A stretch of 55,259 bases of DNA. It comes from Candidatus Pelethosoma merdigallinarum. Its GTDB lineage: Bacteria; Bacillota_I; Bacilli_A; RF39; UBA660. Of this stretch, positions 1 to 55,259 are shown in pieces. How positions within the stretch are numbered: the stretch's first letter is position 1; the number at the start of each line of letters is the position of its first letter. Where the stretch lies: positions 1 through 55,259 of the forward strand of contig DVKJ01000009.1 of NCBI GenBank assembly GCA_018716065.1, in the 5' to 3' direction. A program made the translations under genes and the position numbers. The notes below the pieces were generated by a model. That model was not told the DNA's origin, did no database searches, and was given only the letters and a program-made list of their open reading frames with translations.

Positions 1-131
1 AGGCATAATTGTTACACCACCTTTATAGTATATATAGTATATAAATATAATAACATATCTAAAGACAAAATAAAAGCCTATTTTCAACAAAAAATAGACA
101 TTTTATATTTCACAAACTACAAAACTCGGGA

Positions 132-159
132 TTGAAAACTTGGTCAAATGTGGTATAAT
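132..159 (+). promoter_or_regulatory. sigma-A-type promoter upstream of the toxSAS/Panacea gene pair
   Basis: TTGAAA (132-137), 16-nt spacer, extended -10 TGgTATAAT (151-159). Confidence 0.5.
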
Positions 160-346
160 AACACGTACTTATCAATGACTTGATTTATAAAATATGTTAT
201 AATAAATTACAATAGGGGTGGTAAGATGAATATAAATAATAATGAGGAAAATAATAATGTATGAATTAAAACAATTGATAGATATCATTTAAGATCATTT
301 TGACGCGATCAATAAAAAATGGAAACAATCTAGTGACTGTTTACCA

Positions 347-856
347 TTGAATATGAAAAAGAATAGGGTAGAGGATATCTATAAAGATGAATTTCTTCTG
401 CTTTATGTTTTTAATTATAGAAAATTTATCAATGATAACATTACGGGTATGGTGGATACAATACAGGAACAAAAATTTTTAAATGTAGTCAATACTAGAG
501 TAAAAGCATTAAACTCCATTCAATATAAAATACAAAATTATTACTTTAATCATGAGAACGGGAAAATCGCATTGAAAAAGTGTTTAAATGATATATTCGG
601 AATTAGAATGATTTTTGACGAACATATTAACTTTAATGAAATAAAGACATATATAAAAAAGGAATTTTCAAATTTGAAATGTATAGAATCATCTAGAGGA
701 AATTATTATGCCATCCATATTTATTTTGGAAATGATGATAATTATAAATTCCAATGGGAATTGCAACTATGGGATAAAGAGCATGAAAAAATAAATTTAG
801 AATCACATGCTAGATACAAACATGATTATACAAAATGGGAACAAGAAAATATTTAA
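347..856 (+). CDS. RelA/SpoT-homologue small alarmone synthetase-like toxin (toxSAS-like). The frame continues upstream to ATG 257 but is interrupted by TAA 290-292.
   Basis: Synthetase-fold motifs occur in the canonical order: NTRVKALNSIQYKI, LNDIFGIRMIF, YYAIHIYF, WELQLWDKEHEKINLESHARYKHDY. It is a short single-domain protein with no hydrolase or regulatory domains. The track start is TTG 347 and the first ATG is 353; neither has an SD. Confidence 0.7.
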   Translation: MNMKKNRVEDIYKDEFLLLYVFNYRKFINDNITGMVDTIQEQKFLNVVNTRVKALNSIQYKIQNYYFNHENGKIALKKCLNDIFGIRMIFDEHINFNEIKTYIKKEFSNLKCIESSRGNYYAIHIYFGNDDNYKFQWELQLWDKEHEKINLESHARYKHDYTKWEQENI

Positions 857-871
857 TGAGGAGGTGTATGT

Positions 872-1627
872 ATGGTCAAGCATTTTATTGTTATGGCTAG
901 TGCGTATTCAATCGGCAAGAGAATTGCATTAGACTATTTTGAAGAGGATATCTTACAAATGGATATCATAAAAAAAGATATAGATTATATATTAGAAAAG
1001 TGTGGAAAACAAGTTCCTATATCTACACATTTTATTCAAACGGAATTGTCTGGTTGGGATCAAGTTGTTAAGTTAGATAAATTTTTTGAAAAAGTCGAAT
1101 TGATTGATACAAAAGAAAAATTTGTAGAAATTTTGTTAAAAGATAGAACACTAAAAGGAATCGATGTCGCAAAATATATTTTAACTAAAGTTCCATGTAC
1201 GCACTTGAAATTAGAAAAATTAGTTTATATGTGTTATGCGGATTATTTGTGTGAAACACAAAGTAAATTATTTGAAGATAAAATATTTGCTTATAGACTA
1301 GGACCTGTTATCGAATCTGTTTATGAGAAATATAAAAAAAGTGGTTTAGATTGTTTAGAAGTAGAAGATGATACATTTATGTATGATGAAACTACAAAAA
1401 AAATGCCAAGTAGAAGTAGAATTCTATCGGCAGAAGATGGGTTAAAAAAATTAATTAGTATTGATAAAACATTAGAAAAATATTCGAAATATTCTGCGAG
1501 TGAATTAGTAGACATGACGCATCAAACTGATACTCCATGGTCTCAAGCAGGAGCTGGAAGTATGGCTTATAAAATAATAGAAGATGATTTAATTATGAAA
1601 TATCACCAGTATGAACAAGTTGATTAA
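872..1627 (+). CDS. Panacea (DUF4065 / SocA-like) domain protein, candidate antitoxin of the upstream toxSAS
   Basis: Core IDVAKYILTK..HLKLEKLVYMCYADYL....LFEDKIFAYRLGPVIESVYEKYKKSG matches the DUF4065 pattern. A GAGGAGG SD lies 7 nt upstream, and the gene starts 16 nt after the toxin stop. Confidence 0.7.
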   Translation: MVKHFIVMASAYSIGKRIALDYFEEDILQMDIIKKDIDYILEKCGKQVPISTHFIQTELSGWDQVVKLDKFFEKVELIDTKEKFVEILLKDRTLKGIDVAKYILTKVPCTHLKLEKLVYMCYADYLCETQSKLFEDKIFAYRLGPVIESVYEKYKKSGLDCLEVEDDTFMYDETTKKMPSRSRILSAEDGLKKLISIDKTLEKYSKYSASELVDMTHQTDTPWSQAGAGSMAYKIIEDDLIMKYHQYEQVD

Positions 1628-1779
1628 AAGGATATGGTATTATTATGTATGACAAAAGGTGAGTAAGCCTTTTTTTCTTTACACATTTGTCGAAAATGAT
1701 GTTAAATTTGGAGAATGTTACGATTTGACAAACAAGTACTAACGTGTTAGAATAAGCAAGCCAAAAAGGGGGATTCTAT

Positions 1780-3291
1780 ATGGAAGATAAAGAACTCATC
1801 AATCAATTTGTAAAGGATTTGTCTTATCAAACGACTACGATTGAAAAAATTACCGGAGATATCAAGAAAAATAAAAGAAGAATTAGAGAATTTGAAAAAA
1901 TAAGAACAAAGAAAACACATTATAAAAACTATTTTCAAAAAATTATTCAAAATCGAAATTCGATTAAAACATTAGCTACGAAAACAAATAACCTTTATAA
2001 TGATTTTATTGAATTCATGGATTTATCGAATTGGGATCGAGATATGATTGTTTCTTATAAAGAAATTCAAATGGCCCATGCTAATTTATATCAGAGAAAC
2101 ATTATTGGCTCTTTTCAAGCTTTAGAACAATTTCTAGAAAAACAAATTTATCATTCTTTTAGATTAAAAGATGATCTCATTCAAGAATATTTATCTTTTG
2201 TAAGTCAAACCATGGAACATATGACAAAAGAAATAAAATCGTTTGAAAAGAAGTATCAAATTAATATTTCTAATACTTCTAAGCTTAGAACGATGTTATT
2301 ATCTAAAACACCACAGTTTGTATCAAAAGAAATGTTAGGTCAATGTATTAACTTAAAATGTGTGAAAAAAGAGGTTTTAGATCAATTGTTTGAAATCATT
2401 GAAAAAAATAACAAACGTTTTTCTGAATATCAATTAGAACAATTTAAAAAAGAAGAAAAAAATGAAGAAATGGAAGAAGTGTTTGTAGAGCCAGCAATTT
2501 TACCAAAAGAAAGTCATGTAGTTACTGTGGATTATAGTGATTATCGTATTAATCAATATTTAGAAATTATCAAAAATTTTTATTATGATTCCGACAAAGT
2601 GAAAGTTTTACTGAATAATATTTTAGATAAACTATCTGAAAAAGAATATTATCGTTTTATACAAAAAATGATAAATGAAATGAGCATCTATCAAGAATTA
2701 TTAAAAGATAAAAAAATTTCTAAGAAAGAGCGAAAGGAATTTCAAGATAAATTGAAACATTTAGAAAAATGTATTCAAATCATTCAAGCTTCTAAAGTGG
2801 TCTTGCCAGAAGAAGAAAAAGAAGATCGTTATCATTTACTTTACGCAACAAACATCTCAGGAGATCCCTATATAGTAAATGAGTTATCAAAATTAACATC
2901 GAAAGAAGCGAAAGAATCCTTTCTTACATGTTTAAATTATTTAACGGATATTGATCAATATAGTGGTGATTTTACTAAAATTCGTAAATTGGTAAATGAT
3001 GATTCTTTAGATATCTTTGAGGCTAAATCGAATCAAGTACGTTTACTTTTTAATTATTTACCACATAAATGTATTTATATTATCCAATTAGCAATCAAAA
3101 AAAGTAATAGAGAAGCTTACCTAAGTACCGCTTATACCAATCGTGTTAATGGGACATTAGAACAGTATAAAAAAGTTCGTTCTTATTTAAAAGAAAATGG
3201 TTTTACGTTAGAACTTCAAAAAAGAGAAGAAGAAGTGAATCAATTAATTTTAGAAAAACTAGATAAGAAATCTTTACAAAAGAAAAAATAA
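1780..3291 (+). CDS. hypothetical 503-aa Lys/Glu-rich coiled-coil protein with a RelE/ParE (Gp49/HigB-like) C-terminal region
   Basis: Long ORF with a GGGGGA SD. C-terminal segment LTSKEAKESFLTCLNYLTD...LDIFEAKSNQVRLLFNYLPHKCIYIIQLAIKKSN resembles the RelE/Gp49 pattern (l.E.k....Ril.y.....i.il..f.KK). Confidence 0.55.
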   Translation: MEDKELINQFVKDLSYQTTTIEKITGDIKKNKRRIREFEKIRTKKTHYKNYFQKIIQNRNSIKTLATKTNNLYNDFIEFMDLSNWDRDMIVSYKEIQMAHANLYQRNIIGSFQALEQFLEKQIYHSFRLKDDLIQEYLSFVSQTMEHMTKEIKSFEKKYQINISNTSKLRTMLLSKTPQFVSKEMLGQCINLKCVKKEVLDQLFEIIEKNNKRFSEYQLEQFKKEEKNEEMEEVFVEPAILPKESHVVTVDYSDYRINQYLEIIKNFYYDSDKVKVLLNNILDKLSEKEYYRFIQKMINEMSIYQELLKDKKISKKERKEFQDKLKHLEKCIQIIQASKVVLPEEEKEDRYHLLYATNISGDPYIVNELSKLTSKEAKESFLTCLNYLTDIDQYSGDFTKIRKLVNDDSLDIFEAKSNQVRLLFNYLPHKCIYIIQLAIKKSNREAYLSTAYTNRVNGTLEQYKKVRSYLKENGFTLELQKREEEVNQLILEKLDKKSLQKKK

Positions 3292-3339
3292 CCGATATAA
3301 TAACAATATATTTGACATAGCCTTAGTAGATTTTTTATG

Positions 3340-3499
3340 GGGAGTTAGAAAATTAGTGGTAGATGAAAACTAATCGAAATAAAAAATTGAAATACCCGTC
3401 AAACCGTGATTTCGCGTTAAGAAACAAGTGCATAAGTTATTATGAAGTAAGGTGGTACCGTCCTCATGGACCCTTACACGCATAATAACTTTTTATTTT
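3340..3499 (+). promoter_or_regulatory. T-box riboswitch-like leader with intrinsic terminator, upstream of the HAD-deoC-orf-tyrS operon
   Basis: The conserved T-box core AAGGTGGTACCG is at 3449-3460. The terminator helix is AAGTTATTATG (3434-3444) / CATAATAACTT (3481-3491) followed by TTTATTTT. The UGGU bulge is complementary to the tRNA ACCA end. A UAC (Tyr) triplet at 3393-3395 is a possible specifier. Confidence 0.55.
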
Positions 3500-3512
3500 A
3501 GGGAGGATATGT

Positions 3513-4130
3513 ATGATAAAAAAAGTAATATTTGATATTGACTATACATTATTAGTTCCTAATTATGATGACGAAAAAGAATTTTTTAAAAATACTTCTA
3601 TGAATGATTATTTCTTGAATCACATTGGAGAATTATTAGAAGAATACGAAAGAACACATACTCGATATGAAGTTCAAGAGCTTCTTCATTATTTGAGTCA
3701 ATATACTTCTAAACCATTACAAGAAGATTTTTTATACAACTGGTTTTCCTTTAATACAAAGTTAAAAGAACAAGATGTGAGTGAATCGAAAGAAATCTTA
3801 CAATATTGTAAACAAAAAGGTTTAGAAATAGTGGCTTTAACTAATTGGTTTACAGAAGTTCAAAGACAAAAATTGGAAAAAGTTGGATTATCACCTTATT
3901 TTGATGAGATCTATGGCGGAGATGTTTGGCTAAAACCTCATCGTGAATCGTATCTTACGGCCGTAGGAAGTCGTTCTTTTGAAGAATGTGTCATGATTGG
4001 AAATAATCTATCCGTAGATGTCATGGCTCCTGCTCAATTGGGAATGCATGCGATACATTATACACAAAAAGAGGTTCAACATGAATATGCAAAAGTAAAA
4101 AAATTAACAGACATAAAAAAATATTTTTAG
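3513..4130 (+). CDS. HAD-superfamily hydrolase
   Basis: N-terminal DxDxT motif (VIFDIDYTLL), HAD-like length, GGGAGG SD. Confidence 0.75.
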   Translation: MIKKVIFDIDYTLLVPNYDDEKEFFKNTSMNDYFLNHIGELLEEYERTHTRYEVQELLHYLSQYTSKPLQEDFLYNWFSFNTKLKEQDVSESKEILQYCKQKGLEIVALTNWFTEVQRQKLEKVGLSPYFDEIYGGDVWLKPHRESYLTAVGSRSFEECVMIGNNLSVDVMAPAQLGMHAIHYTQKEVQHEYAKVKKLTDIKKYF

Positions 4131-4141
4131 GAGGGATTAAT

Positions 4142-4786
4142 ATGGAAATAACAAGTTATATCGATGATACGAATTTAAAAGTAACCGCAACTACTGATGA
4201 TATTACAAAGCTTTGTGAGGAAGCAATCAAGTACCACTGTGCGAGTGTTTGTGTGCATCCTTATTATGTACGTCTTGCTCATGAACTTTTAAAGGATAGT
4301 AGTGTAGCTGTCACAACGGTAGTAGGTTTTCCACTAGGAATGAATACCACGGGAGTGAAACAATATGAAGCCATAGAAGCCGTGAATGATGGAGCCGATG
4401 AGATCGATATGGTAATTAATATTGGGGCATTAAAGAATAAAGACTATGATTATATCAAACAAGAAATCGAAGAAGTTCGTGATGCTGTAGATGGAAAAGT
4501 AGTTAAAGTTATTATTGAAACTGGTTATTTAAATCAAGAAGAAATCATAAAATTAACTGAAATTTGTAATGAAACTTTTGTTCATTTCATTAAAACATCT
4601 ACAGGTTTTGGTCCTAGAGGAGCTAGTCTTGAAGATGTAAAAATCATTCGTGAACACAAAAACGAAGTATTAGAAATTAAAGCTAGTGGTGGAATTAAAA
4701 CGGAAGAAGAAGTTCTTCGTTTCATAGAAGCTGGTGCGACTCGTATCGGTACAAGTCATGTAAAAGAAATTATGGGAGAAAAATAA
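4142..4786 (+). CDS. deoC: deoxyribose-phosphate aldolase
   Basis: Class I aldolase motifs: DMVINIGA, FIKTSTGF (Schiff-base Lys), KASGGI. Confidence 0.85.
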   Translation: MEITSYIDDTNLKVTATTDDITKLCEEAIKYHCASVCVHPYYVRLAHELLKDSSVAVTTVVGFPLGMNTTGVKQYEAIEAVNDGADEIDMVINIGALKNKDYDYIKQEIEEVRDAVDGKVVKVIIETGYLNQEEIIKLTEICNETFVHFIKTSTGFGPRGASLEDVKIIREHKNEVLEIKASGGIKTEEEVLRFIEAGATRIGTSHVKEIMGEK

Positions 4787-4788
4787 TT

Positions 4789-5331
4789 ATGAAAAAAAGA
4801 AAACTTCATGAAATTCAAAAGTTATCGGAATCTGGTCATACGATTCAAGCCTTATCTAATTTAACGGATGAAGAACGATTCGAAGTGATTCCTAAACTTT
4901 TCACTTCCATTGAAGAATTACAATTACCTCCTGTTATTAAAAATAGGTTTGGAATTCGTGTAATAAAAGGAGATTTAAGAGAAGATCATTTAGCTCATAC
5001 CCAGACTGGTAATGAACTGAATTTAGAAGAAGACAATTTAATCATTGTCAATCAAGCGATTGAGGAAAAATCTCCTCAACAAAAATTTGCCATTTCTTAT
5101 GAGTTGTTACACCTTTTGTTGTATCACGAAGGAGATATTTTTAATTACCAACACACTTTATATGATTGTTATCCTATTTGGACCCGTAATGTGATTGATT
5201 TAATGATGAATGTCATCTTTGATTTAAAAGGAATAAAAAAAGAACAAAAAAATATAGATTTATTCTTAGATTATTATCAAATTCCAAAAGAATTAATGGA
5301 ATTTAAAGAAGATAGAAAGAAGGAAAGATAA
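4789..5331 (+). CDS. hypothetical protein (180 aa) inside the tyrS operon
   Basis: ORF tightly packed between deoC (2-nt gap) and tyrS (1-nt gap). No motif recognised. Confidence 0.55.
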   Translation: MKKRKLHEIQKLSESGHTIQALSNLTDEERFEVIPKLFTSIEELQLPPVIKNRFGIRVIKGDLREDHLAHTQTGNELNLEEDNLIIVNQAIEEKSPQQKFAISYELLHLLLYHEGDIFNYQHTLYDCYPIWTRNVIDLMMNVIFDLKGIKKEQKNIDLFLDYYQIPKELMEFKEDRKKER

Positions 5332-5332
5332 A

Positions 5333-6559
5333 ATGAAACTATATGATGAATTAGTATGGCGTGGATTAATTGAAAATATTACAGATGAAAAATTAATTGA
5401 TAAATTAAATAAGGGAGGAATGACTTTCTATATTGGAACCGATCCCACGGGAGATAGTTTACACATTGGGCATTATTCGACTTTCTCCATGGCTTTTCGT
5501 TTAAAAAAAGCAGGTCATCATCCCATTCTTTTAGTAGGAGGTGCGACAGGATTAATTGGTGATCCTAAACCATCTGCAGAAAGACCTATGATTACCAAAG
5601 AAACATTAAATTATAATTATAAAAAATTACGTAAACAAGTAGAAGAAATCTTTGGCTTTGAAGTCGTTAATAATTATGATTGGAGTAAAGATATTAACTT
5701 TATTGATTACTTAAGAGATTATGGAAAATACTTTAATTTAAACTATATGTTAAATAAAGAAACAGTAAAAAGTCGTTTAGATATTGGTATTACTTATACA
5801 GAATTTTCTTATATGATTATGCAAGCACTTGATTTCTTACATTTATATGAAACAAAAAATTGTGAGTTACAAATTGGTGGATCGGATCAATGGGGAAATA
5901 TTACTTCCGGAATTGAATTAATTCGTAAAAAGATTGGAAAAGAAGCTTATGGTTTAACCATGCCTCTTATTACCAAAGCCGATGGAACTAAATTTGGTAA
6001 AAGTGAAGGAAATGCGATTTGGTTAGATAAAGAAAAAACATCAAGTTATGAAATGTATCAATTTTTCTTAAATGCAGAAGACTCTAAAGTCATTGAATAC
6101 TTAAAAAAATTAACTTTTTTAAGTAAAGAAGAGATTGAAGAATTAGAAGTATCTAATAACACAGAACCTCATTTACGTAAGGCTCATAAAGCACTTGCTC
6201 GTGAAGTCATTACCTTCTTACATGGAAAAGAAGAATATGACAATGCGGTACGTATTAGTGAATGTTTATTCCAAGGGGATATTAAATCACTAAGTAGTGA
6301 AGAATTACTATTAGGATTTAAAGATGTTCCACACTTTGAAATAACAGAAGAACAAAATTTAGTAGATTTCTTAGTACAACATCACATTGCTTCTAGTAAA
6401 AGAGAGGCACGTGAATTTATTCATGCTGGATCGATCACGATAAATGGAGATCGTATTCAAGAAGAAGATTATGTTGTGACGAAAGAAAAAGCAAAAGATA
6501 ACAAGATTGTAGTTGTAAGACGTGGTAAGAAAAAATACTATCTTGGTTTATTTCAATAA
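5333..6559 (+). CDS. tyrS: tyrosine--tRNA ligase
   Basis: HIGH motif (SLHIGHY), KMSKS-type KFGKS, C-terminal S4-like domain (SSKREAREFIHAGSITINGDRI). Confidence 0.95.
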   Translation: MKLYDELVWRGLIENITDEKLIDKLNKGGMTFYIGTDPTGDSLHIGHYSTFSMAFRLKKAGHHPILLVGGATGLIGDPKPSAERPMITKETLNYNYKKLRKQVEEIFGFEVVNNYDWSKDINFIDYLRDYGKYFNLNYMLNKETVKSRLDIGITYTEFSYMIMQALDFLHLYETKNCELQIGGSDQWGNITSGIELIRKKIGKEAYGLTMPLITKADGTKFGKSEGNAIWLDKEKTSSYEMYQFFLNAEDSKVIEYLKKLTFLSKEEIEELEVSNNTEPHLRKAHKALAREVITFLHGKEEYDNAVRISECLFQGDIKSLSSEELLLGFKDVPHFEITEEQNLVDFLVQHHIASSKREAREFIHAGSITINGDRIQEEDYVVTKEKAKDNKIVVVRRGKKKYYLGLFQ

Positions 6560-6691
6560 ATTGTTCTCCTGATTTTCGATAAACAATGATGTTTTATTTG
6601 CAAAAAAATCAAAAAAATAAAGTTTTGCAAATGAACTTGAAAAACTTTACAAACGTAAAATGTTGTGTTATGATGAGTACGAGGTGAAATT

Positions 6692-7891
6692 ATGATTGTT
6701 AGAGATACTTACTTAAATCGTTTGATAGAGGCAAAAGATACTGAATTTATAAAAGTTATTACCGGTGTAAGAAGAAGTGGTAAATCTACTTTATTAATCA
6801 TGTTTAAAGAATATTTGCAAGATCATGGTGTTCAAGAAAAGAACATTATTCACATAAATTTTGAATCCGCACGATATGATGAAATTAATGACTATAAAAA
6901 ATTGTATCAGTATATACAAAATAGAATAGGAAAAAATAAAACTTATATTTTATTAGATGAGGTTCAAAATGTAGAAAAATGGGAAAAAGCTATAAATTCT
7001 TTAAATATTGATTTCGATGTGGATATCTATATTACAGGATCAAATGCTTATCTCTTATCATCTGAATTATCAACACTATTGTCTGGGCGATACATAGAAT
7101 TAAAAATGTACCCTCTTTCTTTTAAAGAATATTTGCAATTTAATCACTATGATGAAAGCAACATTGAGGATAAATTCTACGAATACTTAAAATATGGAGG
7201 ATTACCTGCGGTTACTTTAATTAAAGATAAACCAGACTTAGTGATGACGTATTTAAATGATATCTACAACACCATCGTAAAAAAAGATGTTATTGATCGA
7301 AATGGAATTAAAGATATCGCATTACTTGAAAATATTATCAAGTATTTAGCAAATAATATTGGAAGCCCAATTTCTGCCAAAAAGATCAGTGATTATTTAA
7401 ATAGTAATAAGATTGTTTCTAAAACAAATCATCAAACGATTGATAACTATTTAAATATGTTAGAAAAATCTTTTATCATGTATAAAGCAGATCGTACCGA
7501 TATTAGAAATAAAACATTATTAAAAACACTAGGAAAATATTATATATCCGATGTTGGAATTAGAAATATAATATTAGGATTTCGAAATATTGACGAGGGA
7601 CATTTATTAGAAAACATTGTATATTTAGAGTTACTTAGAAGAGGATACCGTGTTAATATTGGAAAATCTAAAGATTATGAAGTTGATTTTGTAGCTGAAA
7701 ACCCGAATCAAATTATTTATTATCAAGTTGCGAAAACAATCGTAGAAGAAAAAGTACTAAAAAGAGAAATTAGAAGCTTAGAAAGTATTTCTGATAATTA
7801 TGAAAAAGTAATATTAACTATGGATCGAACTTTAAATAACGATTACAATGGAATAAAAGTAGTGAATTTAATTGATTGGTTATTAAAATAA
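6692..7891 (+). CDS. AAA-family ATPase with DUF4143-type C-terminal domain
   Basis: Walker A GVRRSGKST, Walker B YILLDEVQ, C-terminal YEVDFV segment typical of the AAA_14/DUF4143 architecture. Confidence 0.8.
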   Translation: MIVRDTYLNRLIEAKDTEFIKVITGVRRSGKSTLLIMFKEYLQDHGVQEKNIIHINFESARYDEINDYKKLYQYIQNRIGKNKTYILLDEVQNVEKWEKAINSLNIDFDVDIYITGSNAYLLSSELSTLLSGRYIELKMYPLSFKEYLQFNHYDESNIEDKFYEYLKYGGLPAVTLIKDKPDLVMTYLNDIYNTIVKKDVIDRNGIKDIALLENIIKYLANNIGSPISAKKISDYLNSNKIVSKTNHQTIDNYLNMLEKSFIMYKADRTDIRNKTLLKTLGKYYISDVGIRNIILGFRNIDEGHLLENIVYLELLRRGYRVNIGKSKDYEVDFVAENPNQIIYYQVAKTIVEEKVLKREIRSLESISDNYEKVILTMDRTLNNDYNGIKVVNLIDWLLK

Positions 7892-7922
7892 AAAAATTCC
7901 CATAAATAAAGGGAATTTTTTC
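7891..7922. terminator. bidirectional intrinsic terminator between the ATPase gene and rpsD
   Basis: AATTCCC (7895-7901) / GGGAATT (7911-7917) stem flanked by an A-run and a T-run. Confidence 0.7.
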
Positions 7923-7924
7923 TA

Positions 7925-8527
7925 TTATCTGTTGTAGTATTCAATAATTAATGATTCGTTAATATCTGTATTTAATTCACTACGTTCTGGTAAACGAACG
8001 AAAGTACCAGCCATTTTATTTTCATCATAAGTAACAAATTCTACTCTTGATTTTGTATTTTCTAAAGATGCTTTAATTACAGGATGTTCTTTTGAACTTT
8101 CTTTAACTGCAATCACATCTCCAGGTTTACAAGTATAAGATGGAATATCTACTTTCTTTCCATTTACAGTAATATGTCCATGATTAACAATTTGACGAGC
8201 AGCTCTTCTTGTAGGTGCAAAACCTAAACGATATACTAAATTGTCTAAACGACTTTCTAGTAATTTTAAGAAGTTTTCACCATGAACACCAGCTAATTTA
8301 CCAGCTTTAACGAAAATTTTCTTGAATTGTTTTTCGTTAAGTCCATACATAAAACGAACCTTTTGTTTTTCTTGTAATTGAACACCGTAGTTAGATAATT
8401 TTTTACGACGACCTTGTCCGTGTTGTCCAGGAGCGTAAGGACGACGAGCTAATTCTTGACCAGATTCTAATACAGAGAAACCTAAACGACGTGATTTCTT
8501 ATATACTGGTCCTGTGTACTTTGACAT
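7925..8527 (-). CDS. rpsD: 30S ribosomal protein S4
   Basis: [17 protein letters not shown]-terminus and S4 domain. The start is moved to the internal ATG (8527) preceded by AAAGGAGGAAAA. Confidence 0.95.
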
Positions 8528-8721
8528 ATTTTCCTCCTTTGTCTTATGCATATCGACTAGAGGTTATTTGCAATTTTCTAGGGTGTTTATTTTAATATGT
8601 TCGCTTTGCAGCTAAACTACTAATAATCCTTAAATCGGAAATAAACACATTAGAATCTCCAAATAACGCTGCGAGTTGTATACGCAGTTATAATTATAAT
8701 ATGAAAGTGTAGGAAAGTCAA
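8528..8721 (-). promoter_or_regulatory. rpsD promoter plus ~160-nt structured leader
   Basis: On the minus strand: TTGACT (8721-8716), 17 nt, TATAAT (8698-8693). The leader contains the hairpin CTGCG..CGCAG. S4 autoregulates via its leader in Bacillus. Confidence 0.5.
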
Positions 8722-8879
8722 GCACTTTTTTATTGAAATATAAGGGAAAAACTTCACTTGTTTTTTTCTTTAATTTCTCAAAAAAAACTTGTGTATAGAA
8801 CAAATGTTTGGTATAATTATTTTAGGAATATTTAATAAGTTGGGTGGAGCCAAACTTCATAATGAAGGGAGGCGATACA

Positions 8880-8963
8880 ATGAACAAGAAAGATTTATTA
8901 ATCTTTACTTTAGTCATGATAATCTTCCTTTTACTATTATTGTTAATGATAACTCTAATATAA
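8880..8963 (+). CDS. 27-aa hydrophobic peptide MNKKDLLIFTLVMIIFLLLLLMITLI (candidate type I toxin or small membrane protein)
   Basis: GGGAGG SD (8867-8872) sits 7 nt before the ATG. There is an upstream extended -10 promoter (TTGTGT 8789-8794, TGgTATAAT 8809-8817). The ORF is enclosed by an 11-bp long-range helix, 8838-8848 / 8970-8980. Confidence 0.4.
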   Translation: MNKKDLLIFTLVMIIFLLLLLLMITLI

Positions 8964-9073
8964 AAGAAATCCACCCAACTCAGCAATGATTTAGGTGGAA
9001 CCCAAAATAGTTTGGTAACACTCAACATGCGACTATTAAGTGTTCCTCTTCATTATATTCAAGTTTCCTTGAC
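8958..9073 (-). ncRNA. putative antisense small RNA convergent with the 27-aa ORF
   Basis: Minus-strand promoter TTGATT (9108-9103), 17 nt, extended -10 TGaTACAAT (9088-9080). Minus-strand hairpin TCCACC/GGTGGA (8999-8970) is followed by TTTCTTTTAT. Confidence 0.3.
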
Positions 9074-9123
9074 GTATTCATTGTATCACGACTTTGTATA
9101 TTAATCAATAGAAATCTATTTTC

Positions 9124-9909
9124 TTATCTTTTTTTATTATATGTTTCTATATTTTTTAATAGTAAGGCATACAAAGAATAAAGTTCTTCTTTATCTATTT
9201 GAATGGTTTCAGGAAGGTTGTGTACTTCCTCGTTTGATAAATAAAGAATTGGTTGAAAGTTTGTTAATCGTTGGTAGTCTTCCTGATTCATGATCATATT
9301 TTTTGTCGCATCCCAATAGTTATTCTCTGTTTTGTTAATACAATGGGGTGTTTGAAAACCATGCATATTTACCATACCTAATTCTACATTCAAGTGTTTT
9401 TCTTTTGCTAATTGATAAGCTAAGTCGTAACACCCCTGATTTCTTTCACTGGTAAGAAGTGTATGGTAATACGGACTTTGAGATAAAACATCACTAAGAA
9501 GATAATAAGAGAATGTTCCAATTACGGTATTTAAAATAAATTGCTTTTTATGAATCGAAACATTCTTTATTTGTGGATAAAATTTTTGATAATGATTCGC
9601 AATTTTTTCTCTATCTGCATCTGTACTGTTTGCCATAAAATGGGATAAAACATCGATATACTCTAAGATGAGTTCTTCGTTAGAAACTTGTTCTTCCTGT
9701 TTGATTCTAATAAATGTCGTAGGATCGCCATATAAATCAAAATAAAGTAATAAATTATATTCTTCTATAGCTTGTTCTAAAGCTTCTTTTTGTTCTTCAT
9801 TTTGAGGTTGGTAGACTTTATATACACAAGCTCTTACATGATCTATAATTTCTTGTTCTTGTTTCTTTCGATTTTCTTCTAAATAGTAATAGTTCTCTAA
9901 TCGTTCCAT
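9124..9909 (-). CDS. hypothetical protein, possibly a transglutaminase-like Cys-His-Asp fold
   Basis: Segment NQGCYDLAYQLAKEKHLNVELGMVNMHGFQTPHCINKTENNYWDATKN has the G-C...H...W-D spacing of transglutaminase-like cysteine peptidases. Confidence 0.5.
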   Translation of the reverse strand: MERLENYYYLEENRKKQEQEIIDHVRACVYKVYQPQNEEQKEALEQAIEEYNLLLYFDLYGDPTTFIRIKQEEQVSNEELILEYIDVLSHFMANSTDADREKIANHYQKFYPQIKNVSIHKKQFILNTVIGTFSYYLLSDVLSQSPYYHTLLTSERNQGCYDLAYQLAKEKHLNVELGMVNMHGFQTPHCINKTENNYWDATKNMIMNQEDYQRLTNFQPILYLSNEEVHNLPETIQIDKEELYSLYALLLKNIETYNKKR

Positions 9910-10045
9910 ATAATCCCTCTTTCTTTCATTATAACTGAAAAAAGAATGAATTTAAGTACCAAATTTTGTTATTTCATGAATATTGTAAAAAATGTCTATG
10001 AAATGTCGAATTTTGTGGTAAAATTGATATAGTAGAGGTGAGAAC

Positions 10046-11761
10046 ATGAACCATATAACGCTATTATTGATAACCTTATATTTTGTGACTGTTCTTTTAG
10101 TAGTAACAATATTAAATTTAATTCAGGGGCGTAAGAAGAAAAGAATTAAAAAAGAGTTAGAAAAATTAGAATATGAAAAGAATATTATTGATAGTATTCC
10201 TATTATATCGGAATTGGATAAAGTAGGATCTTTATCTAAAAATGAAAAAATGGAACTTGCTTATAATGAATGGAAAGATCGATTAGAAAATATTAAAAAT
10301 TCACAAATTCCTAGAATTACCGATATGTTAATTGAGGCAGATTATTCCTTATCACAAATGGACTATAAAACAACCATGTATAAAATTGCCAAACTAGAAA
10401 TGGAATTATATAAAGTAAAAGCAAATTCTGATTTCTTATTAAATGAAATTAAAGATATTACGGAAAGTGAAGAAAGAAACCGTGATGTAATTACGAAACT
10501 GAAAGTTCGTTATCGTGAACTTTATCAACAATTTCAAAGTAAAAAATTAGAATATGGGGAATATGCGGATATTATTACTTTACAATTTGAAAATATTGCC
10601 AAACGTTTTGAAGAATTTGAAGACATCATGGAAAAAAACGAGTATACCGAAGTGGGACCTATTATTACCGCCATTGATGAAATGTTAAAACACATGAGTG
10701 TCGTAGTAGAAGAAGTTCCATCCATTGTATTACTCGCCACGACTGTTTTACCAACCAAAATGCGTGAAGTTTGGGATCAGTATCAAGCAATGATGCAAAA
10801 AAATTACCCTTTGGATTATTTAAATATTGAATACAACCTAGAAGAAGCCAATAAAAAAATAGAAGATATTTTAGAAAGACTTCGCGAACTGAATCTAGAA
10901 GATAGCTTATTTGAATTAAAAGTATTATTAGATTATTTTGAAAATGTCTTTAATGACTTTGATAAAGAAAAAGTAAATCGCTCTACCTATGAAGAAACCA
11001 ATGAATCATTTGTAACAAAATTAACCAAAATCAATCAATTATTAAGCGAAATCTTTGGAAGTTTAGATGAATTAAAAAGTATTTATAATTTATCAAAGAG
11101 CGATATTGATTTATTAAATACCATCAAAAAAGAAATGGATACCTTAAATGAAGATTATAAAGTATTAATGAGTCATACTGGAAATAATACCTTCGCTTAT
11201 TCCAAACTAACAAAAGAAATTGAATCTTTAATGGTTCGTCTATCTTCTATTGAAGATAAATTAGACATGTCTTTAAATACGTTAGGTAGTATGAAAGAAG
11301 ATGAAGTACGTGCTCGTCAACAACTAGAAGAAGTTAGAAATATCTTGAAAGAAGCGAAAAATCAAATTCGTGGATATAACTTACCAGTTATTCCTAAAAG
11401 TTATTTCACAGAACTGAAAGAAGCACAAGCTGCAATTAAAGAAATCGTTAAAGAATTAAATAAAAAACCAATTACCATAGATGTATTAAATACAAGAGTA
11501 GATACCGCTCGTGATTTAGTATTGAAGTTGTATGCTAAAACCAAAGAAATGATGAAAACAGCGATGTTTGCCGAAATGGCTATTGTCTATGGTAATCGTT
11601 ATCGTTCAACCGGAGAAGAAGTAAATAAGAATTTAACGTATGCGGAAGTATTATTCTATAAAGGAGAGTATCAAAAATCCCTTGAACTTACCATTAATTC
11701 TTTAAATCGAATTGAACCAGGACTTTATCAAAAATTATTAGAGTTTTATGGAAACAAATAG
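10046..11761 (+). CDS. ezrA: septation ring formation regulator EzrA
   Basis: Single N-terminal TM helix followed by ~540 aa of coiled coil, with length and layout typical of EzrA. Confidence 0.8.
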   Translation: MNHITLLLITLYFVTVLLVVTILNLIQGRKKKRIKKELEKLEYEKNIIDSIPIISELDKVGSLSKNEKMELAYNEWKDRLENIKNSQIPRITDMLIEADYSLSQMDYKTTMYKIAKLEMELYKVKANSDFLLNEIKDITESEERNRDVITKLKVRYRELYQQFQSKKLEYGEYADIITLQFENIAKRFEEFEDIMEKNEYTEVGPIITAIDEMLKHMSVVVEEVPSIVLLATTVLPTKMREVWDQYQAMMQKNYPLDYLNIEYNLEEANKKIEDILERLRELNLEDSLFELKVLLDYFENVFNDFDKEKVNRSTYEETNESFVTKLTKINQLLSEIFGSLDELKSIYNLSKSDIDLLNTIKKEMDTLNEDYKVLMSHTGNNTFAYSKLTKEIESLMVRLSSIEDKLDMSLNTLGSMKEDEVRARQQLEEVRNILKEAKNQIRGYNLPVIPKSYFTELKEAQAAIKEIVKELNKKPITIDVLNTRVDTARDLVLKLYAKTKEMMKTAMFAEMAIVYGNRYRSTGEEVNKNLTYAEVLFYKGEYQKSLELTINSLNRIEPGLYQKLLEFYGNK

Positions 11762-11789
11762 ACTGAACAACAATGTTCAGTCTTTATTT
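11761..11789. terminator. intrinsic terminator shared by ezrA and the convergent gene
   Basis: GACTGAACA (11761-11769) / TGTTCAGTC (11774-11782) followed by TTTATTT. Confidence 0.7.
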
Positions 11790-12187
11790 CGATCTATAAA
11801 ATAATGCTCTAATAATTTTTTTACTTTTCTTTTCGGATAAAGATCCGCTAAGGTATCCTTCTTCTTAGGATCTAACTTTTTCTGATAAAACTCCTCAAAA
11901 GGAATTAAATCTTCTTTTCGTAAATAGAAGTGCTGATCCTCTATTTTTTTAGAACTAACTTTATCATAACTAAATATTCCAAGATATTCATTCTCACTTA
12001 TCCTATAAAAAAGTTGTTCACCCATTCCAATCAGTAATAAATCATATTCTGGTATATAAATCGATTCTTGAAACATTTCTGAATGATGCATTTGTAATTC
12101 TGGATCATTTTCCAAATATTCCACTAAATAATACTTCCCATAAAAAATACGTTTAAATATATTTTTATCAAAATCTAGTATTTTCAT
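11777..12187 (-). CDS. hypothetical protein (136 aa)
   Basis: ORF trimmed to the ATG at 12187 (MKILDFDKN...), which is preceded by a GGAGA SD. No motif recognised. Confidence 0.5.
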   Translation of the reverse strand: MKILDFDKNIFKRIFYGKYYLVEYLENDPELQMHHSEMFQESIYIPEYDLLLIGMGEQLFYRISENEYLGIFSYDKVSSKKIEDQHFYLRKEDLIPFEEFYQKKLDPKKKDTLADLYPKRKVKKLLEHYFIDRNKD

Positions 12188-12205
12188 AAGTATCTCCTTA
12201 AATAT

Positions 12206-12610
12206 ATGATAAATCATAGACCAAAAAAACAAAATTGTCAAATTTTTGCGATATATTATTTGAATGGTTTGGATCACTACATTAAAGAAGTTTTAAGAAT
12301 TAAGTATTATCTAAGATATATGGATGATTTTATACTGATTCATGAGAATAGAGAGTATCTAATGTTTTGTTTAACACAAATAAAAAAATATTTGTCTTCG
12401 TTAGAATTATCTTTAAATCATAAAACATGTATGATCCCTAAAAGAGAAGGATTATCTTTTTTAGGGTATCGCTTTGAAATAAAATCAAATCAAGTCGTTG
12501 TATCTATGAGTAATCAAAATAAACGAAGAGTAAGAAAACATGGTAAGAAGAAATATTTAGGATATATTAAAATCATAGATAAGAAGAAATATAAACGGTG
12601 GAAAAAATAA
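12206..12610 (+). pseudogene. 5'-truncated reverse transcriptase remnant (DGR-like RT, motifs 4'-7 only)
   Basis: QIFAIYYLNGLDHYIKEVLRIKYYLRYMDDFILIHENREYL...LSFLGYRF equals the palm motifs around the YMDD box. RT motifs 1-3 are absent and no SD is present. Confidence 0.65.
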
Positions 12611-12643
12611 AGGAGAAATGTTATAATACTTGCGGTGATGGTT

Positions 12644-13819
12644 ATGAATGGATTATTATTAATTAAATATGGGGAATTAACAACCAAAAAAGGAAATCGT
12701 AAATTCTTTATTCAAACGTTAGAAAAAAATATTCGTTCGATTTTAAAAAAATTTAATTTTGAAATAGAGTATGATTATGTACGTATGTATATTAAGTGTG
12801 AAGAACGTGATTTAGAAGAGATTGTTTCTTCTTTACAAAAAGTTTTTGGAATTCATGGTATTGTTATTTGTCATAAAGCAAATACTAAAGATGAGATCTT
12901 TGAAATCGCTTTAAAACTTTTAAAAGAAAGTGGCGCGAAAACATTTAAAGTAGAAACGGTACGTGCGGATAAAAGTTTTCCTATTCCAAGTATGGAATTT
13001 AGTAGACAATTAGGTGGATATTTACTAAAAAACTTAGAGGTTAAAGTGGATGTTCATCACCCTGATGAAATCATTAAAGTAGAAATCAGACGAGAAGGAA
13101 ATTTTGTTTATGTAAAGGAAACACCTGGAATTGGTGGATATCCAGTTGGTATTCAAGGAAAAGGAATTCTAATGCTTAGTGGTGGAATTGATAGTCCAGT
13201 TGCTGGTTATTTAGCTTTAAAAAGAGGTGTAGATGTGGAATGTCTATATTTTGAATCACCACCTCATACCAGTGTAGAAGCCAAAAATAAAGTAATCACC
13301 CTTGCATCTATTTTAAATGAATATTCTGGTCATATTAAAGTTCATGTGATTCCTTTTACAAAATTACAAGAAGAAATATATAAAAAAGTAGATCCAGAAT
13401 ACGTGATTACAATTATGCGTCGCATGATGTATCGTATTGCCGAAAAAGTGGCTCATGAACGTAAAGCTAAAATTATTATTAATGGGGAAAGTATTGGTCA
13501 AGTAGCCAGTCAAACGTTAAGTAGTATGAGTGTGATTAATGCCGTAACCAATATGCCAGTGATTCGTCCCGTTGCTTGTATGGATAAATTAGAAATTATT
13601 TCTTTAGCTGAAAAAATAGGAACTTATACGACAAGTATTTTACCTTATGAAGATTGTTGTACGATCTTTTTACCAAAACATCCAGTCATTCATCCAAACT
13701 TAGAGCGTGTTTTAAATTTTGAAAAAAATTTTGATTTTGAAAGCTTGGTGGATGAATGTGTTCGAAATAAAGAAACAATTACTAGTTTTGAGAATGATGA
13801 ATTTGAAGACTTATTGTAA
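12644..13819 (+). CDS. thiI: tRNA 4-thiouridine synthase / thiazole sulfur carrier ThiI
   Basis: N-terminal ferredoxin-like/THUMP region (LLIKYGELTTKKGNR) and PP-loop LSGGIDSPVAGYL. The start is ambiguous (GTG 12635, ATG 12638 or ATG 12644). Confidence 0.9.
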   Translation: MNGLLLIKYGELTTKKGNRKFFIQTLEKNIRSILKKFNFEIEYDYVRMYIKCEERDLEEIVSSLQKVFGIHGIVICHKANTKDEIFEIALKLLKESGAKTFKVETVRADKSFPIPSMEFSRQLGGYLLKNLEVKVDVHHPDEIIKVEIRREGNFVYVKETPGIGGYPVGIQGKGILMLSGGIDSPVAGYLALKRGVDVECLYFESPPHTSVEAKNKVITLASILNEYSGHIKVHVIPFTKLQEEIYKKVDPEYVITIMRRMMYRIAEKVAHERKAKIIINGESIGQVASQTLSSMSVINAVTNMPVIRPVACMDKLEIISLAEKIGTYTTSILPYEDCCTIFLPKHPVIHPNLERVLNFEKNFDFESLVDECVRNKETITSFENDEFEDLL

Positions 13820-13844
13820 GGCAAAAATTACCAACTAATTTCTT

Positions 13845-13873
13845 GTATGAAAAACCAAAATGTACACATTCTA
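13845..13873 (+). promoter_or_regulatory. forespore (sigma-G/sigma-F type) promoter of the SASP gene
   Basis: GTATG (13845-13849), 17 nt, CATTCTA (13867-13873) fits the GHATR-17/18-CATxHTA consensus. Confidence 0.45.
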
Positions 13874-13897
13874 TAAGTGTACAGGAGGTGAAACACA

Positions 13898-14104
13898 ATG
13901 AAAAACAATAGTTCAACAAACAAATTAGTTGTTCCAGGAGCTAAACAAGCTATCGAACAAATGAAATATGAAATCGCTAACGAATTTGGTGTTAATTTAG
14001 GTCCAGATGCAACTTCAAGAGCTAATGGTTCAGTTGGTGGTGAAATCACGAAACGTTTAGTTCAAATGGGAGAAAAAAGTCTTGGAAATTACCAAACTAA
14101 ATAG
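13898..14104 (+). CDS. alpha/beta-type small acid-soluble spore protein
   Basis: [24 protein letters not shown] and [12 protein letters not shown] are the two conserved SASP alpha/beta blocks. AGGAGG SD. Confidence 0.9.
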
Positions 14105-14117
14105 TTGATATAAACAA

Positions 14118-14145
14118 AGGACAGTGATTGATACTGTCTTTTTCT
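14118..14145 (+). terminator. intrinsic terminator of the SASP gene
   Basis: GACAGT / ACTGTC stem followed by TTTTTC. Confidence 0.65.
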
Positions 14146-14242
14146 ATAGGTAGGTGATTTTTGTGCAAGGATATTATGAATATCTCTATGAATTAGGTAG
14201 AAGATATTACGCGGAAGTTATAAAACATCATTATAAAAAAGG

Positions 14243-14827
14243 CTAATTGCCTTTTTTCTTTAAAATATCATCAATAATACCATATTCCTTAGCTTCTTTA
14301 GCCGTCATAAAGTTATCTCGTTCGGTATCTTGTTCAATGATTTCTAACTTTTGCCCCGTGTTTTTGGATAAAATGTTATTCAATTTATCTTTTAATTTTA
14401 AAATTCGTTCCGCAGCTATTTTAATTTCGGTTGCTTGTCCTTGGGCACCTCCTAATGGTTGATGAATCATGACTTCACTATTGGGTAAACCAAAGCGTTT
14501 TCCTTTTGTTCCACTGGAAAGAAGAAAAGCAGCCATACTAGCAGCCATACCAATACAAATGGTAGATACATCACTTTCAATGACATTCATCGTGTCATAA
14601 ATCGCCATTCCAGCTGTAATACTACCACCTGGAGAATTAATATAAAGATGTATGTCATCATGATTTAAGGAATCTAAGTATAACAGTTGTGCGACAATAC
14701 TATTGGCATTATTATCGTTAATCTCATCACTTAAAATAATAATACGATCTTTTAAGAGTCTAGAGTAAATATCATATACTCTTTCTCCATGGTTACTTTT
14801 TTCAATGACGGTTGGTATTAAGTTCAT
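14243..14827 (-). CDS. clpP: ATP-dependent Clp protease proteolytic subunit
   Basis: Catalytic blocks [11 protein letters not shown] (Ser) and VMIHQPLGG (His), full-length ClpP. Confidence 0.95.
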
Positions 14828-14943
14828 TTCTTCACCTCACGTTATTATGATAATCCAAAATATTGTTTTTTATTCAAGAAATAAAGTGACAAAATAACAT
14901 AATTTTGGTAAAATGTAATAGAAATAGAATAAGAGGGGATACT

Positions 14944-16608
14944 ATGGTAAATGAAATAACCATTACATATGAAGGAAAAGATCCATTAAAGTTTCCAAAG
15001 GGAACGAGTTTATATGAGATAAGTAAATCGTATCAAAAGTACTTTAATTATCCAATACTTGCCGCAAAAGTAGACAATGATGTGATTGGATTAAATGAAA
15101 CACTTACGAAAAGTGCGGATGTGCATTTCTATGATCGTAGTACCTATCATGGTAATAGTACGTATGGAAGAACTCTTCAATTTATTATGATTGTTGCGGT
15201 TGCGGAATTATTCAAAGGACAAGCGGAAGTTGTTATTGAACACTCCATTGATAAAGGTTTTTATTCGGAAATTTATGGAATCAATATTGATCGTCCACAA
15301 ATTCAAGCATTGGAAGATTATATGCACAAGTTAGTGAGCCAAGATATTGTGATTCCTAAGCTTAGTGTTTCTCGTTTAGAAGCGATGCGTTATTTCAAAA
15401 GTAAAAGTCAATTAGATAAAGCACGTGTCCTAAAGTATACTAGTAATACTTATATTAGTATGCATCAATTAAATGGTGTTTATGACTATTTCTATGGTGA
15501 TTTAGCTTATAGTACAGGTGTGATTGATGATTTTAAATTAACGTATATTCAAGATAATGGATTTGTTGTTAGCTTCCCTGATGTATATAATCCAGAGTGT
15601 ACCTTAGATTATAAACATCATTCTAAATTATTTGATACGTTCTTAGATTATACAAAATGGGGAAGAACCGTAGGTGTTAGTAACGCTGCCGATATGAATC
15701 ATATCGTTTCACGTGGACGTTATGGAAATTTAATTCGTCTTGCAGAAGCTTATTATAATTCACAAATTTCTAATATTTCTGAAAAAATCTATGAAGCAAA
15801 AGATCGAATTAAAATTATTCTTATCGCCGGTCCATCTTCAAGTGGAAAAACAACCTCTTCTAAAAAATTAGAAATTTATTTACAAAGTAGAGGAATTCAT
15901 ACCCATCGTATTTCCGTTGATGACTACTTTAAAGATCGTGAAGAAACACCTTTAAATGATAAAGGAGAACCAGATTTTGAAAGTTTAAATGCGATTGATA
16001 TTACGATGTTTAATAAAGATTTAACGAAATTACTCGCTGGTGAGAAAGTATTACTCCCAGAATATAACTTTATTCTCGGTAAGAAGGAGTATCACAAACG
16101 TTGGTTACAAATGAAAGAAAATGATATGATCATTATTGAAGGGTTACACAGTTTAAATGATGACTTAACACCCGTTATTGAAAGAAATGCGAAGTTTAAA
16201 ATCTATTTAAGTCCACTAACACAATTAAATATTGATCGTCATAATCGAATTCATACGAGTGATATGCGTAAATTAAGACGAATTGTTCGTGATAATAAAT
16301 TTAGAGGATATTCGGCTGCCGATACCTTAAAAATGTGGAAAAATATTCGTGCAGGGGAAGAACTTTACATTTTTCCATTCCAGGATCACAACGATGCGAT
16401 TATTAATTCTGCTTTGTTGTATGAAATTGGAATCTTAAAAACATATGCGGAACCATTGTTATATTCAGTTCCAGCAAATGATCCAAATTATCCAGAAGCT
16501 CTTCGTTTAATCAATTTATTAAGAAATTTCTTAACGATTCCATCAGAAGAAGTACCAGCAGATTCTATTTTAAGAGAATTTATTGGTGGAAGTTGTTTTA
16601 AAGAGTAA
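14944..16608 (+). CDS. TGS-domain / P-loop nucleoside (uridine-type) kinase fusion protein
   Basis: N-terminal TGS-like region, P-loop IAGPSSSGKTT, uridine-kinase-like C-terminal half. The start is trimmed to the ATG at 14944, after an AGAGGGGA SD. Confidence 0.75.
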   Translation: MVNEITITYEGKDPLKFPKGTSLYEISKSYQKYFNYPILAAKVDNDVIGLNETLTKSADVHFYDRSTYHGNSTYGRTLQFIMIVAVAELFKGQAEVVIEHSIDKGFYSEIYGINIDRPQIQALEDYMHKLVSQDIVIPKLSVSRLEAMRYFKSKSQLDKARVLKYTSNTYISMHQLNGVYDYFYGDLAYSTGVIDDFKLTYIQDNGFVVSFPDVYNPECTLDYKHHSKLFDTFLDYTKWGRTVGVSNAADMNHIVSRGRYGNLIRLAEAYYNSQISNISEKIYEAKDRIKIILIAGPSSSGKTTSSKKLEIYLQSRGIHTHRISVDDYFKDREETPLNDKGEPDFESLNAIDITMFNKDLTKLLAGEKVLLPEYNFILGKKEYHKRWLQMKENDMIIIEGLHSLNDDLTPVIERNAKFKIYLSPLTQLNIDRHNRIHTSDMRKLRRIVRDNKFRGYSAADTLKMWKNIRAGEELYIFPFQDHNDAIINSALLYEIGILKTYAEPLLYSVPANDPNYPEALRLINLLRNFLTIPSEEVPADSILREFIGGSCFKE

Positions 16609-16611
16609 TCA

Positions 16612-16643
16612 AGAATTGACGTATTTTGGTCAATTCTTTTTTT
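16612..16643 (+). terminator. intrinsic terminator
   Basis: AGAATTGAC / GTCAATTCT 9-bp stem followed by a T-run. Confidence 0.7.
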
Positions 16644-16673
16644 GTATAATATTGTCAACAAAAAGGGATTTAA

Positions 16674-16702
16674 TTGACATTAGAGTTTAATTTTACTACA
16701 AT
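16674..16702 (+). promoter_or_regulatory. sigma-A promoter of gap
   Basis: TTGACA (16674-16679), 17 nt, TACAAT (16697-16702). Confidence 0.6.
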
Positions 16703-16726
16703 ATTATTGAAAGGATATGGTGAAAA

Positions 16727-17734
16727 ATGATTAAAGTCGCAATTAATGGATTTGGGCGTATTGGACGTTTAGTATTTCGTTTAATGGAAGAAAATCCTGC
16801 TTTTGAAGTAGTGGCTATTAACGATTTAACCGATGCGGAACAATTAGCGTATTTATTAAAATATGATACTTCTCATCGCAATTATCGTGTTGATGAAATT
16901 CGTTATGAAGGTAATGATTTAATTGTAAAAGGACGTCATATTAAAGTATATGCCGAAATGGATCCTAAAAATTTACCATGGAAAGAATTAGAAATTGATG
17001 AAGTTTTTGAATGTACTGGTAAATTTGTAAAGAAAGAAGCTGCCATGGCACATATTGAAGCAGGAGCTAAGAGAGTAATTATTTCTGCGCCTGCTAAGGG
17101 AGATGTTAAAACCATCGTTTATAACGTTAACCATGACACTTTAGATGGTACAGAACAAATTATAAGCGCGGCAAGTTGTACAACCAACTGTCTAGCTCCT
17201 GTATGTAAAGTGTTAAATGATGTGTTTGGTATTGAAAAAGGATATATGACAACGGTTCATGCTTACACGAATGATCAAGCAATCTTAGATGTTGCTCATA
17301 AAAAGGGAGCTAAAGCGCGTCGTGGGCGTGCAGGTGCTGCGAATATCGTTCCATCATCAACAGGTGCCGCTAGTGCGATTGGATTAGTAATTCCAGAAAT
17401 TTCTGGAAAATTAAAAGGAAGTGCCATGCGTGTACCAGTAACAGATGGTTCAGTTGTTGATTTAACACTTGAATTATCAAGAAATACAACCGTAGAAGAA
17501 ATTAATCAAGCCTTCAAGGAACATGCGAATGAAACCATGGGATACACAGAAGATCCTATTGTATCAAGTGATATCATTGGATCACGTTATGGATCTATGG
17601 TAGATGGACTTCTTACTGACGTATTAGAAGTAGATGGAAAACAATTAGTAAAAGTCATCGCTTGGTATGATAATGAAATGAGTTATAGTGCTCAAATGGT
17701 TCGTACTGCTGAATATTTAGGAACAATGAAATAG
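16727..17734 (+). CDS. gap: type I glyceraldehyde-3-phosphate dehydrogenase
   Basis: INGFGRIGR NAD-binding motif and catalytic SCTTNCLAP. Confidence 0.95.
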   Translation: MIKVAINGFGRIGRLVFRLMEENPAFEVVAINDLTDAEQLAYLLKYDTSHRNYRVDEIRYEGNDLIVKGRHIKVYAEMDPKNLPWKELEIDEVFECTGKFVKKEAAMAHIEAGAKRVIISAPAKGDVKTIVYNVNHDTLDGTEQIISAASCTTNCLAPVCKVLNDVFGIEKGYMTTVHAYTNDQAILDVAHKKGAKARRGRAGAANIVPSSTGAASAIGLVIPEISGKLKGSAMRVPVTDGSVVDLTLELSRNTTVEEINQAFKEHANETMGYTEDPIVSSDIIGSRYGSMVDGLLTDVLEVDGKQLVKVIAWYDNEMSYSAQMVRTAEYLGTMK

Positions 17735-17932
17735 TCATTGTTCTTTTTTTATAAAAGGTATCCACAGGAAAACGATCATATAATCATGGTTTTAGAATTA
17801 GATCAAGAAAAGATTTATTTAAAACGATATTATGGATAAGATAACAATTTTGTCACAAAGAAAGGGAAAACTTTCTTTTTTTCTTTAATTAAGGTATAAT
17901 AATAAGGTATGGATAGAAAGGAATCTTTGATC

Positions 17933-19117
17933 ATGAAGAAAACAATAAGAGATTTTGATGTAACAAATAAAACAGTGATTATTCGTTGTGATTTTAATGT
18001 TCCAATGAAAGAGGGAGAAATTATCGATGATACCCGTATTAAAGCGAGTTTAGAGACGATTGAATATGCGCTTGATCATCAAGCTAAAGTGGTTTTAATG
18101 TCTCATTTAGGAAGAGTAAAAACAGAAGAGGATAAACAGAAAAATACATTAGAGCCAGTGGCTTTACGTTTAAGTGAATATTTAAATCAAGAAGTGATTT
18201 TCTGTGAGGAAACACATGGTGATTTATTGAAAGAAACGGTAGAAGGTTTATCTTCTGGTGAAGTTTTATTGATGGAGAATACACGTTTTGAAGATTTAGA
18301 TGGAAAAAAAGAAAGTGGAAATGATCCAGAATTAGGAGCTTTTTGGGCAAGTTTAGGAGATATTTTTATTAACGATGCGTTTGGAACCGCTCATCGTGCG
18401 CATGCATCGAATGTAGGAATTGCTTCGCACTTACCAAGTGGAGTTGGTTTCTTAATCGAAAAAGAATTAAATGTAATGGGTGAATCTTTAGAACATCCAA
18501 AAAGACCATTTGTTGTTATTTTAGGTGGTTCTAAAGTAAGTGATAAAATTGGTGTGATTGAAAACGTAGTTCATAAAGCGGATCACATTTTAATTGGTGG
18601 AGGAATGGCCTTTAGTTTTCTAAAAGCGAGTGGTATTGAAGTAGGTGGTTCCTTAGTGGATATGGATCATCTTGACTTCTGTAAGAAAATGTTAGAAGAA
18701 CACAAAGATAAATTAATTTTACCAATTGATGTTGTTGTTGGAAAAGAGATTAGTGAAGAGACCACTTCTCGTACTTGTTTTATTAATGAAATAAAGAATG
18801 ATGAAATGGGATTGGATATTGGACCTAAAACTGTTAAATTATTTGGTCAATATTTAGAAGATAGTAAAACCATTATTTGGAATGGTCCTGTTGGGGTATT
18901 TGAAATCGAAAAGTTTAGTGAAGGTACAAAAGGATTATGTGAGATCATCAGTAAACTAGATGCGATTAGTATTATTGGTGGTGGTGATACCGCTGCGGCT
19001 GTAACGACTTTTGGCTATAAAGAAGCTATGACACATATATCTACTGGTGGAGGAGCTTCTCTAGAATTATTAGAAGGGAAAACATTACCTGGAATTGCTT
19101 GTATTGATGAAAAATAA
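17933..19117 (+). CDS. pgk: phosphoglycerate kinase
   Basis: IIRCDFNVP motif and a full-length PGK. The start is trimmed to MKKTIRDF (ATG 17933). Confidence 0.95.
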   Translation: MKKTIRDFDVTNKTVIIRCDFNVPMKEGEIIDDTRIKASLETIEYALDHQAKVVLMSHLGRVKTEEDKQKNTLEPVALRLSEYLNQEVIFCEETHGDLLKETVEGLSSGEVLLMENTRFEDLDGKKESGNDPELGAFWASLGDIFINDAFGTAHRAHASNVGIASHLPSGVGFLIEKELNVMGESLEHPKRPFVVILGGSKVSDKIGVIENVVHKADHILIGGGMAFSFLKASGIEVGGSLVDMDHLDFCKKMLEEHKDKLILPIDVVVGKEISEETTSRTCFINEIKNDEMGLDIGPKTVKLFGQYLEDSKTIIWNGPVGVFEIEKFSEGTKGLCEIISKLDAISIIGGGDTAAAVTTFGYKEAMTHISTGGGASLELLEGKTLPGIACIDEK

Positions 19118-19129
19118 ATGGGAGGAACT

Positions 19130-20173
19130 ATGGTAAAGAAAATACAAAATAAAAATTTTAGAAATATATTTAATGCACTATTATTAATTCTTGTTACTGG
19201 TTTAGTTTTATATTTTTCTTTAAAAGATAATTTCTTTACCATTGTTCATGAATTATTAACGTTAAATCTATTTTGGGTATTAGTTGCCATTCTTGTTTTT
19301 GTGGCATCCATTATTGTACGTAGTTATAGTATGTATTTTATGGTTAAAAAGTATCGCCCAGAATATACGATTCGTCAAGCAAATCGCTTACTATTAACGA
19401 CGCAATTTTTTAATGCGGTAACTCCATTCGCAACGGGTGGTCAACCTTTCCAAGTCTATACCTTAAAAAAAGATGGGGTTCGTATTGCGGATGGAACATC
19501 GATTGTGGTTCAAAACTTTATTGTTTATCAGATTGCTTTAGTATTACTTGGAATATTAGCGGTAGGGTCTAATTATTTCTTTCATATTTTTAAAGCAAAT
19601 GTTTTACTACAAAGTTTAACAACGATTGGTTTTTTAATGAATACATTTGTTGCGATTGCTCTTTTAATGATTATGTTTGCCAAAAAATTCAATGATAAAG
19701 TCATTCGCTTTCTTTTGAATCTTATTGGTAAGCTTCACTTCATCTCCGAAGAAAAGAAAGAACAATTAAGAGAAAAATTAGAGAATACAACGCATCGCTT
19801 GGCTCATGGTGGAAAACGTTTATTACAAGATAAACGCATGTTTCTATCCACCATCGCATTAAATTTTATAGGACTTACTTTATTGTATTTAGTCCCACTC
19901 TTTGTCTTATTTGCAATGGGTGACTATACAAGTGTAAATCCATTTGTTTGTATTGCCTCATCTGCTTATGTCATGTTAATTGGTGCGTTTGTACCAATTC
20001 CTGGTGGTACTGGAGGATTAGAGTATAGTTATGTAGAATTTTTTGGTAATTTTATTAGTGGTAGTAAGTTACAAGCTTCGATGTTAGTTTGGCGTTTTGT
20101 TACTTATTATTTTGGAATGATTTTAGGAGCGATTGCTTTACAAGTTAAAACAAAGGGGAGAAAAGAATCATGA
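19130..20173 (+). CDS. UPF0104 / lysylphosphatidylglycerol-synthase-TM-region-like (flippase-like) membrane protein
   Basis: About 8 predicted TM helices, the PIPGGTGGLE motif typical of this family, and a GGGAGG SD before ATG 19130. Confidence 0.7.
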   Translation: MVKKIQNKNFRNIFNALLLILVTGLVLYFSLKDNFFTIVHELLTLNLFWVLVAILVFVASIIVRSYSMYFMVKKYRPEYTIRQANRLLLTTQFFNAVTPFATGGQPFQVYTLKKDGVRIADGTSIVVQNFIVYQIALVLLGILAVGSNYFFHIFKANVLLQSLTTIGFLMNTFVAIALLMIMFAKKFNDKVIRFLLNLIGKLHFISEEKKEQLREKLENTTHRLAHGGKRLLQDKRMFLSTIALNFIGLTLLYLVPLFVLFAMGDYTSVNPFVCIASSAYVMLIGAFVPIPGGTGGLEYSYVEFFGNFISGSKLQASMLVWRFVTYYFGMILGAIALQVKTKGRKES

Positions 20174-21417
20174 GAATTGGTATTTTTACAGACACATATC
20201 CACCTTATATTAATGGTGTTTCTACGAGTGTCGCTATGCTAGAACATGCCCTTCAAAGAGCAGGGCATGAAGTCTTTATTGTGACGGTAAACACCGAAAA
20301 TATGAGTTATAAATATGAAGATGAAGATCGTATTATTCGTATTCCTGGAATTCCTATTGGTATTTATGATTATCGTTTAACGGGAGTTTATCCTTTACGT
20401 GCGATTGATAAAATCAAAAAATGGAATTTAGATATTATTCATTCTCATACTGAATTTGGTGTAGGAACATTTGCCCGTATTTTGGCTAAACAACTAGATA
20501 TTCCATTGGTCCACACCTATCACACGATGTATGAAGATTACGTACACTACATTACCAAAGGGTATTTTGATAAGAGTAGTAAAAAGATTGTGGAATATTT
20601 AACAAAGTTCTACTGTGATAAAACTGCTACCGAATTGATTGTTCCAACAAAAAAAACATATGATTTATTTAAACAAAAATATAAAGTAGATCGTAATGTT
20701 CATATTATTCCAACCGGGATTGAAGTGGAGCGATTCTATAAAGAAAATATTCCCAGTAGTGAAGTTAAAGAATTACGAAAAAAATTAGGACTTACGACAA
20801 AAGATTTTGTTATTTTATTCGTAGGTCGTTTAGGAACCGAAAAGTCCGTAGATACCTTGATTGAGGCTCATTATAGTATTGTAAAACGTCATCCAGAGGC
20901 TAAATTAATCATCATTGGAGATGGCCCTGATGTGGATCAATTTAAAGATTTAACCGGAAAATTAAAATTAAATAATCATGTTATCTTTACTGGACGTGTT
21001 CCATGGGAAGAGATTCCAAAGTATTATCAGCTTGCTACAGTTTTCGCAACGGCTTCTAGTACCGAAACACAAGGGCTTACCGTTATCGAAGCCATGGGTG
21101 CTAGTATACCAGTAGTGTGCTTAGATGATGAAGCTTTTAGAACCGTAGTGATTGATGATTTAAATGGCTATCTATTCAAAGATAAAAGAGAATATCGTCG
21201 TATTATTTTAGATTTAATCGAAGAACCAAAACGATTAGAACGTTTACGAACACAAGCACGAATTACTGCTGATCAACATTCTAGTAAGTATTTCGCGGAA
21301 CAAGTTCTAGATGTTTATAAACTCGCACTAGGAAATCGATTAAAAGAAGAAGATCAGACATCTACATTCTTCCATCGAGCAAAAAATGTAATAAAGAAGG
21401 GGTTTTATGGAAAATAA
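20170..21417 (+). CDS. family 4 glycosyltransferase (glycolipid synthase-like)
   Basis: MRIGIFTDTYPPYINGVS N-terminus and the EX7E motif (ETQGLTVIEAMGAS). It overlaps the upstream gene by 4 nt. Confidence 0.8.
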   Translation: MRIGIFTDTYPPYINGVSTSVAMLEHALQRAGHEVFIVTVNTENMSYKYEDEDRIIRIPGIPIGIYDYRLTGVYPLRAIDKIKKWNLDIIHSHTEFGVGTFARILAKQLDIPLVHTYHTMYEDYVHYITKGYFDKSSKKIVEYLTKFYCDKTATELIVPTKKTYDLFKQKYKVDRNVHIIPTGIEVERFYKENIPSSEVKELRKKLGLTTKDFVILFVGRLGTEKSVDTLIEAHYSIVKRHPEAKLIIIGDGPDVDQFKDLTGKLKLNNHVIFTGRVPWEEIPKYYQLATVFATASSTETQGLTVIEAMGASIPVVCLDDEAFRTVVIDDLNGYLFKDKREYRRIILDLIEEPKRLERLRTQARITADQHSSKYFAEQVLDVYKLALGNRLKEEDQTSTFFHRAKNVIKKGFYGK

Positions 21418-22138
21418 AAAGATTATCGTCGCAAATCTTAAAATGAATTTATCAAAAAAAGAAATTGAAGAATATGTCGAACAAATTCAAACCATTCAGA
21501 CAAAAAGAGTCGTATTTTGTCCATCTGCTCTTTACATTCCTTATTTTTTGGGTTATGATTATGAAGTCGGTATACAACAGATTTCAGAGTATTCACAAGG
21601 AGCTTATACCGGGCAAGTCTCTAGTTCGCAAGCTGCAAGTCTAGGATTAGTTTTAACTTTAGTAGGCCATAGTGAATGTCGAAAATATTTTCACGAAACA
21701 GAAGAACAAATTCATAAGAAGATTGTTCAAGCGCTTCACCACAAATTAAATGTAATGTTGTGTGTCGGAGAAACCAAAGAACAACGTGATATGTTGAAGA
21801 CAGATTCTGTCATCAGAAAACAAGTGTTAGGTGCGCTTAAAGGTCTATCTAGTGAGGAATTAAATCATGTATATATTGCTTATGAACCAGTATGGGCAAT
21901 TGGAACTAATGAGATTCCAAGTAATCGAGATATTGAAGAAACCATTAAATTTATTAAACACATTGTAAAGAGTAAGTTATCATTTTCAGATATTCCTGTT
22001 TTATATGGTGGGAGTATTAATTCTAAAAATATCAAAACATTAAACAAAATAGAAAATTGTAGTGGTTTTCTAGTAGGGGGTTCTTCCTTAAAGGTAAAAG
22101 AATTATGTAAAATCATAGAAGTTGCTGTAAAAGAGTAA
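21407..22138 (+). CDS. tpiA: triose-phosphate isomerase
   Basis: ANLKMN, GHSECR and AYEPVWAIGT catalytic blocks. Confidence 0.9.
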   Translation: MENKKIIVANLKMNLSKKEIEEYVEQIQTIQTKRVVFCPSALYIPYFLGYDYEVGIQQISEYSQGAYTGQVSSSQAASLGLVLTLVGHSECRKYFHETEEQIHKKIVQALHHKLNVMLCVGETKEQRDMLKTDSVIRKQVLGALKGLSSEELNHVYIAYEPVWAIGTNEIPSNRDIEETIKFIKHIVKSKLSFSDIPVLYGGSINSKNIKTLNKIENCSGFLVGGSSLKVKELCKIIEVAVKE

Positions 22139-22176
22139 CTTCTTTTTCTTTAAAAAGAATAAGAAAGGGTGTTTAT

Positions 22177-22929
22177 ATGGAACAAATAAAAATATTAATG
22201 ATTGATGATAATGTAAGTTTAATTCAAATGGTAAAAGAATATTTCGACAAAAGTGATCAAATTGATATTGTTTTAGAAGCTCATAATGGTTTGGAAGGAA
22301 TGGATTTAATCACATCCAAAACAAACGAATTTGATTTAATTTTACTAGATTTAGTAATGCCTGTCAAAGATGGTATCTATGTATTAAAAGAAATGCGAAA
22401 ACAAAAGATTGATAAAAAAGTGATTGTAGAGACTAGTTATAATTCACCAGAAGTTTTAAGTGAAGTATCGAATTTGGGAGCCAATTATTATATTTTAAAA
22501 CCCTTTGATTTAGACGATTTAGAAGAACGTATAATTACGATTTTAAATAATGAAACATCTGGAAAAAATCTTTTTTTGCAAAGTCCTGATTTACATTCCT
22601 CTATTAGTAAGTTGTTACACAATTTAGGAATTCCATCTCATATTAAAGGTTATCAATATATTCGGGAAGCTATTTTTATGATTTATGAAAATCCCGATAT
22701 TATTGGTGGTATTACCAAAGAATTATATCCTACTTTAGCGCACAAATTTAAAACGACTTCTTCCCGTGTAGAAAGAGCGATTCGTCATGCGGTTGAGGTA
22801 AGTTGGAACCGTGGAAGTATGGACCTTATGGAAGAAATATTTGGATATAGTGTGGATATTGATAAAGCAAAACCAACCAATTCAGAATTTATTGTTACTC
22901 TAGCAGATAAGCTTCGTTTAGAGGTATAA
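22177..22929 (+). CDS. spo0A: sporulation master regulator Spo0A, paralogue 1
   Basis: Receiver domain (MIDDN, LILLDLVMPVKDG, ILKPF) plus the Spo0A-specific C-terminal domain ([44 protein letters not shown]). Confidence 0.85.
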   Translation: MEQIKILMIDDNVSLIQMVKEYFDKSDQIDIVLEAHNGLEGMDLITSKTNEFDLILLDLVMPVKDGIYVLKEMRKQKIDKKVIVETSYNSPEVLSEVSNLGANYYILKPFDLDDLEERIITILNNETSGKNLFLQSPDLHSSISKLLHNLGIPSHIKGYQYIREAIFMIYENPDIIGGITKELYPTLAHKFKTTSSRVERAIRHAVEVSWNRGSMDLMEEIFGYSVDIDKAKPTNSEFIVTLADKLRLEV

Positions 22930-22944
22930 TAGAGTTTCCGTTCC

Positions 22945-22951
22945 TTCGACA
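22945..22951 (+). promoter_or_regulatory. single 0A-box heptamer (TTCGACA) upstream of the second spo0A copy
   Basis: Exact complement of the TGTCGAA consensus, 44 nt upstream of a TATAAT (22995-23000). A single heptamer could occur by chance. Confidence 0.3.
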
Positions 22952-23041
22952 AAACTAGATCTTTTTAGCTATAGAAAAAGATTTTAAGAGAGAGTATAAT
23001 AAAATTACGTGATGCAGTAAAAGAATAGAAGGAGAGGTAAT

Positions 23042-23812
23042 ATGAATAAGATTAAAGTTCTTATGGTAGATGATAATATTAATTTAATTAATATGGTCAA
23101 GGAGTATTTTAGTGGTCACGAAAGTATTGAAATTAGTTATGAGGCACATGATGGAAAAGAAGGAATCGAACTGATTGAACAAGAAAAAGATCATTTCGAT
23201 GTTCTTTTACTAGATTTGATTATGCCAAATAAAGATGGATTGTATGTATTAAAAGAAATGAAAAAACGTAACATCATGAAGAAAACGATTGTGGAAACAA
23301 GTTATAATGCTCCAGAAACGATTCGTGAAGTTTCAGAAGCTGGAGCTACCTATTATATCTTAAAACCTTTTGAATTAAGTGATTTAGAAGATCGTATTAA
23401 AGACATTACCAATGTATATGAAAAAAATAAAGGAATTGATTTGTATCACTCTAATTTACAAATATCGATTACGAAAATTTTACATGAATTAGGTATCCCA
23501 TCTCACATTAAAGGATATCAATATATTCGTGAGGCCATTAGTATTTTGTATGAACGTCCAGAAACCATTGGTGGTATTACCAAAGAATTGTATCCAGAAC
23601 TCGCTACAAAATTTGGAACGACCGTATCTCGTGTAGAAAGAGCGATTCGTCATGCGATTGAAGTAAGTTGGAATCGAGGAAACTGGAGTTTAATGGAAGA
23701 AATCTTTGGTTGTAGTGTCGATATTGATAAAGCAAAACCAACGAATTCCGAGTTTATTGTTACCATCGCCGATAAATTACGTTTAGAAACTCATCAAAAA
23801 TTGTATATTTGA
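23042..23812 (+). CDS. spo0A: sporulation master regulator Spo0A, paralogue 2
   Basis: Same motif set as paralogue 1 ([67 protein letters not shown]), with its own AAGGAGAGG SD and -10. Confidence 0.85.
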
Positions 23813-23895
23813 CAGAAAAGAGAATCTTCTCTTTTTTCTTTTCTTGAAAAACCATAAGAACTCTAGTATAATGTTAATCATAGGAGGGTATAGCT

Positions 23896-24330
23896 ATGAA
23901 AAAAGTTGTTCTGTTATCTTTACTTTTATCTATTGTTTTTATGACTGGTTGTGGATGTGATAAAAAAGAATCAAAAGAAGAACCAAATAAACAACCAGAA
24001 ACAGAAGAAAAAGAAGAAGCTAATCAACCAGAAGCGAATAACGAAGTTGGACAACTACCTGAAAAAGAAGTAAATGGTATGAAGTTTACCGGAGCGTCTA
24101 TTAGTTATGTAGATGATTTATCTACATTTGTGGCAGAAGTAAAGAATACAACCAAAGAAACCATTCCCATGGATGTATTTATGTTGAAGTTCAAAGACAA
24201 AGACGGAAAAGAGATTACAAGTGTTCCAGCTTATGTTGCAGATCAATTGGCTCCAGGAGAGAGTAAACAAGTAGTTGCGCAAATTAATATGGACTTAACA
24301 CAAGTATACGAAGTTGAATACGAATTTTAA
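23896..24330 (+). CDS. lipoprotein with an acidic linker and an Ig-like C-terminal domain
   Basis: Signal peptide plus lipobox LLLSIVFMTGCG, E/K/P-rich linker, beta-rich C-terminus. Confidence 0.7.
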   Translation: MKKVVLLSLLLSIVFMTGCGCDKKESKEEPNKQPETEEKEEANQPEANNEVGQLPEKEVNGMKFTGASISYVDDLSTFVAEVKNTTKETIPMDVFMLKFKDKDGKEITSVPAYVADQLAPGESKQVVAQINMDLTQVYEVEYEF

Positions 24331-24420
24331 AAAAAGTTGAGATTAAAAAAATTGGTAAGAAAGATTTTACCAATTTCTTTTTTGTCGTTAGATTTTAAAA
24401 TAACTTCTTGAAAATAATAA
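24329..24420 (+). repeat. copy A of a ~90-nt intergenic element (terminator hairpin plus flanks), paralogous to 54770-54870
   Basis: Shared blocks AAAAAAGTTGA, AAATTGGTAA..TTACCAATTT (10-bp stem 24349-24376), TTGTC, GATTTTAAA, AAAATAAT in the same order. Confidence 0.6.
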
Positions 24421-24530
24421 GAATAAGTTTCTTATAACAAGATATCGATAAATAAAGTATCTGCTTTTTTCAACTTTACAACCTGTTCGATATCGTGTAA
24501 AATGTTAGTAGAACATAAAGAGGTAAAAAT

Positions 24531-25925
24531 ATGAAAATAAAAATGGATAAAAAAAGTGTGATACAAAGCTTATATCGATTCTTATTAATTTTTAATATTC
24601 TTTTTATTGTGGGATTATGTGCATATTATGGATATCGTACGGTTTATTACTATGATTTAGAACACAATCCAAAACAACAAATAAAGTCTTTATCGGAAAC
24701 CATAACGGGAGAAGAACACATTGTATATGCAGGAGATGGATTGTATCCTGATGGAGATGGATATCGTTTTATAGGACAGAATGTTCAAAACTATGTTTAC
24801 TATTCTGGAATGTTATGGCGTGTCATTCGTGTAAATGAAGATTCTTCGATTACGATGATTACAGATGAAAACGTATCCTCACTTGTATGGGGATATGATA
24901 CCAATCAATTTGAAGATTCTTATATTAATGAATGGTTAAATCCTAAAGAGGGAGTTGAACACTCAGGATATTTCTATCAACACTTAAGTAATCCAGATAA
25001 TTTCTTAGTCACCCAAACAACTTGTGTCGATGTTCTGGATAAAGCGAAAGAAAGTTGTGAAAAAACATACACGAAAGGGAAGATTGGTTTACTTTCTACC
25101 AGTGATTATTTGAAAGCTGGAGGAACCAATAGTTATTTAAATAACCATACATATTTCTGGACAAGTAACGGTAGTGATGATGGAAAAGTGTGGTACGTAT
25201 TTGATAAAGGTGGATTTAACAATCTATCTTCTTCTGGTGATAATTATTATAGTTATGGAGTCCGTCCTGTTATTACCATCAATGGTAAAACTGCTTTAAA
25301 ATCAGGAACAGGTACTGTAGATGATCCATATATGATTGAAACATTAAACTATAAGAACTTAAAATCAAGTACTTCAGGACAATATGTAACCTATGCAAAT
25401 TCATTATGGAGAATTGTCGATGTCGAAGCAGACAAAGTAAAAGTAGTCTTAGAAGATACATTGAAAAGTGAAGAAGGAGTGATCAAAAAAGTATTTAGTC
25501 CAACAACCAATACGTATGATCCTACTAGTTGGAATAATATCGGATATTATTTAAATGAAAATTATGCGTCCACTTTAGATACAGCTACATATCAAGCAGA
25601 AGGTCCATGGTATACAGGAGCTTATAATACGGATACAAAGTTTGATTACAAACAGATTTATAGTACTTCTACCAATAGTTATATTGGGCTTCTTCACATG
25701 GGAGAATTATTCTTACATGATATTTCTAGTTTCACCACGTTAACTCCATCTAACACTTATGAACAAACAGTGATTACAGTGAATGAAGAAGGAATGATTT
25801 ATTCTGACTTAAGTACGAATGAATTATCGATTCGTCCGGCGATTTATTTAAAAAGTAATCTTTCTATTACAGGAGGAAATGGAATGAAAAATAGTCCATT
25901 TGTATTAGGAGGTCCTACACAATGA
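24531..25925 (+). CDS. membrane-anchored surface protein with two tandem 'LWR...VRP' modules
   Basis: N-terminal TM anchor. Module A runs from YVYYSGMLWRVIRVNEDSSITMITDENV to GVRPVITINGKTALKSGTGTVDDPYMI. Module B runs from YVTYANSLWRIVDVEADKVKVVLED to SIRPAIYLKSNLSITGGNGMKNSPFVL. Confidence 0.7.
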   Translation: MKIKMDKKSVIQSLYRFLLIFNILFIVGLCAYYGYRTVYYYDLEHNPKQQIKSLSETITGEEHIVYAGDGLYPDGDGYRFIGQNVQNYVYYSGMLWRVIRVNEDSSITMITDENVSSLVWGYDTNQFEDSYINEWLNPKEGVEHSGYFYQHLSNPDNFLVTQTTCVDVLDKAKESCEKTYTKGKIGLLSTSDYLKAGGTNSYLNNHTYFWTSNGSDDGKVWYVFDKGGFNNLSSSGDNYYSYGVRPVITINGKTALKSGTGTVDDPYMIETLNYKNLKSSTSGQYVTYANSLWRIVDVEADKVKVVLEDTLKSEEGVIKKVFSPTTNTYDPTSWNNIGYYLNENYASTLDTATYQAEGPWYTGAYNTDTKFDYKQIYSTSTNSYIGLLHMGELFLHDISSFTTLTPSNTYEQTVITVNEEGMIYSDLSTNELSIRPAIYLKSNLSITGGNGMKNSPFVLGGPTQ

Positions 25926-26944
25926 AAAAAACAAAGAAATATACAAAACTAGCCATTTTCCTCATTTTAATGGATGTATTTGCGATCACAGGATTTGTAT
26001 TAAGTTATGGACCTTGGGATTATCTTAGAAACTTACTCGTTACAACAGCGATGACAACCAAAGATCATAAGTATTTAGCCCATATCTTATATACCGATGA
26101 AATGATTAAAGAAATCATGAACAACAATTATGTTAAAGACAATGGAATGAGTACGAATGCGAGTGAAGTGACGATTGGACAAATCGAAGAAAAAAGTACG
26201 TATGATTCTATCTATGAAGAACAAATATTAAAACGAGATCCTGAACATGAAGATTATAAAATCATTCCTCTTAGTGGAAGTGGATATAAAGGATATATGG
26301 GTGTAATCTATGATCCTTCTCGTGTCTCTTTATTACTAGCCCCTAAATTTGGTCAAACAGGAGAGTTTTTACAAACTATGGCCAAAGATGCCGGTGCGAA
26401 ACTAGCCATCAATGCAAGTGGTTTTATCGATATCAATGAACGAGGAAATGGAGGACAACCAACAGGAACCATCATCAAAGATGGAAAAATCGTTTGGACG
26501 GGAAAATCTACCGGATATGTAGGTGGAATTGCTGGATTTAATAAAGACAATATTCTAGTTCTTACCCATAGTACAGCTGAACAAGCCGTTCAAGATGGTA
26601 TGCGTGATGCCGTAGAGTTTGGACCATTCCTCATTGTAAATGGACAACCTGCTATTATCAAAGGAAATGGTGGATGGGGAACGGCTCCTAGAACAGTCCT
26701 AGCGCAACGAAAAGATGGAATTGTCTTATTTGTCATTATCGATGGAAGACAACCAGGGTATAGTATCGGTATTAATATGCCAGACTTAGTCGACTTATTG
26801 CTTAAGTATAAAGCTTATAATGCCGTTAATTTAGATGGAGGAGCTTCTAGTTCCCTTGTTGAAAATGGAGAAATTATTAATAAACCATGTGCGATTAGTG
26901 TAACTGGAGAGAGACTCATCCCTAATGGTTGGATCTTTAAATAA
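25922..26944 (+). CDS. membrane-anchored phosphodiester glycosidase family protein (DUF2233 / NAGPA-like)
   Basis: N-terminal TM helix, INASGF and AVNLDGGASSSLV blocks typical of the family. ATGA overlap with the upstream gene. Confidence 0.7.
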   Translation: MKKTKKYTKLAIFLILMDVFAITGFVLSYGPWDYLRNLLVTTAMTTKDHKYLAHILYTDEMIKEIMNNNYVKDNGMSTNASEVTIGQIEEKSTYDSIYEEQILKRDPEHEDYKIIPLSGSGYKGYMGVIYDPSRVSLLLAPKFGQTGEFLQTMAKDAGAKLAINASGFIDINERGNGGQPTGTIIKDGKIVWTGKSTGYVGGIAGFNKDNILVLTHSTAEQAVQDGMRDAVEFGPFLIVNGQPAIIKGNGGWGTAPRTVLAQRKDGIVLFVIIDGRQPGYSIGINMPDLVDLLLKYKAYNAVNLDGGASSSLVENGEIINKPCAISVTGERLIPNGWIFK

Positions 26945-26971
26945 TAAAGGAAAGACTTCAAAATCTTTCCT

Positions 26972-27658
26972 TTATTTTTTGATATATGTTTTTTCTTTGT
27001 CTTGATTTAATAAATTCATATATTGAATATTTTCAACCATCGTTCTAAGATCCTTTAAGTTCTTAAGATCCAAAGATAAACGACTCATCTCATTGATAAG
27101 TTCATTTTTTGTATAATCGGTTTTAGCAGATTGGATTCTCTTCATTTTGTTTGATGTATTTGTCAAGATATTGGTTTTACTATATTCTTTTTCTTTTAAT
27201 AATTCAGAATCCATAATATCTTCTAATAATTCAATACGCTCTAATTTTGTTTCACATTCTTTTTTTACTTGATTCATAATGTATTCAACTGCGAAAATCA
27301 TTCCGTTTGAAAATACAAATAAAAGAATAAGGTCACTAATGGAAGAGTCTTGGTTAATGAAATATGAGAGTAAGGGACCACTGATTAAAGTAAAATTGAT
27401 AGGAATGAATGCTCCAAGAAAGGCTTTCGCAACTTTCCCATAATATTCTCTTTTATTTTTTAAACGAGATTTTTCTTCTTTTAAATAGTCTATTTGTTCT
27501 TTCATTATGTTCAAAATATTTTTTTCTCGTTCTTTAGAATATGGATAAGAAAAACTTTTACCAGATTTGAAATGAACGATAATTTGCTCTTGATTATCTG
27601 ATATTTCATAATAAGTAATATGATTATTAGGATCTTTGAAATCTAGTTTGTTATTCAT
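26972..27658 (-). CDS. hypothetical membrane protein (two central TM helices, coiled-coil flanks)
   Basis: 228-aa ORF. No motif recognised. Confidence 0.5.
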   Translation of the reverse strand: MNNKLDFKDPNNHITYYEISDNQEQIIVHFKSGKSFSYPYSKEREKNILNIMKEQIDYLKEEKSRLKNKREYYGKVAKAFLGAFIPINFTLISGPLLSYFINQDSSISDLILLFVFSNGMIFAVEYIMNQVKKECETKLERIELLEDIMDSELLKEKEYSKTNILTNTSNKMKRIQSAKTDYTKNELINEMSRLSLDLKNLKDLRTMVENIQYMNLLNQDKEKTYIKK

Positions 27659-27779
27659 AATATCTTCCTTCCTTGTAAGTGTTATTATAGATGAATGTTA
27701 TTTTTTTGTCAAATTTCAATTCAGAGTTGCAAGATTGAAAAAGATACGTTTTTTTAGTATAATGGTAACTGGTGGTTTT

Positions 27780-28769
27780 ATGTGGAAAATCAGAGATCTA
27801 GAAATTAAAAATCAAGTCGTTCTCGCACCGATGGCTGGTATTTCTAATCCTGCTTATATGAAGATTGTGGAAGAAATGGGATGTGGACTTGCAATTACGG
27901 AACTGATTAGTTCGGAAGCGATTATTCGTGATAATAAAAAGACATGGGATATGTTACAGGGAATGGAAGAAATTAAAATGCCTGTTGGAATTCAATTGTT
28001 TGGTTCTAATCCTGATGTCATGGCTAAGGCTGCTCATATGGTAGAGGAAAGATATCCTCATTGCCTTATTGATATTAATATGGGTTGTCCCGTTCCTAAA
28101 GTCGCGGTGCGTGCATCGGCTGGAAGTGCTTTATTAAAAGATCCTGATAAAGTATACGAAATGGTTTCTAAAGTCGTAGAAAGTGTATCGGTTCCTGTTA
28201 CCGTAAAAATTCGTAGTGGTTGGGATAATGAACATATCAATGCGGTAGAGATTGCTAGAGTATGTGAAAAGGCAGGGGCTTGTGCGATCACCGTTCATGG
28301 AAGAACTAGGGCCCAAGGGTATAGTGGTAAAGTTCATTTAGAGATTATCAAAGAAGTCAAGGAAGCGGTATCCATTCCAGTAGTTGGAAATGGGGATATT
28401 AAGTCCTATGCGGATGCGAAGAACATGTTAGATATAACGGGATGTGACGCTATTATGATTGGACGAGGAGCTTTAGGTAATCCGTGGCTCATTAAAGAAG
28501 TCGTGGACTATTTAGAACATGGTGTTTTACCAACACCAGTATCTTGGATCGAAAAACTAGAAATGTTAAAAAAACACTTTCGTTTACTAGTAGAAACAAA
28601 GAATGAAAAAATTGCTTTATTAGAAATTCGTAGTCAAGCAGCCTGGTATATGAAAGGAATTTCAGGATGTTCTTCTTTGAAACAAGAAGTATGTCATGTG
28701 AAAGATGAAAAATCATTTTATGATCTCATCGATCACTTTATAGAAGAAAAGAGGGATATTCATGCATAG
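27780..28769 (+). CDS. dusB: tRNA-dihydrouridine synthase
   Basis: VVLAPMAGISNPAY, INMGCPVPKV (catalytic Cys), VHGRTR. The start is trimmed to ATG 27780, downstream of TTGAAA..TATAAT (27735-27765). Confidence 0.85.
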   Translation: MWKIRDLEIKNQVVLAPMAGISNPAYMKIVEEMGCGLAITELISSEAIIRDNKKTWDMLQGMEEIKMPVGIQLFGSNPDVMAKAAHMVEERYPHCLIDINMGCPVPKVAVRASAGSALLKDPDKVYEMVSKVVESVSVPVTVKIRSGWDNEHINAVEIARVCEKAGACAITVHGRTRAQGYSGKVHLEIIKEVKEAVSIPVVGNGDIKSYADAKNMLDITGCDAIMIGRGALGNPWLIKEVVDYLEHGVLPTPVSWIEKLEMLKKHFRLLVETKNEKIALLEIRSQAAWYMKGISGCSSLKQEVCHVKDEKSFYDLIDHFIEEKRDIHA

Positions 28770-29352
28770 TGTGGGAATGAAAAGAAGACTTGTTGCTTAT
28801 TTATTTGATATGATGGTACTAATGGGGATCTTAATGCTGATTTATTATTTTCTTCCAGAAAGTCATAATATTACAGTTTTAAATCAAGAGTTTGACCATG
28901 TAAATGATCTACTCTTTAGTAATAATATTTCTTTTGGTTCTTATTTAACCAGAGTCGCAAGTATTATGCAGGAACTAGATAAAGAACGTATTTTATATAG
29001 TTTAATCAATGCGGTTTATATTATTGTATATTTCGTCATTATTCCATTTAAAACGAAGAAAACATTTGGGATGTATTTAATGGGATTAAAGTATGAATCT
29101 AAGGATGGAAAGTTTAGCGTAGACGACCTATTAGTACGTAGTATGATTACTTGTGGACTGTTATATTTACTTGCAAGTTTAGTATTAATCTATGTTCTTC
29201 CAAGTATTGCGTACTTTTTAACTAATATAATTTTTGCAATTATTCAAATTTCTTTGGTTGTAATTAGCTTTTTTATGGTACTATATAGAAAAGACCATCG
29301 TGGATTACAAGACTTATGGAGTCGAACCGTAATCACAAGAGATAAAAAATAG
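28762..29352 (+). CDS. RDD family membrane protein
   Basis: N-terminal KRRLVAYLFDMMV, C-terminal HRGLQDLWSRTVI, three TM helices. Confidence 0.65.
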   Translation: MHSVGMKRRLVAYLFDMMVLMGILMLIYYFLPESHNITVLNQEFDHVNDLLFSNNISFGSYLTRVASIMQELDKERILYSLINAVYIIVYFVIIPFKTKKTFGMYLMGLKYESKDGKFSVDDLLVRSMITCGLLYLLASLVLIYVLPSIAYFLTNIIFAIIQISLVVISFFMVLYRKDHRGLQDLWSRTVITRDKK

Positions 29353-29361
29353 AGGTGAATT

Positions 29362-30834
29362 ATGAGACAATTTAGTGAACAAGAATTAGTAAGAAGAGAA
29401 AAGTTAAAAGAAATTTCAAAAGTTTGTAACCCATATCCAGAACGATATGAAGTGACACATTCTTTAAAAGAGGCAAGTACACTTCCGGATGAAACAAAAG
29501 GAGTACGTGTAGCTGGACGTATTGTATTTATGCGTAAAATGGGTAAATTAAGTTTTGTTCGTTTACGTGATATTGAAGGAGATTTACAAATTTCTATTAA
29601 GATTGACTTAGTAGGTGAAGAGAAATATCAATTCTTTAAAACGCTAGTAGATGTTGGTGACTTTTTAGGTGCGGAAGGTGAAATCTTTACAACTCATACA
29701 GGAGAAAAAACGTTACGCGTATCCTCTTTTGAATTTTTAGGAAAAGCTTTAAAACCACTTCCTGAAAAGTTCCATGGTGTAACGGATCCTGAGTTGTGTT
29801 ACAGAGAACGTTATTTGGATTTAATTATGAATGAAGAAACAAGAAAACGTTTCTTAATGAAATATGAATTTATTAAAGAAATTCGTCGTTATCTAGAAGA
29901 TAAAGGATATATTGAAATTGAAACACCAGTTCTTAGTAACAAAGCGAGTGGAGCGCTTGCCAAACCTTTTATTGCTCATCACAATGCTTTAGATATGGAT
30001 GTCTATTTAAGAATCGCACCAGAAACTTATTTAAAACGTGCGATTGTCGGAGGATTTACCAAAGTATTTGAATTCGCAAGATGTTTTCGTAATGAAGGAA
30101 TTGACTCTACCCACTTACAAGATTTTACGATGTTGGAAGGATATGGTGCTTACTTAAATTATCAAGATAATATGAAGTTAATGGAAGATATGTTAAAGAC
30201 AGTTATTCAAAAAGTCTTTGGTTCTTTACAAGTAAAAATTGGTGATAAAACGATTGATTTTTCAAAAAAATGGGAACAAGTATCTTTCCGAGACGTATTA
30301 TTAAAATATGTAGATATCGATATTCTAGAATTTAATGACAAAGAAAAATTATTAAATGAGATTAAACGTCGTGGTATTACACTAGATACAGATGCGGATT
30401 TAGATACGATTGGATATGGTAATTTAATTGATGTTCTTTATAAGAAAGTCGCACGTCCTTATATGATTGAACCTGTTTTCTTAACGGAACATCCAATTGC
30501 TTTATCACCACTTGCTCGTGCGAATGATGAGAATAAAGAAATTACCGATCGTTTCCAATTAGTCATTAATGGTGCGGAAATCATTAATGGTTATTCAGAA
30601 TTAGTGGATCCACAAGAACAAGAACGTCGTTTAGAAGAACAAGCTCGTTTGAAATCAGATGGTGATGAAGAAGCTATGATGATGGATATGGATTATATTG
30701 AAGCGATGGAAGTTGGAATGCCACCAATTTCTGGTTGGGGAATTGGTATTGATCGTGTCGTTCAAGTATTAACAGATACCCCAAATATTAAAGATAATGT
30801 TCTATTCCCTTTAATGCGTCCAGAGGATAAATAG
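29362..30834 (+). CDS. lysS: lysine--tRNA ligase (class II)
   Basis: OB-fold N-terminus, motif 2 CFRNEGIDSTHLQDFTMLE, motif 3 GWGIGIDR. Confidence 0.95.
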   Translation: MRQFSEQELVRREKLKEISKVCNPYPERYEVTHSLKEASTLPDETKGVRVAGRIVFMRKMGKLSFVRLRDIEGDLQISIKIDLVGEEKYQFFKTLVDVGDFLGAEGEIFTTHTGEKTLRVSSFEFLGKALKPLPEKFHGVTDPELCYRERYLDLIMNEETRKRFLMKYEFIKEIRRYLEDKGYIEIETPVLSNKASGALAKPFIAHHNALDMDVYLRIAPETYLKRAIVGGFTKVFEFARCFRNEGIDSTHLQDFTMLEGYGAYLNYQDNMKLMEDMLKTVIQKVFGSLQVKIGDKTIDFSKKWEQVSFRDVLLKYVDIDILEFNDKEKLLNEIKRRGITLDTDADLDTIGYGNLIDVLYKKVARPYMIEPVFLTEHPIALSPLARANDENKEITDRFQLVINGAEIINGYSELVDPQEQERRLEEQARLKSDGDEEAMMMDMDYIEAMEVGMPPISGWGIGIDRVVQVLTDTPNIKDNVLFPLMRPEDK

Positions 30835-31364
30835 TGAAACTATTTGTTGTACGCCATGGCGAAACCAAAGAAAATGTTTCTGAAATGTTACAAGGAAACA
30901 TGGACACCATATTAGATCAAAAAGGGAAAGAACAAGCATTAAATTTAAATTCAACATTGGAACAAAAACAAATCGATATGGTTTTCTGTTCCCCAAAGAA
31001 AAGAACGTTGGAAACTGCTATACTCGCATATCCAAAATCAAAAATCATTTTTGATGATCGTTTAAAAAGTCGTAATCATGGTGAGTTTGAAGGAAAGAGT
31101 AGAAGTGAGATTAATATAGAAGAGTATTGGAATATTAAGATTAATAAACAATATGATCAAGCAGAATCTGTTGGTTCTTTATTCGGTAGAGTAAAAGATT
31201 TTATTCATGATTTAAAACAAAATTATGAAGATAAAAATATTCTGATTGTGACACATAGTGGGATTGTACGTGTTTTGTATTACTATTTTAATGGAATTCC
31301 AGAAGATGGAAATCTATTAGGATATCAATCTGTCAATGCATCACTAGAAGAATATGAGATATAG
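30834..31364 (+). CDS. histidine phosphatase (phosphoglycerate mutase) family protein
   Basis: RHGET catalytic motif (LFVVRHGETKEN) and a second His in IVTHSG. The GTG start overlaps the lysS stop by 1 nt. Confidence 0.8.
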   Translation: MKLFVVRHGETKENVSEMLQGNMDTILDQKGKEQALNLNSTLEQKQIDMVFCSPKKRTLETAILAYPKSKIIFDDRLKSRNHGEFEGKSRSEINIEEYWNIKINKQYDQAESVGSLFGRVKDFIHDLKQNYEDKNILIVTHSGIVRVLYYYFNGIPEDGNLLGYQSVNASLEEYEI

Positions 31365-31374
31365 GAGGAAAGTT

Positions 31375-32553
31375 ATGAAAGTATTATCCGTAAATGCCGG
31401 AAGTTCATCATTGAAGTTCCAAATGTATGAAATGCCAGAAGAAAAAGTATTAATTTCTGGTGTGTTTGAAAGAATTGGAATTCACGAAAGTTTTTATACC
31501 ATTAAAATAAATGGAGAAAAAATTCGTAAAGAAGTCGATCTACCAGATCACAAAGTGGCTTTTGAATATTTGGTTCAAGAGTTAGAAAACAACCATGTGG
31601 TAGAAAGTTTAGATGAAATTAAAGGAATTGGACATCGTGTGGTTCAAGGGGGAGCTTATTTCGACAAAACAGAGGTTGCGACCGATGATGTGATTGCGAA
31701 GATTGAAGAGTTAAATGTACTCGCACCGCTTCACAATCCAGCTGCGATTATTGGAATTAAGGCAGCAAAAGAAGTTATTCCTAATGCCGTACAAACAACG
31801 GTTTTCGATACCGCTTTCCATCAAACGATGCCAGAAGAAAATTATATTTATGCGGTTCCTTATGAATGGTATACCGACTATAAAGTTCGTCGTTATGGTG
31901 CTCATGGAACGAGTCATAAATATGTCGCAAACCGTATGAATGAACTATTAGGTCGTGATGATACAAAGATTATCACTTGTCATATTGGTAATGGAGCTAG
32001 TATTAGTGCGGTAGTCAATGGAAAATGTTTAGATACTTCTATGGGATTAACACCAAATGCTGGACTTATCATGGGAAGTCGTTGTGGAGATATGGACGCA
32101 ACTATTGTCACTTATATGATGGATCAATTAGGTGTATCTGCCAGTGAAATGGATACCATTCTAAATAAAAAGAGTGGAGTTCTTGGAATCACAGGTGTAA
32201 GTAGTGATATGCGTGATATTGATGATGGTGTAAGAAGTGGAAATGAACGTTGTGCTTTAGCTAAAAAGATGTATGTTCGTCGTATTATTGATTACATCGC
32301 CAAATATTATGTAGAAATGAATGGTTGTGATGCGATTGTCTTTACTGCAGGTGTTGGTGAAAACTCTGTATCTACTCGTCGTCAAATCATGGAAGGATTA
32401 GAAGTTCTAGGTGTACACGTAGATGAGGAAGCAAACAATATTCGTGGAAAAGAAGGAAAAATTACTACAGAAGATTCAAGTATTCCTTGTTATGTAATTC
32501 CAACGGATGAAGAATTAATGATTGCTCGTGATACTTATGAACTTTCAAAATAA
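31375..32553 (+). CDS. ackA: acetate kinase
   Basis: VLSVNAGSSSLKF N-terminus and a full-length ASKHA fold. AGGAGG SD before ATG 31375. Confidence 0.95.
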   Translation: MKVLSVNAGSSSLKFQMYEMPEEKVLISGVFERIGIHESFYTIKINGEKIRKEVDLPDHKVAFEYLVQELENNHVVESLDEIKGIGHRVVQGGAYFDKTEVATDDVIAKIEELNVLAPLHNPAAIIGIKAAKEVIPNAVQTTVFDTAFHQTMPEENYIYAVPYEWYTDYKVRRYGAHGTSHKYVANRMNELLGRDDTKIITCHIGNGASISAVVNGKCLDTSMGLTPNAGLIMGSRCGDMDATIVTYMMDQLGVSASEMDTILNKKSGVLGITGVSSDMRDIDDGVRSGNERCALAKKMYVRRIIDYIAKYYVEMNGCDAIVFTAGVGENSVSTRRQIMEGLEVLGVHVDEEANNIRGKEGKITTEDSSIPCYVIPTDEELMIARDTYELSK

Positions 32554-32554
32554 G

Positions 32555-32578
32555 ACACATCTTAGATGTGTTTTATTT
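32555..32578 (+). terminator. intrinsic terminator of ackA
   Basis: ACACATC / GATGTGT stem followed by TTTTATTT. Confidence 0.7.
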
Positions 32579-32605
32579 GACACAAAATACAATATTCGTT
32601 ACAAT
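32577..32605 (+). promoter_or_regulatory. sigma-A promoter of nrnA
   Basis: TTGACA (32577-32582), 17 nt, TACAAT (32600-32605). Confidence 0.55.
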
Positions 32606-32628
32606 AATAAGTAGAAAAGGGTGTTTCT

Positions 32629-33591
32629 ATGTTTCAAAATAAATACAAATTTATATACAAAAAAATAAAACAATATGATCGTATTGTCATTGCCCGCCAT
32701 GTAGGACCAGATCCAGATTGTTTAGGTGCACAGATTGCTTTACGAGATATTATTAAAAATACGTTCCCTAAAAAGGAAGTTTATGCGGTAGGATATCCTG
32801 CTTCTCGTTTTTCTTATTTAGGAACTTTAGATAAGATGCAAGAAGAATACTATCAAGATGCGTTGTTGATTGTAGTAGATTTACCAGATAAAAAAAGAAT
32901 TGATGGAGTGGATCCTGAGCGTTTTTCTTATCGTATCAAGATTGATCATCACCCCTATATTGAAACGTTCTGTGATTATGAATGGATAGATGATACCGCA
33001 AGTAGTGCTTCTCAAATGATTATGGAACTCGTGTTTCAAACCAAATTAACCATGACATCATACGCGGCAGAACGACTATATTTAGGTTTGGTTTCGGATA
33101 CCAATCGTTTCTTATTTCAATATACTACTTCTAAAACATTTGATTTAGTATCTAAATTAATAAAAACAACAGGTATTTCATTTACCAATTTATATGAGAA
33201 TCTTTATTTACGACCATTAAAAGAAATTCGTTTTCAAGGTTATATTGGAGAACATTTAACGGTTACGGAAGCTGGTTTTGCTTATATTAAGATCACCAAT
33301 GATATTTTACAAGAGTATCATGTAGATGCGGCAACCGCAGGGAATATGGTAAATAATTTCAATTACATTGATGAGATTTTAGCTTGGGCGGTATTTACAG
33401 AAGATAAAAACAGAGGAACCATTCGCGGATCTCTACGTTCTAGAGGCCCTATTGTGAATGAAGTAGCTACTCATTTCGGTGGTGGTGGACATATCTACGC
33501 GAGTGGTGTTCGTTTAGAAAACTTTGAACAAGTAGATACTTTAGTAGAAGAAATGAATCAAGAATGTGAAAAATACAAAAAAGGACTGTGA
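32629..33591 (+). CDS. nrnA: DHH/DHHA1 phosphoesterase (NrnA-type oligoribonuclease / pAp phosphatase)
   Basis: ARHVGPDPDCLG, KIDHHP (DHH) and GGGGH (DHHA1) motifs. Confidence 0.8.
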   Translation: MFQNKYKFIYKKIKQYDRIVIARHVGPDPDCLGAQIALRDIIKNTFPKKEVYAVGYPASRFSYLGTLDKMQEEYYQDALLIVVDLPDKKRIDGVDPERFSYRIKIDHHPYIETFCDYEWIDDTASSASQMIMELVFQTKLTMTSYAAERLYLGLVSDTNRFLFQYTTSKTFDLVSKLIKTTGISFTNLYENLYLRPLKEIRFQGYIGEHLTVTEAGFAYIKITNDILQEYHVDAATAGNMVNNFNYIDEILAWAVFTEDKNRGTIRGSLRSRGPIVNEVATHFGGGGHIYASGVRLENFEQVDTLVEEMNQECEKYKKGL

Positions 33592-33599
33592 GGTCCTTT

Positions 33600-33830
33600 T
33601 TATTTTAAACTTTCTTTTTCATCATCAAAGAAAATATCATCCGGCATTAAATGAAAGACATTCGCAATACGAATAGCCATTTCATAAGATAGGCGTTTTT
33701 TCTTTGTTTCTAATTGACAATAGTAAGCAGTACTAATATCCAATTGATTCGCAATATCAACCATAGATAAGTGATTTTGTTTGCGTAGTTTCGTTAGTGT
33801 TATATAACGAGTTTTTTTCATTTTATACAT
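33600..33830 (-). CDS. XRE-family helix-turn-helix transcriptional regulator
   Basis: LTKLRKQNHLSMVDIANQLDISTAYYCQLE HTH_3 pattern. The start is ambiguous (33830 or 33821). Confidence 0.7.
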   Translation of the reverse strand: MYKMKKTRYITLTKLRKQNHLSMVDIANQLDISTAYYCQLETKKKRLSYEMAIRIANVFHLMPDDIFFDDEKESLK

Positions 33831-33901
33831 CCTTTCTCCGTGCCTCACACCCTAGTGAATAAGATTAAAAAAATGTATCATTATATTAGCAGGTGGTTAA
33901 A

Positions 33902-34180
33902 ATGAGTTTAAAAGATACATTTGGAAAGAATCTCAAATATTATCGACATAAAGCAATTTTATCACAAGAAAAACTTGCAGAAATTGTCAATATCGATAGT
34001 AAATATCTCAGTGATTTAGAAAATGGAAAATATAGTCCATCTTTCTCTAAGATTGAGCGTTTAGCTACTGCGCTTCATATTGAACCGTATCAACTCTTCA
34101 AAGATGATATTACCCATCACTCTGTACCACCTAGGGTTTATCAATCCAAACGAACAACGAATTATCGTTTGAAAGATTAA
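33902..34180 (+). CDS. XRE-family helix-turn-helix transcriptional regulator
   Basis: LKYYRHKAILSQEKLAEIVNIDSKYLSDLENGK HTH_3 pattern. AGGTGG SD before ATG 33902. Divergent from the other XRE gene. Confidence 0.7.
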   Translation: MSLKDTFGKNLKYYRHKAILSQEKLAEIVNIDSKYLSDLENGKYSPSFSKIERLATALHIEPYQLFKDDITHHSVPPRVYQSKRTTNYRLKD

Positions 34181-34314
34181 GATATCCAATTAAATTATGT
34201 CATGATTATGTATTTTTGTCAAACAAAAGAAGGATTTATTCTTTCTTTTTGTTTTAGGATTACTTGTTTGTTTAACCAAGATGTGTTATGATAATAATGA
34301 TTTGGGGTGAATAT

Positions 34315-35631
34315 ATGATACACGGAGAAAGATACGTCAATGAAGACGGAACACCATATGTAAAAAAAGAAATTGATAAAAAGAAAATAATGATGATTGG
34401 CGCAATCATTTTAATTGTTATCTTTTTAGTGTTAATTATTACCAATCTTGTAACAAAAGCTAAAAAGAACAATGCGTGTGACAAGATGGAGAATACACTT
34501 TTAGATGCGGCTTATAAATATGCGAGTGAGAAGAAGTTACTTCCAAGTGTTGGTGGGGAATCCATTAAAGTTTCATCTAGTGATTTATTAAAGGAAGATT
34601 ATATCACAAATAGTGATTTAACTTATGAAGAGGAAGTGGGAAGTGCGACAGTAACCATAACAAAATATAAAGAAGAGTATATAAAATCAGTAGAAATTGA
34701 AAACTGTGGATATTGTACAAGTCGTTATAAAGATTGGGGAAAAGAAACCGATAAATATGATGAAGACAAACATGTAGTAGATGCCCAAGCAACTTATAAT
34801 TACTATGATCGTGCGACTTATTATACAAAGTACACAGATTATATTGAAAGTAGTGAAGTAAGTACTAAAAAATCAAAATATGGAACCTACTTACCAAAGA
34901 ATGAAGATATTTTACCAGAGATACCATCTACAGGAGTAGTAGTTACAATTGAACAGGAACAAAAAACATATTACTCTTATCGAGACAAGAAATGGCGTTA
35001 TTATCAAAATAATAATTGTGCATATAGTGCTTTTTCGAGCGAACAACCTGCTGGATATAAAGAAAAAGATAAACGTACGGTAAAATATTCAGATTGGTCA
35101 AAATGGTCTATCAATTATCCAGATGAAAAAGATTATCGTCATATTGAACGTACAACCGGATATCGTTGGTATTATAAAGAAGGTGGAGAAAAAATATATT
35201 ACAACAGTGGAGAATATACACCAGAACAACCTTCTCCAAAATATACAGAAAGAGAAAGAAAATCTGTAACAATGTACCGTTATCGTGATGAAATGTGGCG
35301 TTGGCGTAATGATTGTGATCGTAAATATACCAGTTTAACAAGTAGACAAACAGAGCGTTATCCATATCGTGATGAAGAAACATTAGAGTATACCAATTGG
35401 ACTTCATGGCGTGATGAAAGTACAGTAACAAGTGAAAATAGTTATTATCGTGAGCAACGTGAGGATCAACACTCTAGATATCGTATTAAATATGACATCT
35501 ATTCTTTAATTAAATTAGATGAATCACTTTCTAAAGAAGATTTTGAAAAGAAAATGGGACGTTCTTTAGAAGAAATTGCGAACGATCCAACGATTGCTTT
35601 AGAAATAACGTATACATTTAGATATAAATAA
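34315..35631 (+). CDS. single-pass membrane protein with a Tyr/Trp/Arg-rich repeat ectodomain
   Basis: GGGGTGA SD before ATG 34315 and one TM helix (IMMIGAIILIVIFLVLIITNLV). Repeated YxYRDxxWRW and Y(S/T)xW(S/T)xW motifs in the C-terminal half. Confidence 0.6.
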   Translation: MIHGERYVNEDGTPYVKKEIDKKKIMMIGAIILIVIFLVLIITNLVTKAKKNNACDKMENTLLDAAYKYASEKKLLPSVGGESIKVSSSDLLKEDYITNSDLTYEEEVGSATVTITKYKEEYIKSVEIENCGYCTSRYKDWGKETDKYDEDKHVVDAQATYNYYDRATYYTKYTDYIESSEVSTKKSKYGTYLPKNEDILPEIPSTGVVVTIEQEQKTYYSYRDKKWRYYQNNNCAYSAFSSEQPAGYKEKDKRTVKYSDWSKWSINYPDEKDYRHIERTTGYRWYYKEGGEKIYYNSGEYTPEQPSPKYTERERKSVTMYRYRDEMWRWRNDCDRKYTSLTSRQTERYPYRDEETLEYTNWTSWRDESTVTSENSYYREQREDQHSRYRIKYDIYSLIKLDESLSKEDFEKKMGRSLEEIANDPTIALEITYTFRYK

Positions 35632-35756
35632 TGTTCCATCTGCAAACAATTACAATAATTGAGGGATTTATTGGTATTGACAATAACCCCTCTCTTTTTG
35701 TATACTGAATAAGTAGGATGGAAAATAACCATAATAGAAGTAGAGGAGAGGATTTT

Positions 35757-37565
35757 ATGCGTACACGCCAAAAACAGCGTATGATCATTGGAACATTATG
35801 TGCAGTAATTATAGGTTTATCTATAGGTTACGCTGTACTTAGTAAAACCTTAAATATTCAAGGAATGAGTGGGATTACATCTAACTTCAATATTTTATTT
35901 ACTAATATTGAAGAAGGAACGATGAATGGGGCGACAACGATTAACAAACAAATCACAGACTCTACTACGGCCAGCTTTACAATCGATTTAAGTAAGCCAA
36001 GCTCAAATGGTGAATATTTGATTACAGTGGAAAACAGAGGAAATATTGATGCTTATGTAGAAAGTATTCACGGAATAGAAGAAGCCAATCAAAAAGAACC
36101 AACAGATATTAAATTTAGTATTGAAGATATTAAGGTGAATGATAAACTTCGAGCAACTGAATCCAAAGTTTTTAAGGTAAAAGTAAATTGGGATAGTTCA
36201 TCAACGAGCATTCCAAGTACGAATAAAGATTTAACATTAGATATAGATTTTGCTCAAGATACAGGAACCACATCACCAAGTGAAATTAAACTTGCCCGTG
36301 TGACACAAAATTTATTAGACTCTAGTACTGAAGGAACCTATAATTATATGGATGGAATGTATTTAAAAGGTGGTCAAGATTCTAACTATATTTGGTTTGA
36401 TGGATTCTTATGGCGAATCATGGGAAAGAATGCGGATGGAAGTATAAGAATGATTACGGAAGAAAATGTCACGACGATTCCATGGGGATCTAATGCCCAA
36501 GATTACGACAATAGCTATGTGAATGATTGGTTAAATAATGATTTTTATTCAAAGTTAAAAGACAAAAATTTATTAGTAAATCAAATATGGTGTAGTGAAA
36601 CAACTACAGAAAGTACTTCTTCAAGAACAACTTGTACCAATAATTTATCAAGTGTTCAGAAACGTGTTGGTTTATTATCACTAGATGAATATAATTTAGC
36701 CAGCGGAAGTTCAAATTATTTAGTCAATTCACAATTATATTATACATTAACACCTCATAGTATATCGAATATATGGGCATCTAGTACCAGTAATCATTTA
36801 TACTATGCTGGAATAAATCGTATTTTACATGGTGTGCGCCCAGTAGTAGGGATTTCCTCCGATGTGACCATTACCTCCGGTAATGGTACTCTAACGGATC
36901 CATACTTGATCGGAGAAGTAAATGATGTAACAGGAAGTTTAAAAGATAATAGTCATGTAGGAGAATATGTAACGTATGCCGGAAGAAATTATCGAGTCAT
37001 TGAAACAAGTGGTGCAGGAACAAAATTAATCTTAGATGGATATTATGATAGCAATAATAATGGAGTGATAGAAGGTACAGAACGAATGGTTTATGATGCC
37101 AATGATAATAATGGTTGTACTTTATGTACAGTAATAAATGAGGATTCGTTCATTAATTGGATTAGTAATAATAATGAGATAGATAAAAATAAATTAGTAA
37201 GGGCAACATGGTATCGCGGGAATGTTTTTGATTATGGAGATAACTATAAAACAAATCTAGAAAGTAAAGGTAACCCGTATGAAGGAAGAGTAGGATTAAT
37301 AAGAGTAGGAGAAATGTTATCCGCACAAAGTGAAACAATCCTTTCAAAGTATCATACAGTAGATAATAGTTATAACAATGTTCAAACATATTGGACAGCT
37401 ACTCCTTATGTATATAGTTCTCAAGATTGGTCAATGGATTTTGATGGTATGATGGAAGCTTACTCTGCTTCAACTTCTCTCTGTGTTCGTCCAGTCATTA
37501 TGATTGGCCCTGATGTTCAAATTACATCTGGAAATGGAACATTTAATTCTCCATATGAAATATAA
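35757..37565 (+). CDS. secreted or anchored surface protein: N-terminal Ig-like domain plus two 'LWR...VRP' modules (paralogue of 24531-25925)
   Basis: GAGGAGAGG SD before ATG 35757 and a signal/anchor IIGTLCAVIIGLSIGYAVL. Modules run from YIWFDGFLWRIMGKNADGSIRMITEENV to GVRPVVGISSDVTITSGNGTLTDPYLI, and from YVTYAGRNYRVIETSGAGTKLILD to CVRPVIMIGPDVQITSGNGTFNSPYEI. Confidence 0.65.
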   Translation: MRTRQKQRMIIGTLCAVIIGLSIGYAVLSKTLNIQGMSGITSNFNILFTNIEEGTMNGATTINKQITDSTTASFTIDLSKPSSNGEYLITVENRGNIDAYVESIHGIEEANQKEPTDIKFSIEDIKVNDKLRATESKVFKVKVNWDSSSTSIPSTNKDLTLDIDFAQDTGTTSPSEIKLARVTQNLLDSSTEGTYNYMDGMYLKGGQDSNYIWFDGFLWRIMGKNADGSIRMITEENVTTIPWGSNAQDYDNSYVNDWLNNDFYSKLKDKNLLVNQIWCSETTTESTSSRTTCTNNLSSVQKRVGLLSLDEYNLASGSSNYLVNSQLYYTLTPHSISNIWASSTSNHLYYAGINRILHGVRPVVGISSDVTITSGNGTLTDPYLIGEVNDVTGSLKDNSHVGEYVTYAGRNYRVIETSGAGTKLILDGYYDSNNNGVIEGTERMVYDANDNNGCTLCTVINEDSFINWISNNNEIDKNKLVRATWYRGNVFDYGDNYKTNLESKGNPYEGRVGLIRVGEMLSAQSETILSKYHTVDNSYNNVQTYWTATPYVYSSQDWSMDFDGMMEAYSASTSLCVRPVIMIGPDVQITSGNGTFNSPYEI

Positions 37566-37620
37566 AATGAAATTAATAAAAAGAGGTTAGTAGAAAGTTT
37601 AATTTCTATCTAACCTCTTT

Positions 37621-38079
37621 TTACAAATAAAACTCATCGATTTCTTGATTTCTTTCTACGATCATTGGTGTATCTTTATAGATTTCTTTTAGTGTTAGAA
37701 TATAGGGATCTTGACTACGATTTAAATGGAGAAGATCACGATAAGAAAGGACACCAACAACTTTTTGATCTTGATGAACTAATAAGTGTTGAGTTTTTTC
37801 TTCTTGCATCACTAAAAGAATCGTACCTAATGAATCCGATACATCTACTGTATGTATTTTTCGATTCATAACGTTTTCCACAGGATTATGAACGTTTTGT
37901 TCTTCAGTAATACCATAAATACAAAGATCGTGATCGGTAATGGTACCTATTACTTTTCCATTATTTACAATAGGTAGAAAATGGATCTTATTTTCTTTCA
38001 TAATCGACGCACATTTTAATAGAGAATCATCTGAATGTACATAATAGATATTAGAATTCATTAACTCTTTTGCTTTCAT
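37621..38079 (-). CDS. CBS-domain pair protein
   Basis: Two CBS repeats (HFLPIVNNGKVIGTITDHDL and QHLLVHQDQKVVGVLSYRDLL). The start is trimmed to ATG 38079, after an AAAGGTGAT SD. Confidence 0.75.
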   Translation of the reverse strand: MKAKELMNSNIYYVHSDDSLLKCASIMKENKIHFLPIVNNGKVIGTITDHDLCIYGITEEQNVHNPVENVMNRKIHTVDVSDSLGTILLVMQEEKTQHLLVHQDQKVVGVLSYRDLLHLNRSQDPYILTLKEIYKDTPMIVERNQEIDEFYL

Positions 38080-38150
38080 ATTGATCACCTTTATCTATAT
38101 TCTTTACAAAATATGAAAAAATAAACATAAAATAAAAGTAAGGTGATCGT

Positions 38151-38912
38151 ATGCGTAGAGTTTATCGAAGAAAAAGACGTTTTTATCACAAAAGATGGAC
38201 AAGAAGAAAAAAGATATTTGTTCTTTTGTTTTCCTTTTTCTTTTTGATAAGCTTTTTATTATATTATTTACACCTTTCCATTACGCCTATTTTAATGAAA
38301 CATGCGGAAGAAGAAGTAAAAAGTATTTCTTTATATATGATGAATGAAGCCATTACAGATGATATTATCAATCAAACGGAAGTGGATGAACTATATGTAA
38401 CAACCAAAAGTCAAGATACTATTAAGTCTATTGATTTTAATACGTTTAAAGTGAATCAATTATTAAAGGATATTAATGAGAATGTGTGGAAACAATTACT
38501 GGCCTTACAAGAAGGGGAGTGGGAAGTTTTAAATCAAAAGGAATTCTTACTTCGAAATGAAAGTAAAGAACAGTTAAAAAAAGGAATTATATATGAAATT
38601 CCTTTTGGTGTGGTGTTTAACAATAGTTTACTTGCCAATATGGGACCTTCTATTCCCGTTCGATTACAATTAAGTGGGAATATAAATAGTTATTTAAAAA
38701 CAAATGTAAAAAATTATGGTATTAATAACGCACTCATTGAAATATCCATTCAAATGGAAGTGGAAGAACAAGTATTACTACCTTTTGTATCGAAAAAAAT
38801 TAAAGTTTCTAGTGAAGTACCTTTAGCTGTTAAAATGATTGAAGGTCAAGTACCTAATTATTATTCTACGGGTATTAAAGAAAATTCTCCTGTTATTTCT
38901 ACTATAAAGTGA
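38151..38912 (+). CDS. yunB: sporulation protein YunB
   Basis: N-terminal TM helix and the block EIPFGVVFNNSLLANMGPSIPVRLQLSGN typical of YunB. Confidence 0.6.
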   Translation: MRRVYRRKRRFYHKRWTRRKKIFVLLFSFFFLISFLLYYLHLSITPILMKHAEEEVKSISLYMMNEAITDDIINQTEVDELYVTTKSQDTIKSIDFNTFKVNQLLKDINENVWKQLLALQEGEWEVLNQKEFLLRNESKEQLKKGIIYEIPFGVVFNNSLLANMGPSIPVRLQLSGNINSYLKTNVKNYGINNALIEISIQMEVEEQVLLPFVSKKIKVSSEVPLAVKMIEGQVPNYYSTGIKENSPVISTIK

Positions 38913-38935
38913 TATAATGAAAGGGGAGGGAAACC

Positions 38936-39211
38936 ATGATCAAAATAAACAATAAAACATACCGTTTGGTGGAAGAATATAAAAATGCATTTGATTTAGA
39001 AGTAGTTAAGGAAAAGTTGACAGATTATTTTGATGATTTTGATTATATTGTCGGAGATTGGGCATATGGAAAACTTCGTTTAAAAGGGTTTTGTAAAAAA
39101 GAAAACAAACGTTATCGTCCTATAAATGATTTTACGAAAAAACAAGATTATTTAAAAAATTACTGTGCACCAGAAGCCCCTTATTTTGTTTTAGAATATA
39201 TGAAAAAATAA
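38936..39211 (+). CDS. yutD: YutD-like protein (DUF1027)
   Basis: FDYIVGDWAYGKLRLKGF block characteristic of YutD. Confidence 0.7.
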   Translation: MIKINNKTYRLVEEYKNAFDLEVVKEKLTDYFDDFDYIVGDWAYGKLRLKGFCKKENKRYRPINDFTKKQDYLKNYCAPEAPYFVLEYMKK

Positions 39212-39227
39212 CAGGATATTGATTCTG

Positions 39228-39761
39228 TTATTTTTGTTTCCCTTGAATTTCTTGTACCGGATTTTGTTTGATGAGATGACCTAAGTATTCCGCAATTTTA
39301 TATTTTTCATGAAATAGAGGATTGTGGAATACATTTCCATTTTCATCCACCGCACTAAATTCAATCGAAGAAGAAATAATTTCAAGAAAACTACTGGTTA
39401 GAATTTCTCTTTGTTTTGGTGATAAAACACAAGGATGAAACATTAAGTAATTCGGTTGATTCTTACTCAAATTCGTATTATAAATCACAATGTGTCCCTG
39501 TTTAGCAAGTTCAATAAAGAATAAAGTGGGGTCCTGAGATGGAAAATCAGAAAAAGCTAAATCTTTACCATCTCTTGTTTTAAAATGGGGTGATTCCCAA
39601 GAATTTAAGAAATCATTAAAAATTTCATAATGTGATAGATTTTCTGGATTTCGGTTATCTGCCCAGATATAACCATCATAAATATAAGGAACATTTTCTT
39701 TACCTTCAAAAGAACCGTGAATAAAAATTAAGCAAGAATGAAACAAATCTATTTTATTCAT
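39228..39761 (-). CDS. hypothetical protein (177 aa)
   Basis: ORF with no recognised motif. Confidence 0.5.
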   Translation of the reverse strand: MNKIDLFHSCLIFIHGSFEGKENVPYIYDGYIWADNRNPENLSHYEIFNDFLNSWESPHFKTRDGKDLAFSDFPSQDPTLFFIELAKQGHIVIYNTNLSKNQPNYLMFHPCVLSPKQREILTSSFLEIISSSIEFSAVDENGNVFHNPLFHEKYKIAEYLGHLIKQNPVQEIQGKQK

Positions 39762-39883
39762 TTACCATCACCTATTATCATTATAAAACTTTTTTCTTAA
39801 AAAATAAAGTTTCCCTAATGAAGTTCTAGATATCAGAGTAAAAAAATGTTATAATGTTATAAGACTAGAGGGTAGGTAATACT

Positions 39884-40988
39884 ATGGAAATGTATGAATT
39901 AATTAATCAGTATCAAAAATACAAACAAGAAATATTAGATTTATGGAGGTCTCTTTGAACCGGAAAAGAAACAAAAGCGAATTCAAGAATTAGAAAAAGA
40001 GATGAATACGCCAGGATTTTGGGATGATACAAACCATAGTCAAGAGGTCATTGAAGAATTAAATCGTTTAAAAAATCAATTATCTGAAGTTCAAGAAGTA
40101 CTAGAAAAACTGGAAACAAATTTACAATTATTAGAAGAAATGAAGTCTTCTGTCGATGAAGAATTAAAAGAATTGATGGAAGAAGAACTTTCAACGATTC
40201 AAAAACAAGCAGAGGAATTGGAAATTTCCGTTTTATTAAATCAACCTTATGATCAAGAAGATGCTTTATTAGAAATTCATCCAGGTGCTGGAGGTACAGA
40301 GTCTTGTGATTGGGCTAGTATGCTCTATCGTATGTATACACGTTGGTGTACGAATCATTCTTTTACTTGTGAGGTTTTAGATCTTCAAGAAGGAGAAGAA
40401 GCAGGAATTAAAAGTGTTACCGTGCGAGTAAAAGGAACATATGCGTATGGATATTTAAAAAATGAAAAGGGTGTTCATCGGTTAGTTCGTATATCGCCTT
40501 TTGATTCCAATGCTCGTCGTCATACCTCGTTTGCTTCGGTAGAAGTAACACCTTATTTTAAAAATACAGAGATTGCGATTGACATTGACGAAAAAGATTT
40601 AAAAATAGATGTGTATCGTAGTAGTGGTCATGGTGGACAAGGTGTTAATACAACGGATAGTGCGGTGCGTATTACTCATTTACCTACTAAAATAGTTGTA
40701 ACGTGTCAAAATGAACGAAGTCAAATTCAAAACAAAGCTCGTTGTATGGAAATGTTGAAAAGTAAGTTGTTTCAATTGGAATTAGAAAAAAAAGAACAAG
40801 AATTAAAAAATCTTAAAGGAGAATTGAGTGAAAATGGATTTGGATCGCAGATTAGAAGTTATGTGATGCACCCTTATACATTAGTAAAAGATCATCGTAC
40901 GAAAGAAGAAGTATCAGATGTGTATAAAGTATTGGATGGTTCCATAGACTCCTTTATTTATGCCAATTTAAAGAGAGGAAGAAAGTAG
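39884..40988 (+). CDS. prfB: peptide chain release factor 2, requiring a programmed +1 frameshift at CTT TGA (39953-39958)
   Basis: Frame 0 (ATG 39884) ends ...TGG AGG TCT CTT TGA, with an internal SD-like GGAGG at 39945-39949. The +1 frame continues EPEKKQKRIQELEKEMNTPGFWDD. SPF (RISPFDS) and GGQ (GHGGQGVNT) motifs are present. Confidence 0.9.
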
Positions 40989-40989
40989 T

Positions 40990-41865
40990 ATGTTGTTTAA
41001 AGAAAAGATAGAAGAAAATATTATAAAAAAAATATATAAAAAAGATCGATTAAAACGATACAGTACCTTTATATTGGGATTATTTTTAGTTTCTGTATCT
41101 TTTAACTTATTTCTATTACCACAAAATTTAATTTATGGAGTAAGTGGATTTGGTGTTATTTTAAATAAATTATACCAATTAGACCCATCGGTAGTTATTC
41201 TAGTAGGTTCTCTTATTTTACTTGTGTTAAGTTTTATTTTATTAGGTAAAGAAAAAACGATGAATTCAGTAGTAGGATCTTTGTTATATCCAATTATCGT
41301 AAAATTAACCGTTCCTCTTGTTAATTATATTACATTAAATATTGATGATACATTGGTACTTACGATTTTTGGAGCTGTCATTAGCGGTTTTGGATATGGT
41401 CTCATTTTCAAATCAGGATTTACTACTGGGGGAACAGATATTTTGAATCAAATTTTTGCGAAATATTTTAAAATGTCTATTGGAAATGCTATGTTCTTTA
41501 CCGATGGATTTATCATTCTATTTGGTGCTTTCGCACTAGGTTGGGATGTATTAATGTATTCTATTATTCTACTTTATATCATTAGTATTATGACAGATAA
41601 AGTTATTTTAGGTATATCTGAATCAAAAGCCTTTTATATTATTACCGAACATGAAACTGCTGTTAAGAAATTTATTACACAATATTTAAGTCATGGTGTA
41701 ACTGTATTAGAAGGTCGTGGGGGATTTACAGGAAATAATAAAAAAGTTATTATGTGTATTATTCCAACGAAAGAATATTATATAGCCAAAGAAGGAATTC
41801 ATAGTATTGACGAAAACGCATTCTTTGTGGTTACGGATGCTTATGAAGTTTATGGTGGAGAATAG
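40990..41865 (+). CDS. YitT family membrane protein (DUF2179 C-terminal domain)
   Basis: Five or six TM helices with the GFTTGGTDIL block, and a C-terminal soluble domain TVLEGRGGFTG...VTDAYEVYG. Confidence 0.8.
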   Translation: MLFKEKIEENIIKKIYKKDRLKRYSTFILGLFLVSVSFNLFLLPQNLIYGVSGFGVILNKLYQLDPSVVILVGSLILLVLSFILLGKEKTMNSVVGSLLYPIIVKLTVPLVNYITLNIDDTLVLTIFGAVISGFGYGLIFKSGFTTGGTDILNQIFAKYFKMSIGNAMFFTDGFIILFGAFALGWDVLMYSIILLYIISIMTDKVILGISESKAFYIITEHETAVKKFITQYLSHGVTVLEGRGGFTGNNKKVIMCIIPTKEYYIAKEGIHSIDENAFFVVTDAYEVYGGE

Positions 41866-41875
41866 GAGGAAAATT

Positions 41876-42583
41876 ATGGATTTAATTCGAATGAAAGGTG
41901 TAAAAAAGAGTTATAAAAATGGTGTAACTGCCATTCATAATTTAGATTTAAGAATAAAAAAAGGACAATTTGTCTTCATTATTGGTCCAACTGGTTGTGG
42001 GAAGTCCACTTTAATTAAAATGTTATATCGTGAAGAAAAGCCTACAGCTGGACATATTATTGTTGGAGGATTAGATGTTGCAAAATTACGTAATAGTCGT
42101 GTATTCAAATTACGTCGTAAATTAGGTGTAGTATTCCAAGACTTCAAACTATTACCAAAATCAACAGTATATGAAAATGTTGCGTTTGCCTTAGAAGTAT
42201 TAGGCGCACCAAAAGATGAAATACATACTAAGGTTGTAAAAGTACTAGATTTAGTTGGTTTAAAACATAAAGCAAAACAATATCCAAATCAATTATCTGG
42301 GGGAGAACAACAACGTGTTGCCATTGCGCGTGCGATTGTAAATGGTCCTAAACTATTAATTTGTGATGAGCCAACCGGAAACTTGGATGAAGGTACTAGT
42401 ATGGAGATCATGAAAGTATTAGTAGAAATCAATAAAATGGGAACAACCATTATCATGGTAACGCATGATACAGAAATCGTTCAAGCATTAAAAAAACGTA
42501 CGATTTTATTAGATGCTGGTCGTATAGTAAAAGACTTTGAGGAGGGAACATTTAGTTATGAAGCTATTAAGAATGTTAAGTAG
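41876..42583 (+). CDS. ftsE: cell division ATP-binding protein FtsE
   Basis: Walker [10 protein letters not shown], signature LSGGEQQR, Walker B LLICDEPT. The start is trimmed to ATG 41876, after a TAGGAGGA SD. Confidence 0.9.
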
Positions 42584-43457
42584 AAACATTAGAGACTCTT
42601 TCAAAAGTGTTTTTCGTAACTTTGCTCTTTCACTGGCATCGATTTCATGTATTACTATTACCTTAATTGTTGTTGCGATTTCCATTATTTTATCTCTAAA
42701 TGTTAATAATTTCGCTAGTTTGGTAGAGAAAGATGTAACCATTGTCGCATTCTTAGAGAATCAAATAACAGAAGAACAAAAAGCAGTGGTGAAAGAAACC
42801 ATTGAAAGTTTAGATAATGTAGAAAGTTATGAATTTACATCAAAGAAAGATATTACAGAAGAGATGATTGAATCTTCTGAAACTTGGAAGAATATAATGA
42901 CCAATTGGAGTGAAGAAGAAAATCCAATTCAAGATACTTATCAAGTAAAAGTAAAAGATATTAATAAGATTAGTAAAACAGCTAAAGAAATTGAAGGAAT
43001 TAAAGGTGTAAGTATTGTTAAATATGGAGAAGGAATGGTGGAACAACTAGTAACCGTATTTGATACGGTACGTAAGATTTGTATTGGAATGGTGATTGCT
43101 TTAATCTTAGTAACCGCATTCTTAATTTCTAATACCATCAAAATTACCATTGTTGCCCGTAAACGTGAAATTGATATTATGCGTTTAGTAGGAGCTTCTA
43201 ACATTAATATTAAAATTCCATTTATTTTTGAAGGATTATTCTTAGGAGCTTTGGGATCTATTATTCCTATTATTGCCACAGTCGTTGGATATGACACCCT
43301 TTATGAACATTTTAATGGTCAATTGTTCTCACCATTTATCCAATTAGTAAAACCTAGTCCATTTACTTTCTATGTTTCATTAGTATTATTAGTTATTGGT
43401 ATTCTAGTTGGTATGTTTGGAAGTTGGAGAGCAGTAAGAAAACATTTAAAAATATAA
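42558..43457 (+). CDS. ftsX: cell division permease FtsX
   Basis: FtsX topology (TM1, ~120-aa extracellular domain, three C-terminal TMs), immediately after ftsE. The start is ambiguous (42558 or 42573). Confidence 0.85.
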   Translation: MKLLRMLSRNIRDSFKSVFRNFALSLASISCITITLIVVAISIILSLNVNNFASLVEKDVTIVAFLENQITEEQKAVVKETIESLDNVESYEFTSKKDITEEMIESSETWKNIMTNWSEEENPIQDTYQVKVKDINKISKTAKEIEGIKGVSIVKYGEGMVEQLVTVFDTVRKICIGMVIALILVTAFLISNTIKITIVARKREIDIMRLVGASNINIKIPFIFEGLFLGALGSIIPIIATVVGYDTLYEHFNGQLFSPFIQLVKPSPFTFYVSLVLLVIGILVGMFGSWRAVRKHLKI

Positions 43458-43463
43458 TGAAAA

Positions 43464-43486
43464 AGCGCACCATACAGTGTGCTTTT
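43464..43486 (+). terminator. intrinsic terminator of ftsEX
   Basis: AGCGCAC / GTGTGCT stem followed by TTTTC. Confidence 0.7.
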
Positions 43487-43613
43487 CATATTGTAGTATT
43501 TGAAATAAGACACTACAACAAATTTCATAGTTGAAAAATTTCCTATCTATTTTAACAAATGTATAAATAAAATGTAGAACAAGTAAAGTCCTACATTAAA
43601 TTATATATATAAA

Positions 43614-43646
43614 GCTCATGAGTTTGAGCAGATTCATCACTGGTGC
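43614..43646 (-). repeat. hairpin + 21-nt module, copy 1 (direct repeat of 44817-44850)
   Basis: GCTCA/TGAGC hairpin (43614-43629) abutting GAGCAGATTCATCACTGGTGC (43626-43646). Read on the minus strand it is GCACCAGTGATGAATCTGCTC + hairpin + TTTATATAT. Confidence 0.6.
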
Positions 43647-43812
43647 CGCCAGAGAAGTTATCTATAACCTTTACCAAAGGTAATTGATATTTGAATTAAC
43701 CACTGATTAAATTATAACATTCTTTTCTAAATATACACATATCTTGTATAATTTTTAAGTTTTTACATATAATATAATTGACAAGATATTATTTTTTTGA
43801 TAATATTTAGTC

Positions 43813-43912
43813 AGTGAGTGAGTAGTTCGCTGAGTTACTGAAGGGTGCGATAAATTCACACCAGCAAGCTTGCCTTGTGGGTTCCTTCAGTCAGGGGAAA
43901 GCTCACTTTTTT
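43813..43912 (+). ncRNA. putative ~100-nt structured small RNA, unknown family
   Basis: Near-consensus promoter TTGACA (43778-43783), 17 nt, TGaTAATAT (43798-43806). Nested helices AGTGAG/CTCACT (43813-18/43902-07) and ACTGAAGG/CCTTCAGT (43837-44/43884-91), palindrome GCAAGCTTGC (43864-73), U-tract 43907-43912. Confidence 0.4.
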
Positions 43913-44637
43913 GATGCTATTAAATAATTAACTAAATTTTTAAGTTCAATAGAATTACTATCATATGGAACCAATTTCAACCCATAGCTTAACAAATTGT
44001 CACCTTTAGAATATAACTTATGTTGTATTCTTTTTATATAATCAAAATGGATATTATTATTATATTTAAGCGCTTGGAATAATGCACTGCAGCAACAATC
44101 TGCTAATTGTAAAAGTTTTTTTCTCTCGTTAGGAATTATCTTTATTTGTTTTATACAACTAGTATCAATGTTAAATTTTTTATGATTTTTATTATTTAAG
44201 TAATTGCTAAGCTTCTCCTTTGATAAATTTCCTCTGGCGCTTATATTGATATTAGCCACACCATTATTATCGTTCATATACCAACATATTCTTTCATATA
44301 AATAACCACTAAAAAAATTATAAATATTATTTGACGGAATAAACTGAATGCATTTAGTATCTATAATGACGTTAATGATTGTTATATCAAGTTCACTTAC
44401 TATATTCATAATCATTCTTTTATTTGGCATACCTTTTAATAACTTCCAATGTAATTGAGTTTTTCTTGGCATCTCTAAATTTTCTTTTATTAAATCAACT
44501 GCTCTAGATATTTCTAAATCTTTTTCCTTCGTTACAATGATGGCAGTCAAAATAAAATATTTCGAACCTTTATTTATTCCTTCATCTCCGGATTCATCTA
44601 TATACACATTATATTCGTTTTTATTTTTATCATACAT
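43903..44637 (-). CDS. DUF3800 domain protein
   Basis: N-terminal YNVYIDESGDEG signature of DUF3800. Very AT-rich coding sequence. GGTGAGG SD. Confidence 0.75.
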   Translation of the reverse strand: MYDKNKNEYNVYIDESGDEGINKGSKYFILTAIIVTKEKDLEISRAVDLIKENLEMPRKTQLHWKLLKGMPNKRMIMNIVSELDITIINVIIDTKCIQFIPSNNIYNFFSGYLYERICWYMNDNNGVANINISARGNLSKEKLSNYLNNKNHKKFNIDTSCIKQIKIIPNERKKLLQLADCCCSALFQALKYNNNIHFDYIKRIQHKLYSKGDNLLSYGLKLVPYDSNSIELKNLVNYLIASKK

Positions 44638-44816
44638 ATCCTCACCACCAAGTTTATCTGTTTTCTTATAAAAATTTAAGTACTACATAAATTTTATCAA
44701 AAATAAAAAGAAATGGGAATACAATTTTCTATACAATTAAATAAAAATTCGCAGACCTAACAAATGAAATGTGAAACAAAAAAATCAATCGTTTCTGATT
44801 GATTCCTATATTAAAA

Positions 44817-44850
44817 GTTCGAATAATTCGAACAGATTCATCACTGGTGC
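44817..44850 (-). repeat. hairpin + 21-nt module, copy 2 (direct repeat of 43614-43646)
   Basis: GTTCGAA/TTCGAAC hairpin (44817-44833) abutting GAACAGATTCATCACTGGTGC (44830-44850). On the minus strand it is followed by TTTTAATAT, then a second hairpin AATCAATC/GATTGATT (44783-44804) plus a T-run. Confidence 0.6.
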
Positions 44851-44983
44851 GAATCACATATAAGTTACGAACTATGTCTCTTCCTAAAAATATTACATAT
44901 GATTTATTATTAAATTTCAACGGGAGTATGGAAAAAATTATATAATTATAGTATAATTTATAAAGATTTAAAAATTAGGAGTA

Positions 44984-45841
44984 ATGTATATGATAGATAA
45001 TAAATATTTAAGTAGAATAAAAATATTTGAGCATAGAGACAAAAATAAAAATTATAATATGAACATTTTTACATATATTCCCGAAGGCAATATTAACGAA
45101 ATGGAAATAGTATTTGTTATGAGTGGTTGCTATAGAGATGCTCTAAATTATTTAAAAATTTGGATAGAACCCGCGAATAAAAATAAATATATTATTATAA
45201 CGCCAGAGTTTGACAAACCTCATTATTCTATAGCTGATCATGAATATGGAAATATAATCAATATAGACTATGATTATTGCTCACAAGATATTTACACTCC
45301 GAAGATGTCTTATGATAATAACATAAAAGACGAATCCGATTGGATTTATCACAATATAGATGAAATTTATATTGAATTTATAAAAGAATTTAATATTAAA
45401 AATAATGGATATATTATGTTTGGTCATTCCTCAGGGGCACAATTTACTCATAGGTTTTTAATGTTTGGAAATAGTAAGTACTGTAAAAAATATTTATGTG
45501 CAAATGCAGGACTATATACTTTTTATGATATTACAAGCAATTATCCTTATGGTATACAAAATTTAAATAAATACAAAGAGAGAATAGATAGATCTTTAAC
45601 AAAAAATGTATTTATATTAGCTGGGGAGCAAGATGTGAAAAGTAAATATTTAAATGCACTTCCAAATGATTTAAAACAAGGAAAAACACGATATGAAAGA
45701 GCAACCAATTATTTTAATTCAGCAATAAATTATGCAAAAGATAATAATATAAAAATGAATTGGAAGTTTGTCTCTATGCCTAACGTACATCATAGCTCTA
45801 AAGAAGTAGTTCCTTTTGCGATAAAAATTATTAATAGTTAA
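44984..45841 (+). CDS. alpha/beta hydrolase (esterase/depolymerase-like)
   Basis: Nucleophile elbow GHSSG (MFGHSSGAQFTHRF) and a late His (NVHHSS). Very AT-rich. TTAGGAG SD. Confidence 0.7.
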   Translation: MYMIDNKYLSRIKIFEHRDKNKNYNMNIFTYIPEGNINEMEIVFVMSGCYRDALNYLKIWIEPANKNKYIIITPEFDKPHYSIADHEYGNIINIDYDYCSQDIYTPKMSYDNNIKDESDWIYHNIDEIYIEFIKEFNIKNNGYIMFGHSSGAQFTHRFLMFGNSKYCKKYLCANAGLYTFYDITSNYPYGIQNLNKYKERIDRSLTKNVFILAGEQDVKSKYLNALPNDLKQGKTRYERATNYFNSAINYAKDNNIKMNWKFVSMPNVHHSSKEVVPFAIKIINS

Positions 45842-45991
45842 TTATTGCTTTTTCTTATAAATTAACTTTCTCCTTTCAAAATAAGGGTATGGGATTTTCT
45901 CATAATAGAATTTGTGCAAGAGTATGAATTCAGTGCTAGCTAGGACATAGAGTTTAATTTGTCCTCACATTTTTAGAGTTATAATTTTAAG

Positions 45992-46019
45992 GGACTGCAG
46001 CTTTTGCAGTCCGATTTTT
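45992..46019 (+). terminator. intrinsic terminator ~150 nt downstream of the hydrolase gene
   Basis: GGACTGCA / TGCAGTCC 8-bp stem followed by GATTTTT. Confidence 0.65.
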
Positions 46020-46210
46020 ACATATAAATAAGTTTGTTAAATATGATTTCTTCAGCAATACTTTTGTAATTATTCATTAGTTTTGCAAATTCTAATTAGT
46101 TAGTTTTCTTATCTTTTTTGATTAGTAAATTTTTAAAGAGTAGTATAAAGTGCTTTGCTATTCTTTTTCAGATAATGCAATAATAATCAAAATGATAATA
46201 TTATATTTTC

Positions 46211-46246
46211 AAATAAAAACTTACGAACGTTCAATAGTCCGTAAGT
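46211..46246 (-). terminator. intrinsic terminator of tRNA-Thr
   Basis: ACTTACG / CGTAAGT stem (46219-25 / 46240-46), followed on the minus strand by TTTTATTT. Confidence 0.6.
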
Positions 46247-46256
46247 TATCTTCAAA

Positions 46257-46332
46257 TGGTGCCGAAAGTAGGACTCGAACCTATGACCTGCTGATTACGA
46301 GACAGCTGCTCTACCAACTGAGCTATTTCGGC
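46257..46332 (-). tRNA. tRNA-Thr (anticodon CGU), 76 nt with encoded CCA
   Basis: Manual cloverleaf: GCCGAAA TA GCTC AGTTGGTA GAGC A GCTGT CTCGTAA TCAGC AGGTC ATAGG TTCGAGT CCTAC TTTCGGC ACCA. Acceptor and D stems are perfect; there are T31-T39 and A49-C65 mismatches. Own promoter TTTACA-17-TAAAAT upstream. Confidence 0.85.
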
Positions 46333-46451
46333 AATACATATAAATTTTACAATAAAATCAGTAGTTTGTAAATAGAAAATTATGATTTTCCAAGTATTTA
46401 TGGTATATTATAAAGTAGAAAGATTAATGAAACGAGAAAGTAGGAAGAGTT

Positions 46452-47525
46452 ATGCATACGATTTTAGATTATATGAAGTGGAGAGGGGATTTGACCTTTG
46501 AAGAACGTCACTTTAATGCGGTGGATTGTTTGATTTGTTCGATTATTTCATATTTTCCGTTTGAAAAAGCAGTAAAAGATCCCGATGTTGTACTAACACT
46601 AGAACAGTTGTATCACAAAATGATCGAAAATAATGTACGTGAGAAAGATTTCTTAATGTTTAACGATGTTGAATTATTAAAGCAATTAGTTAAAAGTAAA
46701 CGTTATCAAGAATTAAAATTAACACGTTTTGTTTCCGTTACAAATTTGGATAAAGAAAAACAATTTGCGGCCGTAACCATTCTTTTACCGAATCATTATG
46801 TGTATGTTTCCTATCGTGGGACAGATGATAGCTTTGTCGGGTGGAAAGAAGATTTTAATATGACGTATTTAGATGTTGTTCCTGCTCAACAAAGTGCGGT
46901 TCAGTATTTAAATGAGTTAAAAGCCAAATTTATGACAAAGATATTAGTAGGTGGTCATTCCAAAGGGGGAAACTTGGCTATTTATGCGGCCTTACATTGT
47001 CAAAATAAAATAAAATCACGGATTAAACATATTTTTAATTATGATGGTCCTGGTTTTTTAAAAGATATTACAGAAAGTCCGGAGTATCAACGTATTGCTC
47101 CTATGATTTCCACTTATGTTCCTCAAACTTCTATTATTGGACGCTTATTAAATTGTAATGAAGAATATAAAGTAGTCAAAAGTAATCAAAAATTAGTTTG
47201 GCAACACGATTACTTTTCATGGGAAGTCGATGTAGATGATTTTGTTTATGATGATGAAGTCGATCCAACAAGTAATTTATTAGATAATATTATCTCCGAA
47301 TGGTTAGGTACCGTAACGTTAGAAGAAAGAGAACAATTTATCGATATTATTTATCGCTCTTTACTAACAACCAATGCATCTAATTTTAAAGAATTAGACT
47401 TAAAAGGAATTAAAGGAATTAAACAAGTTTTAAAAATGCTAGAACATCTTAACAAGGAAGATAAAAAAGTTGTAAATAAAGTGGCTTGGATGTTTTTTAA
47501 AGCTTTGAAGCAACACATTTTTTAG
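46452..47525 (+). CDS. DUF2974 (Mbeg1-like) alpha/beta-hydrolase-fold protein
   Basis: SYRGTDDSFVGWKEDF and the nucleophile elbow GGHSKGGNLA. Confidence 0.7.
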   Translation: MHTILDYMKWRGDLTFEERHFNAVDCLICSIISYFPFEKAVKDPDVVLTLEQLYHKMIENNVREKDFLMFNDVELLKQLVKSKRYQELKLTRFVSVTNLDKEKQFAAVTILLPNHYVYVSYRGTDDSFVGWKEDFNMTYLDVVPAQQSAVQYLNELKAKFMTKILVGGHSKGGNLAIYAALHCQNKIKSRIKHIFNYDGPGFLKDITESPEYQRIAPMISTYVPQTSIIGRLLNCNEEYKVVKSNQKLVWQHDYFSWEVDVDDFVYDDEVDPTSNLLDNIISEWLGTVTLEEREQFIDIIYRSLLTTNASNFKELDLKGIKGIKQVLKMLEHLNKEDKKVVNKVAWMFFKALKQHIF

Positions 47526-47601
47526 ACAAAAAGTGTCAAGTACCTAAACTAGACACTTTTTTTCGTGATAGATATGTTAAAATGAAATGGGGGAATGTAA
47601 A

Positions 47602-48975
47602 ATGAACATAAAAGAAAATATAAATCCATATATCTTTCGTGGATATGATATTAGAGGCGTATATCCTAAAGATATTGATGAAGATACGGCTTATACCATT
47701 GGTTTATCTTTTGGTAGTTATATTCAAAATTTAGGAAAGAAACAATGCATTGTCGGCCATGACAATCGTCTTTCTTCTCCTTCCTTAACAAAAAGTTTAA
47801 TCACTGGTATTTTAAGCTCTGGTGTCGATGTATATGATATTGGCTTAGTTACAACACCAATGTATTATTATGCATGGGAAGTTTTAAATATTCCATCGGG
47901 TATTATGGTAACGGCTAGCCATAATCCTAAAGATGATAATGGTTTTAAAATGGCTTTTGATGAGCGAGGAAATGCATGCGGAGATATGATTGTTGATTTT
48001 AAAAATTTTACCTTTCACAAACAGTTTAAACAAGGAAAAGGAAATTTATATCAACGAGATATTAAAGAAGAATACTTTGATTTAATGAAAAATTCCATTC
48101 ACCTTGGTTCCCGTCGTATTAAAGCCGTTATTGATTGTGGAAATGGAGCAACGAGTTTGTTTGCGAAAGATTTGTATTGTCAGTTCCCACTTGATTTCGA
48201 AGTATTATTTGGGGAAAGTGATGCGACCTTTCCAAATCATCATCCTGATCCTAGTGTAGAAAGCAATTTGGACGCTTTAAAAAAGAGAGTAGTTGAAACT
48301 CATGCGTATGTTGGACTAGCCTTTGATGGAGATGGAGATCGAATTGGAATTGTAGACAATTTAGGAAGAATGGTGCCTATCGATCAATATATGATTTTAA
48401 TGATGCGTGATATTTTACCAAAAACAGACAAAAAAAGAATTTTATTTGATGTAAAATGTAGTAAAGCGGTTGAAGATGAGGCAAAGCGATTAGGTGCCCA
48501 ATATGAAATGTATCGAACAGGAAATTCTTATATGAAAGCACGTATGTTTAGTGGGGATTATATTTTTGGAGGAGAATTATCCGGTCATGTTTGGTTTCGT
48601 GATCACTTTCCTGGTTTTGATTCTGGTATGTATGGTGGATTACGTATGGTGGAACTCCTATCTCATCACACCGAATCTCTTAGTGAATTACTAGAAGATT
48701 TACCAATATATTATTCAACAAATGAATTAAAATTTCCATCTCCCGATGACCAAAAACATCACGTAATTGAAAAAATAAAAGAATATGTCAAAGAACATGG
48801 TTATAATATGAGTGAGGTTGATGGGGTTAAAGTATTATTTGATGACGGATGGGCGCTTCTTCGTGTATCGAATACAGGGCCTAATATTACCGCTCGTTTT
48901 GAAGCGAAAACCAAAGATCGACTCCAACAATTAGAAAACGAATTCTTAACCATTTTAAAAAAATATAATCAATAG
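47602..48975 (+). CDS. phosphoglucomutase / phosphomannomutase family protein
   Basis: Phosphoserine loop TASHNPKDDNG and Mg loop FDGDGDR. The start is trimmed to ATG 47602, after a GGGGGAA SD. Confidence 0.85.
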   Translation: MNIKENINPYIFRGYDIRGVYPKDIDEDTAYTIGLSFGSYIQNLGKKQCIVGHDNRLSSPSLTKSLITGILSSGVDVYDIGLVTTPMYYYAWEVLNIPSGIMVTASHNPKDDNGFKMAFDERGNACGDMIVDFKNFTFHKQFKQGKGNLYQRDIKEEYFDLMKNSIHLGSRRIKAVIDCGNGATSLFAKDLYCQFPLDFEVLFGESDATFPNHHPDPSVESNLDALKKRVVETHAYVGLAFDGDGDRIGIVDNLGRMVPIDQYMILMMRDILPKTDKKRILFDVKCSKAVEDEAKRLGAQYEMYRTGNSYMKARMFSGDYIFGGELSGHVWFRDHFPGFDSGMYGGLRMVELLSHHTESLSELLEDLPIYYSTNELKFPSPDDQKHHVIEKIKEYVKEHGYNMSEVDGVKVLFDDGWALLRVSNTGPNITARFEAKTKDRLQQLENEFLTILKKYNQ

Positions 48976-48987
48976 AAAGGAATGCTT

Positions 48988-49170
48988 ATGAGTAGACGAT
49001 TATTAGAAATTCAAGCCTTAATCAAACAATTAAAAGAAATTAAACAAAAAATTAAAGAATTTGGATTGACCACACTAACAACGAAAGAAGTTGGTATCTT
49101 AGAAGATCAAGAAATTATTTCCAAAGAAAAATCTAAAAAAATGGTATTAAAAATGAGTGACAAAGCATAG
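48988..49170 (+). CDS. small hypothetical coiled-coil protein
   Basis: ORF directly after the PGM gene with an AAAGGAA SD. No motif recognised. Confidence 0.35.
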   Translation: MSRRLLEIQALIKQLKEIKQKIKEFGLTTLTTKEVGILEDQEIISKEKSKKMVLKMSDKA

Positions 49171-49234
49171 TCGCTCATTTTATATTTGACAAGTATCTGC
49201 TTTCGTGTTAGTATAGCTAGCGTTTGGAGGCCTT

Positions 49235-50938
49235 ATGAAAGAAAGTTATCTTAAATTTGTAAATCAAGAATTGGAATCTTTAAACATCAAAGATTTAGAA
49301 AATATTTTGTATTTATTTTTTTCTAATAAATTAAATATAGAATCCTCTCTTTTTTATTCTCGTTATGAAAACTGTTTAAAAATATTTATTAAAAATCATT
49401 CCTTAGTTAAAGAAGAAGAAAAGAAAGTAGGATATTACCTTTTCTGTTTGTTTGGTGAAGAAAAACTCAATCAATACTTGCCTCATTTTTCAGAGAAATA
49501 TCAGTTTCACCTTTCGTATAGTGAAGAAGAAAGAAAATTTTTACCCCTTCATTATCGTAAATTAGAAATTTTTTATCACTATCAATGTTTACGAAATCAA
49601 TATCGTTCAATTGATAAAGAAAAATGGAAAGAAGCTTTTGACATTCTTTTTAAGGTAGATAATTTTTTAGAACGATATCAAAGTCTTCAACGTAAAAAAG
49701 ACTTTATTAAAAAAGAACAAATTGATGAACAAACATTTAAAGATTATGTGTTTTTATATGCTTTTGATACACCAATAAAAGAAGAAATTGTTGAATTATA
49801 TGCGAGTAAAAAGATTTCTTACCAATCCCTTGGGTTAAATACCCATGCTTTTCCATTTTACCAAATAAAGACCAAAGAAGATATTATTCATTTAATATTA
49901 AATACCAATGATTTAGAATCTTTAAAAAAAATCATATATGATCTAGGTATTTCTAGTGCGACTATTTATCTTATTTATAAACATTATCCTGATATAAGAA
50001 AAAAATACGCATCTCATAAAAAAGAACTCTTAGAAAAAGTAACGCAAGTACAACTGGTTTTAGAAAAAGAATATAAGTATATATCTACGAGTAAAGTTTT
50101 ATCTTTGATAGAAAAAAGTGAGGATGAAGAATTTATTTATCAAATTTTAAAAAATAATAGGAATCGAAATTATGAAGTCTATAAATTTATTCGTCTGTAT
50201 CGTCCTTTAAAAAATAGGGAGGAAAGAGAAAAATTAGAAAAAGAAATCAAAGGTAAATTCATGCGCGCCATGGAACGAATCCGACAAGATGAAAAGAAAG
50301 AAAAAGACATTCAGTTGGAAGAAGCAAATGAAAGAATTATGGATGCACTTTCTCATTTTCTAGAAAACGACTATTTATCGATTAAAGAATTTGCTAAAGA
50401 AAATGGTTTTTCTTATTCAAAAACATTAAAGTGTTTCCAAAAATTAAAGCAAACAAATGAAAAACTTTATTATCAAATAAAAGAAAAACTAAATTCGTTG
50501 AAAGAAAAAGAATTTAAGGGATTATTAGTTCAAGTTTATCAAATTTGTCAAGAAATTGTTTATGGTGTTGAACGAGAAAATGGAACAAAAGGTGAATTTG
50601 ATATTTTAGATTATTATTTAAAGACGAATCTAAACTATTATGATTTTAATAAATTATATCCTCAGTGTGGTTCCTTTACCCTGGATGAAAAAATGAAAAT
50701 CAAGAAATTTTTAGCAAAGATAAAAGAGAATCAACCAGTATATATTCAAACAGAACTTCAATCGAAAATGATCGTAGTGATTGATGGACAGACACATGAA
50801 ATAACAGAGGATGAAAAAATATTTGCTTTTGAATATTTAAAACAACACCATTTACCACTATATTATTCGGTTTATTATACAGCTTTAAGACGAATTGTAA
50901 AAGAAAATCAAGAAAAGGTGAAAGTAAAGAAAAAATAG
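49235..50938 (+). CDS. hypothetical 567-aa Lys/Glu/Tyr-rich protein
   Basis: Long ORF with a GGAGG SD and its own promoter (TTGACA-17-TAGTAT at 49186-49214). No motif recognised. Confidence 0.55.
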   Translation: MKESYLKFVNQELESLNIKDLENILYLFFSNKLNIESSLFYSRYENCLKIFIKNHSLVKEEEKKVGYYLFCLFGEEKLNQYLPHFSEKYQFHLSYSEEERKFLPLHYRKLEIFYHYQCLRNQYRSIDKEKWKEAFDILFKVDNFLERYQSLQRKKDFIKKEQIDEQTFKDYVFLYAFDTPIKEEIVELYASKKISYQSLGLNTHAFPFYQIKTKEDIIHLILNTNDLESLKKIIYDLGISSATIYLIYKHYPDIRKKYASHKKELLEKVTQVQLVLEKEYKYISTSKVLSLIEKSEDEEFIYQILKNNRNRNYEVYKFIRLYRPLKNREEREKLEKEIKGKFMRAMERIRQDEKKEKDIQLEEANERIMDALSHFLENDYLSIKEFAKENGFSYSKTLKCFQKLKQTNEKLYYQIKEKLNSLKEKEFKGLLVQVYQICQEIVYGVERENGTKGEFDILDYYLKTNLNYYDFNKLYPQCGSFTLDEKMKIKKFLAKIKENQPVYIQTELQSKMIVVIDGQTHEITEDEKIFAFEYLKQHHLPLYYSVYYTALRRIVKENQEKVKVKKK

Positions 50939-50946
50939 TGTATTCA

Positions 50947-51789
50947 CTATTTTTTTGGTTGATCACTATCTAGATTAATATCTAGAATATGTTTAGAAAA
51001 ACGTTTATTTTCTGGTGGTAAAGTCATATAATCTGGACCAATATCGGCAACGATTTGTGCTTTTTCATGATGTGCGACCGATAACGTTGTATCTTCAAAT
51101 TTCATTTTTTTTGTTGGAAAGATATCATCCATTCGATATTTCGTCGCACGACTCATTTTACGATAGACCCAAGTAAGTTCATTTCCAATGTAAGGACTAT
51201 TCATTTTTTTACACAAGTTTCCATAAATGATTCCGTTTTTAATAAACGCTTTTTTTAATAATTTAGGGTTAAAATGTAAATTTTCTAATAAAACAATGAT
51301 TGGCATGAGGAGATATTTATTAACAAAGCGGAAAGGGTAGTCAATGAACTTACTTTCAGACACATAATTATATAAGAAAACATCGATGAATACACCATCA
51401 CAATCATCACATTTATTAGGAAGTAAAAGATTTCGTTCTTTTAAATAAGTATTTTTCTTCCTTATTTTCATCGCTGGTAAGGTAACATTATATCGTTGAT
51501 CGGTTTCAAAGCAATGAAAGGTATAATCTTCAGGTAAATCTTCTTGAAGAGCTTTAATAAAACGTTTGTAATCTTTGCGAAGAATGGCCATATCAAAATC
51601 ATCATCCCAAGGTATAAATCCTTGATGACGAATGACACCTAATGCGGTACCTCCATTGACAATATAGGGAATATGGTGTTTCTCACAAATTTGATCGACT
51701 ACTTTCGCAATTTCTAAGATCACTTTTTGAACATCCCGTACGGTTACTTGACTTCCATCTTGATAGGTTTTAATAATATAGGATTCCAT
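50947..51789 (-). CDS. LicD-family phosphotransferase (phosphocholine/ribitol-phosphate transferase-like)
   Basis: GGTALGVIRHQGFIPWDDDFDM block of the LicD family. The start is trimmed to MESYII (ATG 51789), after a GGTGAG SD. Confidence 0.75.
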   Translation of the reverse strand: MESYIIKTYQDGSQVTVRDVQKVILEIAKVVDQICEKHHIPYIVNGGTALGVIRHQGFIPWDDDFDMAILRKDYKRFIKALQEDLPEDYTFHCFETDQRYNVTLPAMKIRKKNTYLKERNLLLPNKCDDCDGVFIDVFLYNYVSESKFIDYPFRFVNKYLLMPIIVLLENLHFNPKLLKKAFIKNGIIYGNLCKKMNSPYIGNELTWVYRKMSRATKYRMDDIFPTKKMKFEDTTLSVAHHEKAQIVADIGPDYMTLPPENKRFSKHILDINLDSDQPKK

Positions 51790-51844
51790 AAATCTCACCA
51801 TTTTAAGTATACATAAAAAGACAAAAAAAGTAAACGTTTGTTTA

Positions 51845-52975
51845 CTAATTTGTATATCGTAAAGTTTCATTGGATATATTAAAGATAATACCTGCCATAA
51901 TCATGTAACTAAGTAGGGAAGAACCTCCATAACTAATGAATGGTAAGGTAATACCAGTAATAGGCATCAGTCCAATGGTCATTCCAATATTCTGAATTTG
52001 TTGATAAATCAACATTCCTACGATTCCCGCAATCACATATTTATTTTTATTCGAACGACTCTTTAAAGCGATTTGAATTAAGCGAATATCAAAGAATAAT
52101 AATAGTAGAATAAGGAACATAGACCCTATGAATCCAAAGTTAGACGCATATACGGCAAATACAAAGTCTGTTTGAGCTTCTGGAAAATAAAGAGGCGTAT
52201 TTTTTATTCCTGTTCCAAATATTCCACCAGATCCAATCGATAATAATCCATTTTCTAATTGATATCCTGATTTATTTGACCAATCAAGTAAACGATCGAC
52301 ACGTAAAAAGAAAGAAGTACCAAAGATATCTACAAATAAATCTTGATTAATAAAATAAATACCTAAAACGACACCAACTAAGGCTAGTAGTAAACCAATC
52401 GCAATAATAAACCAGCGATATCGAATTCCTGAAATAAATAACATGACAAAGGTAATTAAAAGATAAATTAATACAACACCTGTATCTGGTTGTAAGAAGG
52501 TTAAAATACTAGGAAAGAGTACAATAATTCCTACTTTAATTAAAAATTTGAATTCTTCCATTAAACTTGGATTACTGAAATTTTCATTAAAATCATGAAT
52601 AATCGTTCCTAGTGTAATAATAAGAATAATCTTCATAAATTCGGAAGGCTGTATTGTTCCAACACCAGGAATCGTATACCAACATCGGGCATCATTAATA
52701 TCGGTTCCAAAAAAGAATAAACCTATTAAAGAAAGAATTCCAATTCCATATAATACCCAAGCATGATCATAAATAAAATCATTTCCAATAAACATCATAA
52801 AGTAGGCAAGTCCAAATCCAACTACATACCATATAATTTGTCGTAGAGCTAGATTTTGAAGATAGCTTGGTAATATTGTTTGGGCACTATAAATCGTTAT
52901 AATACTAATGAGTGCGAAAATAAGTAAGGGTATTAAAACCCATTTATCAATTTTATATTTAGAAATTTTTTTCAT
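51845..52975 (-). CDS. FtsW/RodA/SpoVE-family peptidoglycan glycosyltransferase
   Basis: Ten TM helices. Blocks QPSEFMKI, FAVYASNFGFIG, GLMPITGITLPFISYGGSS. Confidence 0.85.
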   Translation of the reverse strand: MKKISKYKIDKWVLIPLLIFALISIITIYSAQTILPSYLQNLALRQIIWYVVGFGLAYFMMFIGNDFIYDHAWVLYGIGILSLIGLFFFGTDINDARCWYTIPGVGTIQPSEFMKIILIITLGTIIHDFNENFSNPSLMEEFKFLIKVGIIVLFPSILTFLQPDTGVVLIYLLITFVMLFISGIRYRWFIIAIGLLLALVGVVLGIYFINQDLFVDIFGTSFFLRVDRLLDWSNKSGYQLENGLLSIGSGGIFGTGIKNTPLYFPEAQTDFVFAVYASNFGFIGSMFLILLLLFFDIRLIQIALKSRSNKNKYVIAGIVGMLIYQQIQNIGMTIGLMPITGITLPFISYGGSSLLSYMIMAGIIFNISNETLRYTN

Positions 52976-53084
52976 TAGGATCACCATTAAATATATTACA
53001 CTAAAAAAGTTATTTATACAATTAAAACGATAAAAAACTATTTATTTTTTAAAATATCCATAGTATAATGAAAGAGGTGATGTT

Positions 53085-53399
53085 ATGGAATATGTACAAT
53101 ACTTAATCATAATTATTATTTTATTGATTATCGCATTAGCGATTACACGTACAAAGAAAAAAGATTTTCGTTTAGAGGCAAATAAATTAATCAACTATTT
53201 AGGAGGGGCATCTAATATTATTGGGTATGAATTTAATAAGTCACGTTTTATTGTAAATGTACACGATGTGACCAAAGTAAATAAAGATGGCATTCAAAAA
53301 TTAGGGGCCAGAGGAATTGTAGAAATTGAAAATCAATTAAAAATTATCTTAGGAGAAAATGCCAAACAGTTCGAAAAGTATATGAAAGATCTAAAATGA
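53085..53399 (+). CDS. small membrane-anchored protein with a degenerate PTS EIIB (glucose-type) domain
   Basis: One TM helix, then LINYLGGASNIIGYEFNKSRFIVNV, which aligns to the EIIB GGxxNI....CxTRLR block but has no Cys. Confidence 0.55.
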   Translation: MEYVQYLIIIIILLIIALAITRTKKKDFRLEANKLINYLGGASNIIGYEFNKSRFIVNVHDVTKVNKDGIQKLGARGIVEIENQLKIILGENAKQFEKYMKDLK

Positions 53400-53423
53400 C
53401 AAAAATTGTCATTTTTTTCTTTT

Positions 53424-53440
53424 TTCGACAAGTTTCGACA
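53424..53440 (+). promoter_or_regulatory. two tandem 0A-box heptamers (TTCGACA x2, 10-bp register) in the kinase promoter
   Basis: TTCGACA at 53424-53430 and 53434-53440, overlapping the -35 region of a TACAAT -10 (53452-53457). Confidence 0.45.
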
Positions 53441-53474
53441 CAGCTTTCCTGTACAATAACAATGAGGTGGTATT

Positions 53475-54716
53475 ATGAATTTATTTGAAACGATTATTAT
53501 GAATATTATTTTCTGTTTGTTTCCACTTCTTTTATATCTTTTTTATCTAATTTTTCAACGAAATGTGGAACGAAGAGAAAACGACCTAATGTTAGATGTA
53601 GCGATTTTATCTTCTTTATATTTACTTGCTCGATTTGTAAGTAAAGAAACGCTTCCATTTGCCATCGTAATTGTAAATGTACCCTTAATTATTTCATACT
53701 TAAAACGTCGTAGAATAACTTCTATAATTATATCTGTAGTTATTGTCATATATTTAAGAAATTATTTTGACATACCGTGGTACTATTTTGGACTTGAATA
53801 TTTCATTTATTATGGGATTTATGAAGTGATGCATAAACGTAAGTATCACAATGATCAATTTGCATTAGTGTTTATTGGTTTAAAATGGATTTGTTATCTT
53901 TTACCGCTTATTTACCTTCATAAATTAAATTGGGGAACTTTCGCTCATGCGATGATTTTATATTTATTCTTTGCGATTGCCTTATTATTAACGATAAAAT
54001 TATTTGGAAAGTGTGAAGAAGTTACAAAGTATTACATTAGTAAAACGGAGTTAGAACAAGAACAAAAATTAAAAGCGAGTCTTTTTCGCATTACTCATGA
54101 AATTAAAAATCCAATCGCAGTGTGCAAAGGATATTTAGATATGTTTGATGTTCACAATCCTACGCATAGTGAAAAATATGTACCCATTTTAAAAGAAGAA
54201 ATTAATCGAACTTTATTATTACTACAAGATTATTTATCGATTTCAAAAGTACGTATTGAAAAAGATTATATGGATATGAATATGTTAGTAGAAGAAGTCA
54301 TGAATCATTTCAATTTAATGTTAAAAGAAAAAAATATCGAAAGCTCTATCGATTTAATCGACGATGATATTTATATTATGGGCGATTATAATCGTTTAAC
54401 ACAAGTACTTATTAATTTATTAAAAAATAGTATTGAAGCTATCCCTAAGGAACGACATGGTAAGATTACCATTACTACTAAAACGATCAATCGTCAATTT
54501 TATTTGGAGGTTAAAGATAATGGAGAAGGTATTACCAAAGAAGTGATGGATAAAATACAAGAGCCATTTTTTACAACTAAACCCAATGGAACGGGATTGG
54601 GCGTAAGTCTTTCTAGAGAGATTATTAAAGCTCACCAAGGAAAAATAACTTATGAATCAGAACCATTTCAAGGAACAACGGTAAAGATATGGATACCGAT
54701 AGAAGAGAGTATTTAA
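53475..54716 (+). CDS. orphan membrane sensor histidine kinase (candidate sporulation kinase)
   Basis: Five or six N-terminal TM helices, H-box FRITHEIKNPIA, N-box LINLLKNSIEA, G1 VKDNGEGI, G2 GTGLGVSL. No adjacent response regulator. Confidence 0.85.
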   Translation: MNLFETIIMNIIFCLFPLLLYLFYLIFQRNVERRENDLMLDVAILSSLYLLARFVSKETLPFAIVIVNVPLIISYLKRRRITSIIISVVIVIYLRNYFDIPWYYFGLEYFIYYGIYEVMHKRKYHNDQFALVFIGLKWICYLLPLIYLHKLNWGTFAHAMILYLFFAIALLLTIKLFGKCEEVTKYYISKTELEQEQKLKASLFRITHEIKNPIAVCKGYLDMFDVHNPTHSEKYVPILKEEINRTLLLLQDYLSISKVRIEKDYMDMNMLVEEVMNHFNLMLKEKNIESSIDLIDDDIYIMGDYNRLTQVLINLLKNSIEAIPKERHGKITITTKTINRQFYLEVKDNGEGITKEVMDKIQEPFFTTKPNGTGLGVSLSREIIKAHQGKITYESEPFQGTTVKIWIPIEESI

Positions 54717-54769
54717 ACGTAAGAGTGATGCCTCATCTTCAATCTAATTTGTAAAATAATGTAAAATTA

Positions 54770-54870
54770 AAAAAAAGTTGAAATATGTCAGATTTAAGAA
54801 ATTGGTAAAGATTTTTTTACCAATTTTTTAAATTGTCTAAACAGATTTTAAATATCTGTAAAAATAATTG
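54770..54870 (+). repeat. copy B of the ~90-nt intergenic element (see 24329-24420)
   Basis: Same ordered blocks, with an 11-bp stem AAATTGGTAAA / TTTACCAATTT (54799-54826). Confidence 0.6.
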
Positions 54871-54944
54871 TTCAGAAACCTTAAAAGTGCCATTTGACCC
54901 TTGATTTTGAATGTGTTATAGTGTCTCCAGAAAGGAGGCATGTT

Positions 54945-55259
54945 ATGGTTCAAACAAAGATATTAAATAAAAAATCTAAAGAAATGTTAGATCAAGGAAT
55001 GGTTGTTTCGCCCCTTTATGATATCGTCTTTAAAAGTGTTTTACAAGCTCCTCGTTGCCGTGATTATTTAATTGACCTCATCCATATTATTACTCATATT
55101 TCAAAAGAAGAAATGAAAAGAAATCTTCATATTGAAAATAGTGAACATTTAGTAAGTCATACAAAGGAAAAAAGAAAAGTATCAGATATGATTGTATCCA
55201 TTGAAAATAATATTATTAATTTAGAAATGAATCAAGAATACTATGAAGGTTTATTAAAA
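54945..55259 (+). CDS. PD-(D/E)XK nuclease family transposase-like protein (Rpn/YhgA-like), 5' partial, runs off the window
   Basis: AAAGGAGG SD, ATG 54945, open to the window end. The layout SPLYDIVFKSVL ... ENSEHLVSHTKEKRKVSDMIVSIENNIINLEMNQ is typical of this family. Confidence 0.65.
   Translation, partial: MVQTKILNKKSKEMLDQGMVVSPLYDIVFKSVLQAPRCRDYLIDLIHIITHISKEEMKRNLHIENSEHLVSHTKEKRKVSDMIVSIENNIINLEMNQEYYEGLLK

Follow-up and report, generated by a model that had tools for sequence, protein, structure and literature searches.

A probable PhRel2:PanA-type toxin-antitoxin cassette with a dead toxin gene and an intact antitoxin gene in an uncultured gut bacterium

Layout of the locus

The window analysed here is the whole stretch of 55,259 nucleotides from Candidatus Pelethosoma merdigallinarum, one of the uncultured, 30% GC gut Bacilli. 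The two genes of interest occupy a chromosomal site between rbfA and housekeeping genes, with the following features.

132..159, plus strand: promoter-like sequence ahead of the toxin-antitoxin operon (TTGAAA, 16 nt, TG-TATAAT), a consensus match at 11/12 positions with an extended -10 TG
226..264, plus strand: short upstream open reading frame (MNINNNEENNNV, then stop), read from the sequence, with a strong Shine-Dalgarno sequence GGGGTGG at 215-221
257..856, plus strand: PhRel2-like toxSAS toxin gene of 199 codons, a pseudogene (Pfam RelA_SpoT; intact homologue P0001 97% identical)
290..292, plus strand: premature stop, TAA, in place of the CAA/Gln that intact alleles have as codon 12; identified by allele comparison (C290T)
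347..856, plus strand: residual open reading frame of 169 aa, with a start at TTG 347 or ATG 353, reported in the earlier note on this DNA; it lacks the N-terminal helix and a Shine-Dalgarno sequence
858..864, plus strand: Shine-Dalgarno sequence GAGGAGG of the antitoxin gene, read from the sequence, 7 nt ahead of the ATG
872..1627, plus strand: PanA antitoxin gene, 251 aa, intact (Pfam SocA_Panacea, phrog_10390)
872..1147, plus strand: PAD1 (Panacea-associated domain 1), antitoxin residues 1 to ~92, predicted to neutralise the toxin, delimited by alignment with the GBSV1 and Lily PAD1-PanA proteins
1211..1540, plus strand: Panacea (DUF4065) domain, antitoxin residues 114-223 (Pfam envelope)
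1654..1698, plus strand: downstream copy of a direct repeat of 45 nt, whose other copy, upstream, is the rbfA 3′ end/terminator region in related strains

The putative promoter at 132..159 is kept throughout the same-species loci, which are homologous to the window from position 130 onwards. From this one promoter, the toxSAS gene (257-856) and then the PAD1-Panacea antitoxin gene (872-1627) would be transcribed. The TGA of the short upstream reading frame overlaps the ATG of the toxin gene (ATGTATGA), an arrangement that is also found in the closest loci of other species (L010, L012 and L013) and is absent from more distant loci; this reading frame may be a leader for translational coupling. 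The spacer between the toxin and antitoxin genes is 15 nt (857-871). The earlier note had counted sixteen, measuring from the final base of the stop codon to the A of the ATG, and had rightly assigned the antitoxin gene its own Shine-Dalgarno sequence. A full-length antitoxin homologue lies directly 3′ of the toxin gene in 78 of the 80 loci of other species, so the pairing is conserved far above chance, and the phage pairs of Lily and GBSV1 have the same gene arrangement.

Identity of the toxin and the antitoxin

The Pfam RelA_SpoT model (PF04607) matched the reading frame at 347-856 with 29.9 bits (cut-off 27, E = 7e-7), and the SocA_Panacea model (PF13274) matched residues 114-223 of the antitoxin with 56.5 bits (cut-off 25.7, E = 6.5e-15). 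Both of the searches that the earlier note had named as its check are thus significant, and its core claim, that a Panacea antitoxin follows a toxSAS toxin, proved right. The synthetase-fold motifs that it had recognised are present in 347-856 (RVKALNSIQYK, NDIFGIR, YYAIH and FQWELQLW...H..YK), and the toxin is a RelA/SpoT synthetase-only protein with no other domain, which is the toxSAS architecture. The gene itself is longer than this frame. The homologues (146/146) are ~199-200 aa long and, like phrog_4012, reach about 30-36 residues further N-terminally than 347-856. Because all homologues have this length and the frame from ATG 257 is open but for one TAA, we conclude that the true toxin gene extends over 257-856 (199 codons).

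The window copy retains the catalytic residues R81, K83, D112, R117, Y150, H154, E168 and Q170, none of which varies among 52 homologues. Y150 aligns to Y128, the G-loop tyrosine of FaRel2, mutation of which reportedly abolishes toxicity. An AlphaFold model of the intact allele P0001 (pLDDT 95) has a helix at residues 2-24 (pLDDT 97-98), and a Foldseek search with it returned the tRNA-pyrophosphorylating toxin FaRel2 as the best match (TM 0.69-0.70, E = 2.7e-6), followed by RelP, CapRel and RelQ. The family profile also matched FaRel2 (8pu4) with E = 5.8e-6, and direct sequence comparison with FaRel2 was marginal (19.6 bits, E = 0.007). Two named phage proteins were matched over the full length, Lily PhRel2 with 33% identity (73 bits, E = 1e-20) and GBSV1 gp12 with 30% identity (86 bits, E = 2e-25). 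The toxin appears to be of the PhRel2 type, and at 30-33% identity to named PhRel2 proteins it may belong to a sister clade within or beside them. Relatives of it are encoded in at least 99 species-level genomes. An NCBIfam search with the toxin gave no match. Assignment to a known defence system was considered and rejected, PADLOC having returned only a weak PDC-S33 match for the toxin (22 bits) and none for the antitoxin or for the 503-aa protein encoded downstream.

The antitoxin is matched over its full length by phrog_10390 (E = 2.9e-40), and the identical protein (P0121) is found in at least 22 contigs. Its residues 143-146 read LGPV, in which 144-146 form the GPV motif of Panacea that has been reported as important (PMC8832971); G144 and P145 are invariant among 55 homologues. 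Aligned from residue 1 and over the full length, it is 40% identical to GBSV1 YP_764469 (E = 2e-58) and 38% identical to Lily YP_009202238 (E = 2e-49), both of which are listed as PAD1-PanA in cluster T11 by Kurata et al. 2022 (PMC8832971). Because both members of the pair have end-to-end homology with the PhRel2:PanA pairs of Lily and GBSV1, we identify the N-terminal 95 aa of the antitoxin as PAD1. This segment had been put down in the earlier note as an extension of unknown function, a view that does not survive the 38-40% identity to listed PAD1-PanA proteins, given that PAD1 is an experimentally shown neutralising domain and that PAD1 alone neutralises PhRel2 (PMC10440598). In a structure model of the antitoxin (pLDDT 91.5), PAD1 is folded as beta-beta-alpha-beta-alpha-beta-alpha, and its Foldseek match to ATfaRel2 (8pu2) is weak (probability 0.94, target-normalised TM 0.55, E = 0.13). 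H53 is invariant among the homologues. The H52P substitution in B. subtilis PanA abolishes neutralisation (PMC10440598), and from its position H53 would lie near the residue corresponding to H52. The Foldseek search with the antitoxin model found no solved structure of a Panacea domain; its top matches, which suggested a likeness to DarTG, were poor (TM 0.3-0.4) and were disregarded.

PhRel2 members inhibit translation through pyrophosphorylation of the tRNA CCA end (PMC8832971, PMC11782079), and by analogy an intact toxin of the present family would be expected to pyrophosphorylate the tRNA 3′ CCA end as well. In the intact alleles, the N-terminal PAD1 would bind the toxin and block its ATP (pyrophosphate-donor) site, with the C-terminal Panacea domain as a possible scaffold or sensor. 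For the tRNA target, the mode of neutralisation and expression alike, we infer from the literature, in which toxicity and neutralisation of toxSAS have been tested by an arabinose/IPTG assay (PMC7229694).

An alternative hypothesis is that the intact toxin makes (pp)pApp, and thus depletes ATP like FaRel or Tas1, instead of functioning as a tRNA pyrophosphokinase. The synthetase fold by itself does not fix the acceptor substrate, so the idea deserves consideration. We think that it is unlikely, however, because the nearest named relatives are PhRel2 members, which are tRNA-targeting according to the literature, and because Foldseek placed the tRNA-modifying toxins FaRel2 and CapRel (E = 1.9e-4) far above the (pp)pApp synthetase Tas1 (E = 0.098). 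The antitoxin argues in the same direction, since it appears to be of the PAD1/pZFD type, which acts at the donor site and is tied to tRNA-targeting toxSAS; toxins that make (pp)pApp are instead countered by hydrolases or Tis1-like domains (PMC11782079).

Decay of the toxin gene and extent of the module

The frame from ATG 257 is open save for the TAA at 290-292, where P0001 (97% identical) and the majority of relatives have CAA, encoding Q. With this stop at codon 12, the window does not hold an intact toxin gene. The change from CAA to TAA would end translation after 11 residues; no Shine-Dalgarno sequence precedes the next in-frame starts, and further along the gene the invariant Q189 is changed to H. 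Two assemblies obtained from other samples match the window at 100.000% identity, TAA included, over 13,162 bp (L101) and 5,643 bp (L102); these are the exact-allele assemblies among the matches listed, and six further similar places exist. On a different haplotype, C290T/TAA is common to L092, L095 and L096, together with a 1-nt insertion that shifts the frame. In L099 the toxin gene has suffered a 563-bp deletion, and some of the other same-species strains have an intact toxin. The interrupted frame described in the earlier note is therefore real, being reproduced in independent assemblies: the nonsense mutation is true and heritable, it has spread in the population, and the toxin gene is a pseudogene in this strain. 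Because the mutation is heritable, the locus of this strain consists of a toxin pseudogene and an intact antitoxin gene and is not a working pair. Since the toxin is dead while the antitoxin gene, its ribosome-binding site and the promoter are intact, the locus most likely makes only the antitoxin now.

A disrupted toxin beside an intact antitoxin was found in 11 clear and 3 ambiguous cases among the 80 species-level loci, and the reverse in 1 possible case. We rejected a genetic-code artefact (TGA = Trp) as the origin of the dead toxins in other MAGs, because only L044 and L046 have TGA at Trp codons; the other toxins are disrupted by a TAA or TAG stop, a frameshift or a deletion, and the antitoxin frames beside them are open when read with code 11.

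One could envision that selection keeps the PAD1-Panacea antitoxin after loss of the toxin, either as stand-alone immunity to PhRel2-type toxins of phages or mobile elements or in some other sensor role. In the former role, the retained antitoxin would serve an anti-addiction or anti-toxin function. Loss of the toxin with the antitoxin intact does recur, both within the species (nonsense; nonsense plus frameshift; deletion) and in ~15% of species-level loci. Antitoxins beside dead toxins showed no relaxed constraint (1.73 vs 1.65 mismatches over 71 conserved columns, p = 0.35), and excess degeneration of the dead toxins themselves was not significant (p = 0.20). Because the dead toxins also look young, the constraint test does not separate selection from recency. 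Recent, transient decay accounts for the data equally well, and we regard long-term retention by selection as improbable.

Another scenario is that the toxin is still active, translation restarting at TTG 347 or ATG 353 (M33) to yield a truncated toxSAS of 167-169 aa that would form a working pair with the antitoxin. The reading frame at 347-856 passes the Pfam RelA_SpoT model by itself, the catalytic residues all lie downstream of residue 80 and would be kept in such a fragment, and 167-aa products have been called in several lineages (P0009 and P0076). The P0009 call, however, stems from a deletion of the start region, and neither 347 nor 353 is preceded by a purine-rich Shine-Dalgarno sequence. 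Moreover, the missing segment is the confidently modelled helix of residues 2-24, with its nearly invariant L4, I8 and W22. A frameshift has been added to the same nonsense allele in three other assemblies, the gene is deleted in another strain, and the invariant Q189 is replaced in the window copy. The loss of the helix, the frameshift, the deletion, the Q189 change and the want of a Shine-Dalgarno sequence, in combination, argue for decay and not for a maintained short isoform, and make a restarted, active toxin quite unlikely.

The earlier note had also pointed to an unusual third gene after the pair, which encodes a 503-aa protein (1780-3291, same strand). It adjoins the module downstream and on the same strand in every same-species locus that is long enough, as would be expected if its product worked with the toxin and antitoxin. 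We consider such a three-gene system very unlikely, because none of the 80 loci from other species has the gene and because it is 64% identical in L001 as against 97-99% for the toxin and antitoxin genes. Among 5.8 billion proteins, just three clusters of homologues of this protein were found, and it matched no domain model. The gene has its own promoter match (1725-1753, 11/12 consensus) and lies beyond the direct repeat of 45 nt on either side of the cassette, and for these reasons we place it outside the module; it is an ORFan seen only in this species. In L091, the two copies of the repeat are 100% identical and lie 1581 nt apart, bracketing the two-gene cassette. The window lacks the upstream copy, since the end of an IS element occupies positions 1-129 (a segment with which a search of viral contigs gave no match). 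Window positions 1654-1696 are 91-95% identical to the copy at the end of rbfA in every related locus. Across the family, flanking direct repeats of at least 16 nt were seen in 1 of 59 loci, the same as in the null; the 45-nt repeat is specific to the insertion site of this species.

That the TAA is a sequencing or assembly error and the toxin of this strain really intact is scarcely credible: the assembly is of the metagenome type and its first 129 nt derive from a repeated IS element, so local assembly was not trivial, but L101 and L102 match the window base for base and the TAA recurs on a different haplotype in three more assemblies.

We conclude, with a probability of roughly 0.85, that window positions 132-1698 are a type II toxin-antitoxin cassette with two genes of the PhRel2:PanA kind, inserted into the chromosome, in which the toxin is dead and the antitoxin intact.

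Relation to known systems

The module type has already been described and the present module reveals no new mechanism; it is a new, decayed example in an uncultured gut bacterium. It widens the range of the PhRel2:PAD1-PanA family to uncultured Bacilli and Clostridia of low GC content from the guts of humans and animals and offers a population-level example of the decay of a chromosomal toxin-antitoxin module, one species presenting a natural series of toxin-inactivating alleles (nonsense, frameshift and deletion) beside an unchanged antitoxin. For annotation, the practical consequence is that 'RelA_SpoT' gene calls of 167-169 aa are truncated pseudogenes.

The type VI system SocAB of Caulobacter shares the Panacea/DUF4065 domain. 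Its toxin SocB is a replication inhibitor, however, and the system works through ClpXP-adaptor proteolysis and not through the neutralisation of a toxSAS by binding. Identity of the present antitoxin with SocA was rejected, as it scored 70 bits with NCBIfam NF047745 (SocA_antitoxin) against an equivalog cut-off of 190. CapRel (CapRelSJ46, PDB 7ZTB) has the toxSYNTH fold, is neutralised at the donor site by a pZFD-type domain and in some cases pairs with PanA, as in V. harveyi CapRel:PanA. It nevertheless belongs to another toxSAS subfamily, and CapRelSJ46 is one fused polypeptide. The PanA partner of V. harveyi CapRel probably does not share the end-to-end homology that links the present antitoxin to the PhRel2 partners.

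FaRel2:ATfaRel2 of Coprobacillus sp. D7 (PDB 8PU1-8PU4) provides the closest solved toxin structure, with which the G-loop Tyr and the ATP-site residues align, and the PAD1 model weakly resembles ATfaRel2. Unlike the present antitoxin, ATfaRel2 consists of a pZFD of 73 residues that stands alone and has no Panacea domain (PMC11782079). Panacea/DUF4065 partners are known only for PhRel2 and some CapRel, so that of the 'FaRel2/PhRel2 type' with DUF4065 antitoxins proposed earlier, the PhRel2 part stands and the FaRel2 part does not.

The closest counterparts are the PhRel2:PanA systems of cluster T11 of Kurata et al. 2022 (PMC8832971), which contains Lily, GBSV1 and the validated B. subtilis Ia1a and L. 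animalis systems. The toxin here has 199 aa as compared with 224-241 aa in those systems and is ~30% identical to them; the cassette is chromosomal, amid rbfA and housekeeping genes, and not in a prophage; and its toxin gene is a pseudogene. In common with them, it is a toxin-first bicistron with a short spacer, of Firmicutes or phage origin, that pairs a single-domain toxSAS of ~200-240 aa with an antitoxin of ~250 aa composed of an N-terminal PAD1 and a C-terminal Panacea domain with the GPV motif, and both genes are homologous to theirs over the full length (30-33% for the toxin and 38-40% for the antitoxin).

The gene pair and the true extent of the toxin gene

We read the sequence of window positions 1 to 4000 and listed its ORFs. 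The earlier note had described a toxSAS toxin gene paired with a Panacea (DUF4065) antitoxin gene, and both ORFs exist on the plus strand, arranged as follows.

132-159: promoter-like site with an extended -10, 11/12 positions matched
347-856, plus strand: residual toxin ORF with a TTG start, 169 aa
857-871: 15-nt spacer between the toxin and antitoxin genes, with GAGGAGG at 858-864
872-1627, plus strand: antitoxin ORF, 251 aa
1654-1698: downstream copy of a 45-nt repeat
1725-1753: match to a promoter of the third gene's own
1780-3291: third gene, encoding a lysine- and glutamate-rich protein of 503 aa

The synthetase motifs quoted for ORF 347-856 were found in the sequence, and both proteins scored above the gathering cut-offs of their Pfam families: ORF 347-856 matched RelA_SpoT (PF04607) with 29.9 bits (gathering score 27, E = 7e-7), and ORF 872-1627 matched SocA_Panacea (PF13274) over residues 114-223 with 56.5 bits (gathering score 25.7, E = 6.5e-15). 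Because the ORFs, the motifs, the family matches, the spacer and the promoter-like site are all in place, the earlier finding is real. Its family call is essentially right.

The toxin gene is longer than its residual ORF. The profile of PHROG family 4012 does not begin to align with the 169-aa ORF before its position 37, all 146 database homologues of the toxin are about 199-200 aa long, and the frame beginning at ATG 257 is open but for a single TAA at 290-292. The gene therefore spans 257-856, with codon 12 changed to a stop (C290T, CAA to TAA); in the alignment this codon is Gln in most relatives and in P0001, the nearest homologue (intact, 199 aa, 97% identity). The interruption of the frame that had been noticed is real and is an ordinary pseudogenising mutation. 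Relative to P0001, the window allele shows Q12*, Y28C, S46F, E134K, P138S and Q189H. Y28C, E134K and P138S are also found in intact alleles; S46F and Q189H are limited to the window and two same-species contigs, L101 and L102. Q189 is unchanging in the family alignment (52 sequences), and it is the sole one of 49 highly conserved columns to differ in the window copy. No Shine-Dalgarno sequence precedes TTG 347 or ATG 353, and the AlphaFold2 model of the intact toxin (pLDDT 95.1) has a confident helix at residues 2-24 that any restart product would lack. From the nonsense codon, the missing Shine-Dalgarno sequences and the loss of this predicted helix, we conclude that the toxin gene of the window strain is a pseudogene.

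Recurrent toxin decay within and beyond the species

Same-species metagenome contigs were retrieved by exact protein sequence look-up. Window 130-13291 is matched at 100.000% identity by L101 (ERZ27234801), and window 173-5815 by L102 (ERR3414586), the TAA included in both. The TAA is common to contigs from three further samples (L092, L095 and L096), which have a different downstream haplotype and also a 1-nt insertion that frameshifts the toxin. The nonsense mutation is real and heritable. L099 lacks window 177-739 (563 bp; deletion site at L099 977-1137), so that most of the toxin gene is gone and the promoter and an intact antitoxin gene are kept. Intact 199-codon alleles occur in 13 other contigs (L001-L008, L091, L093, L097, L098 and L100). 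Antitoxin genes differ by 0-3 non-synonymous versus 2-18 synonymous changes, and the antitoxin protein is identical whether a strain's toxin gene is intact, frameshifted, deleted or stopped by the nonsense codon, which is partly an effect of the retrieval method. In the low-coverage contig L003 (2.6x), an intact toxin gene stands beside a frameshifted antitoxin gene (800-1554; 190 + 74 aa). A sequencing error is the probable cause, since an intact toxin with a broken antitoxin should be lethal.

When one genome of each GTDB species was scanned, 99 loci with a toxin relative were found, of which 80 were kept, all from MAGs of uncultured gut Bacilli/'Tenericutes', Clostridia, Lachnospiraceae or Oscillospiraceae. 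The stop-to-stop ORFs of these loci were searched with HMMs of both proteins. Both genes were intact in 57 of the 80, a disrupted toxin lay beside an intact antitoxin in 14, and both genes were disrupted in one; the two nominal reverse cases are an in-frame insertion and a truncation that lies 40 nt from where the contig ends, and six loci are cut off by the contig end, one of them before the antitoxin gene. The toxin lesions comprise nonsense codons (TAA, TAG or TGA), frameshifts and deletions at the 5' end; on inspection 11 of the 14 cases are clear, and in the other three a short N-terminus is ambiguous. The lineage of P0009 and locus L105 (a different species, 84% identity) has lost the toxin leader and start codon (deletion region L105 1-160) and has an intact antitoxin gene; the deletions in L099 and L105 are independent toxin-inactivating events. 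Antitoxins beside dead toxins showed no extra degeneration (1.73 vs 1.65 mismatches in 71 conserved columns, p = 0.35), and the mismatch excess in toxin remnants was not significant (p = 0.20). The lesions therefore look young, and the data give no basis to claim long-term selection for orphan antitoxins. In a Lachnospiraceae MAG (L068 152-1549), toxin and antitoxin lie in one 459-aa ORF, which reflects either a natural fusion that recalls fused CapRel or else a frameshift or faulty assembly.

Cassette boundaries and neighbouring elements

Directly 3' of the toxin gene, 78/80 loci have an antitoxin homologue of full length, the first 100 residues included; in the remaining two, the contig end comes too soon to show it. 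None of the 80 other-species loci has a homologue of the 503-aa gene, which the earlier note had counted among the peculiarities of the module and which is unrelated to it. The 503-aa protein had no match in domain and family searches and only three homologue clusters in a collection of 5.8 billion proteins (98%, 65% and 41% identity). Its identity in L001 is 64%, versus 97-99% for the neighbouring toxin and antitoxin genes; it is an ORFan that evolves fast and is restricted to the species. The toxin and antitoxin genes of L091 lie between two perfect copies of a 45-nt direct repeat (9202-9246 and 10783-10827, spacing 1581 nt), with the third gene outside. The repeated sequence is that of the rbfA 3' end with its terminator region. 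This arrangement suggests cassette insertion at the rbfA end and an excision route; the repeat was not seen in the loci of other species, where flanking direct repeats are not general. The antitoxin synteny, the absence of the third gene elsewhere and the repeat boundaries therefore define the module as a cassette of two genes, which in this lineage has been inserted between rbfA and the 503-aa gene.

Window 1-129 is the outer end of an IS element, which adjoins the -35 box of the toxin-antitoxin promoter. A 2079-nt metagenome contig (L104, 53x coverage) is 98.5% identical to window 1-130 and ends exactly there; its minus-strand ORF of at least 620 aa, whose start codon is complementary to window 4-6, matches the DDE_Tnp_1 transposase family (33.6 bits). 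Where the window has the IS end, L101 has rbfA, although its identity to the window is otherwise 100%; either the insertion is thus recent and polymorphic, or it is an assembly-graph join.

Just 3' of the -10 box, at 170-183, lies the motif ATCAATGACTTGAT with the inverted repeat ATCAA/TTGAT. An (A/T)ATGACTTGA core occupies the same place in L105, L016 and L017, and the motif is a possible autoregulatory operator. At 226-264, an upstream ORF of twelve codons has a strong Shine-Dalgarno sequence and ends in a TGA that overlaps the toxin ATG (ATGTATGA). This layout recurs in L010, L012 and L013, is absent from more distant loci, and may constitute a translational-coupling leader that limits toxin synthesis.

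Further elements were seen downstream, all on the plus strand.

3308-3478: T-box leader (Rfam RF00230, 62.3 bits, below the gathering score of 93; E = 2.2e-12, full model length), upstream of HAD hydrolase and deoC genes (3513-4786)
12206-12610: 134-aa ORF, whose L101 equivalent has a weak RVT_1 (reverse transcriptase) match
43817-43912: DUF3800-VII RNA (Rfam RF02967, 71.6 bits)

Relation to known toxSAS pairs

Among solved structures, a sequence search matched only FaRel2 (8PU1, 8PU3, 8PU4), with E = 0.007 for the single toxin sequence and 5.8e-6 for the family profile; the invariant Y150 corresponds to FaRel2 residue 128, the G-loop tyrosine. FaRel2 also ranked first in a Foldseek search with the toxin model (E = 2.7e-6, TM 0.69-0.70, rmsd 2.9 Å), followed by RelP, CapRel, Rel and RelQ at about 1e-4 and, much lower, Tas1 (E = 0.098).

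A tblastn search of phage genomes found relatives, 28-35% identical, in phages of Paenibacillus larvae (Lily among them), in Geobacillus phage GBSV1 and Bacillus phage 1, and in Streptococcus prophages. A 249-aa 'DUF4065 domain-containing protein' comes after the toxin match in GBSV1, Jacopo and Lily. GBSV1 gp12 aligns with the toxin over its full length (30% identity, E = 2e-25) and Lily gp31 at 33% identity (E = 1e-20); from residue 1 to the end, the antitoxin aligns with GBSV1 gp13 (40%, E = 2e-58) and with the Lily/Jacopo partner (38%, E = 2e-49). The PanA/toxin entries of GBSV1 (YP_764469/YP_764468), Bacillus virus 1 and Lily (YP_009202238/YP_009202237) are listed by Kurata et al. 2022 (PMC8832971) with an N-terminal domain 'PAD1', toxin cluster T11 and T|A order, and T11 also holds the validated pairs of B. 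subtilis Ia1a (PhRel2:PanA) and L. animalis (PMC8832971). Because our antitoxin aligns with these proteins from residue 1, its N-terminal extension, to which the earlier note gave no known function, is PAD1, a standard part of this antitoxin type and not the peculiarity it had been taken for. In the antitoxin model (pLDDT 91.5), residues 1 to about 92 form a beta-beta-alpha-beta-alpha-beta-alpha domain, after which comes a helical Panacea domain. The sole meaningful Foldseek match of the N-terminal part, ATfaRel2 (8pu2; prob 0.94, TM 0.55, E = 0.13), is weak and in the expected direction.

PAD1 has been described as a pZFD-fold subtype that acts at the pyrophosphate-donor site (PMC11782079). 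It makes most of the contacts with PhRel2 and neutralises it alone, which H52P abolishes (Ernits et al. 2023, PMC10440598); H53 of our antitoxin is unchanging in 55/55 homologues. The partners of PAD1-Panacea antitoxins are almost only toxSAS (PMC10440598). The GPV motif of Panacea is important (PMC8832971), and the domain has been proposed to be a sensor (PMC10440598). PhRel2 pyrophosphorylates the CCA end of tRNA and thereby inhibits translation (PMC8832971).

Domain content, homology, operon layout and the inactivating lesion are matters of observation. Judging from this literature, the toxin of intact alleles would move pyrophosphate from ATP onto the tRNA 3' CCA and so stop translation, PAD1 would fill its ATP donor site, Panacea would serve as scaffold or sensor, and the module may serve phage defence; in the window strain, the antitoxin alone would be expected as product.

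The earlier statement that FaRel2 and PhRel2 antitoxins carry DUF4065 holds for PhRel2 but not for FaRel2, whose own antitoxin, a pZFD protein of 73 residues, lacks Panacea (PMC11782079). A 'bacteriophage Lily PhRel2' is named by Dominguez-Molina et al. 2024 (PMC11782079), and the window pair is a decayed new member of this published toxin-antitoxin type.
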